A DNA stretch of 63,181 bases, counting the filler, from Rhabdomonas costata (taxonomy: Eukaryota): the NCBI GenBank assembly GCA_019059605.1. It is 57 parts of 57 records of this genome, joined end to end, with 100 filler letters (N's around TTAATTAATTAA, not from the genome) between each part and the next. Parts side by side here need not be neighbours in the genome. Positions count along the whole stretch, not along the records: positions 13,329 to 14,339 come from JAHMHO010033728.1; positions 14,440 to 15,450 come from JAHMHO010033729.1; 55 more parts are not named here. The stretch is one strand, 5' to 3'. The first letter of the stretch is position 1. Every line of letters starts with the position of its first letter. Below the pieces are notes generated by a model. That model searched no databases. It had not been told where the DNA came from and worked only from the letters and a program-made list of their open reading frames with translations. Positions 1 to 63,181 of this stretch are shown one piece after another. A program made the translations under genes and the position numbers.

Positions 1-1011
1 CATATTATATATAAAGTTAGATGGAGTTCCGAATCTGTGATTCCTTGGTCTATGACGCTCTTGCAGGGCCCTCAAGAAGCACACGCTTGAGCTGCTTTGG
101 AGCCGCCGTCGCGTGCAGTACCACCTGGCATGCCGGGAGTTCAAGCAGACCAAGGGGCAACTCGCCGAAATCAATGCTCAGGCATCTCCTCCCTTGGACC
201 AGCCCCATGCCGGTTTTGTAGGCTTTCCTTGACTGTTGAAGACACTTGTTTGGATCGCTTTAGTGTGTGTCCATTGATGCCCCTCAGTTGGCCCCGTGGC
301 ACCTTCCCTGAAAGAGGTCAGCACTGCTGCAGTTTGCTCGATCCCGCTTACCATGCCTTGGCGCGGATTGTACGTGAGAAATATTTTTTTTCGTTCACCG
401 TGGCGAGCAGTGGGTCGTTAACATCCGTCCGTCGTGTTTAAAGTTGCATGGAGCCAGAATCTCAACCAAAACCTGTCCGGTTACGATCCCTCTCGCACAG
501 CTTTACATGCAGGGACTTCCGAAAGAATCGCTTCCGCGGCACAATTCTTTCACCCTCACGACTCCATTCCATGTCACAAATGGCCTCAAGGCGTTTATTG
601 AAAAAGAACGCGCAACGCATCCTGCTGCCTTGTTCACAATGTCCACAATGCGAGTAACGAGGCCCTGTGTGGGACATCTATTCTGGTTTCCGTTTACTAG
701 TATAATGGTTATCCCTCTTTCGTTTCGTTTCCCATCCCTACCTCGAAGCAAAAAGCAAGTATGCGCGCTCTGCAGGAGAAGACCCTGGTGGACCTGGGCG
801 TCGGCGGCGAGGCTTTGAAGGCATCCTTGGAGGGCTTGCGGGAGCGCCGCCGGGTGCTGCTTGTCCGGCAGGAGCCCACCTTCAGCTTTGGTGAGGAACA
901 TCCCCTGCACGCACAGCTCACTCAGCAATGTGCTACGTTCGCTTACCGCTTATGTGAGTGACGCTCAGAACAGCAAATTTGGGAATGAAGTCTTGTAGGG
1001 ATGTCGCACGC

Positions 1012-1111
1012 NNNNNNNNNNNNNNNNNNNNNNNNNNNNNNNNNNNNNNNNNNNNTTAATTAATTAANNNNNNNNNNNNNNNNNNNNNNNNNNNNNNNNN
1101 NNNNNNNNNNN
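1012..1111. other. Artificial contig-joining spacer, first of 56 identical copies
   Basis: N44-TTAATTAATTAA-N44 recurs about every 1110 nt; the 12-mer gives stops in all six frames; flanking sequences are unrelated. Confidence 0.98.
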
Positions 1112-1125
1112 GGTGGGGTGTCGCA

Positions 1126-1126
<1 letters not shown>

Positions 1127-1163
<37 letters not shown>
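1127..1163. repeat. (AC)n microsatellite
   Basis: Uninterrupted AC dinucleotide run. Confidence 0.9.
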
Positions 1164-1165
<2 letters not shown>

Positions 1166-3400
1166 GCTCCGCGGAGGTAGGCCGGGGTGAGCTGCGTTTT
1201 GGGCTCGCGGCGTAGCACGCCGCGGGCCACCCCACTCAGGAACCTTCGCGTCCACCGCCGCGCCCGCCTCACCCGTACCCTCCGCCACAGCGCCAGCACA
1301 AAGCTGCGCAGCAGGCTGCCCATCCGCCGCTGCCGTGGCGCGTCCCACCACTCCTTCGCTCCCACCAGCGCCACCAGCACATGCCACACTGCGCATCGCT
1401 TGGCTTCCATTATAACCCCTGCACAACACACACGCAGCCGCAGATGTACATGCACACACGTGCACATGCCAATGCTGCTGGGGAGGTCTTTTCTGCCTCC
1501 ACGGGCTTATCGGTGCCTCAACACATCAGCCTTCCTTCTTCCTAAGCCCGCTCCCGTCGTGTTGTGGCTGGGCAGTACCTGCCTCTCATTTGGCATTCCC
1601 TTTCTTTCTCCTTTTAACTTTCGTCTTTCAGTGAGATAGAGCTGCTCTAATATTGTTCCTTGGGGCCTTGAGTCATTTGCTATTGACGCACATCGACCTA
1701 TTTTTTTTTTGAAAGCCTTCATTTGGTGGACACCTGACGGACCCTGGACCCTGGACCCGGACCCGTTTGGTAAAGTCATGTCATTTCGGGACATGGGATT
1801 CAATGGCAGTGCCCTCACTCCTCTCGCCTCTCACAAGTCGCTCAAAGCAACTCACCAGCGCGGCTTCGGCGGAGTTCTCTCTCGACGTCCCGTAGGTCGT
1901 CACGCTGCTGGATCCTACGAAGCAAAACCCCCAGGAGAGAACCAGGACCCCCTTCACCCCTCACAACTGTCCAGAATCCTCCACTCCGCTCTGTTACCAG
2001 ACGTTCGGTATATCTTCCCGACCCACAATGACACTGCAGAACGTTTTACACAGACAAAAAATGCGGTACGGAAAATCGAAAGAGCTCTCCCTCTTAGATC
2101 ACTTCATCACCACAAAACCNNNNNNNNNNNNNNNNNNNNNNNNNNNNNNNNNNNNNNNNNNNNTTAATTAATTAANNNNNNNNNNNNNNNNNNNNNNNNN
2201 NNNNNNNNNNNNNNNNNNNGGGTATAGCGTAGGGTAAAGCGTAGTAGGGTAGAGCGTAGGTGTTGTAGGTGGTGGGGTTGTGTGCTTGTTGGCTTTGTTG
2301 GGTTCACGTTGGTGGCACTGTTGTTGGGGTTGGCGTGGGTGGTGTCGGTGCTGGTGTCGGTGTCCCTGTTGGCGATGATGTTGGTGTGTGTGGGCTGGGT
2401 CTGTGGCGTAAGATGGTGGTGTGTGGTTGGAGTCACGTGGGTGGTTGGGGTGTTCGTGGTGACGGTTGTGACGTCACATGACCCTACGTTCCAGTTGACA
2501 CACACCATGGTTGCTATGTGTGCAGGCCCAACCTAGGGGCTCAGTTACCCTGGTTGTAGGTGTGTACGCATGGTACCGGTACCTAGTGGTTGTAGTCGAC
2601 ATGGCGTTAGGGGTAGCGTAGTGGCACCCACCACTCCTACCACCTGAACCACCACTCCAACCCACGGTGATGTCATGAGGCAGGGTCGGTACCAGCCATG
2701 GTTCTCCCATCCCCCTACATGGGTGATAATGGCGTAACAACCACGAAACCCAACACGTAGAGGGGAGAATGTTGTCATGGCCGCTCCCTCCTTGTTGTGA
2801 TGCTGTGCCAGGAGGAACAGGGCATGGTTGATGCCAGCGGGTGAGGAATGCCACCTCCACCGCTGATGTCACCACCCTGAGGCAAGAACCCCACTGTGAG
2901 GGAAGATGCCAAAGTGGTGATGCTGCCACCACACCCTGAACGCTGAGTACAGTGGGGACTCTACTTCCTTCTAAGGGTAAGAAGTGTAAGAGAGGAAGAA
3001 TGATGTTGGTGGAGGGAGCGCAGTGACCGACCAAGCAAGAAGTGAAGAGAGAAAGCGTAAACCATGATGATTACTCCGCTACGCTTCTACGCTGAAATAC
3101 CCACTAAGATGAGAGGATGATGGCATTCCTATTGCAGATGCCTTCCAACAACATGATAGGGTTGCAACCGCATAGTTGGGTACAGTCTGGGATTTGACAG
3201 CACTCAAATTGTCCAATGGTCCACAAACACNNNNNNNNNNNNNNNNNNNNNNNNNNNNNNNNNNNNNNNNNNNNTTAATTAATTAANNNNNNNNNNNNNN
3301 NNNNNNNNNNNNNNNNNNNNNNNNNNNNNNTGTTAGCGCATACAGAGAGAAGAGGGAGTTGGCGAGAGAGCGCGCGAAGCCCGGAGTGTGCTCATCACAG

Positions 3401-3578
3401 ATATACTGCGGACATCGAGCTGGAAGATGCGATCCACACCGCTCTCTTGACGCTCAAGGAGGGTTTTGACGGGAAGATGGGCAGCGAGAACATAGAGCTG
3501 GGCGTGGTTACCGACAAGGGCCAGTTCAAGGTGTTGACCCCTGCCGAGGTGAAGGACTACCTCGATGAAGTGCTGTAG
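3401..3578 (+). CDS. PSMA2: Terminal exon of 20S proteasome subunit alpha-2
   Basis: After acceptor gctcatcacAG the frame reads [58 protein letters not shown], matching the alpha-2 C-terminal signature ([16 protein letters not shown]); not in the ORF track. Confidence 0.9.
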
Positions 3579-6500
3579 GATACTGCGGTTACTCAGGTTA
3601 CCTCCCCATGTAACCTCCCCATGGGGGCCTCCTGCCCGGTTGGCAGGGGTGTCCTCGCCATCTCGACTGTGTCGTGTTGCTCTTCTTATCCCCTTCTTTT
3701 TCCAGTGCTGCCCTATCGACAATGCAACTGAACCTTCGGTTCTGCGGACAATGCTGTGTTTTCTTGCGTATTCTTAAAATGCAAGGTCGGGAGGTGGTGA
3801 TACACAATAAGAAAACGTGCATACCGTCATGTTTACGATGGCTGAAACCGGTTTCTGATTGATCACAGATACCTCTCAATCCAGATAAACTCTGAACGCA
3901 CACTGCACATGAATGTGTTTGCGACTGTATAACACTGTAGTGAGGCAGATTGCGCCTGTTTCGCAACAAGGCCGTTCCCTTTTTCACTTAATTTTTTCAC
4001 CTAATTCCAAATCCCATCTCCTCCAATTTTTTATCTCCTCCGATCGATTGAAAATCAGCTTCCTTCTCTGTATATACGACGTGCACAACTGTCGCGTGTC
4101 AACTTCGCAACGGCCCAATTTATCCAGAAAATCAACATGCCCGCAAAGGCAGTTTCCCGGACCACCCAATTCACCGAACCGCAAGCAACCCTGTTGTTTT
4201 CTCAGCTGCTCTACATAGCCCCACTCTTTTGAACAATGTGCGAACTTAAATACTATCCCGGTCTCATTTTCTTTTCTTTTCTACTGCTTGCAACCGCTCC
4301 AATAACGGCAAGTATGCCCACGGTGACACCGACCACAACCCNNNNNNNNNNNNNNNNNNNNNNNNNNNNNNNNNNNNNNNNNNNNTTAATTAATTAANNN
4401 NNNNNNNNNNNNNNNNNNNNNNNNNNNNNNNNNNNNNNNNNTGTTCGTGGTAGAACTCGATGGGGGAACGTGCGTATCCACCGACACAAACTGACTCACT
4501 CACTCACTCACTCACTCATGTTGGAATGAGTTGTTGCTATGAAAGCACAATTGTCGGACGAGGTAGGATTTACGGTGGTTGCCCAGGTTTTTATTGTGTG
4601 TCGGATCATATCATTCACGCAGACTCTCTGTACTCTTCGAGGATTGTGAATGGCAGGCCTCTTCGTTCCGTTCTTAGGTGGGTATCCCCATGGCCCTTGT
4701 CAAGTACGTTGAGGCCTCGCACCAGAACTTGGAGTACTCGTACAAATAAGGGAAACGACCGGCCAAGGGCATTCCGTGCTCCCCTTGCTTCCCATCACGT
4801 GATGCTGTTCTTAGTGTTTTGCGCGTCATTGCTCGGTGCTGTCTACTTCTTCAGCCCAGGGTAATGAAACTGCAGAAACAAAGGGCGCTTATATCTTGTG
4901 TGCCTTTGCTCTGCGCCTTATCTGGAGGTTTTAGGAAACGCTTTCTCTTGTCGTTTCAACAAACTGTTTCCCTCAGAAAAGGTCCTGTTCTCAACGAACC
5001 GGTGAATGAACTTGCTTTTGAAGGCCACAATTTTCACTCGGTCCTTGCTCGCCAAAATCTCTGAGCATTTTGGATCATCGCTGTTTCTTTGCGTTGAAAG
5101 AACGTATTGTGCTGCCCGATTCCAGGTTATACGCAAGTATTAGTAAGTTTTCTTGCAATGTTCTTATGTGTGCCCCCGAGAAGGATTGCTGGAATATTGT
5201 CTTGGCCTAAACTCTCTTGCTGCCTGGCTGTTTGTGAACAGTGGAACCTATCCAGCTCCCACGAAACAAGCTGAGGTGTGGGCAAAGCGACCCATTGGAG
5301 ACAGCAAACGCGCGACCCATAATATTGCGACCGGTGTGTGGAAACCGGAAAACCGGTGTGTTTTTGCCCCGCTTACCCTCCGGGATCAACCCGCCCAAAC
5401 CCGGAAGCAGCCATTCCTTCTCTTTGGCCCCGTAGGCCCACCACAACCCCCCNNNNNNNNNNNNNNNNNNNNNNNNNNNNNNNNNNNNNNNNNNNNTTAA
5501 TTAATTAANNNNNNNNNNNNNNNNNNNNNNNNNNNNNNNNNNNNNNNNNNNNATTGGAAATGCTGGCCGCATCCCAGGAACAATTGTATTTTGGGGGGAG
5601 GAGGCATTAAACGTTTTGACGTTTGCAGATTTTTGGAATTGTCGTTGCATGGCATGGGAACCATAAGAAACGCGGTTCTTGAACACCAAAAACTAAACCG
5701 CAACTCGTAGGAGTGTAATCATTCTTTGGACCTCCACCCAACCGTTTTTTGTTTCTCTTCGCCCGGACTGACCTCCTGCTCCTCTGCCAGAGCTGGCTCG
5801 GGGTCCCCGTGTTCCCCTCCATGGAAGGTGCCTTTTGCCTGCGGCGCCCAGAGAGACACCCACAGGAACCACATGAATATAAACTATTTTCCCCAGAGCT
5901 TTCCTGGACCATGCAGTAAAAAGCCGTCGAAGCCCCGCCCCCCTCCCCCCCCACAAAAAAAAAAATTCGAGAAACAGGAAGGCCCTTGGCCAAGGGTCTG
6001 TTGCGCTGTTGCCCCGCTCTCTGGGGCCGAGTCTCTGCAGGTCTGGTGGCAGTGGTTGGGCGCCAACTTGGGTGGGCAGTGTTGGATTCCATTCCTTGTG
6101 AATACTAGAACGTAGACTAGATGTGTGTTTGTGTAGAGATTACCTCCGCCCACATCTTCGCCGTGTGTGCTCGGTCCCCAGACACTGCTTACTTTTGCAC
6201 ACTTCATCGAAGCACTCGGCTAGGCGTGTGTTTCTGCTGCCAACCCGATTATGACTCATACCTCTAATCGGTGTCGCTTCTTGCCGTTTTCCTCTGCTTT
6301 ACTCGCCCCGCCGTCCCTGCCGTTGCCCTCTTGTGCAACCAGAACTGTTGTGAAGCAGTGCCGTGATTTCCCCTTTTGAAAAAAATTTACGCACCTTGCA
6401 TCCCATCTCAAGCGCAATCCAGGGTGTTTTCCATCCCAAATCGTGGCCGAGGGCGAACGCGCTGATTAAAGAGAGCGGGAGAACCACCCTGACCCAAAAC

Positions 6501-7825
6501 ACAAAGCCCTTGCGAATCTTTATCAATGTATAAGAATTGCACTCAGCTGCTTCAAACACAACNNNNNNNNNNNNNNNNNNNNNNNNNNNNNNNNNNNNNN
6601 NNNNNNTTAATTAATTAANNNNNNNNNNNNNNNNNNNNNNNNNNNNNNNNNNNNNNNNNNNNGTGGTTTTTTTTTTTGCGTGTCCTTGCGGCTCTGTTCT
6701 TTTCTCGTGCACAGCTCTGTTTCTTGGACCTTCTCGTGAGAGCAGCGTGTGCCCACCGTATCACTGCAAAAGAGCCACAATGCGCGCCGCCCGTGCCCTG
6801 CTTGTTAGCTTCGACCGGCCCTTCTTGCTGGTCCAGGCCAAGGGCAACAAGTGGGCCCCCGCAGGGTGGGCCCCGTTCTGGAAGTGCAGCTCGCCAAGCA
6901 TCAACTACATCCGCGTGAACTGCATCGCCCCAGACACCGACGGCAGCTGGATGCGCACCATGTGGAAGGCCGCCCGTGCTGTGGACGCCAAGGTATGTGC
7001 AGCTTTCGAGCTTTTGCGTGGGTGGACGGTTCCCGTGGCCTGCCTTCCTGCGCCTTCTCGCTTTTAGTGCTGAGCTGTCTTCCGATTTGGGGATTGGGGA
7101 CTGCATTGGAGGATTCTTTTTATTTCGCTTGCGGTTCTGTGTTTTTTTATCAGGGAGCCGCCGCGCTGACCGGGTAACTGCCCACGGCGTTCTTTCGTTC
7201 GCCTTCTTTTTCTGGTTATTATGGAAGCCGTATGCGTGCTCCCGTTTTTGGGTACTTGGCTGTTGCGGTTGGGAGAATTGTGGAGGGAGGGGAGGGGGCG
7301 TTTAACGTTTAGCAGTGCTAAACGTCGAGGCCAGGGTTCCCAGGAGACGGCAATACAAAAAGGATTTTGGGCATATGTCACGATACTGCACCCCTCCCCC
7401 CCCAAAAAAAATGGGGTTAGGTATACTGTGGGTACTTGGCTGTTGTGGTTTGGTACTTGGCTTGCCCGTACCCTTCCTCTTGGTCTCAGCTGTTCCCCTG
7501 TACCCCGCAAAATAATGGTCGATGGCATTAGACAGAATTTTCAGGCAGGTTTTTCAATGGACGACGAAGTATTGCGGTTGCGTCACTTTGGATTCCGTTT
7601 CGATCGACCCTCCTGTCTGCTAATCGCCTGGGTCCCTCGTTGATCCTTCGATGAAGAGCATGGCACAAAGCAANNNNNNNNNNNNNNNNNNNNNNNNNNN
7701 NNNNNNNNNNNNNNNNNTTAATTAATTAANNNNNNNNNNNNNNNNNNNNNNNNNNNNNNNNNNNNNNNNNNNNTGGGTGGATGACTCCTTTTCTTCCTCT
7801 TTCGAAAAAATCCCACGTTTTTCAG

Positions 7826-8301
7826 GGTGTATATGGGCATGCGAGAGGACAATGGGGAGTTTCTCGCGGTAAAGGAGATCCTCCTTCATGATCTTGGGGA
7901 CCACACCAAGACCAAGCTTGCGGTGTGCCCGTTGGCTCTTCCTCGGTGCTCGGGAGCGGATCTATTGGAAATACTGACAATCCTCTGGTGGCCACTTATG
8001 AAGCGATTTTAGAGAAGCAGCCCAGGATGTCCGAAACATAGATAGCTGATAGCTGGCTCCGATGATGCAGCCTATACACGACAGTCATCTGCGCTTTGGT
8101 TTCAAATGCTGTGTTTGAAGGATCCTTAAAAAAATTGCCCAGCCACTTTGGAGATTGCGAAGAATTTACAAATATAGTCTTTCTTCGCTGCGCGGCAGAG
8201 CCTGATCAGCGAGATTCAGATCATGAGGCCACTCCGCCACCCCAATATCGTCCGCTACTTCGGCACTCGGCTGGTCAACAAGACGCTGAACATTTATATG
8301 G
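7826..8301 (+). CDS. Two exons (7826-7922, 8199-8301) of a STE11/MAPKKK-like Ser/Thr kinase, subdomains I-V
   Basis: VYMGMREDNGEFLAVKEI... spliced in phase across a GT-AG intron to SLISEIQIMRPLRHPNIVRYFG...LNIYM; AVK lysine, helix-C Glu and HPNIV motifs present. Confidence 0.88.
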
Positions 8302-11300
8302 GTTATCCCCCGTTTGTTTTCCCACTTTCCTCTGCTCGCATCTCTGAAGAGGAGTGCTTCGGTAGGATTTTACACTCTACATGTACCTCGGTTTCTGGTA
8401 AGATAAATCCTCCGCTGCGTTGGGGAAAGAAGCGGCACAAGATAAAAAAATAGGAAGAGTTTCGGGAGGCCCACTGTACATCGAAGAGACCGTGGGTCTG
8501 CTTCGGCTTTGCCCTCAAAACTAAACAACCCTCCAGTGGAAAAACAACCGGCAGGACTTTTTATTTAGAAAATTTATAAAGGAGTTTCAGTAAGCTACTT
8601 GAAACGCTGCCGGGGCAGCGGGATTATCGAAAGCGGCAAACATGGTTAGCGCTGCCAAACCGGTGCCGGATTTTTGTTTCTCCCTCCCAGATTTTTTTCT
8701 CCTTCCGCCAGATCCTTCCACCCTAGCAGGGACGGGATGCCCCCCTGTTTGGGATGATTACTTAGTGTAATCATCCCAAACACCNNNNNNNNNNNNNNNN
8801 NNNNNNNNNNNNNNNNNNNNNNNNNNNNTTAATTAATTAANNNNNNNNNNNNNNNNNNNNNNNNNNNNNNNNNNNNNNNNNNNNGCAGGAAACGGTGAAG
8901 GTGACGAATGAGACGACGATGACTCGATAAGGATGCGGTCCGATGCTTGATCACGTACGGTCGAAACGATCATTGTAGCTACATTACACTCATACACGAT
9001 GACAACAACGACGATGCTCACGAGGTCAGTAACCCATGGACGCATGAGGTGAAGTTGAACCAAGGCGCTCGATCCGCGATGTAACTCAGCGATGCTGGAA
9101 CCACGTGTTAGGCTGACCATACATAGGCGTAGGAGCAGCAATGAGATACCTGGCGTATCTGGGCGTCAGATGAAAGACCTAGTGATGGATGCTAGACTAT
9201 AGCGTACACCAGCCCCATGACGAGGTTAGGCGTAAGGTGATCGGTGATGCAACGTCACTCAAACCCTACAGCTGCACCCGATCATGGTGTGGGAGGTGAG
9301 CTGACTGTCTACCCTGGGTCATACTGGGCACTGGATGTCAGCCTCTCATAGTCTGGCGCTCGCATGGTACGAGGTGAAGGATTCGACCATGTGTTAGGTG
9401 ACCGTACGCAGTGGGCTAAGGCTACTGTTGTATGCACTCCACACTACACGCTTAGGCTACACACCTTTAGCGTTACGTTGTTGGAAGGTAAGACATACGC
9501 GTAGAACAACCACCTTACGGATGCACTGTTGAGTGGAGGGTTAGCATGCACCTACCATCACAGTGCTGACCGTACCCTGCATCAGGAGGAGTATCAAGGT
9601 GACACGTTACGCACTGCACCCTCCGTTGATGGTAGGACCGGGTGTAAGGGTTACAGGGTAAGGGATGAGCGTCAAGGCCCCGCAGGGTGACAGTGCCGAT
9701 CCCAAGCTGAGGGCCATGACAAATATGCTGCATTTTTTCAACCCAACACAACCCTTACGCACCAACCACCACCTTGATGCATGGGTACAGAGTGGCTACG
9801 TGAGAAGGAAGGGTGTAACGCTGCATGCCTCGATGCCTGTAACAGGGTGGCCGCTGCAGAACCCACTCCACGATGCTGAACCCACCCCACACCACGNNNN
9901 NNNNNNNNNNNNNNNNNNNNNNNNNNNNNNNNNNNNNNNNTTAATTAATTAANNNNNNNNNNNNNNNNNNNNNNNNNNNNNNNNNNNNNNNNNNNNTGTG
10001 TGTTTCCCTTACCTATATTTCTAATCTTCGTGTACTTCTCCATTCGCTTCAAGGAAGCCTTGACTTTGCACAAACAAAAATTAAAAAAAGGAAAAGACAA
10101 CAGACATCATTTATATCACATATCCATATTCCGGAATTCTGATGTTTTGTAAAGTTTGCAACAATGCAACATTTGCAACAGAAAATATACCTTCCGAATG
10201 AAAGTGTCTTGTTCCAGATGAAAGGGAACCTTTAATTCCACAATGGGTTTCAGTTGGTATAAGGGGGGGGGGCAGGTATCTACTATAACCTACTACTGGC
10301 TGTATAACCCACCATTGTATTTAACTGTAATAAAGTTAGAAACCCAGCTTTCGCGCGAAGCTTTAGACAACATTTTACTTGAATCCCAACACTGACCCAT
10401 GAGGGAAATGGGGACAAAGATGCAGAATCATTGGCCTGTTTTTTAGGATCCTTTTCATTTTGATTTTTTGTGGTTTTGTTAAAATGAATACAATTCTTTA
10501 TGTTCAAAAGGAGTCACGCATCGCACAGAGAGGCAAAAGGCGAAGCAATAATGTACACAGGCCCGCCTACCCCCTTCCATCATTTGCTACCTTGCGATAT
10601 CCACGTTCTTCCCCTTGTCTTCGGGTACATTTGTTGCCTTTGCCACCTTTAGAATCACACCATATATACAGAACGTGTTCTTCGCATTTTTTTTAAAAAA
10701 AAATTTTCCTCACTTGAAATTTTCCATCATTTGATCGCCACGCATAATCCAACAAAGGCTTTTCCTTCGTTGCCAGTGTGCAAGTGCTGCGTGTCTAATA
10801 GGAAAGAAGACTGGTTGGACAAAGAAAGAGGAACACATGTTCTGTCCAGTAGTTTTGGACAACAGGGCCAAAACGTTGACAATATAAAACCTTGTTACAA
10901 ATTCAGAGCCAGCCATTCACAACCAACCTGGATGACACCAGCGCGCTGGCACGAATCAGAGTATTGTTCTGACTTCATCGCTTCGCGCCGCTTGGCGACC
11001 ACACCCCNNNNNNNNNNNNNNNNNNNNNNNNNNNNNNNNNNNNNNNNNNNNTTAATTAATTAANNNNNNNNNNNNNNNNNNNNNNNNNNNNNNNNNNNNN
11101 NNNNNNNCCCTGAGGCGCAGTTCAATGCCCTCGTCGCCTCCTGAGCGCACCACCGTGGTGCGGGTGGGTTTGAGTAGTGCAATGTTGGGTATTGGAGAGA
11201 TGGGCAAGCTCTCTGACCCACCTGCCAACCACTCGGACGTACAACGAGACTTTTCGGACTGGGTTTTTTCATTGCTTATTTTTGGCCAGAGGATTGGGGA

Positions 11301-11598
11301 AGGTTGTTTCAGACTGGGGGAGGGCCTTTATCAGTTGGCTGCTGCAACGTTTGCCCTTACCCATGTGTCTGCCCTCGAAGACAGATTCTCTCTCAGGGGA
11401 CATCCACATCGCCCTCCTTCCAAGCTGAAAGTAGAACCTGCAGCATTTCACAAGCAGACGAGCAGAAGTTGTCACAGGCACACAAGAATTCGTTTTCTTT
11501 CCGTTCTGCTGTTTTCGTTTCTGCTGCAGTATGATCTGGTTTTCTGTTTGAGGAACAGAGTGGATAAGTCCCCTCTCAGGATGTTCAGGCCTCCTTAG

Positions 11599-12118
11599 GA
11601 TACCTTGGTGTGCAGCTTTCGATTTCTGGAACGGCAGCACCAGCTTGATCTGCGGCTGGTGTGCCATCAGTTTCGGGCGCTGGTGGATGGCTTTCTTGCT
11701 CCGGAGTGGCACATTGCTCTCGAATTGATCCATCATGATAAAATTGACCCATCGGTGGCAGAAAGATTGCGTTGGAGTATCTGTCTGGCTTTCTTGGCTG
11801 GGGAGATTTCAGTTCACGGAGAGCCGCTTGTGGAGCGTATGCTCAGGGCTGCGGAATGCTGCTCGGCTGTCTTTCCCAACCTCACATCTTTGGACTTTGG
11901 GGGGAATCGTATTGGGGATTCTGGAGTGCAAAGGTTGGCCGCAGGGTCTTTTCCGAAGCTCACGTCGCTGGACCTGACCCTCAACTCGATTGGAGTCACG
12001 GGACTAATGACACTAGGAACCTCACCGTTCTCCAGTAATCTGAGTTCCTTGGTGTTGACCAGTAACATTCTTGGGGATGAGGGAGTCGCTGCTTTGGCGT
12101 CGTTTCCCAACCAACACA
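11599..12118 (+). CDS. F-box-like plus RNI-type leucine-rich-repeat protein, partial
   Basis: Repeats LTSLDFGGNRIGDSGV / LTSLDLTLNSIGVTGL / LSSLVLTSNILGDEGV; N-terminal DTLVCSFRFL...LRLVCHQFRALV resembles an F-box. Confidence 0.75.
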
Positions 12119-13051
12119 NNNNNNNNNNNNNNNNNNNNNNNNNNNNNNNNNNNNNNNNNNNNTTAATTAATTAANNNNNNNNNNNNNNNNNNNNNNNNNN
12201 NNNNNNNNNNNNNNNNNNGTTGGCTATGTCCCCCTGGGGCCCCGCCTGCAAAGAAGGCCCGCTCAATGGAAAGGGCCCCCTCCCCAGACCCTGGCGCTGT
12301 GATGCCCGCCGCCTACGAAGGTCCTTCCCAACCCTCGTTCTCATGAAAACATGCATGCACACACATACTCAGGCACACAGGTGGGCGGCAGCGTAAGTGG
12401 TCGTGACGGTCGTCATTCCAAGTATACTGTAAGAGACTATGCACGAGCTACCAGCCGGGGACTGACACCAGAATTCCTAGGAACGGTTCAGGCGGTGAGG
12501 CGACACCCGCGGTTTTCCCTTGACAGGGACTGAGAGCGAAGGGTGCGGCTAGCATCTTGGTTTCCGGCGATCGTTTGCTACGTTCAGGTTCAGAAGGCAG
12601 ATGTCCGCTTACAAAAGAAAAGAAAGTGCGCCACGTTCACGCATGTCTACGTTGTTCGCAAACACATGGGTAAGGAACTGCGAGGGACTGAGCAGCTCAG
12701 CATGAGCCAACGCATACTCTTGGCTGCAGCTTTGTGGGGATCAGCCCTCCCCTCCCCTCCTTCCTTCCCGAAGTCTAACTTCACGGACAAACTTCCAATT
12801 TGCTTCATTGTTGTGCTTATCGGATTTGAGTAACCAACTTGCGACAGGGTCGCTTTGTTGCTTGGTACATTCCTTTTTCGATTCGGTGCTGCCTGAGCAA
12901 CACGAAAGTCTCGTCTCCCCCCCCCCCCCCCCACTCACACAGTTTTGTTGTTTTGTTTCCTACGGACAACATGAGTTTTTTTTTGGGGGGGGATGAATGA
13001 TGGAGTTGAATGGGCATCATCGCCCTCCTCCTATGCGCTGCTCCTTCACAG

Positions 13052-13228
13052 GTGTTCCGGACATCCCAGCTTTCCCGGACCAGAGCCGGGTGCCAGGGCA
13101 GGCCCGGATCATCGACGGCAAGCGCGTGGCCGAGGTGATTCGGGCGGGGGTCCGCTCCGAAGTGCAGGCCAGGGTCAGCGCAGGGCTGCCGCCTCCCGGG
13201 CTGGCCGTGGTGCTGGTGGGCCAGGACC
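13052..13228 (+). CDS. folD: Exon encoding the N-terminus of methylenetetrahydrofolate dehydrogenase/cyclohydrolase
   Basis: [14 protein letters not shown]...[12 protein letters not shown] is the FolD N-terminal signature; preceded by a pyrimidine-rich CAG acceptor. Confidence 0.88.
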
Positions 13229-13610
13229 NNNNNNNNNNNNNNNNNNNNNNNNNNNNNNNNNNNNNNNNNNNNTTAATTAATTAANNNNNNNNNNNNNNNN
13301 NNNNNNNNNNNNNNNNNNNNNNNNNNNNTTTTTTTTGTGCAAATATTGGTAATGAATAAATATGTTCTTTATATAACTTTTTCATTCCAAATATAGAATT
13401 AAATTTTTTATTTACCAATGATAAATTATTTATGGAATGAAACGTTAAATACTCGTAAAATGTCGAATTGTAATAATTGTTAAATATGTTTATATATTGT
13501 TCATATTATTTTTATTACACATTTAAATATTTATTATGGATAGTATCAGTACTTGTTGAAATCTTTATATTGGTTATATATAATAGCTTGTTTTTTTAAA
13601 AACAAGATTT

Positions 13611-13859
13611 ATGATGGATCTATCTACAAAATTAAAAAACTTTAATGATATGCTTATAGCTCTTTGTCCATGGTGTAATGGTACAATATTAATTTTAGAA
13701 AGAAATTGTAATATATTCCGTCATGCATATGATAAAAATGGACATCAAGTCAATCCACATGCAACAGAAAAAGAATGTGTCAATAATACTTTTTATGGAT
13801 GTGGATTTCCTTTTCGTATTGAAAATAATGAACTTGTAAAATGTTCTTTTGATACTTAA
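13611..13859 (+). CDS. Small Cys/His-rich hypothetical protein of giant-virus (NCLDV)-like type
   Basis: Complete 82-aa intronless ORF in very AT-rich DNA; CPWC...NCNIFRH...QVNPH...KEC...YGCGFPF resembles a small conserved protein I recall from Mimiviridae-like genomes (not verified by search). Confidence 0.7.
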   Translation: MMDLSTKLKNFNDMLIALCPWCNGTILILERNCNIFRHAYDKNGHQVNPHATEKECVNNTFYGCGFPFRIENNELVKCSFDT

Positions 13860-13888
13860 ATTTTAAATATTGAAATATTTAAAATTTA
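13857..13888. terminator. Perfect AT-rich hairpin between convergent ORFs, putative bidirectional 3'-end signal
   Basis: TAAATTTTAAATATT-GA-AATATTTAAAATTTA, 15-bp arms whose outer triplets are the stop codons of the two genes. Confidence 0.7.
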
Positions 13889-14276
13889 TTTTTTATTTTG
13901 TAAATAATCTAGATCTGATTGTGTTACAAATATTTTCTTTTTACATGAATCATCTATCACAGTAAATTTTCCATCGATATATGAGAATTCTTCGGATATA
14001 ATATCTTTTGATGAAAGTTGTTTAAATACTTTATCATACATCATTTTGTGATGTATATGATTTATAATTGCATCAGATGTTCTTTCAAATTGGAACATAT
14101 ATTGACTATTGAATTCCAAATGTACATGAATTTGTATTTGGTCAATGATTTCTTTTAATTTATATATGGAGTATATAAATTTAAAATTTGTACAATTGAT
14201 ATGTGATGTCATGATTGTTATTACACTACTTAGTACTTCTAATTCTGAATATGCAATATCAAAAAAGATAACTTTA
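13886..14276 (-). CDS. Hypothetical protein on the AT-rich contig, probably 5'-truncated
   Basis: 108-aa ORF from ATG 14212; the frame stays open upstream (KVIFFDIAYSELEVLSSVITI) to the fold-back junction. Confidence 0.6.
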
Positions 14277-14332
14277 TTGATATTGCATATTCAGAATTAG
14301 AAGTACTAAGTAGTGTAATAACAATCATGACA
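14207..14332. repeat. 56-bp perfect inverted repeat at contig end, probable amplification fold-back
   Basis: Arms 14207-14262 and 14277-14332 are exact reverse complements around a 14-nt loop. Confidence 0.9.
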
Positions 14333-14657
14333 CCACACANNNNNNNNNNNNNNNNNNNNNNNNNNNNNNNNNNNNNNNNNNNNTTAATTAATTAANNNNN
14401 NNNNNNNNNNNNNNNNNNNNNNNNNNNNNNNNNNNNNNNTTTGTGTTTGGGCGACATTGTGCTCTGTTCCGTTTTGCCGCGTTTGTGTGTTTTCGTGCAG
14501 CCCCGACCTGTGGCGTGTGTTTTGTGCTTCTTGGCTAGTGGTATTGTTTTGAAGAGAGTCTGGAAGGCAATCATTCTCTCGTTTTTTATCCCCCACCCTC
14601 CGAATGATGCGAAGCAAGGGCAAAACTGGAGGAGAAGGCCGAGAGGGCGGTGTATTG

Positions 14658-15450
14658 ATGGGCACAATTGGCGAGCTTCCCATCGATCTGTGGGGTGCTC
14701 TTCTCGCCCGGCTGCACTGTAAAGAGGTGTTGGAGGCAGGGGTTGTGCTGTGCGCAGGCCGGCAATGCTCCTGCCCTTGGGCGGGGAGTGTGGTCTCAGA
14801 GGAGCTGCGGAAGAGGCCCAGGCCTGGTAAGTTGGCTGAGGTGAAGGGCGCCATCGCGTGCTGCGCGATTTCCCCGAATGGTTTGCCTCGCGCCTGTTAT
14901 CTCTCTTCGTTTCTGACTTTACCCACTTTGCGTCGTAGTCTCTGTTCTGTTGACATCGGTCTCTTAAGGTCTCTGGAAGTGCTCGGGCTGGTCATGATGG
15001 TTTGACGTTTGCGATGCAGGGTTCACCACACGGGATCAGAGAGCGTTTCTCAGAGCTTGTGTTCGTTCCTTCTTATGAGTGACAGGAAAGAAATGCGTTT
15101 CACCGTTTTTTTTTGGCATTGCGCTTCTCCACATGCACACCAAACACACACCCACATACATCGCGCGCAGCACTCACACGCACACACGCCCAGCGACCAT
15201 TTTGAGTGCTGCGGCATTGCCTTTCAGTGGACCGCCTTGCCGTTGTTTTCGGGAACCCTCTGCGAGTGCGAGTGCTCAGCCTGCGCACTGGGGAAGTACT
15301 GTTAAGGCTCTCCCACCAGTATGGTCTAGAGTTCAGCGTGTGCTTCAGCCCTGACGGCGAGGAGCTGCTGTGTGGCTGCTCAGATCTCGGTTACTGCTGG
15401 GACGAGTCAGCGGTGCTTTGGAATTCCTTGAGCGGAGCTACCCAACCACC
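14658..15450 (+). CDS. F-box-like/WD40-repeat protein, exons 14658-14880 and 15228-15450, partial
   Basis: IGELPIDLWGALLARL (F-box-like), AIACCAISPN spliced in phase 1 to DRLAVV...SVCFSPDGEELLCGCSD...AVLWN (WD40). Confidence 0.65.
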
Positions 15451-18400
15451 NNNNNNNNNNNNNNNNNNNNNNNNNNNNNNNNNNNNNNNNNNNNTTAATT
15501 AATTAANNNNNNNNNNNNNNNNNNNNNNNNNNNNNNNNNNNNNNNNNNNNGGTGTTTTGCTCATTAATGTAGTCGGTAAGTCCGTCGCAGCTTTGCCGAA
15601 TGGTGCGGTTTTCTCTCTCGCTCTTTTAAACGGGTAGTGAATGTCGAGTATTTTATATTCTTGGTGAGTCATTGCCCGTACTCCACTCCATGCTTATGTC
15701 AAGTAGAAACACCATTATTAGTATCTCCTTTGTGCTCCTTCTGGAATGAATGTTGCTTGAGTGTGGCCGAATCGGATCTTGCAATGGCTGCTTTGTGGTT
15801 TTTGTGATTCGAACCGGTCCAATTTCGCAAAACAGAAATCACCCACCAAGCCATGATTGGCCCGGACGTGTTTCGGCGCCATTGTCTGTGAAGCAATTGA
15901 AGGACCAAATTTGGGCAATAGAATAGTTGGATACGTCTAATTTAGAATTCTGATGTTGGTGGATGTGTCCATTCCTGGCAGTCTGCTAAACTCAAACCCT
16001 TGCTGCTTACATACAGACAACCATTCTGTCCGCTCAGGGTGGTTCCTTGGAAGACGTCCTGGATGGGCTTGCGGGAGAATTCGCCTTCCAGTGTCTTCGC
16101 GAGCAGGCCCGCTCTGTGGGCGCCTGCGAGGAGCTCCCAGTTTCCCTGAATCTCCTAGCTCCAACGAGGAAGCCCGAGGATGCCCCGAAGGATCCACAGC
16201 GGTTTGGCTCAGGGGTCGAGCTGCGCCTCCAAAGGCAAGCCCGCCGAGCCGTGGTTACGGTGAGCCCAGCGGCGTGCTGGTTCACTGATAGTCCCGCACC
16301 CAAACAGAAGGTCGATCTGCCTGTCGGGTGGCATACGCTCCACCTTCGTTATGATAAGACAGCCAGAGAAAAGTGTAATGGTTACCTTCTGGAAGATTTT
16401 TCAGTGCAGTGCGTCAGTGATGGAATACGCACTGCGGCGTAGAGTTCTTCGACCTTGGAGTAAAAACTCGATTAAAAGCCTTATCTTGCGCGCAGGGACG
16501 AAGTTCGATCGCTCCCGCAAAGCTGCACATGTCAGCTCTTATTCGAGGCGGAGCTCGCTTTNNNNNNNNNNNNNNNNNNNNNNNNNNNNNNNNNNNNNNN
16601 NNNNNTTAATTAATTAANNNNNNNNNNNNNNNNNNNNNNNNNNNNNNNNNNNNNNNNNNNNAACCTCTGCGTCCGTCGACGCTGCCGCTCCAGTGGAAGT
16701 CTGCAGGCTCAGCCTTCGACCTGAGCGGAATTCCGCCGGAAGACTCCCCACTTGCCAGGGTCGGACGACTGCGCCATCATTTGCAACCGCAGCAGCGTGG
16801 CCAAGATTGTGGTTGACCTTGGGGGAAGGACGAAAAAGCTGGGGGTGGTAGAGCGCCACCCCCCGCTCGTTCGGGGTGAGAGTCGACCCTTGTGCAATCT
16901 TTTCAACCAGCTCAGGGGTCATCTTCGGCTCCGGACGAGGCTCGTATACTCCGAAGAGACTCGAAGAGGTGGCGGGTATGGATGGAGGTCTCCTGCCATA
17001 GGCTGCAGGAAAAAGGCAGCCAACGCTACTACAAGAATACGTGTGTAACTGTGTAACTGTATAAAAGACTGTTAGTGTGTGTTGTAATCATTAATCAGAT
17101 AAAATTTGAACATTGTAATATTCAGTCTCTTAATTAACATTAGGAAGCCCCCCCCCATTCAAGCACGCTCACCAATGCCAACAAGGCAAAAATCCCAATT
17201 AAATATCTCACAGACTCTCTCAGTTCAAAAAACACTTGCCCTCTCCTCCGATTCTCCTCCGGTGGAGCCGTGACAGCGTGAGAGCGTAAATGTTGTGAAT
17301 GATGAAAGCTGATTACCACTACGAAAGGCATGCACACAATAGGTATGGAAATCAAACAAGCAAGGCATGCCCCAACAGACGGGAAAACAAACCTTTCCGA
17401 CAATGAGGGTCAGGATCAGCGCCCTGCTGACGCCAGTCATAAGTTGTCCTCTGTGCCCTAGAAGGAGTCTTTGAAAGGGAGATTGAACGATACAAAACAA
17501 TGCGGCAATTGAAAATTAACTCCCAAAAAAATGTCAACTCAACAAAACAAACACCGTGGTTGACTTCTCCTGTGGAACCCGGTTTTCGTCACTAAAAAAG
17601 GTGTAAGATAAGACATAAGAACCAGAATCATTCAAATTCAACCAAGATTATTTTTAAAGGAAACACCAACACNNNNNNNNNNNNNNNNNNNNNNNNNNNN
17701 NNNNNNNNNNNNNNNNTTAATTAATTAANNNNNNNNNNNNNNNNNNNNNNNNNNNNNNNNNNNNNNNNNNNNTATTGGTGATTTAAAGTGAAAGGAAAGA
17801 AGCTGTTGTATTTTTTTTGAGGGGGGGTTGTTAAACGCACCTGAGCACCAACACTCGGAAACGTTCAACGCCAGAAACGTGTAACCCCCCCCCCCCTCCA
17901 ATACAATTGGGGGCCGGAAGTGAAGCCATCAAACAACAATGAGGCAGGGGTGGAGGAAAAAAAGGAAAAATACAATTGTCCCAAAGGAAACTATCAAACG
18001 TTGATGTCGGTTGGAAGTGGGATGTGGGATGCTTCTTTCTTAATCGCGGCAATTAATGTCTGACACAATCCGTCTAGACATTCACACACAAAACCAATCT
18101 CTTGGCAACGCAAATCCAGCCCCAATCTCTGAACCACATACCTCCTCCCACGCTAAATGAGTGACTTCGGGTTGTCTCGGGTCAGGAAATCTTTTCGAAA
18201 AAAGCCTGACCGCATGCAAGCAGCAGGAGGATGAGGGTAATGTGCCTGCTCTCGCAACTGGCCGTTCTCGACTTCCAGCTCCCGTACCCGCAGCTGCGTC
18301 CTCGCGTACTCCTCGCTGGAGGTCAGCCGCCGCAACTCTGCGCTGAGGCTGGCGATCTGTGACGCCACCATAGGGAAAGCGAAAGGACCAAAGCACAGCC

Positions 18401-18750
18401 AGACCTTTCTGTATAAACATCGAAGATGCACATGATTTGAGCGCAAAAAGGCAAACCGTCAACCGTCCCGAGAATGCGGAACCACACAAACCTCAAGCGG
18501 TGAAGCAAAATTAAGTGGGCTTTCTCAAATTACTGCACATTCTGGGGCTACTGAGGAACACACATGACAACAGGACAAAGGGCTTCAACTTCGACTGAAT
18601 CTAAATGTGAAAAGGCTTTCATAATAACTGCAAATGGGGACAGTTGCAGTTCTATTCGTTGCAACCCACATATCCATATTTGAAGAGGATAAACGACCAG
18701 AACAGCTTGAAGTAGAAGTTGCACAGTATAAAATTGGAAACATGTTTCTC

Positions 18751-18782
<32 letters not shown>

Positions 18783-20002
18783 CNNNNNNNNNNNNNNNNN
18801 NNNNNNNNNNNNNNNNNNNNNNNNNNNTTAATTAATTAANNNNNNNNNNNNNNNNNNNNNNNNNNNNNNNNNNNNNNNNNNNNTAATAGGGGTAAATGAC
18901 TTTATTTTGAGGGAAGACGGTGGGGGGTATACACAGTTTTAGTGGCAGGCAATAAGGTGTGGGAAAGCGGAGCGGACCGCACAGAGAGAGACAGAGAGAG
19001 ACGAAGTGGAGAGGAGTGAGTCGAGCGACGTGCGCGACGCGAGGCAAGATATTTTGGCCTCCGTAAGAAAACCTTTATTTTCTCTCCGGTTTGGTTTGGA
19101 CCTCTTCTTCCAGCCATGATTACCTTATTTCTTCGTTTGGAGCAGTTCCCTCGCCAATTTGTATAATTGGGCGCTTTGCACTCCTGCGGACGTTGCCTCT
19201 TGCTGAAAATAGTTTGCCGGGGTTGTCTTCTGCCTCACCGCCTCGCTTTGACAAACTCGGAGGTGGGACGTGTGGGTGAAATTTGCTCCATTGGATCCAC
19301 AATGCTCCTCTTCCACCACCTCTTGATCTCATCCGCTGTCCTCTCTTAATCTCCTCCGCTCTGATCTTCCCTCGATGCACTATTCATTGTTTGCATCCTT
19401 CGCTTCCATATCTCTCATGACATTGTCTCTCTTTTCTCCTATGGACTGCTCCACACCTCACCTACTCGTCTCTAGCAACACCTACGCAATCTAAGCCGGA
19501 ACAACCTCCACTTCTCGAGAGTAAGTAAACCAACAGTTCTCTGACGACCAATGTTTCCTCACTGCTTCACTTCTTGTTCTTCCCTGCTCCCATTCTCCCC
19601 TTATCATACTCAGGACGACATACATGGCATCCCCTCTCCTCTCCCGTGAAACCCCAGTGAATACTGTTTTGGGTTTCTTCCACCACACAATGCTCACTTC
19701 CCTCTTTTCTCTCTTCATCTTTCCGTCATAAACCTCAGTATGCGCTGTCCATCCAACAACGGTCCATACTTTGCTTCGTCCAACGCATACATCGCATAGT
19801 ACACGACCTTCACAGCGCTACAGTAGTACTTCTGGTTCAACGTCTCGCGCAATACTGGTCCTTGGTTCTTACTCCATGCCTGCTACACACAACCNNNNNN
19901 NNNNNNNNNNNNNNNNNNNNNNNNNNNNNNNNNNNNNNTTAATTAATTAANNNNNNNNNNNNNNNNNNNNNNNNNNNNNNNNNNNNNNNNNNNNGTGGTT
20001 GG

Positions 20003-20617
20003 GGCGAAGATGGCCCTACCCACCAGCCAGTAGAGACTCTTTCTGCCCTGCGTGCCATTCCCAACCTGTCCGTTATCCGCCCTGCGGATGCCAACGAGAC
20101 TGCACAGGCATGGGCGGCAGCCCTTGAGTACAAGGCCGCGCCTAAGGGCCTGGCGCTGAGCCGCCAGGGACTACCAGTGCTGGAAGGCACCAAGGAAAAG
20201 GCGCATGACGGCGTCCGCCGCGGTGCCTATGTTCTGGTGGAAAAGTCCAAGGAGACACCAGAGGTCATCCTTCTTGCTACAGGCTCTGAGGTGCAGCTCG
20301 CTGTCGCTGCCGCGAAGGAGCTAGAGGCAGCTGGAACGGCGACCCGCGTTGTGTCCGCACCCTGCCTCGAGTGGTTTGATGAGCAGGATGACGCTTACCG
20401 CGAATCTGTGCTCCCCAGCAAGGTGCAGGCGCGCGTTTCTATTGAGGCCGGTATTGCAATGCCATGGCATAAGTACACCGGTTCCTTTGGCCGCAGCATC
20501 TCCATTGAGCACTACGGCGCATCTGCTCCTGCAGGCGAGCTCTTTGAAAAGTTTGGATTCACCACTGCAGCGGTAGTTGAGGCGGCACAGGAGTCCCTAG
20601 CCGCCGCGAATAAGTAA
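20003..20617 (+). CDS. tkt: Transketolase, C-terminal part (actinobacterial, Corynebacterium-like)
   Basis: GEDGPTHQPVE, RPADANET, ILLATGSEV, VVSAPC, YGASAP...LFEKFGFT motifs; intronless; 5'-truncated. Confidence 0.96.
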   Translation, partial: GEDGPTHQPVETLSALRAIPNLSVIRPADANETAQAWAAALEYKAAPKGLALSRQGLPVLEGTKEKAHDGVRRGAYVLVEKSKETPEVILLATGSEVQLAVAAAKELEAAGTATRVVSAPCLEWFDEQDDAYRESVLPSKVQARVSIEAGIAMPWHKYTGSFGRSISIEHYGASAPAGELFEKFGFTTAAVVEAAQESLAAANK

Positions 20618-20646
20618 CCCCTAACAGGACTGGATAAGGATAAAGC

Positions 20647-21005
20647 ATGAACCATATCTCGGAACTTGCCCAGCTGGGAACCTCGACCTGGCTTGATGAT
20701 CTTTCTCGCGAGCGTCTCGTTTCCGGCAACCTCAAGGAAATCATTTCGACCAAGTCCATTGTGGGCGTGACCACCAACCCAGCGATTTTCGCTGCGGCGA
20801 TGACCAATGGCACCGCTTACGACGCCGAGCTGGCAACGCTAAAGGAGTCAAAGGCCAGCGCCGATGAAGCGGTATACGCCCTTGCCATTGAAGACGTTCA
20901 AAATGCGTGTGACCTCTTTGCGGATATTTACTCCTCCACTGATGGGGCAGATGGCCGTGTATCCATTGAGGTCGATCCGCGAATTTCGGATGACCCCACC
21001 CCACA
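20647..21005 (+). CDS. tal: Transaldolase, N-terminal part
   Basis: STWLDDLSRERL, GVTTNPAIF, GRVSIEVDP motifs; AAGGA RBS upstream; 29 nt downstream of tkt as in the actinobacterial tkt-tal operon. Confidence 0.96.
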
Positions 21006-24000
21006 NNNNNNNNNNNNNNNNNNNNNNNNNNNNNNNNNNNNNNNNNNNNTTAATTAATTAANNNNNNNNNNNNNNNNNNNNNNNNNNNNNNNNNNNNNNN
21101 NNNNNGGGTGTGTGTAGGTTTGGGTCCTCTCCCGCTTGTTTCTGTGGTGTCTGGTGGAGTGTCTGTCCTCTCACCTTGCCGGCTCTGCAATCAAGCGGTC
21201 GTCCTTCCATCCTTCTTTTAACTTAATCCGTAATACGATTTTGTCATCTTTCCGCCCACCTATCCGTCCTAACTTTGACCCTCGATTCTTGTCCAGCTAT
21301 TCCTAGTTTTCCCCTGATTTCGCCCTCCCTCTTCCTGGTTTACTCTCGGTCGGGTTTTCTGACGAATGCAATTTTCGGTTTAGAACTGTACTTAGTGCCC
21401 TTGTTTTGTTTTGTCGCTCACATTTTTACCGTTCTATTTCTTCTCGCTTTCCTTCTTGTAAATTTCTTTGGTGACCCCACGTAGCACACGTAGTTGTGTT
21501 CCTTGTTTTTACTGCTTGACATTCATTCATTCTTTGTCCATACAGCCGTCTTTGCGATTACACCCCACGCAGCACTTAGCACACAGGCCCGCCTCCCCAC
21601 TTCCATCATTTCCTACCCTTACAATATCCGTGTTCCTCCCCGGGTACATTCATGATTTGCCCCCTTCTGAATCACGCCAAAACCACGGCACCTGTTCTCC
21701 ATTTTTCTTCACATTTTCCCTTTCCCTTTCAGCGCCGCGAGTACTCCGAACACCGCAGCCACAACATACTCAAATTTTCCTTATTTGCTGACTCCCTTGC
21801 ACAGTGTCATAACTCGGAGACCTTTTTTATCTTTTTTTTTTGAGTTTGGGATCACTCAGAGAGCAATGCAACAAACTGCACGTGGGTGAAAAGGCTGAGA
21901 GGAGAAAATGCAAAGAATAAGGGAGTGTGGGAGTGGAAACGAAGTCATTGGGAGAGATAGGAAGCAAGGGCACTGCGAAGCTTTCTGCTCTCGAGTGGGG
22001 ATGTTCACCTTGAACAAAGCCGCCCGTTGGATCAGCTTCAGCGATGTTCACAGGCAGCGGCAGGGTGTCCAAGGGGGTCGCAAGCGCGCCGCGCCACACT
22101 TGAGAGCCACCACAAANNNNNNNNNNNNNNNNNNNNNNNNNNNNNNNNNNNNNNNNNNNNTTAATTAATTAANNNNNNNNNNNNNNNNNNNNNNNNNNNN
22201 NNNNNNNNNNNNNNNNTGTTGGTGTGAGGAGGGGGGCACGCTTGAGGCCAGCGGAAACACCACTGTGAACCTCGCGGGGGAGTACACGCTTTGGCTAACT
22301 GAAGGGGAGGTCGGCGCCATTGTGGGCTCCGACTCTGTGTGAGGTTTCGGCTCCACAGCTGACACCTGCTGTGAAGAACTTGGCTCGGGTAGTTCGTTCG
22401 TCACCCACTTCCGTGCATTCAGGGACCATTGGGTTTTCCTGCATGGTTTTGGAGGAGTAATCACAACCAAGCCTTTCGAACAGCTTGCCGCACTTGTCCA
22501 CCTCAACTTCTGAAAAGCGTGATAAACTTAACCATTTCTACTGCTTGTAACTGCGTCTTTGAAACAGTCCAATTGGCCAGGGTCGCGGCCTAGCTCATAG
22601 CTTGCACCAGGCAAGCAGCCAACGGGATAGCCAGAAGCGCGTGAGCGCACACACACAAACACACAAACACACAGGTGTGCTGTCCTCGTGTCCCTGTGCT
22701 TCAGGTTATTGCGCGGTGGTAGCTGCGGGGAGGGGACTCTCGGTGAGGGGGTCGCTCGTTGGTGCCCGCGCGCCCGTGAACCCACTAACAATAACCTCAA
22801 CCGCCCGCAATACCCGGAAGTTCGAATGGTTCAACATTGCGTGCCGGCAGTTTTGGCGTACCATCGGTGGCACACGCGGCCGCCCAGGTTAAGAGACGCT
22901 TGGCCGCCCCGGCGCGGAAGAAAAGTAGTCGCACGGGCCGTGGGTTGCGGACCTGGTTTGCCGTTGCCGAACGTGCTTTGTGGGTCGGCATGATCCTGAT
23001 TTGAAAGGCAAGCCCGGGCTGACCGGATCTCCGGTTCCGCCGCATCCCCCCCCGCAAGGGGCTTAACGGAAAAAAAAATCGGATCAACCCCGCGTTTTTG
23101 AAGGTGATGCCAGACACCACCTTCCTTTCCTTTAATTGGAACACCGGGCGGCTGAGCGCTTACGACCCTTACCTCCAATCGGTGTCGCTTTTTGCCGTTT
23201 TTCTCTCCTTTATCCCCCCCCAACACANNNNNNNNNNNNNNNNNNNNNNNNNNNNNNNNNNNNNNNNNNNNTTAATTAATTAANNNNNNNNNNNNNNNNN
23301 NNNNNNNNNNNNNNNNNNNNNNNNNNNCCCTTCGGTTTCCATCTACTCCACTGTGTAGCAAAATGGTTTGCTTCTTACTACGAGGGAGAAGCAGAATTTT
23401 TCAGACAGGGTGGAGGAGGCGGCGCGTGGGAGAATCGCTGCAGAAATTGGGCCTCCGGTCTCTCTCTTTCTCTTCCGGGAATTGGGCACACGTCGACGGG
23501 AATACTTGGGTTTATTTCTGCTAAGGCCAGGTGTCACGCCCCTCTGTTGGCTACATTATCGTTACATCGTTATTCTGAGGTGTCATGGTATTTCCTCCTT
23601 TCCCTCTTGTCTTTGCCTTTTGCCTTCCATCGTTCCGTTTCAGTGAGCTCTCTCTCGGGAGGAGATCTGCTGCCCCCCTCGCCGGCTCTGCCCCGCGGCG
23701 CCTTGCCGCCAACGTGCGGTCCCCATGGTCTGTGTGTATGTGTGTCTGAGTGCAGGGGTAGCTGAGTTGAGTGGGACGTGGGTTGAGATAGTCAAGTCAC
23801 CGAACGACCAAAAAAAAAGCTGTGGCATTCGACTCGGCGAGGCGTGTACGTCCCGGAAACCCCGTGTGAACGCGATGCACATGCGCACTGGGGCGTCCCG
23901 CATAGTCGCTGCGTTTGGAGGGCCGTACTCATCAATAGCAAGGGACCTTTCTCGTTGTCGCCAGATTTCAGAGGCCTCATACAATTCGTTGGGATTGGAA

Positions 24001-24699
24001 ACAAGTAGTACAAGTTGCTACAAGTACAGTTAAGTACAGTTGTAGTACAAGTTAGTACAAGTTGTTAAAGAGCGGAGCACGGATCGTTTCCTAACTAATT
24101 TAGCCTAATTTAGTGACTAGTTTAACTAACTAACTAGTTAACTAACTAGTTTACACTAATTTAGGTCGGAATAAAGTTGTAATCCTCGGATCTGGAGCCG
24201 TATCCAAATTACGTATCACCCCATAATGCGCGTCCACCCCCCAAACTGGGTTTTCTCCGAAGGGCTGCGAGCTGTGTGTCCATATTTTACTCCTCATGGG
24301 TGCTGAGCGTTCGAGGGGTCCAACTTGTACCCACACCCNNNNNNNNNNNNNNNNNNNNNNNNNNNNNNNNNNNNNNNNNNNNTTAATTAATTAANNNNNN
24401 NNNNNNNNNNNNNNNNNNNNNNNNNNNNNNNNNNNNNNTGTGTTACGTGTGTTTGGGTGTTTGGGGGCCACGGAAGGCACGCCCACGTCGTTGGAGGCTG
24501 GCGACTGTCGCGATGGCGCATCGCGCTCATTCCACGCACTACTGCCCTGGGCAGCATGGGGCGTCGGTAGCATCACACGCGTCAACCCACCGCTGGTAGG
24601 CAGACGACCGACGTCGTTCGTCATCCCACGACGCCACGCGCACCAGGCGCTGACGCTGTGGATCACGTGATAGCATGCGCGAAGCGTATACGGGGGCAT

Positions 24700-25448
24700 C
24701 TATGAGGGGGTGTCGGACGGCAGCGGCGCTGGCTCCTGACGACGTTTTTGGAGGCGGCGCTGGTGCTTGTCCCACGCCTCGAGGGCGGCACGGCGACGAC
24801 GCAGACCATCTTCGCCCGCCTTGCTCAGCACGCCCATGACAAGCTCGGCTACGCGCGGCGAGTCGTCGTTCGCCGGGATCGCGTACGTCACGGAGCGTGG
24901 GTCCACATTGGTATCGATGATGGCCATGGTGGGTACATGGCATTGCGTCGCTTCACGAATCGCGTGCTCATTTTCCGTGGGATTCAGCACGATGACCAGG
25001 TCCGGGCGGTAGCCTAGCGTCGACAGTTGGGTCATGTTGGGTACACTCTCGTCATTCAGGTTTCCCTGCGTACGCTGGCTCTGTACGCTGTACTGCGTCG
25101 CAGAGGCGAGGAGTTTCGAAGCGTTGGTGAGCACACCTGGCAGCCACCGCTCGGTGCTGACATGGAATCCATTCGCGCCCAGGCGCTCTACCGCGGAGCG
25201 AATCGAGGGACGCAAGTCCGGACGTGTGCCGACAATGAGCACAACACCGTCGTTTTCCGTGATACCACGAACGACCTGGGCAGCGCGGCGAAGCGCTGGC
25301 AGCGTCGCGCGCTCGACATCGATCACGGCCATGCCGTGGCGGTAGCCATACAGAAGCGGCTCAAAGCTGCGCTTGACATGCTGCTTAGCGTGGCCCATTT
25401 GCGCAGTCGCCGCCAACAGGTGGGACAGCGTGAGTTGGACCAACCCCC
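24700..25448 (-). CDS. MRP4: Mitochondrial ribosomal protein uS2m, fungal type, 5'-truncated
   Basis: LLAATAQMGH, YGYRHGMAVID, RWLPGVLTN, PDLVIVLNP, AIREA...VPTMAIIDTNVDP...YAIPANDDS motifs; intronless. Confidence 0.9.
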
Positions 25449-25548
25449 NNNNNNNNNNNNNNNNNNNNNNNNNNNNNNNNNNNNNNNNNNNNTTAATTAA
25501 TTAANNNNNNNNNNNNNNNNNNNNNNNNNNNNNNNNNNNNNNNNNNNN

Positions 25549-26514
25549 TGTGTGGTGGTGGCGAAGATGGGCTCCACTGTTACTCGAGGGGAAGTCCAGG
25601 CCACGGTGCTGTTCACGGGGAAGAACACGTTCTTCGGGAAGACGGCCTCCCTCTTGCAGACCGGAGACGAACTTGGCAACCTACAGAAATTGCTGATTCA
25701 GATTATGATTGTGCTCGTGGTGATCTCCCTCATTCTTTGCATCACCGCTCTCGTTTACCTTCTTACTCAAGGCGAGCACAGAGAGGCCCTGAGCTTCACG
25801 GTGGTGCTTTTGGTGGCCTCGATCCCAGTTGCGATTGAGATCGTGGTGACGACGACGCTTGCGATGGGCTCGCGACAGCTAGCCGCCCACGGTGCTATTG
25901 TCACCCGTTTGGCCGCAATCGAGGACATGGCGGGGATGAGCATCCTTTGCTCGGACAAGACCGGGACGCTGACCTTGAACAAGATGGTGATCCAGGAGCA
26001 CACCCCGACGTACGTGCCTGGGGAGACGCAGCACACGATCCTTCTTGCGGCGGCGATGGCGGCGAAGTGGCACGAGCCTCCTCGGGACGCCCTGGACACG
26101 CTTGTGCTGGGCTCTGCGAAGCTGGACGAGCTCCACAATGTGGAGCAGTTGGATTACATGCCCTTCGACCCGACGGTGAAGCGTACGGAGGGCACGGTGA
26201 GGATGCCCAATGGGGAGACCTTCAAGACGACGAAGGGTGCGCCCCACATCCTGTGCCGCCTGCTCAATGACCACGAGCTGGTCGAACGCATCGAGGCTGA
26301 CGTCAAGGACCTGGGTTCGCGAGGGATTCGGTGTCTTGCGGTGGCGAAGACGGACAAGAGTGGCAACTGGAACATGCTGGGGCTGCTGACCTTCCTGGAC
26401 CCCCCGCGTCCGGACACCAAGGACACAATCGACAAGGCCAACGTTTACGGCGTGGAGGTAAAGATGATCACAGGTGACCACCTTCTGATTGCCAAGGAGA
26501 CGGCTCGGGTTCTG
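25549..26514 (+). CDS. PMA1: P3A-type plasma-membrane H+-ATPase, internal fragment
   Basis: TGKNTFFGKTA, VASIPVA, CSDKTGTLT phosphorylation site, PFDPTVKRT, KGAP, DPPRPDT, MITGD; bases after 26514 are a fold-back chimera. Confidence 0.95.
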
Positions 26515-26694
26515 GGCAATCAGAAGGTGGTCACCTGTGATCATCTTTACCCACACACCNNNNNNNNNNNNNNNNNNNNNNNNNNNNNNNNNNNNNNNNN
26601 NNNTTAATTAATTAANNNNNNNNNNNNNNNNNNNNNNNNNNNNNNNNNNNNNNNNNNNNGGTGGGGGTTTGAGGAGGACGAGCTGGTATTTAAC

Positions 26695-27420
26695 CAGCTC
26701 GTCCTCCTCAAACTCCCGGGTCCGCCAAGCCTTTGCACGAGCCCCCAGGTTTTTCGGAGAATCCTGGGGCTTCAGCGATTCCTCCGCACTGGCGCAAAAA
26801 TGGGGAAAGACACATGATGACATGGTGGAGATGATGACGACTGGGTTTCAAGAAGTTAGTGGCAGTTTCCCACAGAGAAGCGGCGTTAATGCTTTTTGCT
26901 GCACGCTTCAGACCGCCATGCGGTAATTATGACGACTGAGAGAGAGGAAGGTCACCCTCGTTCAAAAGTTGGCTGCTGTCAACCCGCCCTTGACCGGCAC
27001 CATATTCAGAACAAAACCTGAAACAAAAGCAGCCGATATGAGGAGTATTCGTTGTGGGTTTGCGGGACCCTTCGAAGGACAATGAACAAGACCCTCACCA
27101 CACCTAAGCTGCCCAGGGGCACCCTTTCCGGTTTTTGTTCTGAGGTAGCCCTCCAGGAACTCCACAGCGGATTCCCGGAGGGTGTGCACGAACACGCCAC
27201 CCGAGGACTGCGCCAGGGAGTGGGCCCCTTCCCGGAGGTGGCGGTACAGCTGTGCCGCGCACTCTCTGGCCACGGTGTGGTCCACCCTCTGGATAGCCAG
27301 GATCGGGGGAGACTGGGGGTATCCCGCAGTGTACCTGACCAGCAGCTTGCACCGCAGCCCGCCAACGGTGATCAGAATACGGAGAGTTGGGCCCGAGAAG
27401 CAAAAGCAGATCCAGAAGAA
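26695..27420 (-). CDS. RWD-domain protein, exons 27420-27104 and 26788-~26695
   Basis: LRCKLLVRYTAGYPQSPPILAI contains the RWD YPxxxP motif followed by helices ...GGVFVHTLRESAVEFL; phase-2 GT-AG intron joins the exons. Confidence 0.65.
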
Positions 27421-27938
27421 CTGATTTGATGCAACAAGCGTTCTGTTTTTTGGGGGATACTTTCACGTTCCTCTCAAAAGCTTATGAACAGTTGGCAAAC
27501 AAGAGTGCAAAGGAGGACGCCATTGGAGCATCGGGATGGAGGCCGCGTCAAACTTGACGCAGTTACGATTAACTTCCTAACCTCCTCAAACAATACTAAC
27601 ACTGAGCACTGGAGCAGATTGAACAAAGCATGGCCTCCAAAATACTTAGATCCTTGAAACCACAAAACCNNNNNNNNNNNNNNNNNNNNNNNNNNNNNNN
27701 NNNNNNNNNNNNNTTAATTAATTAANNNNNNNNNNNNNNNNNNNNNNNNNNNNNNNNNNNNNNNNNNNNCCGCTGACGCTCCTCCCTGCTGACTACGGGA
27801 GTGGGGAAGAAAGCCTGAAGCCTGAGAGCCTGAAAGGAGCTTGGGAGAAGGACCGGGGTCTCTCGTCTTTTCGGTAAGCGAACCGAAGTGTGTTTTCGGG
27901 GCATTGAGAAAGATGAGAGGACGTTGCAGAGCGCATAC

Positions 27939-28457
27939 TTGGGCACAGGGGAGCCCGGGGGCTTCACGGTGCCGTCGGGGGAGACCACGCTGCCGTCGGC
28001 CTTCACCACGGTGTTGTCCACGTGCTTCACAGAGCCGTCGGGGTACAACAGACCCCCGTCGGGACCCAAAGTGCTCCCTAGAGCGCGGAGTGGGAGGGGA
28101 GCCTGGAGGTGGGAACACAGTTGCCTCACCCAGCACGCCCTGAAATCTGACCGGTTTCATCCTCCTTTTTGTCCTTGTCTTTTTGATGTGGTTTCCTGTA
28201 TCAAGCCCCATGAAAATCCATGAAGAAATCCATGAGCCTAAAACAAACCATGGCAACATTGGGGTACCATGTCGAAGACGACCTTGCGTTTCTGGTGGGT
28301 GTGGGAACCAGAGGGGAGCACCTACCGTCGTTCAGGCGGTACCGGCCGTCTGGGTGGGCCTCGCGGAAGATCCCCTGAGTGGTCTGCAGGCGGCCGTCCG
28401 TGAACTTCAGGCTCCCGTCAGTCACGCGGACTCGCCCATCAGGGTAGTAGAGGAACC
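27939..28457 (-). CDS. Protein with short (P)DG-turn repeats, exons 28457-28326 and 28077-27939
   Basis: YPDGRVRVTDGSLKFTDGRL...HPDGRYRLNDG joined in phase 1 to STLGPDGGLLYPDGSVKHVDNTVVKADGSVVSPDGTVK. Confidence 0.6.
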
Positions 28458-28957
28458 CTGAGCGCGTTTGGAGGCAGTGGGGGAAGGGAGTTGCCGTGAT
28501 TCACTCCATACGTGTTCGGTTCATGTGCCTATGCCACGACACGGTACGATCATCGAGGCAGCCCAGCTGGATGTGTCTGGGACCTTAGGCCCATCCTGTC
28601 GTGCACGGGACGCTTTGAGATCCTTCATTTCTCATAGTGGGCGCCAAACCGGAATCTAATCTACACAGTTTAGGTGAAAGGGAGTGTCGAGTTCTGCGTG
28701 ATCGACGCATCTAGGCTCTTTGCTTGGCCTGGTTTCGTTACAGTTTTTCAACATATCCGAGACCGCAGGCGTGCTGATCNNNNNNNNNNNNNNNNNNNNN
28801 NNNNNNNNNNNNNNNNNNNNNNNTTAATTAATTAANNNNNNNNNNNNNNNNNNNNNNNNNNNNNNNNNNNNNNNNNNNNTGTTGGGTTGTGAGCTTGCGA
28901 GCGATACTGAGTTGATTTTGAGTGTGTTTGTCCGTTTGTTTGTCTATGCGGACGCAG

Positions 28958-29673
28958 GCGTATTGTTACGGGCGGGGCTGATCACTGCGTGAAAGTGTGG
29001 AGGTACGCAAAAGACCCGGGCCTGCTTCGCCCTCATTAAATTGCGGCGCTTCCTTTTGTTAATTATGTGTGCATTAGTGTCCTTTAGGGGATCGCAGGTC
29101 GCTGTAACTTCGAAGGTTCATTTTGAGAAGCTGGGGATATCTCAGAATATGTTTTTCGTACGAGCCATTTTTACCATTAAAGTGATTTTGTTGCCCGTGC
29201 TTGCTCTTCTGGCCAGCGAAGGCCACGTTTGCTGGATAGAACCCGCAGAGCCCTCATCCTGAGGGCGGTGTGTGTGTGTGGGGGGGTGGTGGTTACATTG
29301 CATTTTTTTGCGGCTTCTGTTCACCATTCCTTTCCATTAGAACTGTTGGAGTCTTGAGCCTGTCCAGGGCTCTGCACATGATATGACAGCGACCTTCGCT
29401 GAATCCAAGACCACACCCGGCAGATGTTTTCCATTTATCGCTATAAGAAACATAGATGGGCCCTAGGGACGCTTTTCGCCCCAGTGCTTGTGCTCCATTG
29501 TCTTGCCTTTCCTCCTGAAAACGGCAAAAAGGTTTTTGGAGAAAGCCGGCGCTTTGGGGGGCTCGCGGTGGGAGCTGGAGACGGTGCTGCGGGGGCACTC
29601 GGACTGGGTACGGGACGTGAAGTGGGCGGGCAACGTGGGCCTGCCCTTCACGACAATAGCCAGCTGCGGACAG
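28958..29673 (+). CDS. SEC13: SEC13 WD40 protein, exons 28958-29002 and 29532-29673
   Basis: RIVTGGADHCVKVW spliced (phase 2) to ...LRGHSDWVRDVKWAGNVGLPFTTIASCGQ, matching the Sec13 signature HSDWVRDVAW...GLP...IASC. Confidence 0.92.
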
Positions 29674-32600
29674 GTCCGCGTCGTCCCTTCCAGTCTTCCA
29701 GAAGCAGAGCCAGGGGATAGCGGGAGAGTGGGCGTGTCTGCCTGTGTGCGCGCTTTTGCGTGTATCGTAAAGTGGGCAACCTTCTTTGTCTTTGTAGTGG
29801 TTGCGGATGGAGCCTGAGCTCGGTCTACACACCAGCGAAGGCCCGGAAAAGGAAACTACTTTAGTGAAAACAATTATGCATAATAAGCANNNNNNNNNNN
29901 NNNNNNNNNNNNNNNNNNNNNNNNNNNNNNNNNTTAATTAATTAANNNNNNNNNNNNNNNNNNNNNNNNNNNNNNNNNNNNNNNNNNNNGTTTTTTGTCT
30001 GTGTTCCCGATGGAATGAAAACGGACTCTGTAGACTCCTCGATATGCAGAATACACATATTTGAAAGTTCTGTTCTTGTTTTGCTTTCTTCCTTGGCACT
30101 GTTGGGAGAAAGGAGAGCAGAACGCAAGTAACCATAGGGTTCACTGAAACACGTTCCGGTCCCCCCTTGAAGGAGGGTACGGTGGTGGTGGCGATACATG
30201 AGGAAAGGCAAGACGCCGAGCGTAGGGGCGCGCGACTTGCAATTGCAGTCATGTCTTCTTAGAATTTTTTCTACAGCGGGCATAGAGGGGGATAGGCACG
30301 TCATAGTGCCTGAGAAACACCTTCAAATTCCAGGAATTGTCAGAAATGCAATCCTACCCCAACAACAACCCGCGTAGTATCATCGAACCTTTGGATGGGG
30401 CCGGATGGACCTAAAAATGGTCAAAATATCTGAAGACAACCTGAGAAATGCGCACACTACAATTGCCACCCCAGTGCCATGCAATGCACGAGCCTTTCTC
30501 TGTGCGCCTATCTGCATATCCGAGGAATGCCGAGGCTTCTCAAAACATACTCCGGCTCCACTAGCCCCACCAAAATGTAAACCACTGCTCACCCACAGCT
30601 CATCTATATTCGAAGAAGAAGCTCCCGGAAGACTGTCAATCCTTGGAGTAGTAGCAGTCACCAACACTAGTCAGAAGTGATGTTCGAAGCAGCAGCAAGC
30701 GGCTTACGACGGTGCCCTTGCCGGGAAGGTTCGGGTGGCACGGAGCATGCGGTCGTGCTCCTGCACCATCTCAAAGTGCTGCAGGCGAAGCACGGCCCGC
30801 TCCACGTCCTCCGTTGAGGGCGGCCGGACGCTACCTGCCGTACTGCAACGGAGAACAGCGGGAGTTGTAAAAACGAGTTCAGTCCAGAAATAAAACGACC
30901 CAACAATCTAAAACCAGCGAAAAATTTTATGGCAAGGGTGCCCAGAAGTTGAGATACCAGTTACCATCTAATCGTACGAAATGCTGCAATCTGACCAAAN
31001 NNNNNNNNNNNNNNNNNNNNNNNNNNNNNNNNNNNNNNNNNNNTTAATTAATTAANNNNNNNNNNNNNNNNNNNNNNNNNNNNNNNNNNNNNNNNNNNNC
31101 CGAAGCCGAGGGTCATCTCCTGCTCCACCAGCCAAGTCAGGTCGTGATGAGTTTTCTGTTGTGTTGCTTCTTCTTCGAGCCACGCAAAAAATTGTATCAC
31201 CTGTTCCATTCGAAATGAGCATTTGCGCAATGAGGGTGAAGGCAGTCAACAGGCGTATTGCAATGCTTTTTGTGCATTCGATGATACTCCCGCAGGATCT
31301 TCTTTCTGCGCTGTGCTTCAAGATTTCCATTGCCAAAGCTCATCTTTATCACTCTCTGTTCGTTTTGAGTTGGTACGCGCTATGTTTATCCGCTTTGACT
31401 CTTCAGGGAATCGTGAGGCCGACCTTTCGAAGACAAGGCCCACACGCTCTCCTCGGCGAGTGGACGAACGAGACGAACGGTTGTGTCCTCTTCCACCGTC
31501 GTTCCCCCACCTTAACCTCCTGTGGCTTGCAATGGCATATCGATTCCATTCTTCATCCCTGCGGGCAAGCCTCGCGACCGCCCTCAAAGGGCATACCCGT
31601 TCGACAAGCTTTCTTTTGCGGGCTGCTGGTTTATAGCTATGGGTGTTAGTGGGAGAATGAAGCCTATGTTTCCTGGCCCCCTCTGGTGAGACAAGCATGC
31701 TGCTACGCTTGTAGAAATTCTGCGTCGGACTATCCATAAAATTCCCAGACCATTCGAAAGCAACAACTTCCCCATGCAGGCTTGACGCCATGTGTGGTGC
31801 AGGCACAACCTCCCTTCTGGGCTTCTGGACGACACAGAGTGTGCTCCAGAAGCCTCCACTGGTTTTGTTTTTACTGAAGACGTCGCCTTTTGCTTTTTGT
31901 TTCGGGTGAGACGACAGGCAACCATCACACAGAAAAAGGTAGGAGGCGGGTTAGGGGCAACTCACTTTGGAATCAATGTTTCAGCTAACCTCACCTTCCT
32001 CAGTGCTTCCTCTTCTCCGGTCTGCTGACGTGCATTCCCCATTCCCTGCTCCCCTGTATCCCCTGTATTTTGCTCAGTCAGTCCACCACAACCCACACAC
32101 ACCCAACACNNNNNNNNNNNNNNNNNNNNNNNNNNNNNNNNNNNNNNNNNNNNTTAATTAATTAANNNNNNNNNNNNNNNNNNNNNNNNNNNNNNNNNNN
32201 NNNNNNNNNTGTTTTGTGTTATGATGTTGCACGTTTATCGCCACCCCCCTCCTCCCAGCTGTGTGTGTGCATGACCTGAAATGTAGTAAGGCAGCAAAAT
32301 CTGAGCGTTGATTGGGAGGGAAAGAGCTGTTCACAGACCACCCCATCTACGAAGATGGTTGGAATGTGGTGGGTAGTGGTGGCACTGCACAATTTGGACG
32401 CGGACGCTGAACTCCATCTGTTGCACATTGCTGTGCATTGCGGATACTTTGAGCCCTTCTGAGGAGGTGCGAGATGCGCTGCGAATTGCGGCAAATCATG
32501 CCAAATTGCAATTAAGGAAATATTTTTTTGCACGCGTAGAATTTTTAACAGGGTTTTGTGGCTTCTTTCTTTTGGCCCCTGCCGCTTTTCGGTTTTTAAG

Positions 32601-33837
32601 GGGCCTTGCCCCACAAAATCAATGCGCGGTGGTCATTGCACCCTTGGCGGGTATCTGCATGCTTGCGTATGGGCAGCTCGCCGTGAAAATTCCTGCCTCT
32701 TGGACTTTTTTGCGCACCGGTGTGGGGTTGGGGTGTATCCCAACTCCCGATATAACCAAAGATGTTCATGTGCATGGTGAACAGCCTCGCACACGCGCAC
32801 GCCACACGCACCAACAATTAAACAACCCGGAGGACAGTCTGGACTGATCCACATTTGGGAACAAGTCGCAAGCACTTGCGTTTTTACGAACCTTGTCTGT
32901 TTTGTTTGGGACGAGCCATTAGGCATTTTTCCGGACAATCAATGCAAAACGGACTTTCCAGTTGCGGTGATCAATCAAGCGTTGATAGTCCATAGTGGGC
33001 GGTAAAAATGCCCTTGTGGGAGAGATGTCTTGCAAATTTTAAATGGAAAAAATGAGTCTCCCTTTCCCTTTATGACCATCCATCCCAGTACCCTTTTCCT
33101 TTACAACCCGCCACCCTCCCCTCTCCAATTCCCGTCGAACCCCTGTGAAGCGAAACGCATTAAATGGCCACCCCATCGCAATTTCCAACTCCCCAGCTCT
33201 CCACACCACACCCACCCCNNNNNNNNNNNNNNNNNNNNNNNNNNNNNNNNNNNNNNNNNNNNTTAATTAATTAANNNNNNNNNNNNNNNNNNNNNNNNNN
33301 NNNNNNNNNNNNNNNNNNGGGGTGGGGCTGGGATGGGATGAGGTATGATGGAGTGTTTTATGGAATACCGGTGGTTGTTGATTGTTTGGTTTTTCGGTTG
33401 TGAGAGAGGCGAGCTCGCTAAGCGCAGATCCATTAGCGCGGTTCATCAGCATGAGCATCCACGAATCCTCAGGGAACGGCCGCGGAAAGTGGTCCCTGCG
33501 CACCAGAATCTGGGCCTTCCAGTGGATGGGAAATGTACCCGGTGCCCGCCCCATGAAATCCTTTCTTTATCCTTTCTTTATTGTCAATTATATTCCTCTG
33601 TAAAGTGGACCGGCCGAGGGTGAAAGGTCAGGAAACTCTGACCCCAGGGACTGGCCACGCAGCGTGTCGGGTGGCCTGATGTATATACAAAGACCCCAGT
33701 CCCGCTTCGGCGTAGCCCTCTGTCAAAGCCTTGTTTCCAGCTTGTAAAGTGTTAAGTAGTGAGAAAAACTTCCGGCATGGGCGAAGGATAATCCTTACTT
33801 GAGCAAGAGCAGCAATCCTCTCACATTACTGTGAGCC

Positions 33838-34328
33838 GTGGTCCTGCTCTCGATATGCTGCTCCTGTCACAGGAAAAATTTCGATTTCTCACTGGAGGAA
33901 GTCATCACAACCCCCAACAGCAGGATATCACAGCAGCAGGCAAGGGAAATGAATATGCTCATCAGAAAGAAAACGGATTTTATCAGGGGGATTATAGATG
34001 ACCAGGAGAAGGAAAAAAACAGGTATACACCCGAGCAGATTATCAGAATATACAGCCAGAGGGAAGAGAGCCATCTGATTGCTGATTATGTGGATAATAT
34101 GATATGCAAGGGATATATACGCAAATCCACGGGGGAGATGTGCAAGGCACTCCTCATACAGATAGCAGGCTTCAGCAAGGATAAAAAAAAGGCGGTATGC
34201 TTCGATGAGATAACCTACAAATGGCTGGTGGACTTTCAGGTGTACCTGCATTCGCTCAATTATACCCCCCATATGGTAAATACGTATATCAGGGTGCTGC
34301 ACAGGATATGCAATATGGCCCCAACAAC
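33838..34328 (+). mobile_element. N-terminal SAM-like (core-binding) region of a Bacteroidota-type tyrosine integrase, partial and possibly degenerate
   Basis: FDEITYKWLVDFQVYLHSLNYTPHMVNTYIRVLHRICNMA fits the integrase N-terminal SAM-like pattern; intronless; catalytic domain not on the contig; no clean start. Confidence 0.7.
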
Positions 34329-35738
34329 NNNNNNNNNNNNNNNNNNNNNNNNNNNNNNNNNNNNNNNNNNNNTTAATTAATTAANNNNNNNNNNNNNNNN
34401 NNNNNNNNNNNNNNNNNNNNNNNNNNNNATACGGGGGCTGGGGGGGGTCGAATTTTTGGTGGAAAAATGCCCTAAAATGGGGGCAAAACCAAGCAAGATG
34501 GGCTAAAAATGGCCAAAAACAGCGAACAGCGAGCCTAAATTATGGCCCGGGCACCAGGGTCGGTGGAAGTGGAGTATTTTAAACGCTTTATGGTAACCAG
34601 TCATAATAGGGAGGAAACAGGACCTGGAGAAGCGTTTGCACACGAGATGGTGAATTATTATCCATCTTTCCACAGTGATGGCCCCTTTTAAAATCGAGCG
34701 TTGTCACTTCTTTTGTTAATGCTACCGTGCGCGCATTTCTCTCTGATCATTCATCATTCCCTTGTTGCTTCTTGCCCTTGCCCTTGAATCTGAATTGATC
34801 CCTCAGCTGGGCCCTTGGGTGGAACCAAGTGGGTGAAGCTTTTTTTGGCTTCTACACGGTGGTGCAAGCACATCCCACAGTTGAGAAGTGCTTTACACTG
34901 TGATTGGGTATGTTGGAGCTTGGCATGGCAGAAACTTCTTTGTGGTTCGATCTAGGCTGTGGCAGTGGCAGACCGTCAGGCTATCCTTGCCTTGGCCGAC
35001 TCCGCAGCGGAGTGGCTGCTGGACGACACGCTTCCCCAGGTGGCCCAGACTTATACGGATCGTCTGGCCAAGCTCAAGCAGGACGTCATGGTGCGCCTTC
35101 CGCTGTGTGCTTCTCACAATGGGGCAGGGGCACTGCGTTTGGGCTCAGTGGTGAGCCTGTGGTGCTGATTTTGATAGTTTTTCTGAGCAGCTCAAGTTCC
35201 CCATAGGGTATTCCTGTTAGTTATTCTGTGGGCAGCTCGCTCGAAATGTGATGACGCAGTGAAATGAGAATGGATATATGTGCGAAGAAGACCCACACCC
35301 TTTGTCGTCCTGCCACAATTCCGGTTCCATTGGATTCGGTGCTGCTGGATATCATGGGCATGAGTATAGAAGTAGGCATAGGAGGTTGTGGAAGGTGTTT
35401 GTGCAATGGCCGCTTCACAGACGAAGTAAACAAACACCNNNNNNNNNNNNNNNNNNNNNNNNNNNNNNNNNNNNNNNNNNNNTTAATTAATTAANNNNNN
35501 NNNNNNNNNNNNNNNNNNNNNNNNNNNNNNNNNNNNNNGTGTGTGGGTGGGTATGGAGGGTGGTTTCGTTTACCTTCCGTGGTTGGTCGTCAAGTTCTCT
35601 CCCACTTCTTCTGGCCAGAAGTTGGCACGCCGTCCCGTCGCTCCCGTCGTTTTTTTGGGTTGGAGGGTGCTCTTTTTCTTGGGGGTTTTGACCGCCGCGG
35701 TTTTGTGTGTTTATCTACCCCAACGGCATTTTCTGCAG

Positions 35739-36415
35739 CAACTACGTGCTGCCCTCGCTGGAGGCTGTGCAAGCCGCTGCGGACAGTGCAACTTTTGACA
35801 CCGACTTCCAAAGTGGTTGGCCGCCGCCGCTTCCTCCTCCTCCTCCTTCATCCTGTCTTCTCGCGCTTTATCGGTTTATCAAGCAGCATTTGCAAACAGG
35901 GCTGTTATTGTCGGTCCGTTTGCAAATTCGAGTTGCAGTGATTCAGTAGTTTTCTCTGAACACCCAATTGGTGCGTTCAAAACCTTCAAAGGATTAAGTG
36001 TGGGGAAGCGACCGTATCCCCACCCAATTCGCCAAAAAACATGGACACTGCGTGCGGGATCTTAATGGAAACCTTCTTGGAAATATTTTGAGGCTGAACC
36101 GACTGTGAGGCTGGACCGAAAACGTCATCGATAAGCGCACCAGTTAGGAGTTAAGGTAGCGTTTGGAGGAACTTCTCCATCTGATTATTCTCCTCTGGAG
36201 ATGGCCAAAACCCTCCCCACCTCATGATGGTGGTGCCCTGGATATCCCCAGATGTGCTGGACGCCGACGGGGAATCGGCATACCCCATTGTGGGGTTCTC
36301 CAGCTTTGTGGTGCAGAGGGCACCCCGGGTCACCGCGACGGCAGGCTGTGAGGAGCTCAACGCCACCCTGAGCTTCATCCGCTGGACCTCCGCGGACAAC
36401 CACATCCAGGCCCTG
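35739..36415 (+). CDS. PstS-like periplasmic-binding-protein domain, exons 35739-~35815 and 36201-36415
   Basis: NYVLPSLEAVQAAA then DADGESAYPIVGFSSFVV...LSFIRW follow the PstS C-terminal pattern; phase-1 compatible splice sites. Confidence 0.6.
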
Positions 36416-36878
36416 GTGCGGCGCTCCTTCGGGGGATATCTCACTGAATTTTTGCCTTGCACCTCGGAAACCTTCGATGGCACTTTTTCGCTCTTTGTTT
36501 CTCTCTTCTGTGCGCATCTCTTTCATGTTGTCAAAAGTTGCACTGTCCNNNNNNNNNNNNNNNNNNNNNNNNNNNNNNNNNNNNNNNNNNNNTTAATTAA
36601 TTAANNNNNNNNNNNNNNNNNNNNNNNNNNNNNNNNNNNNNNNNNNNNTGTGGGGTGGAAAGGGAGCTGTCAGGGGTGGAGGCTCAGCGTTGGCCGCAGC
36701 CCTTGCGAAGGGTTGCGGTTCTCGGGGAGGTCGCCGAGGCGGGTGGCCAGCGGCTCGCGGAAGGAGAGCCTGACGACCGGGATGAGCCAGGTGGTCCACC
36801 AATCACAGAACGTTGGATTGTAGGCCACATACGAATTTCTGGTGCAGATTGCTGGTGAATGCAAGGTGTCACATTGAA

Positions 36879-36962
36879 AATGGTAATGGTCATGGTAATG
36901 GTCATGGTAATGGTAATGGTAATGGTAATGGTAATGGTAATGGTAATGGTAATGGTACTGGT
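36879..36962. repeat. (AATGGT)n hexanucleotide microsatellite with CATGGT/ACTGGT variants
   Basis: About 14 tandem units visible. Confidence 0.9.
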
Positions 36963-39900
36963 GTGTATTTTGACCAAAACCTGCTGAAAGGACGGAGGCT
37001 GTTGCCAGTGCTGCCGGGACGGTACAATCGTGGCATCGTGATGTGCCATTCTTTTGACTGAGCCGTTGAGCCTTCATCTGTCTGGGTGAAGAGAACTGCA
37101 GGTTTTGTGGTATTAACAACCCCACGAAGCAGCTTTTAGACAGGGGCACTCCTCCCACACGTTACCGTATGGTGGGGGATGGGTGGTTCATATTGCTCAG
37201 ATCGTATGTATGTATGTTTGGCCGATGCACGCTGTCGCCGTCGACAGATGTATAGCCAGCTGCTGTTCAGAAACTCAGCCATTGTCCACTAGTCAGCCTC
37301 GTCGTCCTCTCGCTCGTTTACTATTCGCAGACGACCCGCCCGAGACCTCCGCGGATCGCCCCGCGCTTTTCTCGTTGTTCGACCCCTGCCTTGGCCTGAA
37401 TCCCTCCGATCCCTCCTCCGCGGAGCCCACCCTGGCACTGCTGGCCGTGTTGACCCACGCCAGTGAGGGTTCTCTGCTGCCGGACTCCGATCTGAGGCTG
37501 CTGGCCGCCCGCTTTGACATTCCCATCTTGCTGGGCACGCTGGACCCTGCCGTGGGCCCACCCCCTGGCGCGGAGCTCCCCCAAAATCCCGACGAGTCAT
37601 GGGTGCTGGAATGCTCCAGCTCCGACATCAAGGGAAAGGTTGGCTGGCGCATTGTGTTNNNNNNNNNNNNNNNNNNNNNNNNNNNNNNNNNNNNNNNNNN
37701 NNTTAATTAATTAANNNNNNNNNNNNNNNNNNNNNNNNNNNNNNNNNNNNNNNNNNNNTGGAAAGCAGTGAAACGGTAAGATCGGTGATGAGATAATCTC
37801 TGTGGTGGGGTCGGGTTGCACTACACGGCGCTTGTAACCTGGTGTGAGAAAGAGATGCCCGAAAATCAGCTGTGCCTGCTTGCAGGTATCCATTTAAAGC
37901 TGATGCGCAAATACAGCTTCTTGTGCAGCAGTGTTGCGTCCAACATGTACACCGCCTTCATTGTTTCATTGGGTGTTGGGTTAAGCTTCTGCAGTATGCA
38001 GCGAAGTGCGCAAAAGAGTGCGCGCGTGAAGCAAAGTACTCCCAAGATGTTCCCGGGGGATGGCCACCAGGTGCCCTCTTCTGGGTGTTCTACACAAACC
38101 GCAATAGCAGAACAACGCATCAGGAGAGCAAGTAGAAGGAAAGAAGCACCAACGGGGCAACCCCGAAAAATGCTCCAAGCTAAACTAACTCGCGAACCGC
38201 TCTAATTATCAGCCTACTTTCAGCAAGCAACAGCGCACCAACCGCAATCCCGGTTTAAAGCCGCTATTAAGGGAGAGCTTAAAAGTCTAAAAACGGACAC
38301 CGCGTCACCACAATCGTCATCACACCATTTTTTCACATCATCTGGTTAACGGTTCCTTCCTCTTCGGCACAGCAAATAATTCATAGTTTGGAACTGGTCC
38401 CTGACACAACACCACTCAATATTTCAAAATGTATTCCACGCTCCCACCTCTAAAAAACAACAGTAAATAAAACTCGAAGATCACAGTCCACTGCCGACTC
38501 AAACGGGTTCACCAAATGCCCAGGTGGCAGTCAGGCAGCGTTCGTTTCGGGAAGTTCAAGGCATTGAAGGAGTAGCGGGCGCGGTCGCCCGCTCAACCCC
38601 AGTCTCACTTTTACACCCCTGCTTGGTAGTCACAGGACAGTCTGCATAAGCACCGGGGTTGGCAGGGATGGGCCTGTGGTTGCGAAAATGGCGGGAAAGA
38701 AAAGGAGAAAGGAAAGCTTCTTGAAGTTCGGGGAATCGTGTGCCAAGGGGAATGAAATCCATGAATCANNNNNNNNNNNNNNNNNNNNNNNNNNNNNNNN
38801 NNNNNNNNNNNNTTAATTAATTAANNNNNNNNNNNNNNNNNNNNNNNNNNNNNNNNNNNNNNNNNNNNCGCACAGGCAGGCGTGACAAACGAGATGGCTG
38901 TGTGGTGTGTTCCCGTGTTCAAATGTTAGAGTAGCATGTGCTGGTAAGGCTATCTGTGTAAAAATGCGGTTAGTGTATGCGCGTAGGAATAATGTTATCT
39001 GCAAATGTAGATGCGCTGGATGCGAGAATCTGCGTTAGTCTTCGGTAACATCAAGCTGTGTGCCAAAGTAGCATGTCACAACGGCAATATCACGCATGTC
39101 TATGAACAAGTGGCTTCTCTTGCGCGTACTTAACTTGCCAACACTAGCATGCGTGATGTGTTGTGGAATTTCCTTCTGGAATTTGACTGCGGTGGATGTA
39201 GCGAGCGATCTCAGGTCAACTAAAGAGTGGTAAGTTGACATGGTCAGCATACCGGTGGAACGTCAGTAAAAGGCGTACATTCCAGGTTGGAGCCGCGGTA
39301 TTATACGTTGGGCTACCTTATTCAAGAATAAGCAGAGAACTCTACACGCCGTCGCCGTCGTCAAAAAAGTAGATATCGTCGGTAACTGTCAAAGTCACCC
39401 AGGTGTTACACATTCAGAGACGGAGGTGAAACGTTGCGGCAAAACTCACCCAGCGAAAAAGATGTCGTTCCCCCAGAGCCTATAATAGCAGGTGATGGTT
39501 CTGAAAGCCCAGAGTGATAAATTCTTGTTGTATAACATTCCGCACGGTGCGGAAACAAATCGAAAGTGCATCCACAGGCTTGGTTTCTGCACTGCATGTG
39601 GAAGATTGTTTGATCCAAGCAAGCAAGATCAGCGAGCCATAGATAGGGCTCAGGAGACTAAGTGGAGTCTGGTACCTTACTTTTCTGCTTTAAATCAATC
39701 ATGTGGTCCGTTCTACTCAAAGGGGGTAACACTCCGGGAACTGACGCTGGAAAGATGTGCGCAAATTCTCGGTTAAGTCTCTGAATTTCTAGATGTGTTG
39801 GTAACACCGCACAATGTGGACCACAAATTATGTTGTCCACATATTTGATCAACTTTTCTACACCATTTGGAGGTGAATNNNNNNNNNNNNNNNNNNNNNN

Positions 39901-40676
39901 NNNNNNNNNNNNNNNNNNNNNNTTAATTAATTAANNNNNNNNNNNNNNNNNNNNNNNNNNNNNNNNNNNNNNNNNNNNGGTGGTGACCCTTGAGACCACT
40001 TTGCCAGGGGAGCAGAACTAGGTGGAAGTAGTTTCATTACGGGTGTATTCGTTCCGAAGGTTCCGGTGCCCCTAAGGGTGAATCTCAAAACGTAGCCGAG
40101 AATTTGAAACGAGAAGGAATCTGAAAAAAAAAAAAAGAAATTAGATGGTTCGGATGGGCGGGTTACTGGACCCGCTAGAGCGTCACTCTAAGACTGAAAA
40201 CTTCCGTTAGAAACCGTCGCTATCGCCGCGCAACCAGTCTGTCGCCCAATCCCAAAAGTTTGGGTCGATTTGGCAGGTGTTGACGCACAACAACATGGCG
40301 CTGTTGTGGTGCCTAACATCTCTTCAGGCATCGAGAAGAAGAGGTTCAGTCCACATTGCGTACAAACTGCCACCTGGAGTTTTGCCAAAAAGTCAGAAGC
40401 CTATTTGTTGAGCAAAACGCCCGGGCTGGGAAAAAAAAATGTAAATGGCGAGACAAAAATGCGACTCAAAAAAGTGCAAAATAAAATTGCATAAAGAAAT
40501 TGAAATTGCAAACAAGTGCATTTCAAGCCAAAATGTTTGGAGGGTCGGAATGCAAAAAAAAAAAATGCAAATTTTGCTGGATGCAATTTTTCCGTGCCCT
40601 GGCAAAACGCCCGAAACGCTGCTATGGAACCGCCACTCAAGAAGGGACACGAAGGATGAAGGGGACCCGGACAAAC

Positions 40677-40790
40677 CACAACTGACTCCGACTTGGCGGG
40701 GATGAAGCCGAGCAGGAAAACGTTCTTGCAGCCGCAGTTGTAGCACTCCAGCACCGTTTCTCCCAGAGGGCTTTTCGGATGGAGGCATAC
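40677..40790 (-). CDS. UPF1: Exon of UPF1 (nonsense-mediated decay helicase) CH-rich domain
   Basis: 38 codons [38 protein letters not shown] between CAG and GT; near-invariant UPF1 signature. Confidence 0.95.
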
Positions 40791-41639
40791 CTGCAAAACA
40801 AACACGAGGTTGCACCGACCTCAAAGTTCAATGCGGGGGTGCTGTTCAATACAATGTTAACAGTTAAAAGTTCCAATGCCTCCGATCTGCGAAGTTACAG
40901 TTGCAAAGTTACAGTGCCAACACACTCCATACCTTCCTTCATTTCAACTGGACTACAATTAAGATAACTCCTTCCATTCCCACCCCACNNNNNNNNNNNN
41001 NNNNNNNNNNNNNNNNNNNNNNNNNNNNNNNNTTAATTAATTAANNNNNNNNNNNNNNNNNNNNNNNNNNNNNNNNNNNNNNNNNNNNGGTGGTGGTGAT
41101 GGTGTGTGTGTGCGTGTGTGTGAATTCTGTGCATTTGAGCTAACCCCAATCGGGAAAGAGGAACACGACATGGAAAAGTGACCTTGCCTTCCGGACACAT
41201 GACAAGGAGAAGAACTTCACGCGAAGGATCCTCCGAGGAGACTACCTGTGGGTGGATGATAACAGAGATTTCACCATAAAGTCCAAAAGGTAGCTTTTAG
41301 GCAACAACTCCCACTTGTAAAGTGAAGCGGACAACATGCATGTCGAGGGTAGCAAACAAAACAGTAAGCAAGAGTATTGCGATGCCCTCAAATCTCTTGT
41401 GTTGTACTTTGTATCCGTCCACCGCCTGACACATGTTGGGGATATTGGGGGCGTCACACTTCTGAGCACCAAATTCTAAGGATCGAGACTGCAAGCACAA
41501 CAAGGGAGCAGATAAGAAAGATAAGAAAGGGGGCCGGAATCGGGATGTCTCAAGAGACTGCGGTCGAATATCGAATATAAAAACGCAATGCAACGTGGCA
41601 CAACAACCCCAACCGAATACTAACACCGCTATAACAGCC

Positions 41640-41858
41640 CTAAGGAGTCAGCACCACCTGAACACCCTTTGGGTCCTCTTGTGACTGCTCCGAGGGCGGG
41701 TCCGTGGGCATTCCCGCAATGAGCTCACCACTCTGCGTGCAGATCGGGCAGTCCGTCCCAGTCTTGGCATGGGGTTGAAAGGCCCGCCAACACACCTTAC
41801 AGAGGGTGTGGGCACAGGGCAAGGGATGCGCGAACCCAGTCGACGGGGTAAAATCCAC
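41640..41858 (-). CDS. Partial RING-finger motif
   Basis: LPCAHTLCKVC...DCPIC is the C-terminal part of a C3HC4 RING; first CxxC pair not seen; exon limits uncertain. Confidence 0.5.
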   Translation of the reverse strand: MDFTPSTGFAHPLPCAHTLCKVCWRAFQPHAKTGTDCPICTQSGELIAGMPTDPPSEQSQEDPKGVQVVLTP

Positions 41859-42599
41859 CCCGCAGAAGGAACAGCTCAGACAGAGTTCAAGCCCACTTCG
41901 AACGGCCGCCTAAAGGAGCCAGCAGATGAAGCAGAACTGACCCGCATCAGTTCAACGATATGGAGAAAAAGCGAAGCATGCTTTCCCCTTAACAACGGCG
42001 TCACTGCGGAACGAATGAGTCAGAAGAAAGTGAAAACTATTCGCAGACCCACGTGCTGAGACCTTACAATAATTGGATTCTTGACAGCAACCACAAAANN
42101 NNNNNNNNNNNNNNNNNNNNNNNNNNNNNNNNNNNNNNNNNNTTAATTAATTAANNNNNNNNNNNNNNNNNNNNNNNNNNNNNNNNNNNNNNNNNNNNGG
42201 GGTTTTGGCTTCTGCGATCCCTCCCTCGCTTGTTGGGGCAGAACGTGGGACCGAGAACGCGATTAAAAAAAAAGACAGGAAACAACAAATTTTCATAGGC
42301 ACGAGACAAAGTCAATACACACCAGGAAAATCAGCTGATACGTGTATGATGGTCTTCCATTCGAAGTCTTATTAGCCTACAGAAATGCCGCTGCGGGGAT
42401 GGCATGTGTAATGAACCCGGAAGGTTTCATTACACATGCCATCTGAACAATCCGTTAGATCTGGAGCATTGCTAAGTGATTACTGCGCCGAAGGCTTATT
42501 AGAGCCAAGCAGAGCAAAAAAGAAATCAAAGAGGGTAACCGCAGCAAACACGACGGAAAGGCAATTAAGAGAGTGAGTGAGAGAACCACACAAGCACAC

Positions 42600-42809
42600 C
42601 CATGACGGCAACGATCTTGCCTTCCAGGGGCTGCATGCACTTCTTGCACTTCCCCTCCGTGATGGCGAGGGTCTTCGGCCGTGGGACCGGGGGCAGCTGC
42701 CGGGAGCACCGCGTGCATACGGGCCTCCCGTCATAGTCCATAAAGATGCTTTCCGAGGCCTCCCCGCACTTGAAGCACACCAGGCAGCGGGGGTGGTTGG
42801 GCTTCTCTC
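42600..42809 (-). CDS. Exon of a multi-LIM-domain protein
   Basis: HPRCLVCFKC...YDGRPVCTRC followed by CKKCMQPLEGKIVAVMG (start of next LIM), flanked by CAG and GT. Confidence 0.85.
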
Positions 42810-45800
42810 CTGCACATCACCACCACAGGTACATAATTAGGACATAAACAGCAACATCTACCAAATCTTAACCGGCCGAAAACATTGAAAACCCCTGAAC
42901 AAAGTTCTGAACAAAAGGCTGTCATTACGCTTTTGCGCGATTCGTAGCCAGAAACTTTCTTATTGTTCAGGGCAAAAGTCAATACTTATCATTCACTCAT
43001 GTCGCTAATTGAACCGCTAAACATTGCATGAACTGAAAAATTCGCACGCACCGACAATGACGCGGGTGATGGGATCCACGTTTTGCCCGCATCGCCCACA
43101 TCGAAGAAGCGAGGTCTCCGGGACAAACACGGGGCCATGCTAAACGAATCAAAAAAAAATGAGCATTGATTGTTCAAGAAGAAGATACACAAAGTCACAC
43201 AACAAANNNNNNNNNNNNNNNNNNNNNNNNNNNNNNNNNNNNNNNNNNNNTTAATTAATTAANNNNNNNNNNNNNNNNNNNNNNNNNNNNNNNNNNNNNN
43301 NNNNNNTTTTGTGTGGTTTCTCCGCCGAAAGCACGCGGGGGGGGGGGGGCCTGCACCCCAATCCCTTTCTCTTCCGGTGCAGTCCAGTGTATTTGCCACG
43401 AAGAAAAAGGAAGGCAAATTTGCGTGCAGTACAGCACAGCTCAATAACATGTGGTGTCTGGTTTCCCTCTTTCTTTTTGCGCCTTTCCTTTTTTGCACAG
43501 GTGGCTACTTCGCCACAGGACAGCGCAGGTATTTTCAACAACTCGCCGTTTGTTGTGAACCCTGAACCCTCCGATACGAAGCCTGCACACGCACACAGGC
43601 ACACGTGGTTCCCATAATGCAGACTTAATCTCTTCTCACCAGAATGGATAATGCACCTTTCAGAATGCAAACCACAAGGATAAATTGAATCAGCACCCTC
43701 CCCACCAGTGTCCTCTTGTGGGTGGGCACAGCTGAAGGAGAAGGAAAACAGGGGACCCGGGTGGCATTCCCCTCACGTGGTCGTTGTCGCTTCCTTCGCT
43801 TCCTGGTTTTTGCGGGGGGGGGATGCTTACGTTGCTTTTGGCCACAGGGTTGGGCTGTGAGGGTTCCCACGCCCCCACATCACCGTATCTGCTTGCCGCT
43901 GCCATGTTGCCGTCCCTGAAACAAAAGTATTAACGTGATTTTTGCGCGTTTGGTGCTTTCATCTCGTTTTGATTTTATGTCATTCGTGCTTTGTTTGTTG
44001 GTATGGCGGGGTACCGTGCTGTGTGGGGTGTTATGTCGACCACGACGGGGTCTCGCATTTCCCGCCCAATTCTTTGTTGGCTGTATTTTTTTCGCCCCCA
44101 ACCGGTTTTCTTGCTCCTCCGCGTGGCAGCTGTTGCAGCTATTGCATTGTCAAGCTCGCCGCTTCCGGTGCCTTGAACTCATACATTCCTCCCTCCGAAA
44201 ACGGTCCGCATCCTGCCTGCAAATGCTCTTGCAGCCTCAGCTCTCACAGCCCCCCCCCCCCCCGCGTGCTTTCGGCGGAGAAACAACATGAAACCAATCA
44301 CAGAGGAATAAAAAAANNNNNNNNNNNNNNNNNNNNNNNNNNNNNNNNNNNNNNNNNNNNTTAATTAATTAANNNNNNNNNNNNNNNNNNNNNNNNNNNN
44401 NNNNNNNNNNNNNNNNCTACGACATTGGTGTCAAGAGGAAGTGCTTCCGGTGCCTTTGCGGAGCCCAGAAGGAAGACGCATCCTTTGAAGGCTCAACCGG
44501 GCACCTAGACCTTTATTTTTTGCATTGCTGCGTTCTCTCACTCCTTCACACTCACACACTCACTCTCACTCTCACTCACTCACTCACTCTCTCTCTCTCT
44601 TTTTGGTTCTAGAGAGGAGTGGGTTTTTGCCGGCTAGTCCTGAGAAGAAGGGGAACGATTTGTTTAAGCTAGGGTGGGCACTCGCACCTCTCGCTCTCCG
44701 CACTGCACACCGTTGAGTTAAAGGCGTGAGCTGCATATTGATAGTTGATGTTGTCAGATTTCAGGTTTCTTATTGAACCCCCTGCCCCGCCCCCTCCGGC
44801 CGCCAGCTCCGATTGGTAGTCACTGTGGGCACGGGATTTTCCAATATCCGTGACACAGACAAACACAGATGCGTCGTGGGGGCTCTGTTTTATCTTTTTT
44901 TTAGGACGGATGTGAGACCGCGGCCAATGGGTTTCCGTTTGTGTCATGCCCCCTTCATCATCTGTTCGTGTACGAAGTGGTTTACCAAGCACGCAGGCGA
45001 GAGATGAAAGAAAAAGAAAATCCAATAGCCGCTTACACTGAAGGGCGGGATTTACAACCACCGAAGCGATCCGGTGAAATCAAAAAGGAACAAGAGAAGG
45101 TATCCTTAGTTTTTCGTGGAGTGCGATGAGCGAAATACGGGTATCTCCGTGATGCAAGAGGTGACCAGAAATACGCAGAGTGCTGTACACAATGGTCCGT
45201 TTTTTTATTTTCCTATCCACACTCCGAAGCATGCGAGCTACTTCATGGTGTCAACAGGAAGTGCTTCCGGTGCCTATTGCAGGAGCTCAGAAGGAACAAT
45301 CATCCTTTGATGGCTCAACGGGGCACCTAGACTTTTTGTTTTTTTTCCATTCCCGAAATGGAAGGGAAGCTGCGTAACCTCGCTGCATTCTTTGTTCGAG
45401 TAGCATTCCTAGTAAGTGTAGCGAACNNNNNNNNNNNNNNNNNNNNNNNNNNNNNNNNNNNNNNNNNNNNTTAATTAATTAANNNNNNNNNNNNNNNNNN
45501 NNNNNNNNNNNNNNNNNNNNNNNNNNGTTTGTTTCCTGAGTATAGACTTCCTTCCTGACACTTGTGGCACCCAAAATGCAAAGAACGAAATCTATACTCA
45601 GGAAACAGAGCACGACCATTCCGCCGGGATGCAAAAGCTGGCAACACTGAAAGAGTTCCTGACTGCCTTGTTCCCATGGCTTCCCCTTTTCGGATGGAAG
45701 GTCTTTATACGGTGAATAAGTTTTGCCTGCACAGTCCAATTGTTTAACTTTTCCAGGCAGGCTGCTGTGCAGCCGTGTAACTGTATAGTTCCCGAGGTCT

Positions 45801-46170
45801 GCGGAGGCAGAGGGCTCCTGGCTAGGACAGAGACAAGGCGCCATGATCCTCGACGAGTCGGGAGCACCCCGGGAGCGGGAAAAGCTCTCAACCGCAACCC
45901 TTGATATGATGTCACATCATGACAGCATATGGGTGAAGAATCAGACTAGGGAGCTTCACAGACCAGGGTTACTACTACCCGCCCGACAACAAACAAACGC
46001 AGTGAATTCGGACGTTTTTTGTCACCCAGTAGCAAACGGAACCACCAACGTGTGGTGCAAGGTTCAGCTGCAGGTGCACGTGCACTTTTCAAAGACCCTC
46101 GAAAGAAAAGCAGTGCTTTCTTTTTTTCTTTCTCCTTTTCATCGTCACGGTGGTCACTTGCGCACCACAC

Positions 46171-46309
46171 CAGCCCAGTAGGACGCCACCATGATCACCC
46201 TAGACGGCATTCCACGCTGAAGGGCTTCCACAAGACCCCGAGTCATCCAGAGGTACCCCAGAACGTTGGTCGCCCACTGAACTTCAATGCCCTCAGCCGT
46301 CAACGTCTT
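46171..46309 (-). CDS. Exon of a short-chain dehydrogenase/reductase, retinol-dehydrogenase-like
   Basis: TAEGIEVQWATNVLGYLWMTRGLVEAL...SRVIMVAS fits the T.DG.E..F..N.LG.F.L...L...R.V.VSS pattern. Confidence 0.82.
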
Positions 46310-46636
46310 CTGTAAAACAAAGCCCACGAACTGAATTCCACTGGCCAATCTACAACCAGGTGAGGCAGGAGACAGCCCTCAGGACCTGCTCCAAGCAATG
46401 GAAAGGAGAGAGGAGAGGATCCCTTGCCACTTGATTTGAGTTTCAAAACCTCCTCACATTAGCAATACCTTGCTGAAATCGCCAAAGCTTGACCGAAAAC
46501 ACCCAACACAACCCACAACCCCCAAACACACCAACCNNNNNNNNNNNNNNNNNNNNNNNNNNNNNNNNNNNNNNNNNNNNTTAATTAATTAANNNNNNNN
46601 NNNNNNNNNNNNNNNNNNNNNNNNNNNNNNNNNNNN

Positions 46637-46786
46637 CCACGCCGACCGATGCTAGCACGCCCTCCTGCCCCTCGGGAACCACGGTGGGGAGCTCCTGCAC
46701 GTACAGCTGCATCACGGGGTACTCGGGGAGCGGCACGCTGATCTGTGGGTCTGAGGGGACGTGGGCCCAGACGGGCAACTGCGTGG
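46637..46786 (+). CDS. Exon encoding a Sushi/CCP-like domain, partial
   Basis: GSSCTYSCITGYSGSGTLICGSEGTWAQTGNC shows the C..GY....C...G.W.....C pattern; phase-1 GT donor. Confidence 0.72.
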
Positions 46787-49332
46787 GTGTGTTTTGCTTC
46801 TGGTCTGTTTGTTTCTTGCGGCTCATCTTTTGGTGTGCGTGTTTCTGTTGTTGTGCGCACCGGCTTCCTTCTGCTTTTTGACTTTCAGGTTGTGAGTGGT
46901 GGTGTGCTGGTTGGATTCTGCCTTTTAGTTCGCCTAATCCCTGCTTTGACAGTGGTTTGCCTGGGTTTGCCGCGTCGTCATCCCACTCTTCCTCCTCCTG
47001 CTCATCGTTCTCTGAATCACCTTAACATCCGGAAAAGTCTCTGCCGTTGGAACAACCGAGATCGTCAAAAAAGCGTAAAGGGAGCCATTGCGAATTTTTC
47101 CGGTTCCTCGATCACACACGCCTACAAAGCCATCCCTTTGGTGGAGGTTTTAAATTCAATAATCCAACCACGCTCCCTGAAATCCGTATTTTATTTCGAA
47201 TTTCCCGTTGCAACAAACCATCAATAAAATATTTCGAGTTTACTTGAGAAAATTTTGTCGTTCGGCCCACCCGGGAGAAGACCAGAAGTCCAGCACACAA
47301 ACTTTTCTGGTACTTTCACAACCCTTTGGGATTGTGTACAGCATTGTTGCCGTGGCAGTTCGAAACTGCAGGGACATTCTGTGCTGTTGTAATTGTATGC
47401 AAATGACACGGCAGGTTCGGGTAGGGAGGACAGAGAGAGAGGGATTGCGATAGAGAGAGAGGGATAGATGGGCCTGAATTTGAGAAAGGAATAGAGAAAA
47501 TTCGAGCCGTTGAGAAGACACAGTGATGCAGGAGAAACTGCAGTTTTAGGTTTTCGCCAGGGTGCCATCCCTCGCGCTGTCGGCGTTCAGGAAGTTGACA
47601 GGTGGGGAATTATTTGTGGAGGGATTTTGTATTTCCGCCCTCCCCCNNNNNNNNNNNNNNNNNNNNNNNNNNNNNNNNNNNNNNNNNNNNTTAATTAATT
47701 AANNNNNNNNNNNNNNNNNNNNNNNNNNNNNNNNNNNNNNNNNNNNGGTTGGGTTGATCTCGCACCGCGCGATGGCTCGAAAAGGTTTTCTTCCCTCTCC
47801 TTCCCGCCTCCTCCTTCCTGTTTCCTCATCGATACTATTTGCTCAGTCGCTTTGGTGCGAGATCAACCCAACTAGAGCACCTTCATCATTGTCCTTGAGC
47901 CTTTGAACGCACCGTTTGCGTTTTGAGCGCGTGTTCGCTTTTGACTGGATTCGTCCGTACTCCCCCCCCCTCCTCCCTCGTATCTGCTCTCGTACCCCTT
48001 TCATTACAATCCGCTCATTTATAGGTGCATTATGGGGACCCTCTCCCTGTTTGCGGTGCATTTTATGAACCCCAGGTACTGGTGTATTGAGTGTGGGTTC
48101 CGCACCCCCACAGACATGCATATAGGGGCACGTGTGTGTGTGTGCACCTAACCCCCTGTCAGATCTAATAGATATCCTATCCTAATAGTTGGGCGAGACG
48201 TGCATCTCTGGGGTCCGTAAAACCGTAAAATGCATTTTAAACGGGGGGGGGTCTCCATTCTTCAAAAATTCAAGGGAGGCCCATGATTCCCGAACACCTA
48301 ATAGACATTCAATACTCAAAGCCTCTATTTTCAATGCGTATTTTTCCTTATTCGTGCCCACAACTTGAGCTTGAACGACAGGCATCCGTCTTCGCCCAGC
48401 ACGCTCGCGCCTTCTCTTCTCTCCTATTTATTGTGCGATGCCGTGACTGAAGAACCAGGAACACCGCGGGTGAAGTCCGGACTCACAAAATGAGGCACAT
48501 GCACTGGGACCCGTCGTGAGAAAGAAAGGGTCATGCGCCGTAGGACTCCGATGGGATGCTGCGTTTGGTGGTGCTTGCTGAGTAATTAACTTATTATGCA
48601 CAGTCCTGTATGTAAACCACCCACTTACTCACCCACGTACTCACCCATCCGCCCACTTACTCACCTGCCCTGCCTGCCTTACTAACGATGACCTGCTGGA
48701 AAGGGCATAATGCGCAAAATGGCCGTGTGACGTGCGCCTGGGACTACCCCCCCCCNNNNNNNNNNNNNNNNNNNNNNNNNNNNNNNNNNNNNNNNNNNNT
48801 TAATTAATTAANNNNNNNNNNNNNNNNNNNNNNNNNNNNNNNNNNNNNNNNNNNNGTTGTTGTGTGGGAGGGAGGGCGTTTAATGTTTAATGCCGTTAAA
48901 CGGTCGAAAATTTTAAAACTAAGAAATCTAGGGGCAGTAAAACGGTACACCTGACCCCCGGAAAAATAACATCACCTAGAAGATGCGGGACACTTTACCT
49001 AACACCCGACTCCGAAAAAAACTACTCCGAAAGACGAAAAATTCAAGATCGGTGTTAAACGTTTGCTGGCTTCTGTCCCTAAAATAATGCTGTCCCAATC
49101 GATGCACTAAGTCCCAAAACGTTTAGAGCGTTAAAAGTGTAACGCCCCCAAATGCAATTGTCCCATACCCGATACCTAAAACCGCAGGAGAGGAGATGCC
49201 AAAGAAATACCGCGACCTGAGCATCAGTTTAATGTCGCGCACAAAGCTCATTGTCCATGGGATTATAGAAAGGAGCAACTCAGCCGAAGTGGAGCGCTCT
49301 AGGGGGCGGTTGAGAAGAGAAGGGGGGGGAAC

Positions 49333-49865
49333 CAGAAGCACATGATGGTGTCCCCGATGAACTTGTCGATCGTTCCTCCGGCTGCACACATCCACGTTCC
49401 CCACCCCACACCCGTGTCCGAACGGCAATGAGCAAACAGACACTTGCGGTAACAACAGCTCCAGCTTCCCCTTCCAAACCGCTATATACCGCATACACAC
49501 TGCAGAAACAAACGTCAATGCACAAAAGCGGTCAAATTGGTATCCACCTAAGAACGTAACAAAACTAGCGAAATCGGCGGCAGACCGATGGAAAACAAAC
49601 CTACCAGCGCTTTTGTTTTGGTAATGGTGCATAATTGCTGAGGGTAACTGCGTCTGAAGGCCCCAAGCGAGCACTTGCATCTCTAAAAACGCATACTGGA
49701 TAAAAGAATCGTTGACATCTCCTGCATGTACTCCGAGACCAGCTCCATGAACTTCACGTAGCTCAGCGTCTCCGCAATGGCAGTGAAATCCACAATGTCG
49801 CTGAAGTGGATTGACACCTCGGCCGGCTTCATCCCCAACCCGTGCAGCCTGCTGCTCCGCAGAAG
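49333..49865 (-). CDS. Class III adenylate/guanylate cyclase catalytic domain, exons 49865-49697 and 49381-49333
   Basis: EVSIHFSDIVDFTAIAE...EYMQEMSTILLS spliced (phase 1) to TGGTIDKFIGDTIMCFW; both metal-binding Asp and the ATP-specifying Lys present; first exon absent from the ORF track. Confidence 0.9.
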
Positions 49866-52800
49866 NNNNNNNNNNNNNNNNNNNNNNNNNNNNNNNNNNN
49901 NNNNNNNNNTTAATTAATTAANNNNNNNNNNNNNNNNNNNNNNNNNNNNNNNNNNNNNNNNNNNNGTGTTGGGGGAAGAAGGGGAGGAAGAAATACAATC
50001 TTTTTGGAGAGCAAAAAAAAAAGAGAAAGGTTTGGAAATGACCGTTGACTCGATAAGTGCCGTGAGAACGCCCGAGCCTCTCTCGACTAATTGTTGCCTG
50101 TACTTTCGGAGCTGATCCATGTAAAATGGCGTTTTTGGGGGAAGAGCACTTCAAAAAAACCTTGGGTACCTTGGGTGCGCTGTGCCAATAACTGCACCAA
50201 ATGGGGTCTTCTTTCGACCTATTGAGCACAACTAACTTACGCCATTTCGGACACGACCACAACAAAGACAAAGCAAAAAGAAAGGGCCAAGCACCCCATT
50301 TTCACTCTTTCTTAGAGCATTCCTTTCCCCTTGATTTGCGCTGCCCCCACAAAAGAAGAGCGCAAGGCACAGGACCAGTCAGTCACGTTATTTGCTGTAA
50401 TGTGTGGCGAAAAAAATGTGCGGAAAAAACGGCAGGCAAGAAAAAGCACACGGGAAGGTGTGCACAGAAATGTGCATAGTCAAACCTCTCTGCACGGGGT
50501 ACGCTGGGCGATTGCACAGGACGAGAGAGAGAGAGGGGGGGGGAGGAAAAGCACAGGAAAGCTTCAGCGTTCCATGCAATTTCCGTCTTCCCCAACAAGC
50601 ATTTCCACACACACAAAAAAAAAGAATGGAGCACGGGAAAAGATGAATAGAAACGAAGAACGGCGGTGAACGAGACTCGCCTGAGAAGAATGCCAGGCAC
50701 AGCTGCACCCCTCCTTCCATCCCCCAAGAGCGAGGAATGAGACGCCAAGTGCAGTCACTCTCAGGCTCCCGGCGCGGGACACGACAGCAGTCTTTGAGCT
50801 CCTTTTGCACCGGTCAGTCCAAGCAGTACAGGGGCTTGTTGCCAAAGCTGGTGTCGTTCTGAAGGGCGTCGGCGTGGGCCTGGTAGATCAACGCCAGGTC
50901 GGGGCTGCTCTCCAGCTCACTAATGGTGCGCAGCTCGCGCCCTTGTGGTTAATTGTTTTATTCTGCATACACCAANNNNNNNNNNNNNNNNNNNNNNNNN
51001 NNNNNNNNNNNNNNNNNNNTTAATTAATTAANNNNNNNNNNNNNNNNNNNNNNNNNNNNNNNNNNNNNNNNNNNNGGGGTTTTTTTAGTATGAAGGGCTC
51101 CACGCGCTTTTTTTTTTAACCGTTTCCTGTCTTCTTGACACTTGCTCTCTAAGTATCGGCGGGTTTAGAAAGCAATGTGGGGGGGGGGGTCACCCGTTCC
51201 CAGTGGTATCCCCCGTTTAAAGTCAAAAGTAAAAGCTAGTAATTTCCTTTTCGATTGGCCTCTCTGCTGGGCCCCGTGGCTGGCTTAACACGTTCTGGAA
51301 AGACTCCCACGGGCATGTGCATCACATTATAACCCCCCGTAAGAGCGCGTAGTCGAATCTCAGTTCACGTGTATCACCACCTTAACCAGCCTTGAATTGT
51401 AACTCGACCGCTGAAGGTTTATTCAACGTTTTAAAAAAAACCCTCGAATAACCCTGGAGCAACTAATCCCCCTTCCTTCGTACTACTGGTTTCCGGGTAC
51501 CCACACACAAAGACTCACAAAGGTGGACTATCAGAGAGGTCGGGGGATCCGGACAGCACTCTAACGTTCTTTTTTCCAAAAAAAAATTTCAGTGCCCACA
51601 ATCATGTGCGAGGCTGGTGGTGGTGTTGGTAGTGGCGAAAAACAACAGCATCTCAGAGCTTTCACCCTTGCAGTGCCTTCCCCACTGCCCTTTTGGGTCA
51701 CATCTGCCTTGTCCAGGGGCTGAACGTCTCGACAACATCTTCGCCAACCCCCACTCGGCTACAACCAGTCTCGCCGTGGCTGTTTCCTGCGTCCAGTTCT
51801 CCTTCGACCCCGTGGGCTTGCCCCCCGTGGAGCGGGACGGCTCCCGGCCCCCGCTGTGTGCCTGGGCCCGTGTGACAGGCTCAGCCAGCAGGGAGCTGCG
51901 CACGGTGGAGCGTGCCCCGGTCTCGCTCAGCCCAAGTCTGGACGCGGTGTCCTGGTACCTGGCGTGGAGCTTCGTCGTGAGAGACCTCGAGGAGGCCTCC
52001 CTGACGGTGACAGTGGGTAGGCCGTCCCGCCGGCGGGTGTTTGGGCAGTCCCCACAAGCCCTGGCCAGTGCGGTACGCCTGCGNNNNNNNNNNNNNNNNN
52101 NNNNNNNNNNNNNNNNNNNNNNNNNNNTTAATTAATTAANNNNNNNNNNNNNNNNNNNNNNNNNNNNNNNNNNNNNNNNNNNNTGTGGTGGGTGTGTTTG
52201 TGTGGGGGGGGCGAGACAACGCAGCTGTCGGCAGTTGTGTGTGGAACACTCCTAGCGTGGTTCAGTCAAGGTGGCCAGGCACAGGGTGGTATGATTGTGG
52301 AAGCAACAGTGGCAACAGGTACAAAGAGATGGAGGCGGGGATGAAGGATACATGGTTTAGTAGTAGCAAACTCTGACAGGCTGCGTACCTTTTGGCCCAA
52401 CAGCATAACTAAGCGTAAGCCTAAACTCCATTACGGCTCCTTGTAATCTAATTTCATGATTTCCAAGCCCAACTTTCAGCCACCTCATTTTCCAAGAGCT
52501 CTTTCCCTGTGTGCTGCATTGTGCATTGGGAGAGGGAGTAAAAACGCGCGTCGTCCGCAGCAAAGCAAACCACAGAGGAGGCCAGGTCAGAGGGGGACTC
52601 GCACATGAAGGTCAACGAGGCCGGGGAAGACAGGCCCTCGACTGCCTCATCGACCTCCGCTTTGAACTTCAACAACACCTGCGGAAGGCGGGTGGAGGGA
52701 GCTCGCACTTAGGAATCCCATGCAAATGTGCGCGGAGTTTCGACGAAGGAAAAAACAAAGCACACTCCGCCTGGCCCAAGCTGACTCTGCAATCTTGATT

Positions 52801-53293
52801 GACTTAGGTTCAGGGGAACCGCAATACAACCATGCCTCGGGAGGCCGTAAGCAGACAGCGCGGTGCCTCAGCCTCAGCCTCAGCCAGAATGACGGCGGGG
52901 CTTTGCAGCGCACAGAAAGGCAACACACAGGGGTTGAAGCGAAGAGGTAAACTGCATCCGTGCAGTGCTCAGTGCTGCGATGCCTCCGAGCCGATTTGTG
53001 GAGGAAGAGCATACCGACTTGAAGAATACAGCGGGCGCGACTTTGAACATTCGGGTGAGCTGAGTGAAGAGATCCGTGCGCTCGGCCCGGATGCACTTCA
53101 GCCAGGTCTCTCTCCCGCAGCCTCGAGCGAGGGCTCGCAGCTCCTTCTCCTGGAAGTCTGCAGGAGGTAGGGCGAGCAACACAGCGGAACCGGNNNNNNN
53201 NNNNNNNNNNNNNNNNNNNNNNNNNNNNNNNNNNNNNTTAATTAATTAANNNNNNNNNNNNNNNNNNNNNNNNNNNNNNNNNNNNNNNNNNNN

Positions 53294-54303
53294 TTCCACG
53301 CTCAAGCGCAGACGCCGAAGTTTGCCTCCTGGGCTGACTGCAGCTGTTCGGTGGAAGACTGTGGGGGCGCCGCCCAAAAGCTCGTCCACAGACTGTGTGT
53401 CGGCCAAACGGCCTCGCATCAGCTTGGATGCGCCACAGCAGAGTGCGAGTCTTTCTCTTGTAAAAGAAAGAAAAGAGACAAAGGATAGCGTGGCTGTGCC
53501 TGCTGCGGATGTGAAAAGTGTTATCTCGGCAGAAAAATGTGTCGCATCCAGAACTCATGACAGTTGTGATGCTCCTCTGCTGCAGAAACAGGAGCTGGCA
53601 GTGGGGATTAATGGAAAGCCGACGCCCGCGGAACTTGGTGCCAGTACGCTGGCCTCCTTTGCATCCACTGTGTCTTCGTCTTCCTGCTCGTCTGCCATCT
53701 GTTCCCAGGACTTGGAGGGACTGAGGCGGCACCATCATAATATGCTGATTCGCATCTGCGACCGGGGACTTCCGTCGCGGCCCATTGCGACCCTCGTCCC
53801 CGGACTCTCCTCTGGCCCTCCCCCATGTGCTCCCCCGAGTCCGCTCCCAGTCCCGGCAGCTGCAGAGGAAAAGCAAAACAATTGCAGAACTGACGATCGC
53901 GCCCGCTCCCCCGATACCACCGCGGGTCAAGCCACATCCCCTCTGCCTTTGCCTTCCCCATCTCTCGGGGCCAGTCTCTCCAGTCCCATCGAGAGATCCC
54001 CTCAAAAAAAGGAGCAGCCATCCCATTCAGACACTCAACATCGACACGGTGTCGCCAACGAGGCAGCCTCATCACCAGCCGCCAAGCCATCACCTAAAAG
54101 AGCGTCCAAGGCCGAAGAGAGACCTTCAGCATCCCCTCAGCAAACTATGGCTGCACTTCCAGAGAGATCTTCAAAGAGAAAACCAGTGCAATCATCACCT
54201 TCTGATATTCGGCAAAGTGCCGCCGCAACCTCAGCAGCACCATCACCACCCTCCAAACCTTCGCCCATCAGGTCGTTCAGTGCTGACGGTAGGACAAAAC
54301 AAA
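53294..54303 (+). CDS. Long Ser/Pro/Ala-rich low-complexity exon, unknown protein
   Basis: Frame open for more than 320 codons, disordered composition, no recognisable domain. Confidence 0.5.
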
Positions 54304-57300
54304 NNNNNNNNNNNNNNNNNNNNNNNNNNNNNNNNNNNNNNNNNNNNTTAATTAATTAANNNNNNNNNNNNNNNNNNNNNNNNNNNNNNNNNNNNNNNNN
54401 NNNGTGGTGGTGGAAATTGCGACTAAAAAGTGGCGAAGATGCACACAGAAAGGGGAGGGGTTCAGGGCAAAAGGGTTGAAATTGGGAGAATAGGCTCTCC
54501 GACGTTTGCTCAAGACAACTGAAGCCAATGGATGGAGTAGCATCGCTTCACAACTAGATTGTAAAGGGGTGAAAGACGGAGGGAAATGGTGGAGGTGTCC
54601 TTTGCCGAAGTTCGACGAGAAACGTATTCGTACCACCGGAAAAGTATGGGATTACGTGAAAACACACCACCAAATTTTGCCCGGGGTTATTTTACTTGCT
54701 TTACAATTGATTCAACTATTTTTCATGGAAACGGTAAGTTTCCAATGGGACACAATTTTCGCTGCGTTGCCCGCTCGCAGTGAGCTTGACTGAAGGGATT
54801 GAGAAACCAATTCATCCCGAAGTCATGTAGTCCACCCCACAGATATCGATACCACACCCAGGATCGGACATATCACCATGCCTCATTGTACCATCAACAT
54901 GACAGTAGTAGGGTTCACGTTGAATTCTATCATAAACTGCAGCTGACAATGCTCAGCGGACCGGTTCCGGTATTGCGGAGTAGTGTAGTCATTCACATGG
55001 CATTCTGAAAATTCATCCAGTGGATTAATCAGTACCTTGGCATCTTACGTAAACATAACGTTCACACAAATTCTGGGATTAACACAAGAAGACACTCACA
55101 GACGTAATTCTTATTTTCATTCGTGCTCTTCCTTTACCTTTTCCAACACGAAAAGTGCAAAGGAACAGCACTGACTATTTAAACGTATACCACTCGGCAA
55201 TGTTATTTTTCTATAATGTTCCATACCGCTACTGCAACTGATAACAGAAGGAAGAGGTGGAAGAGACAGACAACACCCTTCGGTACTTTTTGCTTCGCTT
55301 TTTCTGTAGGCTCTTCCATTACAGGGGAAAAAGTAATGGAAGAGCGGTTCGTTTGCCATTCTGATATGTTGCTCTCACGCTTTGACAGTTTCACAAAGTG
55401 TGGTAGAGCGGCANNNNNNNNNNNNNNNNNNNNNNNNNNNNNNNNNNNNNNNNNNNNTTAATTAATTAANNNNNNNNNNNNNNNNNNNNNNNNNNNNNNN
55501 NNNNNNNNNNNNNGTGGGGGTTTCGTCCCGTGAAGCGTCCTTGCCCAGTTGAAGACAAACTGCGTGCTCCATAGATGGGAACAGAGATCCCTAGTTCAAA
55601 GGGACATGATGGGCAGTTCTGGTGCGCAGAGTGTGCAGCAGAGACAAGAGCTCGATTGTGCAAAGGGCAAAGTGGAAGCGCTCAAGCTCCCCGAGGGAAG
55701 AGAACTGGGGGGCAATAAAGTTTAAAGCGGTTGCCATTTTAACCTCCCCCTTGTGGCAGGGGAGTGTTCGCGGAAAAGAAAAGCCACGGGAGTGAGCCCA
55801 GCATATCGGAGAATGTGGTTTAGTGATGGGTTCCGGCTGATGGAAGGTGCCCCAGCTTGGACAGCTTCCTTGCTTGGTGGTACCCCAGCTCCTGCAGCGT
55901 GTTGACCGTTTTTCGGTATAGGTTGCGGTTCGGCAAACGATTTTGCTGCTGTTAAAACCCCTTACATGAAGGGACGACGGGTCAAAGGAGCAATTGTGGT
56001 GCAGATGAAATACAGCTCAAAGGCCGTGGGCAGCTCGCAAAGAAACGCCAACAAAGAAGAAGAGAGCGGGCAGGGGGGAGCCCCTTCCCCTTAGCCTCAA
56101 TCCAAAGCGGCTTTCGACACCGCACACAACGCCGCAAGCAAACCTCATCGCCCTCCACGAAGCCCTTGGGGTCGTCGGCGCCGTCCTTGCCCACCGAGGG
56201 GTACGGTCGCGGCGGAGCCGGGGAGGGCACCACGGCAAGCACAGGGTCGTCCTTCGAGCTCTTCCGCGGCCGAGGCGGCGGTCTTGGAGGCTACGAGAGC
56301 CCACCCCGTACTCAAGAGAAAGGAAGCCCCACCCCACGGCTATCCGCAAACATGTGCACTGCGACACCACGCGGCAGAAGGGATGGGGGCCACCGGAGGA
56401 CTGAGGCACACTCAGCTGCTAACTGAAAGCTCTGGACTGCAGCTTATGCTTCCTCTTAACTAATGACCGACACCCTCACACCTTCGGTTTACTACTGCAG
56501 CAGCGTCAGCTGCCACAAACACCNNNNNNNNNNNNNNNNNNNNNNNNNNNNNNNNNNNNNNNNNNNNTTAATTAATTAANNNNNNNNNNNNNNNNNNNNN
56601 NNNNNNNNNNNNNNNNNNNNNNNTGTGTTGGGGCACACACAAGAATTGTGCAATACTCCGAGGTCACTCCTTCCCCACCAAACCGCCTTGTTTGTTTTGG
56701 CTCTGAATCCCATCCTCTGCAATTCAAGAGAAGAAGAAGAAGATAGAAGAAAAGAGAGAAGAGAAAGGAAGAAATGAAAAGAGAAAAGAAAAGAAAAACT
56801 GTTGGGAGAAGTTTTCTTTACTGGACATTGTCGTGGTCTCAAGCAACCCAAGCCATCGGGTTACTGTAGTTTCAGTGAGACACTCAAGAGAAAACACCCA
56901 GCCACCTGTTTAGCATGAAAGGGCAAAAAGTTATTCCTCAATTGTCCAACTGCAGGAAAGGAAAGTACCCTTGGCCTTGTGCTTCCGCGCCTATATTGCT
57001 GCCACAATTGTTCAGTGCTGTGTCCATCCTGTGTGCATCCAACTCTCTCTGCTATGTGCCGCCGCTTCAATTGACACACCGTTTGTGCGGGCCGTGGATT
57101 TCAAGTAATGTTGGTTGCAGTGACTTTTGGGGGGGCTGCATGTCTACCCAAAAGCCAGGCCAGACGGACCACGGAAGAAGAATGAGCCCGCGGTTTTGGT
57201 GTTTTGGTGTGCTGTTGTTGCGGCTTTTGCTGACGAATAGCGCTGTTGCTCCCTGCTCCTTGCTCCTGCCCGTCGCAGGCATACCGAAAGACGTCGCCTG

Positions 57301-57732
57301 GAAGTCCTGAAGGCCATCCGGGAAACGGAGGCCATGCTTAACGAAGTGGCATTTCGCAGGTCATTTTGTGGGGTTGAATTGAAAGAGTATGCAATGTCAG
57401 CAAAGTCTTGGTGAACTTGGTGAACTATGTCACAGCTTGATTTCAAATCCAAAGCGTATGGATACAACAACATTTTTTTGCTCATTCCGATCGTATCTCC
57501 TGCCAGCTCGGCCTTCTGGTTTCGCGTTATACACCTTGTACTGCCTCAAGTATTTTTTTCTTTCATAGGAAAAGGATTCTTCAGGGTGCTCTGGAGGATG
57601 AGCTGCTCCCTGTGGCATGTTTCACAACCCCCNNNNNNNNNNNNNNNNNNNNNNNNNNNNNNNNNNNNNNNNNNNNTTAATTAATTAANNNNNNNNNNNN
57701 NNNNNNNNNNNNNNNNNNNNNNNNNNNNNNNN

Positions 57733-58020
57733 CTTGCTTTTCCGACCCAACCAAGTGACCATCGTCCATGTAAAACCCTTCCCAACGAACCAACAGTTGA
57801 ATTTCTTCCACGATGTCGTGGACGCCGAGCGAAAACAGGTCAGGGCCGAGAGGATCACCTTGCTGGACCCCTTGTGTTGACCACAGCACGCCATCGGGAG
57901 AGAACAGCCTTCCATAGCACCACGTCGCCCACCTGGAAAGATCAGGAGCCCTGCGCGAGCCACCTGGGCAAGCATGTGGTCTCGATGGAGCGAGTTAAAG
58001 GCATTGCGAAAGTCTAGTTG
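57733..58020 (-). mobile_element. Decayed non-LTR retrotransposon reverse transcriptase fragment, CRE-like
   Basis: LDFRNAFNSLHR, frameshift near 57950, then WATWCYG...GVQQGDPLGPDLFSL...FYMDDG (RT motifs 3-5). Confidence 0.85.
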
Positions 58021-59100
58021 TGTCCACTTTCGAGACCGCTTTACGAGTTTCCCCACCATCGTTTTTATTCCATATTCCGTTGGCTTTGAATAACTCCAAG
58101 TAATTTAAAAGCCTGTGGAGCGACGAAAACAAGAAGGAAGGAAAAGGTGACTTTATTGTTTTCACCAACCGGTTATGCTGCGCAGCTCGATTATCCCTCA
58201 AATAATAATAATCACAAAAATTAAAGCGTACGAATGCTTAAAATTACAAAAAAAATCTTAAAAGAAGAAATGATGCCTGACATCTACAATCGAAAAAATG
58301 CCAAACGTCTCTCTAATTTTCCTTTCGGATAACTATATATTAATTTGGAATGCAATCATGAAATTCAAAATGCAGCAAAAAGAAGATTTTGTTTCAGGAA
58401 AGTCTTTCTCTATCTGCGCTCTCCCTCCACTGTCCCTCCCATACACAGCCTTTTGCTCCGTATGTTGAGCACTCCCTCGCCAACTATGCTGACACCGCCG
58501 GTCCCAGCCGCATCTGGGTGACTTTCTCCGCCCTCAGCCTGGAAAACGGGATTTGTGAGCGGGCAAACAGTGGCGTTGGCATCGCCTTCCTTGGTCAAAG
58601 AAGTCAAAGAAGAAAACAAGTGCGTGCTGGAGCCTCGCTCATGATCGACTGTATCGGCAAGCGCTTTGAGCACCTCCTGGTGTCCAACACCCCCGACCGC
58701 CGCCGCCAACTCGCAGAACTGTACGGCGTCACCTTAGTGGTNNNNNNNNNNNNNNNNNNNNNNNNNNNNNNNNNNNNNNNNNNNNTTAATTAATTAANNN
58801 NNNNNNNNNNNNNNNNNNNNNNNNNNNNNNNNNNNNNNNNNGTGTTTTGTTGTTGCGAGTGCTGGGAGGCGTGGGTGGGTGGGTGAGAGTGGGGAGAGAA
58901 TGTTGGGAATGGCCAAATAAAGGTTAAATCGCTTTTGCCTGTGGTTTGATATGGGAACAGCTACGGTCCCATTCCGTCATGCTGTTCCTCTTCCACGACA
59001 AGCTGAATGTTTTTTGGTTGGTGCGAAATCCTCCGTGTGTGTGTGGGGGGGGTATAACTGCCCTGGGGAGGCTTGATGTGCCTCTTTGCTGCGCTGGCAG

Positions 59101-59830
59101 GGTTGGCGGAGGGGAGATCTCCGCTCTCCTCGGGGGCCGTGCCGGCGCTGCAGTTCAGCTCGGACTTCGAGAGTGGCAACCTGAAGAGGGCCATCCGAGT
59201 GTACGACGACGAATACGACCTGGTGCTGAACTCCGACATCAACTCCGGCACCCACCACACGCAGTGGTTCTATTTCTGGTCTGTGTTTGTGATAGACGTT
59301 GGACGACGGAAGTGCCTGTTTGTGTGTGCGCGCGTGGTCGCCAAGTTTGGGTCGTGATGAGTACTCCGGGGAAGGTATCAAGAAAGGTGTCAGTGTTGCC
59401 AGCTATTGCTTGAGTAGCACATATAGTTGCAACAGTCAGAACAGAGGAGATTACAGTACACCCTGTGAACAGGCTGGTGGCGAAGGAAACCCAATCCGTC
59501 ACACGAACTGAAGGTTTTTTTTGCTTGACTGAATGTTATCTTTGTGAACATGCACAAGAAAAGCGAGAGAAACGAGTTAAATATACCAGAAGTCGACCGT
59601 TGGCAATGAAGCAGATGTTATTCCCTGGGTTGAAGTGGTCAAGTTGGTTGATGACTGCTTAGTTGATGGCTGCTTTCCTTTCAAGTCTGCCTGGGTGCAT
59701 GCCCAGGGATCTTGCCGGCGAATTTCTCGTGGCTTGCTCTCAGCATTGAGAACACCACGCCCGGAGTCGTGTTCCGCTTCAACATCATCAACATGGAGAA
59801 GTCTACCTCGCTCTTCAATGAGGGCCAAAT
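59101..59830 (+). CDS. Cytosolic carboxypeptidase (Nna1/AGBL tubulin deglutamylase family), exons 59101-59278 and 59744-~59830
   Basis: [10 protein letters not shown]...EYDLVLNSD...HTQWFYF spliced (phase 2) to [28 protein letters not shown]. Confidence 0.9.
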
Positions 59831-62800
59831 GTATTGAACACCCCACCCAACNNNNNNNNNNNNNNNNNNNNNNNNNNNNNNNNNNNNNNNNNNNNTTAAT
59901 TAATTAANNNNNNNNNNNNNNNNNNNNNNNNNNNNNNNNNNNNNNNNNNNNTGTGGGGGGGGGGTGTTGCGGTACATTCTTGTTGAATATGTCTAACTCT
60001 GATTTTTGTTTTTGCAGACTACCATGGAATGAACTTGTACACTTCCCAGAAGCAAGACTTCCGCTCCACTCCCACAAAACTTCGCTTGCTCGGGGGTCTA
60101 GAGGAGTCGGACATGTACATCGTGGAGCGGGCCAAGGCGATCGAGCGAGCTCGGGCCGCCGCGTCGGCGGTTTCCCACTGAGGCAGACGAAAAGGGAAAT
60201 GCCTTTGTGGGGTTGCTTTGATTTGTGCGCGCACCTCACCAGCTTGTGGAATTCTGTGCTATATTCTCAGGGTTTTCGGAGCCCCTTGTACACAAAGGGC
60301 CTGGTCAGATTGCTTTCGGAAGTAATATATATATTGTCTCCTTGACTTGGCTCGCCCTCTGCAGTTTTAATTGCGGTTAGGATTCCGGACAAATAAGAGG
60401 GATTACGCACACCAGGCGAGAAGCCACGGAGCCACGGGCTTTTCGCCTGGTTTATGGCTTTGACGAGCGTGCATAAACTGGCTTGGCCAATGTAACACAC
60501 ATATTTGGGCACTGTGGAGAATTTCCTTTGCTTCTGAAAAGGTCATTTCCTCGACTTTCGCTGGTTACTGTTCTGTTGAGCCAACACGGAGACACTTGAG
60601 GGCTAATTGGTTGAATCACCGGACTTTAACAGTGGCTCACACTAGCCGCTCGAAGACGGTATTGAAGCATGAAGCTCGGCACCACGGCAATGTTCCTTGC
60701 CCCTTGCTGTTAGAATCTGACGCGGAATCTTGGTACCGAGCTGAAAAGATTCGGAAGTCCAATACCGGGCAGATTCCTTATAGATTACGCCCTTGGAAAA
60801 AGCATGGTTTCTGGTGCCATAATTTTTTTTCATGATTTCCAAAAATAAATATCATGAACGCTGTCCCAAAGTAATGCCCTTGTGTGCCCGGGAATTCTGC
60901 CAGCTATCCCTCAAAGTTCCCTCAAAATCACCTGGATAATCCCCTTTGTATACACCCCCCCNNNNNNNNNNNNNNNNNNNNNNNNNNNNNNNNNNNNNNN
61001 NNNNNTTAATTAATTAANNNNNNNNNNNNNNNNNNNNNNNNNNNNNNNNNNNNNNNNNNNNCAGCCCGCCACCAGCCATTCTCGGGGCGCCTTCAGGCCC
61101 CCAAGCTCCGGAGCTCGACGACGCGAAGAGCAAGAACAACGAAACCATCAGCCAGCACCCATCCACGACGCCATCCACATCCATGGGGGGTCATGGTGCT
61201 CGTGCTCGTGCTCGTGCCGGTGCTGGTCGTCGTGCTCCTCCGGGGCGTCAAGCCCCATGTGCTCGCGCCTGTTCTGACTGGATCTGCTCTACTCGCCCTC
61301 CCCCGTGCTGCACGACAGGGTTGTTGCGGTGAGGGGTGGGTCCATGAGCATCACCATCACCACCATGAACGGCACCCGGAAGAAACACAACGAAAACGCA
61401 AAGAAGAAGAACACACGCACACGCACACGTAAGGAATCCAGCCGCCATTACCCACACCATGCAGAAGCTCACCACGCGCCCAACGACACCAACGCACACC
61501 GTAACACAAACCAGTACCCAACACGTTGTCAATCCCACACCCAACACTGCAAGAAGCACCAAAGCACCCACCACTGCATCCACCACCACCAGCTACACCA
61601 CAAAGATCACGCACAATTCACACCCAGCAACCCACAGCAACACAGAAGCACCCGATCCATCGCAAACTAACCCGCACCACAAACGCATGCACCGAAGGCC
61701 ACCAACCATGCAACACCCGACACCAAATACACATGCACACCCAACAAACACCCGCTTGTACCGTACCCACTCCACCAGCCAATCCCGTAGCAACCCCTGC
61801 ACACAACCCAACCGCAACACACACGATGACACCTGCACACACGATGACCCCTGCAACCATCCCACCCAACGAACTATCCCAGCACAACAAGGCAACGGAG
61901 GAACCGAACCCAAGCAAACCACACACACCTAGCAACACGCAACCCATGCAAGCCCACACCAACATCACCTCCTCACGCACACTCACCTTCGAAGTTCCCA
62001 ACACAGCGATGACACCCCAAGCACAACCGATACAGCTACACACCTCGACCTAAGCGGAAGCACACAACAAANNNNNNNNNNNNNNNNNNNNNNNNNNNNN
62101 NNNNNNNNNNNNNNNTTAATTAATTAANNNNNNNNNNNNNNNNNNNNNNNNNNNNNNNNNNNNNNNNNNNNTTGTTGGTTGTGCAGGGAGGTGACAGTGT
62201 GCTGGTGTGCATGGTGCAAGGGAGTCAGGAGAATGCAGAAATGTGCCAGCAGTCAACTGAGTTGATTTTCGCGCTTCATTCTTCAGCAGGTTTTGACAGA
62301 AGAAACTGGAAAAACAGTTGCGGACGCTGGCTTGACAAACTGGACACAGTGTTTTGCGTTGGCACAGCTCTCCAGTGCAAGCTTGCAAAATTCCTGGCTG
62401 ATTCTCGCAATCAACAGGGCCACAACCAAACCAAGCCACAAGGAACTCTTGTCTAGTGAAGAAACACGTGAAGGCAGCTATATCATGGCGGTCGGGGGGA
62501 TTGGGCGGAGAAGGGAGTGGTCGCACCGAAGAATGGGTGGGAGCTTGAGAACAGTCTCCGCAGGGAGCTGGGCCGGCGCAGCGCCCGCACCGGGCTCGTG
62601 CTCGTCCACAGGGCAGCCAACATCTTTCCGCAACAAACGGGGTAGTGTCAAACGTCAAACGTCCCGAAGGGGGGGGGGAGCGGTCTCGAGTGGAGCCGAA
62701 GGATGAATGCCTCCGCCACGGATATATATCTGACCTCTCCTTCACTCCCTCGCCTGCGCGGCGGATCGAATACACACAGAATCGCCGCTTGTGAACGGCA

Positions 62801-63181
62801 AGAGGGCTTTCTGGTGGCTGCGACAAGAGCCTCTCTAGAGCAGGTGGAGAAAGGAAGGAATCAAAAAGCTCCGTGAGCTGCAATGAAGGTTCCCAGAACT
62901 GAACGGAAGGTAGCGTTTCAATCAGTTAAAGAAATGACAGAAGCTTCCCAAAGTCGCACGAGCACAAACTGGCAGCAGGCTTTTCAGGGCCTCAACTGGT
63001 TAATTATTTGAATTCGGCTTGGTGTCACCGCATACGCATACGATTTGCGCACCCAAAACCGACCTGACCTACAGCTGGGTGTGCGCCAAAAGGTTCCCTA
63101 GCAGGGATTTCGTCTTTGGTCGGGTAAAAATCACAAGACTCTTCAGAACTTTAAGAAAGCAATCCACATAAAACAACAACA

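What the first reader, a model, noticed from the sequence alone, without database searches (positions are those of the whole stretch)
13329..14339. Giant-virus-like fragment among protist contigs
Seen: the only extremely AT-rich contig, gene-dense and intronless, without Shine-Dalgarno motifs, encoding an 82-aa CxxC/NCxIFRH/QxxPH/YGCGxPF protein. Recalled: this motif pattern occurs in small uncharacterised proteins of Mimiviridae-like viruses. Inference: an Imitervirales-like virus infecting, ingested by or endogenised in the sampled cell, possibly an undescribed virus-host pair, with a putative metal-binding protein of unknown function.
Basis: partly seen in the sequence, partly recalled or inferred. 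Interest (0 to 1): 0.75.

Follow-up and report, generated by a model that had tools for sequence, protein, structure and literature searches.

The report
Mimivirus-type DNA in euglenid assembly
This 1-kb AT-rich contig is a piece of a giant-virus genome of the mimivirus type, with a conserved, predicted zinc-binding gene of unknown role, and it is likely one of several related viral copies built into a euglenid's genome, though integration is not shown.

Summary
The contig is 22% GC (the other 56 are 41-63%) and encodes the 82-aa protein. That protein belongs to a large unnamed giant-virus family (2,148 clusters; Imitervirales and Pimascovirales; no Pfam match above cut-off), so it does not place the virus by itself. 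A perfect 15-bp hairpin lies on the stop codons of two convergent genes (0 of 1,000 shuffles), the Mimiviridae-type terminator. The assembly also holds capsid, VLTF3, D5 and capping-enzyme genes and 47 AAAATTGA promoter sites (control 1). The nearest classified capsid relatives are Mimiviridae, not the Asfuvirales found in Euglena. The public runs hold near-identical variants with mostly synonymous changes and some indels, and one capsid paralogue is broken. This fits several endogenous copies in a euglenid (about 0.55). Infection, or a virus of a co-sampled eukaryote, is not excluded: no junction is proven and two of the three runs share one amplification. The last 58 bases are an amplification artefact. 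This scan already noted many such fragments on other contigs of this genome.

The parts
13329..14339 (.). Whole contig G000:C33728, 22.3% GC, giant-virus DNA
13332..13505 (-). F-box-like frame (58 aa), runs off the contig end; no in-frame ATG in this copy
   Evidence: Pfam PF00646 E 4.8e-4, just under cut-off; frame; copies in the runs differ by an indel in this stretch
13506..13610 (.). Spacer between divergent genes; 5 of the 12 substitutions between variants fall here; no AAAATTGA
13611..13859 (+). ORF1, 82 aa (start may be Met2 or Met14): member of an unnamed giant-virus family with a predicted zinc-ribbon fold
13857..13888 (.). Perfect 15-bp hairpin with 2-nt loop over the stop codons of ORF1 and ORF2; likely a shared Mimiviridae-type 3'-end signal
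   Evidence: I3; 0 of 1000 shuffles reach 15 bp, 2 of 1000 reach 13 bp; the one substitution here is in the loop
13886..14281 (-). ORF2, 3' part (131 codons) of a gene with no relative found; real coding frame by variant pattern
   Evidence: 2 of 2 substitutions synonymous
14282..14339 (.). Second arm of a 66-nt fold-back (arms 14202-14267 and 14272-14337) and primer tail: amplification artefact
   Evidence: 4 of 57 window contigs end this way; a contig of run X3 runs on past 14281 with other letters

Best explanation
The contig is a fragment of a giant-virus genome of the Mimiviridae type, likely klosneuvirus-related, and is likely one of several related viral copies integrated in the nuclear genome of a euglenid, some of them starting to decay. 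How it works: ORF1 and ORF2 point at each other and would end on one shared hairpin, which in Mimiviridae is cut and polyadenylated by viral enzymes (hairpin shown; use inferred). ORF1 is predicted to fold as a zinc ribbon with an inserted hairpin and helix. C19, C22, H38 and C64 would hold one zinc (inferred from the fold match to LysW and IBR/RING2 domains and from H-to-C swaps at 38). C33, R37 and H50 are near-invariant and, with the co-varying C56 and C78, likely form a second metal site or exposed patch. My committed reading is a two-zinc binding module for a protein or nucleic-acid partner (about 0.5); a RING2-like reactive cysteine at C33 is the rival (about 0.2). Shown: viral family, hairpin, hallmark genes, variant copies diverged under purifying selection, one broken capsid paralogue. 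Inferred: same virus group for this contig and the markers, host identity, integration, metal sites.
For: Family: 369 representatives; 2148 of 2575 candidates; 120 of 124 stretches in viral contigs, 26 of the 80 kept named GVMAG; only significant BFVD match is a Yasminevirus protein, TM 0.80, E 1.2e-5. Mimiviridae type: hairpin; 10 such hairpins in 34 AT-rich loci against a mean of 0.12 in 60 shuffles; 47 AAAATTGA sites against 1 control; both motifs are listed as family features in PMC6163669 and reported for Bodo saltans virus; three classified capsid relatives of L007 are all IM_16 Mimiviridae; named BFVD capsids with highest identity are Harvfovirus 62%, Terrestrivirus 52%, Indivirus 45%, against 12% for ASFV. 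Several copies: variants in the runs; 5 of 5 substitutions inside ORF1 codons 2-82 and ORF2 synonymous where about 19% is expected; 16 of 25 synonymous in a second locus; two capping enzymes 69% identical with the same neighbour. Decay and low copy: capsid paralogue L006 with stop, frame change and missing middle; indels between copies in all three genes; summed depth mostly 5-20 per bin, short contigs, A32 and viral PolB not recovered. Host: 18S with 1988 nt over 1259 model positions, read as euglenid from recalled motifs; earlier notes name an osmotrophic genus, a clade without ingestion apparatus (PMC8061765).
Against: No virus-host junction is on this contig or proven elsewhere. Runs X1 and X2 share the fold-back joint and a primer-tailed end, so they are not independent, and X3 does not cover the breaks in L006. 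Only 1 of 11 marker pieces examined is broken. Indels in low-depth amplified DNA can be errors. The assembly holds a plant-like 18S and a fungal-like polymerase (labels by my reading), so the host is not certain. The contig is tied to the markers only by base composition and motifs. VLTF3's one classified relative is IM_07 at 49% and ORF1's is IM_13 at 45%. No host-depth baseline was measured.
Confidence: 0.55

Rival explanations
1. The DNA comes from a mixed population of free, replicating or persistently infecting Mimiviridae in the euglenid culture; indels are amplification errors and the broken capsid gene is a dead paralogue inside a live virus.
For: 10 of 11 marker pieces are open frames; variants differ mostly at synonymous sites; promoters and hairpins are intact.
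Against: Low depth, short contigs and missing A32 and PolB do not look like a replicating virus; at least two close variants plus a 69% relative in one sample; earlier notes report several other broken viral genes (not tested here).
Confidence: 0.2
2. The virus, free or endogenous, belongs to another eukaryote in the sample or came in from medium or reagents, so there is no euglenid-virus pair.
For: Plant-like 18S (L009) and fungal-like Pol alpha (L012) are in the assembly; all three holder runs are one sample and one study.
Against: Viral DNA is spread over dozens of contigs and is in all three runs with the same variants; no 18S of an amoeba or flagellate was seen among the 8 matches, though that search was a floor.
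Confidence: 0.18
3. Virus particles were eaten by a phagotrophic cell shortly before amplification.
For: Low copy number and strain mixture fit prey DNA.
Against: The expanded 18S and earlier notes point to an osmotrophic euglenid without ingestion apparatus; a broken capsid copy is unexpected in prey virions.
Confidence: 0.04
4. The contig is bacterial, organellar or AT-rich eukaryotic DNA.
For: A few long relatives of ORF1 look eukaryotic by eye (no Pfam support).
Against: No true prokaryote member found; no phage match; Atlas clusters 100% viral (weak by its own recognition score); hairpin and gene layout.
Confidence: 0.03

Closest known systems
Giant endogenous viral elements of Euglena gracilis (PMC12455990; parts 1-2 of 6 read)
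   Same: AT-rich (25-37% GC) giant-virus DNA in a roughly 50% GC euglenid genome, in several related copies, with missing or duplicated markers.
   Different: Those are Asfuvirales with shown chromosomal integration. Here the markers are Mimiviridae-type (12% capsid identity to ASFV) and integration is not shown.
Bodo saltans virus (Mimiviridae, klosneuvirus group; PMC5871332, passages read)
   Same: 25% GC, AAAAATTGA early promoter, 3' hairpins, several capsid paralogues, euglenozoan host.
   Different: A lytic isolate of a phagotrophic kinetoplastid with proposed entry by phagocytosis. No BsV main capsid was available for direct comparison; the nearest capsids to L007 are unclassified metagenome contigs at 65-71%.
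Yasminevirus uncharacterised protein A0A5K0UAF1 and its unnamed family
   Same: Same predicted fold as ORF1: TM 0.80, rmsd 1.8, 32% identity.
   Different: No function is known for either; the family has no Pfam model at cut-off.
LysW carrier protein and IBR/RING2 domains of RBR ubiquitin ligases
   Same: Zinc-ribbon core (Z 4.1 and 2.0-3.4). C33 sits 5 residues before the third ligand, as the GC-D-H-M-T-C cysteine does in host RING2-like pieces.
   Different: Z-scores are not significant; ORF1 has a 25-residue insertion, no RING1 or IBR partner domains, Ile where most RING2 have the catalytic His, and no LysW-type terminal Glu.

Membership tests
Nucleocytoviricota | Hallmark genes (capsid, VLTF3, D5, capping enzyme) in the same assembly | tested here: met
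   Capsid 5 matches on 4 contigs, VLTF3 1 (23), D5 2 (51), two AT-rich capping enzymes (52, 54); none on this contig
Nucleocytoviricota | A32 ATPase and viral PolB | tested here: inconclusive
   A32 0 matches; 13 PolB matches all on 46-56% GC contigs; assembly incomplete
Mimiviridae | Hairpin 3'-end signals | tested here: met
   On this contig; 10 in 34 AT-rich loci against 0.12. Not unique: Pithovirus also obeys the rule
Mimiviridae | AAAATTGA early promoter prevalent | tested here: met
   47 against 1 control in G000; none on this contig
Mimiviridae | Marker phylogeny inside IM_16 | tested here: inconclusive
   Three classified capsid relatives are IM_16 but the quick tree had no outside families and rows were chosen by likeness; VLTF3's classified relative is IM_07
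Klosneuvirinae | Marker phylogeny with named members | tested here: inconclusive
   Highest capsid identities to Harvfovirus, Terrestrivirus, Indivirus, Klosneuvirus on a weak model; subfamily labels of these names are partly recalled
Giant endogenous viral element | Viral DNA contiguous with host chromosome | tested here: inconclusive
   None on this contig; one single-contig candidate (L206) in a chimera-rich assembly
Giant endogenous viral element | Erosion and several related copies | tested here: inconclusive
   Variants and indels; 1 of 11 marker pieces broken; breaks seen only in two non-independent runs
Euglena-type Asfuvirales element | Markers group with Asfuvirales | tested here: not met
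   Capsid 12-15% to ASFV and abalone asfa-like virus, 42-62% to the closest Mimiviridae; one of five capsid pieces tested
RBR RING2 (catalytic) domain | RING1-IBR-RING2 module | tested here: not met
   82-aa stand-alone protein; none of 30 longer relatives had an RBR domain in Pfam
RBR RING2 (catalytic) domain | Reactive cysteine forming a ubiquitin thioester | not testable with these tools
   C33 invariant in 271 of 271; fold match weak; profile match CxxC only

The most novel reading that the evidence does not exclude
A lineage of klosneuvirus-related Mimiviridae has repeatedly integrated into the genome of an osmotrophic euglenid that has no ingestion apparatus. That would be the first Imitervirales-euglenid pair and would imply entry without phagocytosis. 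More boldly, its conserved 82-aa protein is a stand-alone RING2-like Cys-His catalytic domain spread across giant viruses (about 0.2 by itself, not counted in the probability).
Probability: 0.4. Interest if true: 0.7.

Novelty: new member of a known kind. Interest (0 to 1): 0.42.

Why it matters
Hosts of most Mimiviridae are unknown. The only giant virus isolate named for Discoba is Bodo saltans virus, and the only euglenid elements I found in print are Asfuvirales (PMC12455990; searches). A Mimiviridae-type element in an osmotrophic euglenid would add a host class and test whether these viruses need phagocytosis to enter. The small protein marks a family of over 2,000 clusters with no Pfam model and an invariant Cys/Arg/His set, an easy target for biochemistry. 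The contig alone is an ordinary viral fragment.

Tried and rejected
Word-index search with ORF1 alone: nothing; the profile route found the family. ORF2: no relative, which shows no novelty. Pfam for ORF1: best E 0.066; 107 members gave only weak zinc-ribbon hits. PDB by sequence and Foldseek: no significant match. Phage collection: none. Conserved gene neighbours of the family in 81 loci (RNase H-like, kinase-like and others in 31-37 loci, names by eye) were not used for function, because 80 loci came from one query and are kin. Terminal inverted repeat as a real hairpin genome end: rejected. Runs X1-X3 as three independent confirmations: rejected. No RNA holder listed, no evidence either way. 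Capping-enzyme search in viral contigs: none. A motif count of relatives lacking both C56 and C78 over-counted (12); the alignment recount is 8 of 271. A paper search for the 18S motifs gave 2 unrelated papers, so the euglenid reading rests on recall and earlier notes. Cluster look-up gave no accessions or organism names. No complex prediction was run.

Full report
Setting. The window is 57 unlinked contigs of about 1 kb joined by N spacers. 71 of 114 contig ends are GT-only or AC-only runs, and 4 of 57 contigs end in a fold-back, as expected of whole-genome amplification. G000 has 97 Mb in 104,289 contigs, and the finding is contig C33728. One 18S gene spans 1988 nt over 1259 model positions; I read it as euglenid from recalled motifs. 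A second 18S looks plant-like and a polymerase alpha piece looks fungal (my reading), so the sample is not pure. Earlier AI notes name the host as the euglenid Rhabdomonas; I did not test this beyond the expanded 18S. PMC8061765 (passages) places that genus in Aphagea, osmotrophs without ingestion apparatus.

Observation. The contig is 22.3% GC against 41.0-63.4% for the other 56. ORF1 (13611-13859, +) has the stated motifs. ORF2 ends at 13886 on the minus strand. A third, F-box-like frame lies at 13332-13505 (-) and has no in-frame ATG in this copy. The last 58 bases are a fold-back: a contig of run X3 runs on past 14281 with other letters.

The small protein. A full HMMER scan found 369 representatives, best E 5e-16 at 49%. 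A profile of 107 of these sequences found 2148 of 2575 candidates. In viral contigs, 120 of 124 stretches were relatives of one member; 26 of the 80 kept are named GVMAG. Of 7 such genomes looked up in the supplement of PMC8575486, 4 were listed: IM_13, IM_01 twice and Pimascovirales PM_01. In prokaryote genomes, 4 of 93 stretches passed; three are 11-30 residues, and the fourth lies on a 1.8-kb contig with the same neighbours as the viral loci, so it is likely misbinned. The family is therefore giant-viral but not specific to Imitervirales. In 271 sequences C33 and P20 are invariant; C19, C22 and H50 are in 270, R37 in 269, C64 in 267 and H38 in 266, with 4 swaps to Cys. C56 and C78 tend to be lost together (odds ratio 7, p 5e-4, sequences not independent), and the 8 that lack both keep C33, R37, H38, H50 and C64. 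About half end in CDYI (138 of 271). Six of the 8 closest relatives have their first cysteine within 10 residues of the start, so ORF1 may begin at Met14.

Fold. The model has pLDDT 85.5. Its one significant BFVD match is a Yasminevirus protein. No solved structure matches significantly. VIA-align ranks LysW (Z 4.1) and IBR/RING2 domains (Z 2.0-3.4) first, which suggests only a zinc-ribbon core. From that I infer one zinc on C19, C22, H38 and C64, and a second site or patch on C33, R37, H50, C56 and C78. I could not measure distances. C33 lies where RBR ligases have their reactive cysteine by spacing (HOIL-1 C460 and its displaced His510 in PMC9834252, passages), but the profile comparison aligned only CxxC. 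I put a two-zinc binding module at about 0.5 and a reactive thiol at about 0.2.

Which virus. A perfect 15-bp hairpin with a 2-nt loop covers the stop codons of ORF1 and ORF2. No shuffle of 1000 reached 15 bp and 2 reached 13 bp (the 13-bp, 5-nt thresholds are recalled). Such hairpins and AAAATTGA are listed as Mimiviridae features (PMC6163669, PMC4402537, PMC5871332; passages), though Pithovirus also uses hairpins. In G000 the promoter in AT context occurs 47 times against 1 for the reversed pattern, and 34 AT-rich loci hold 10 hairpins against 0.12 in shuffles. Capsid, VLTF3, D5 and capping-enzyme genes are present, as are an NAD-dependent ligase, a primase, kinases and F-box/LRR genes. A32 and a viral PolB were not found. 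The three classified relatives of capsid piece L007 are IM_16 Mimiviridae (a fourth was not listed), and its closest relatives are unclassified contigs at 65-71%. On a weak model (pLDDT 65.5) the highest identities are to Harvfovirus, Terrestrivirus, Indivirus and Klosneuvirus capsids, and 12-15% to asfarviruses. VLTF3's one classified relative is IM_07 at 49%. The 18% GC D5 piece may be from a Polinton-like virus, which earlier notes report here.

Free or integrated. Three runs of one sample hold the contig. Their contigs differ from it at 12 positions and 5 indels. Five substitutions inside ORF1 codons 2-82 and ORF2 are all synonymous, one hits codon 1, five are in the spacer and one is in the hairpin loop. 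So both ORFs are real genes and the variants diverged under selection. Indels between copies fall in all three genes. At a second locus (L006) all three runs hold a variant about 94% identical, with 16 of 25 changes synonymous, beside a capsid paralogue with a stop, a frame change and a missing middle. Two capping enzymes are 69% identical. Depth is low and contigs short. This pattern of several related, partly broken, low-copy genomes resembles the Euglena elements (PMC12455990, parts 1-2 of 6). Against it: X1 and X2 share the fold-back joint and a primer-tailed end, so they are probably one amplification; X3 does not cover the capsid breaks; 10 of 11 marker pieces are open; and the only junction candidate, a host repeat about 80 bases from a promoter-bearing stretch in L206, is a single contig. 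I had no host-depth baseline.

Prior art. Searches for euglenid with giant virus, Klosneuvirinae or Mimiviridae, and for the host genus with Mimivirus terms (with 40 of 817 listed, 103) returned the Euglena Asfuvirales paper and a review, and no Imitervirales-euglenid report. Subscription journals are mostly outside this library, and bioRxiv supplements, which could list such pairs, were not read. Within this scan, 124 of 462 notes on this genome fit virus words, so the association is not new to the scan. This report adds the hairpin test, the variant analysis and the description of the protein family.

Verdict. A real Mimiviridae-type fragment. Endogenous in a euglenid 0.55, live or persistent infection 0.2, another host or contamination 0.18, ingestion 0.04, non-viral 0.03. 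New member of a known kind; interest 0.42.

Noticed in passing
L206:1086-1717 (G000:C9408): A host repeat found on 10 other contigs (73-87%) lies about 80 bases from an AAAATTGA-bearing stretch shared at 95% with L231; a candidate virus-host or mobile-element junction on one contig.
   Followed up: partly
L202, L207, L225, L226: AAAATTGA-led genes with 40-55% GC coding regions between very AT-rich spacers, some in repeated cassettes of 80-93% identity; possibly a second virus or recently gained genes.
   Followed up: no
L005:30-1976 (G000:C6785): Two capsid paralogues in tandem, both open frames, 24% GC.
   Followed up: partly
L009 and L012: Plant-like 18S and fungal-like polymerase alpha in the assembly, so the sample is mixed (labels by my reading).
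   Followed up: no
L245 (CAILDT010000051.1): A giant-virus-type contig with a relative of ORF1 sits in a Bacteroidetes bin, likely misbinned.
   Followed up: yes
P0098, P0110, P0084: Two long relatives of ORF1 carry an N-terminal region that looks like a MATH domain by eye (no Pfam hit); one carries a piece matching MavL-like ADP-ribosylhydrolase (E 1.5e-9).
   Followed up: no
window 25549-26559, 26660-27669, 45527-46536: Other contigs with terminal fold-backs of 25-42 bp, amplification artefacts that could be mistaken for inverted repeats.
   Followed up: yes
window 12997-13228: The neighbouring, unlinked contig ends in what looks like the start of a FolD-type gene (by eye).
   Followed up: no
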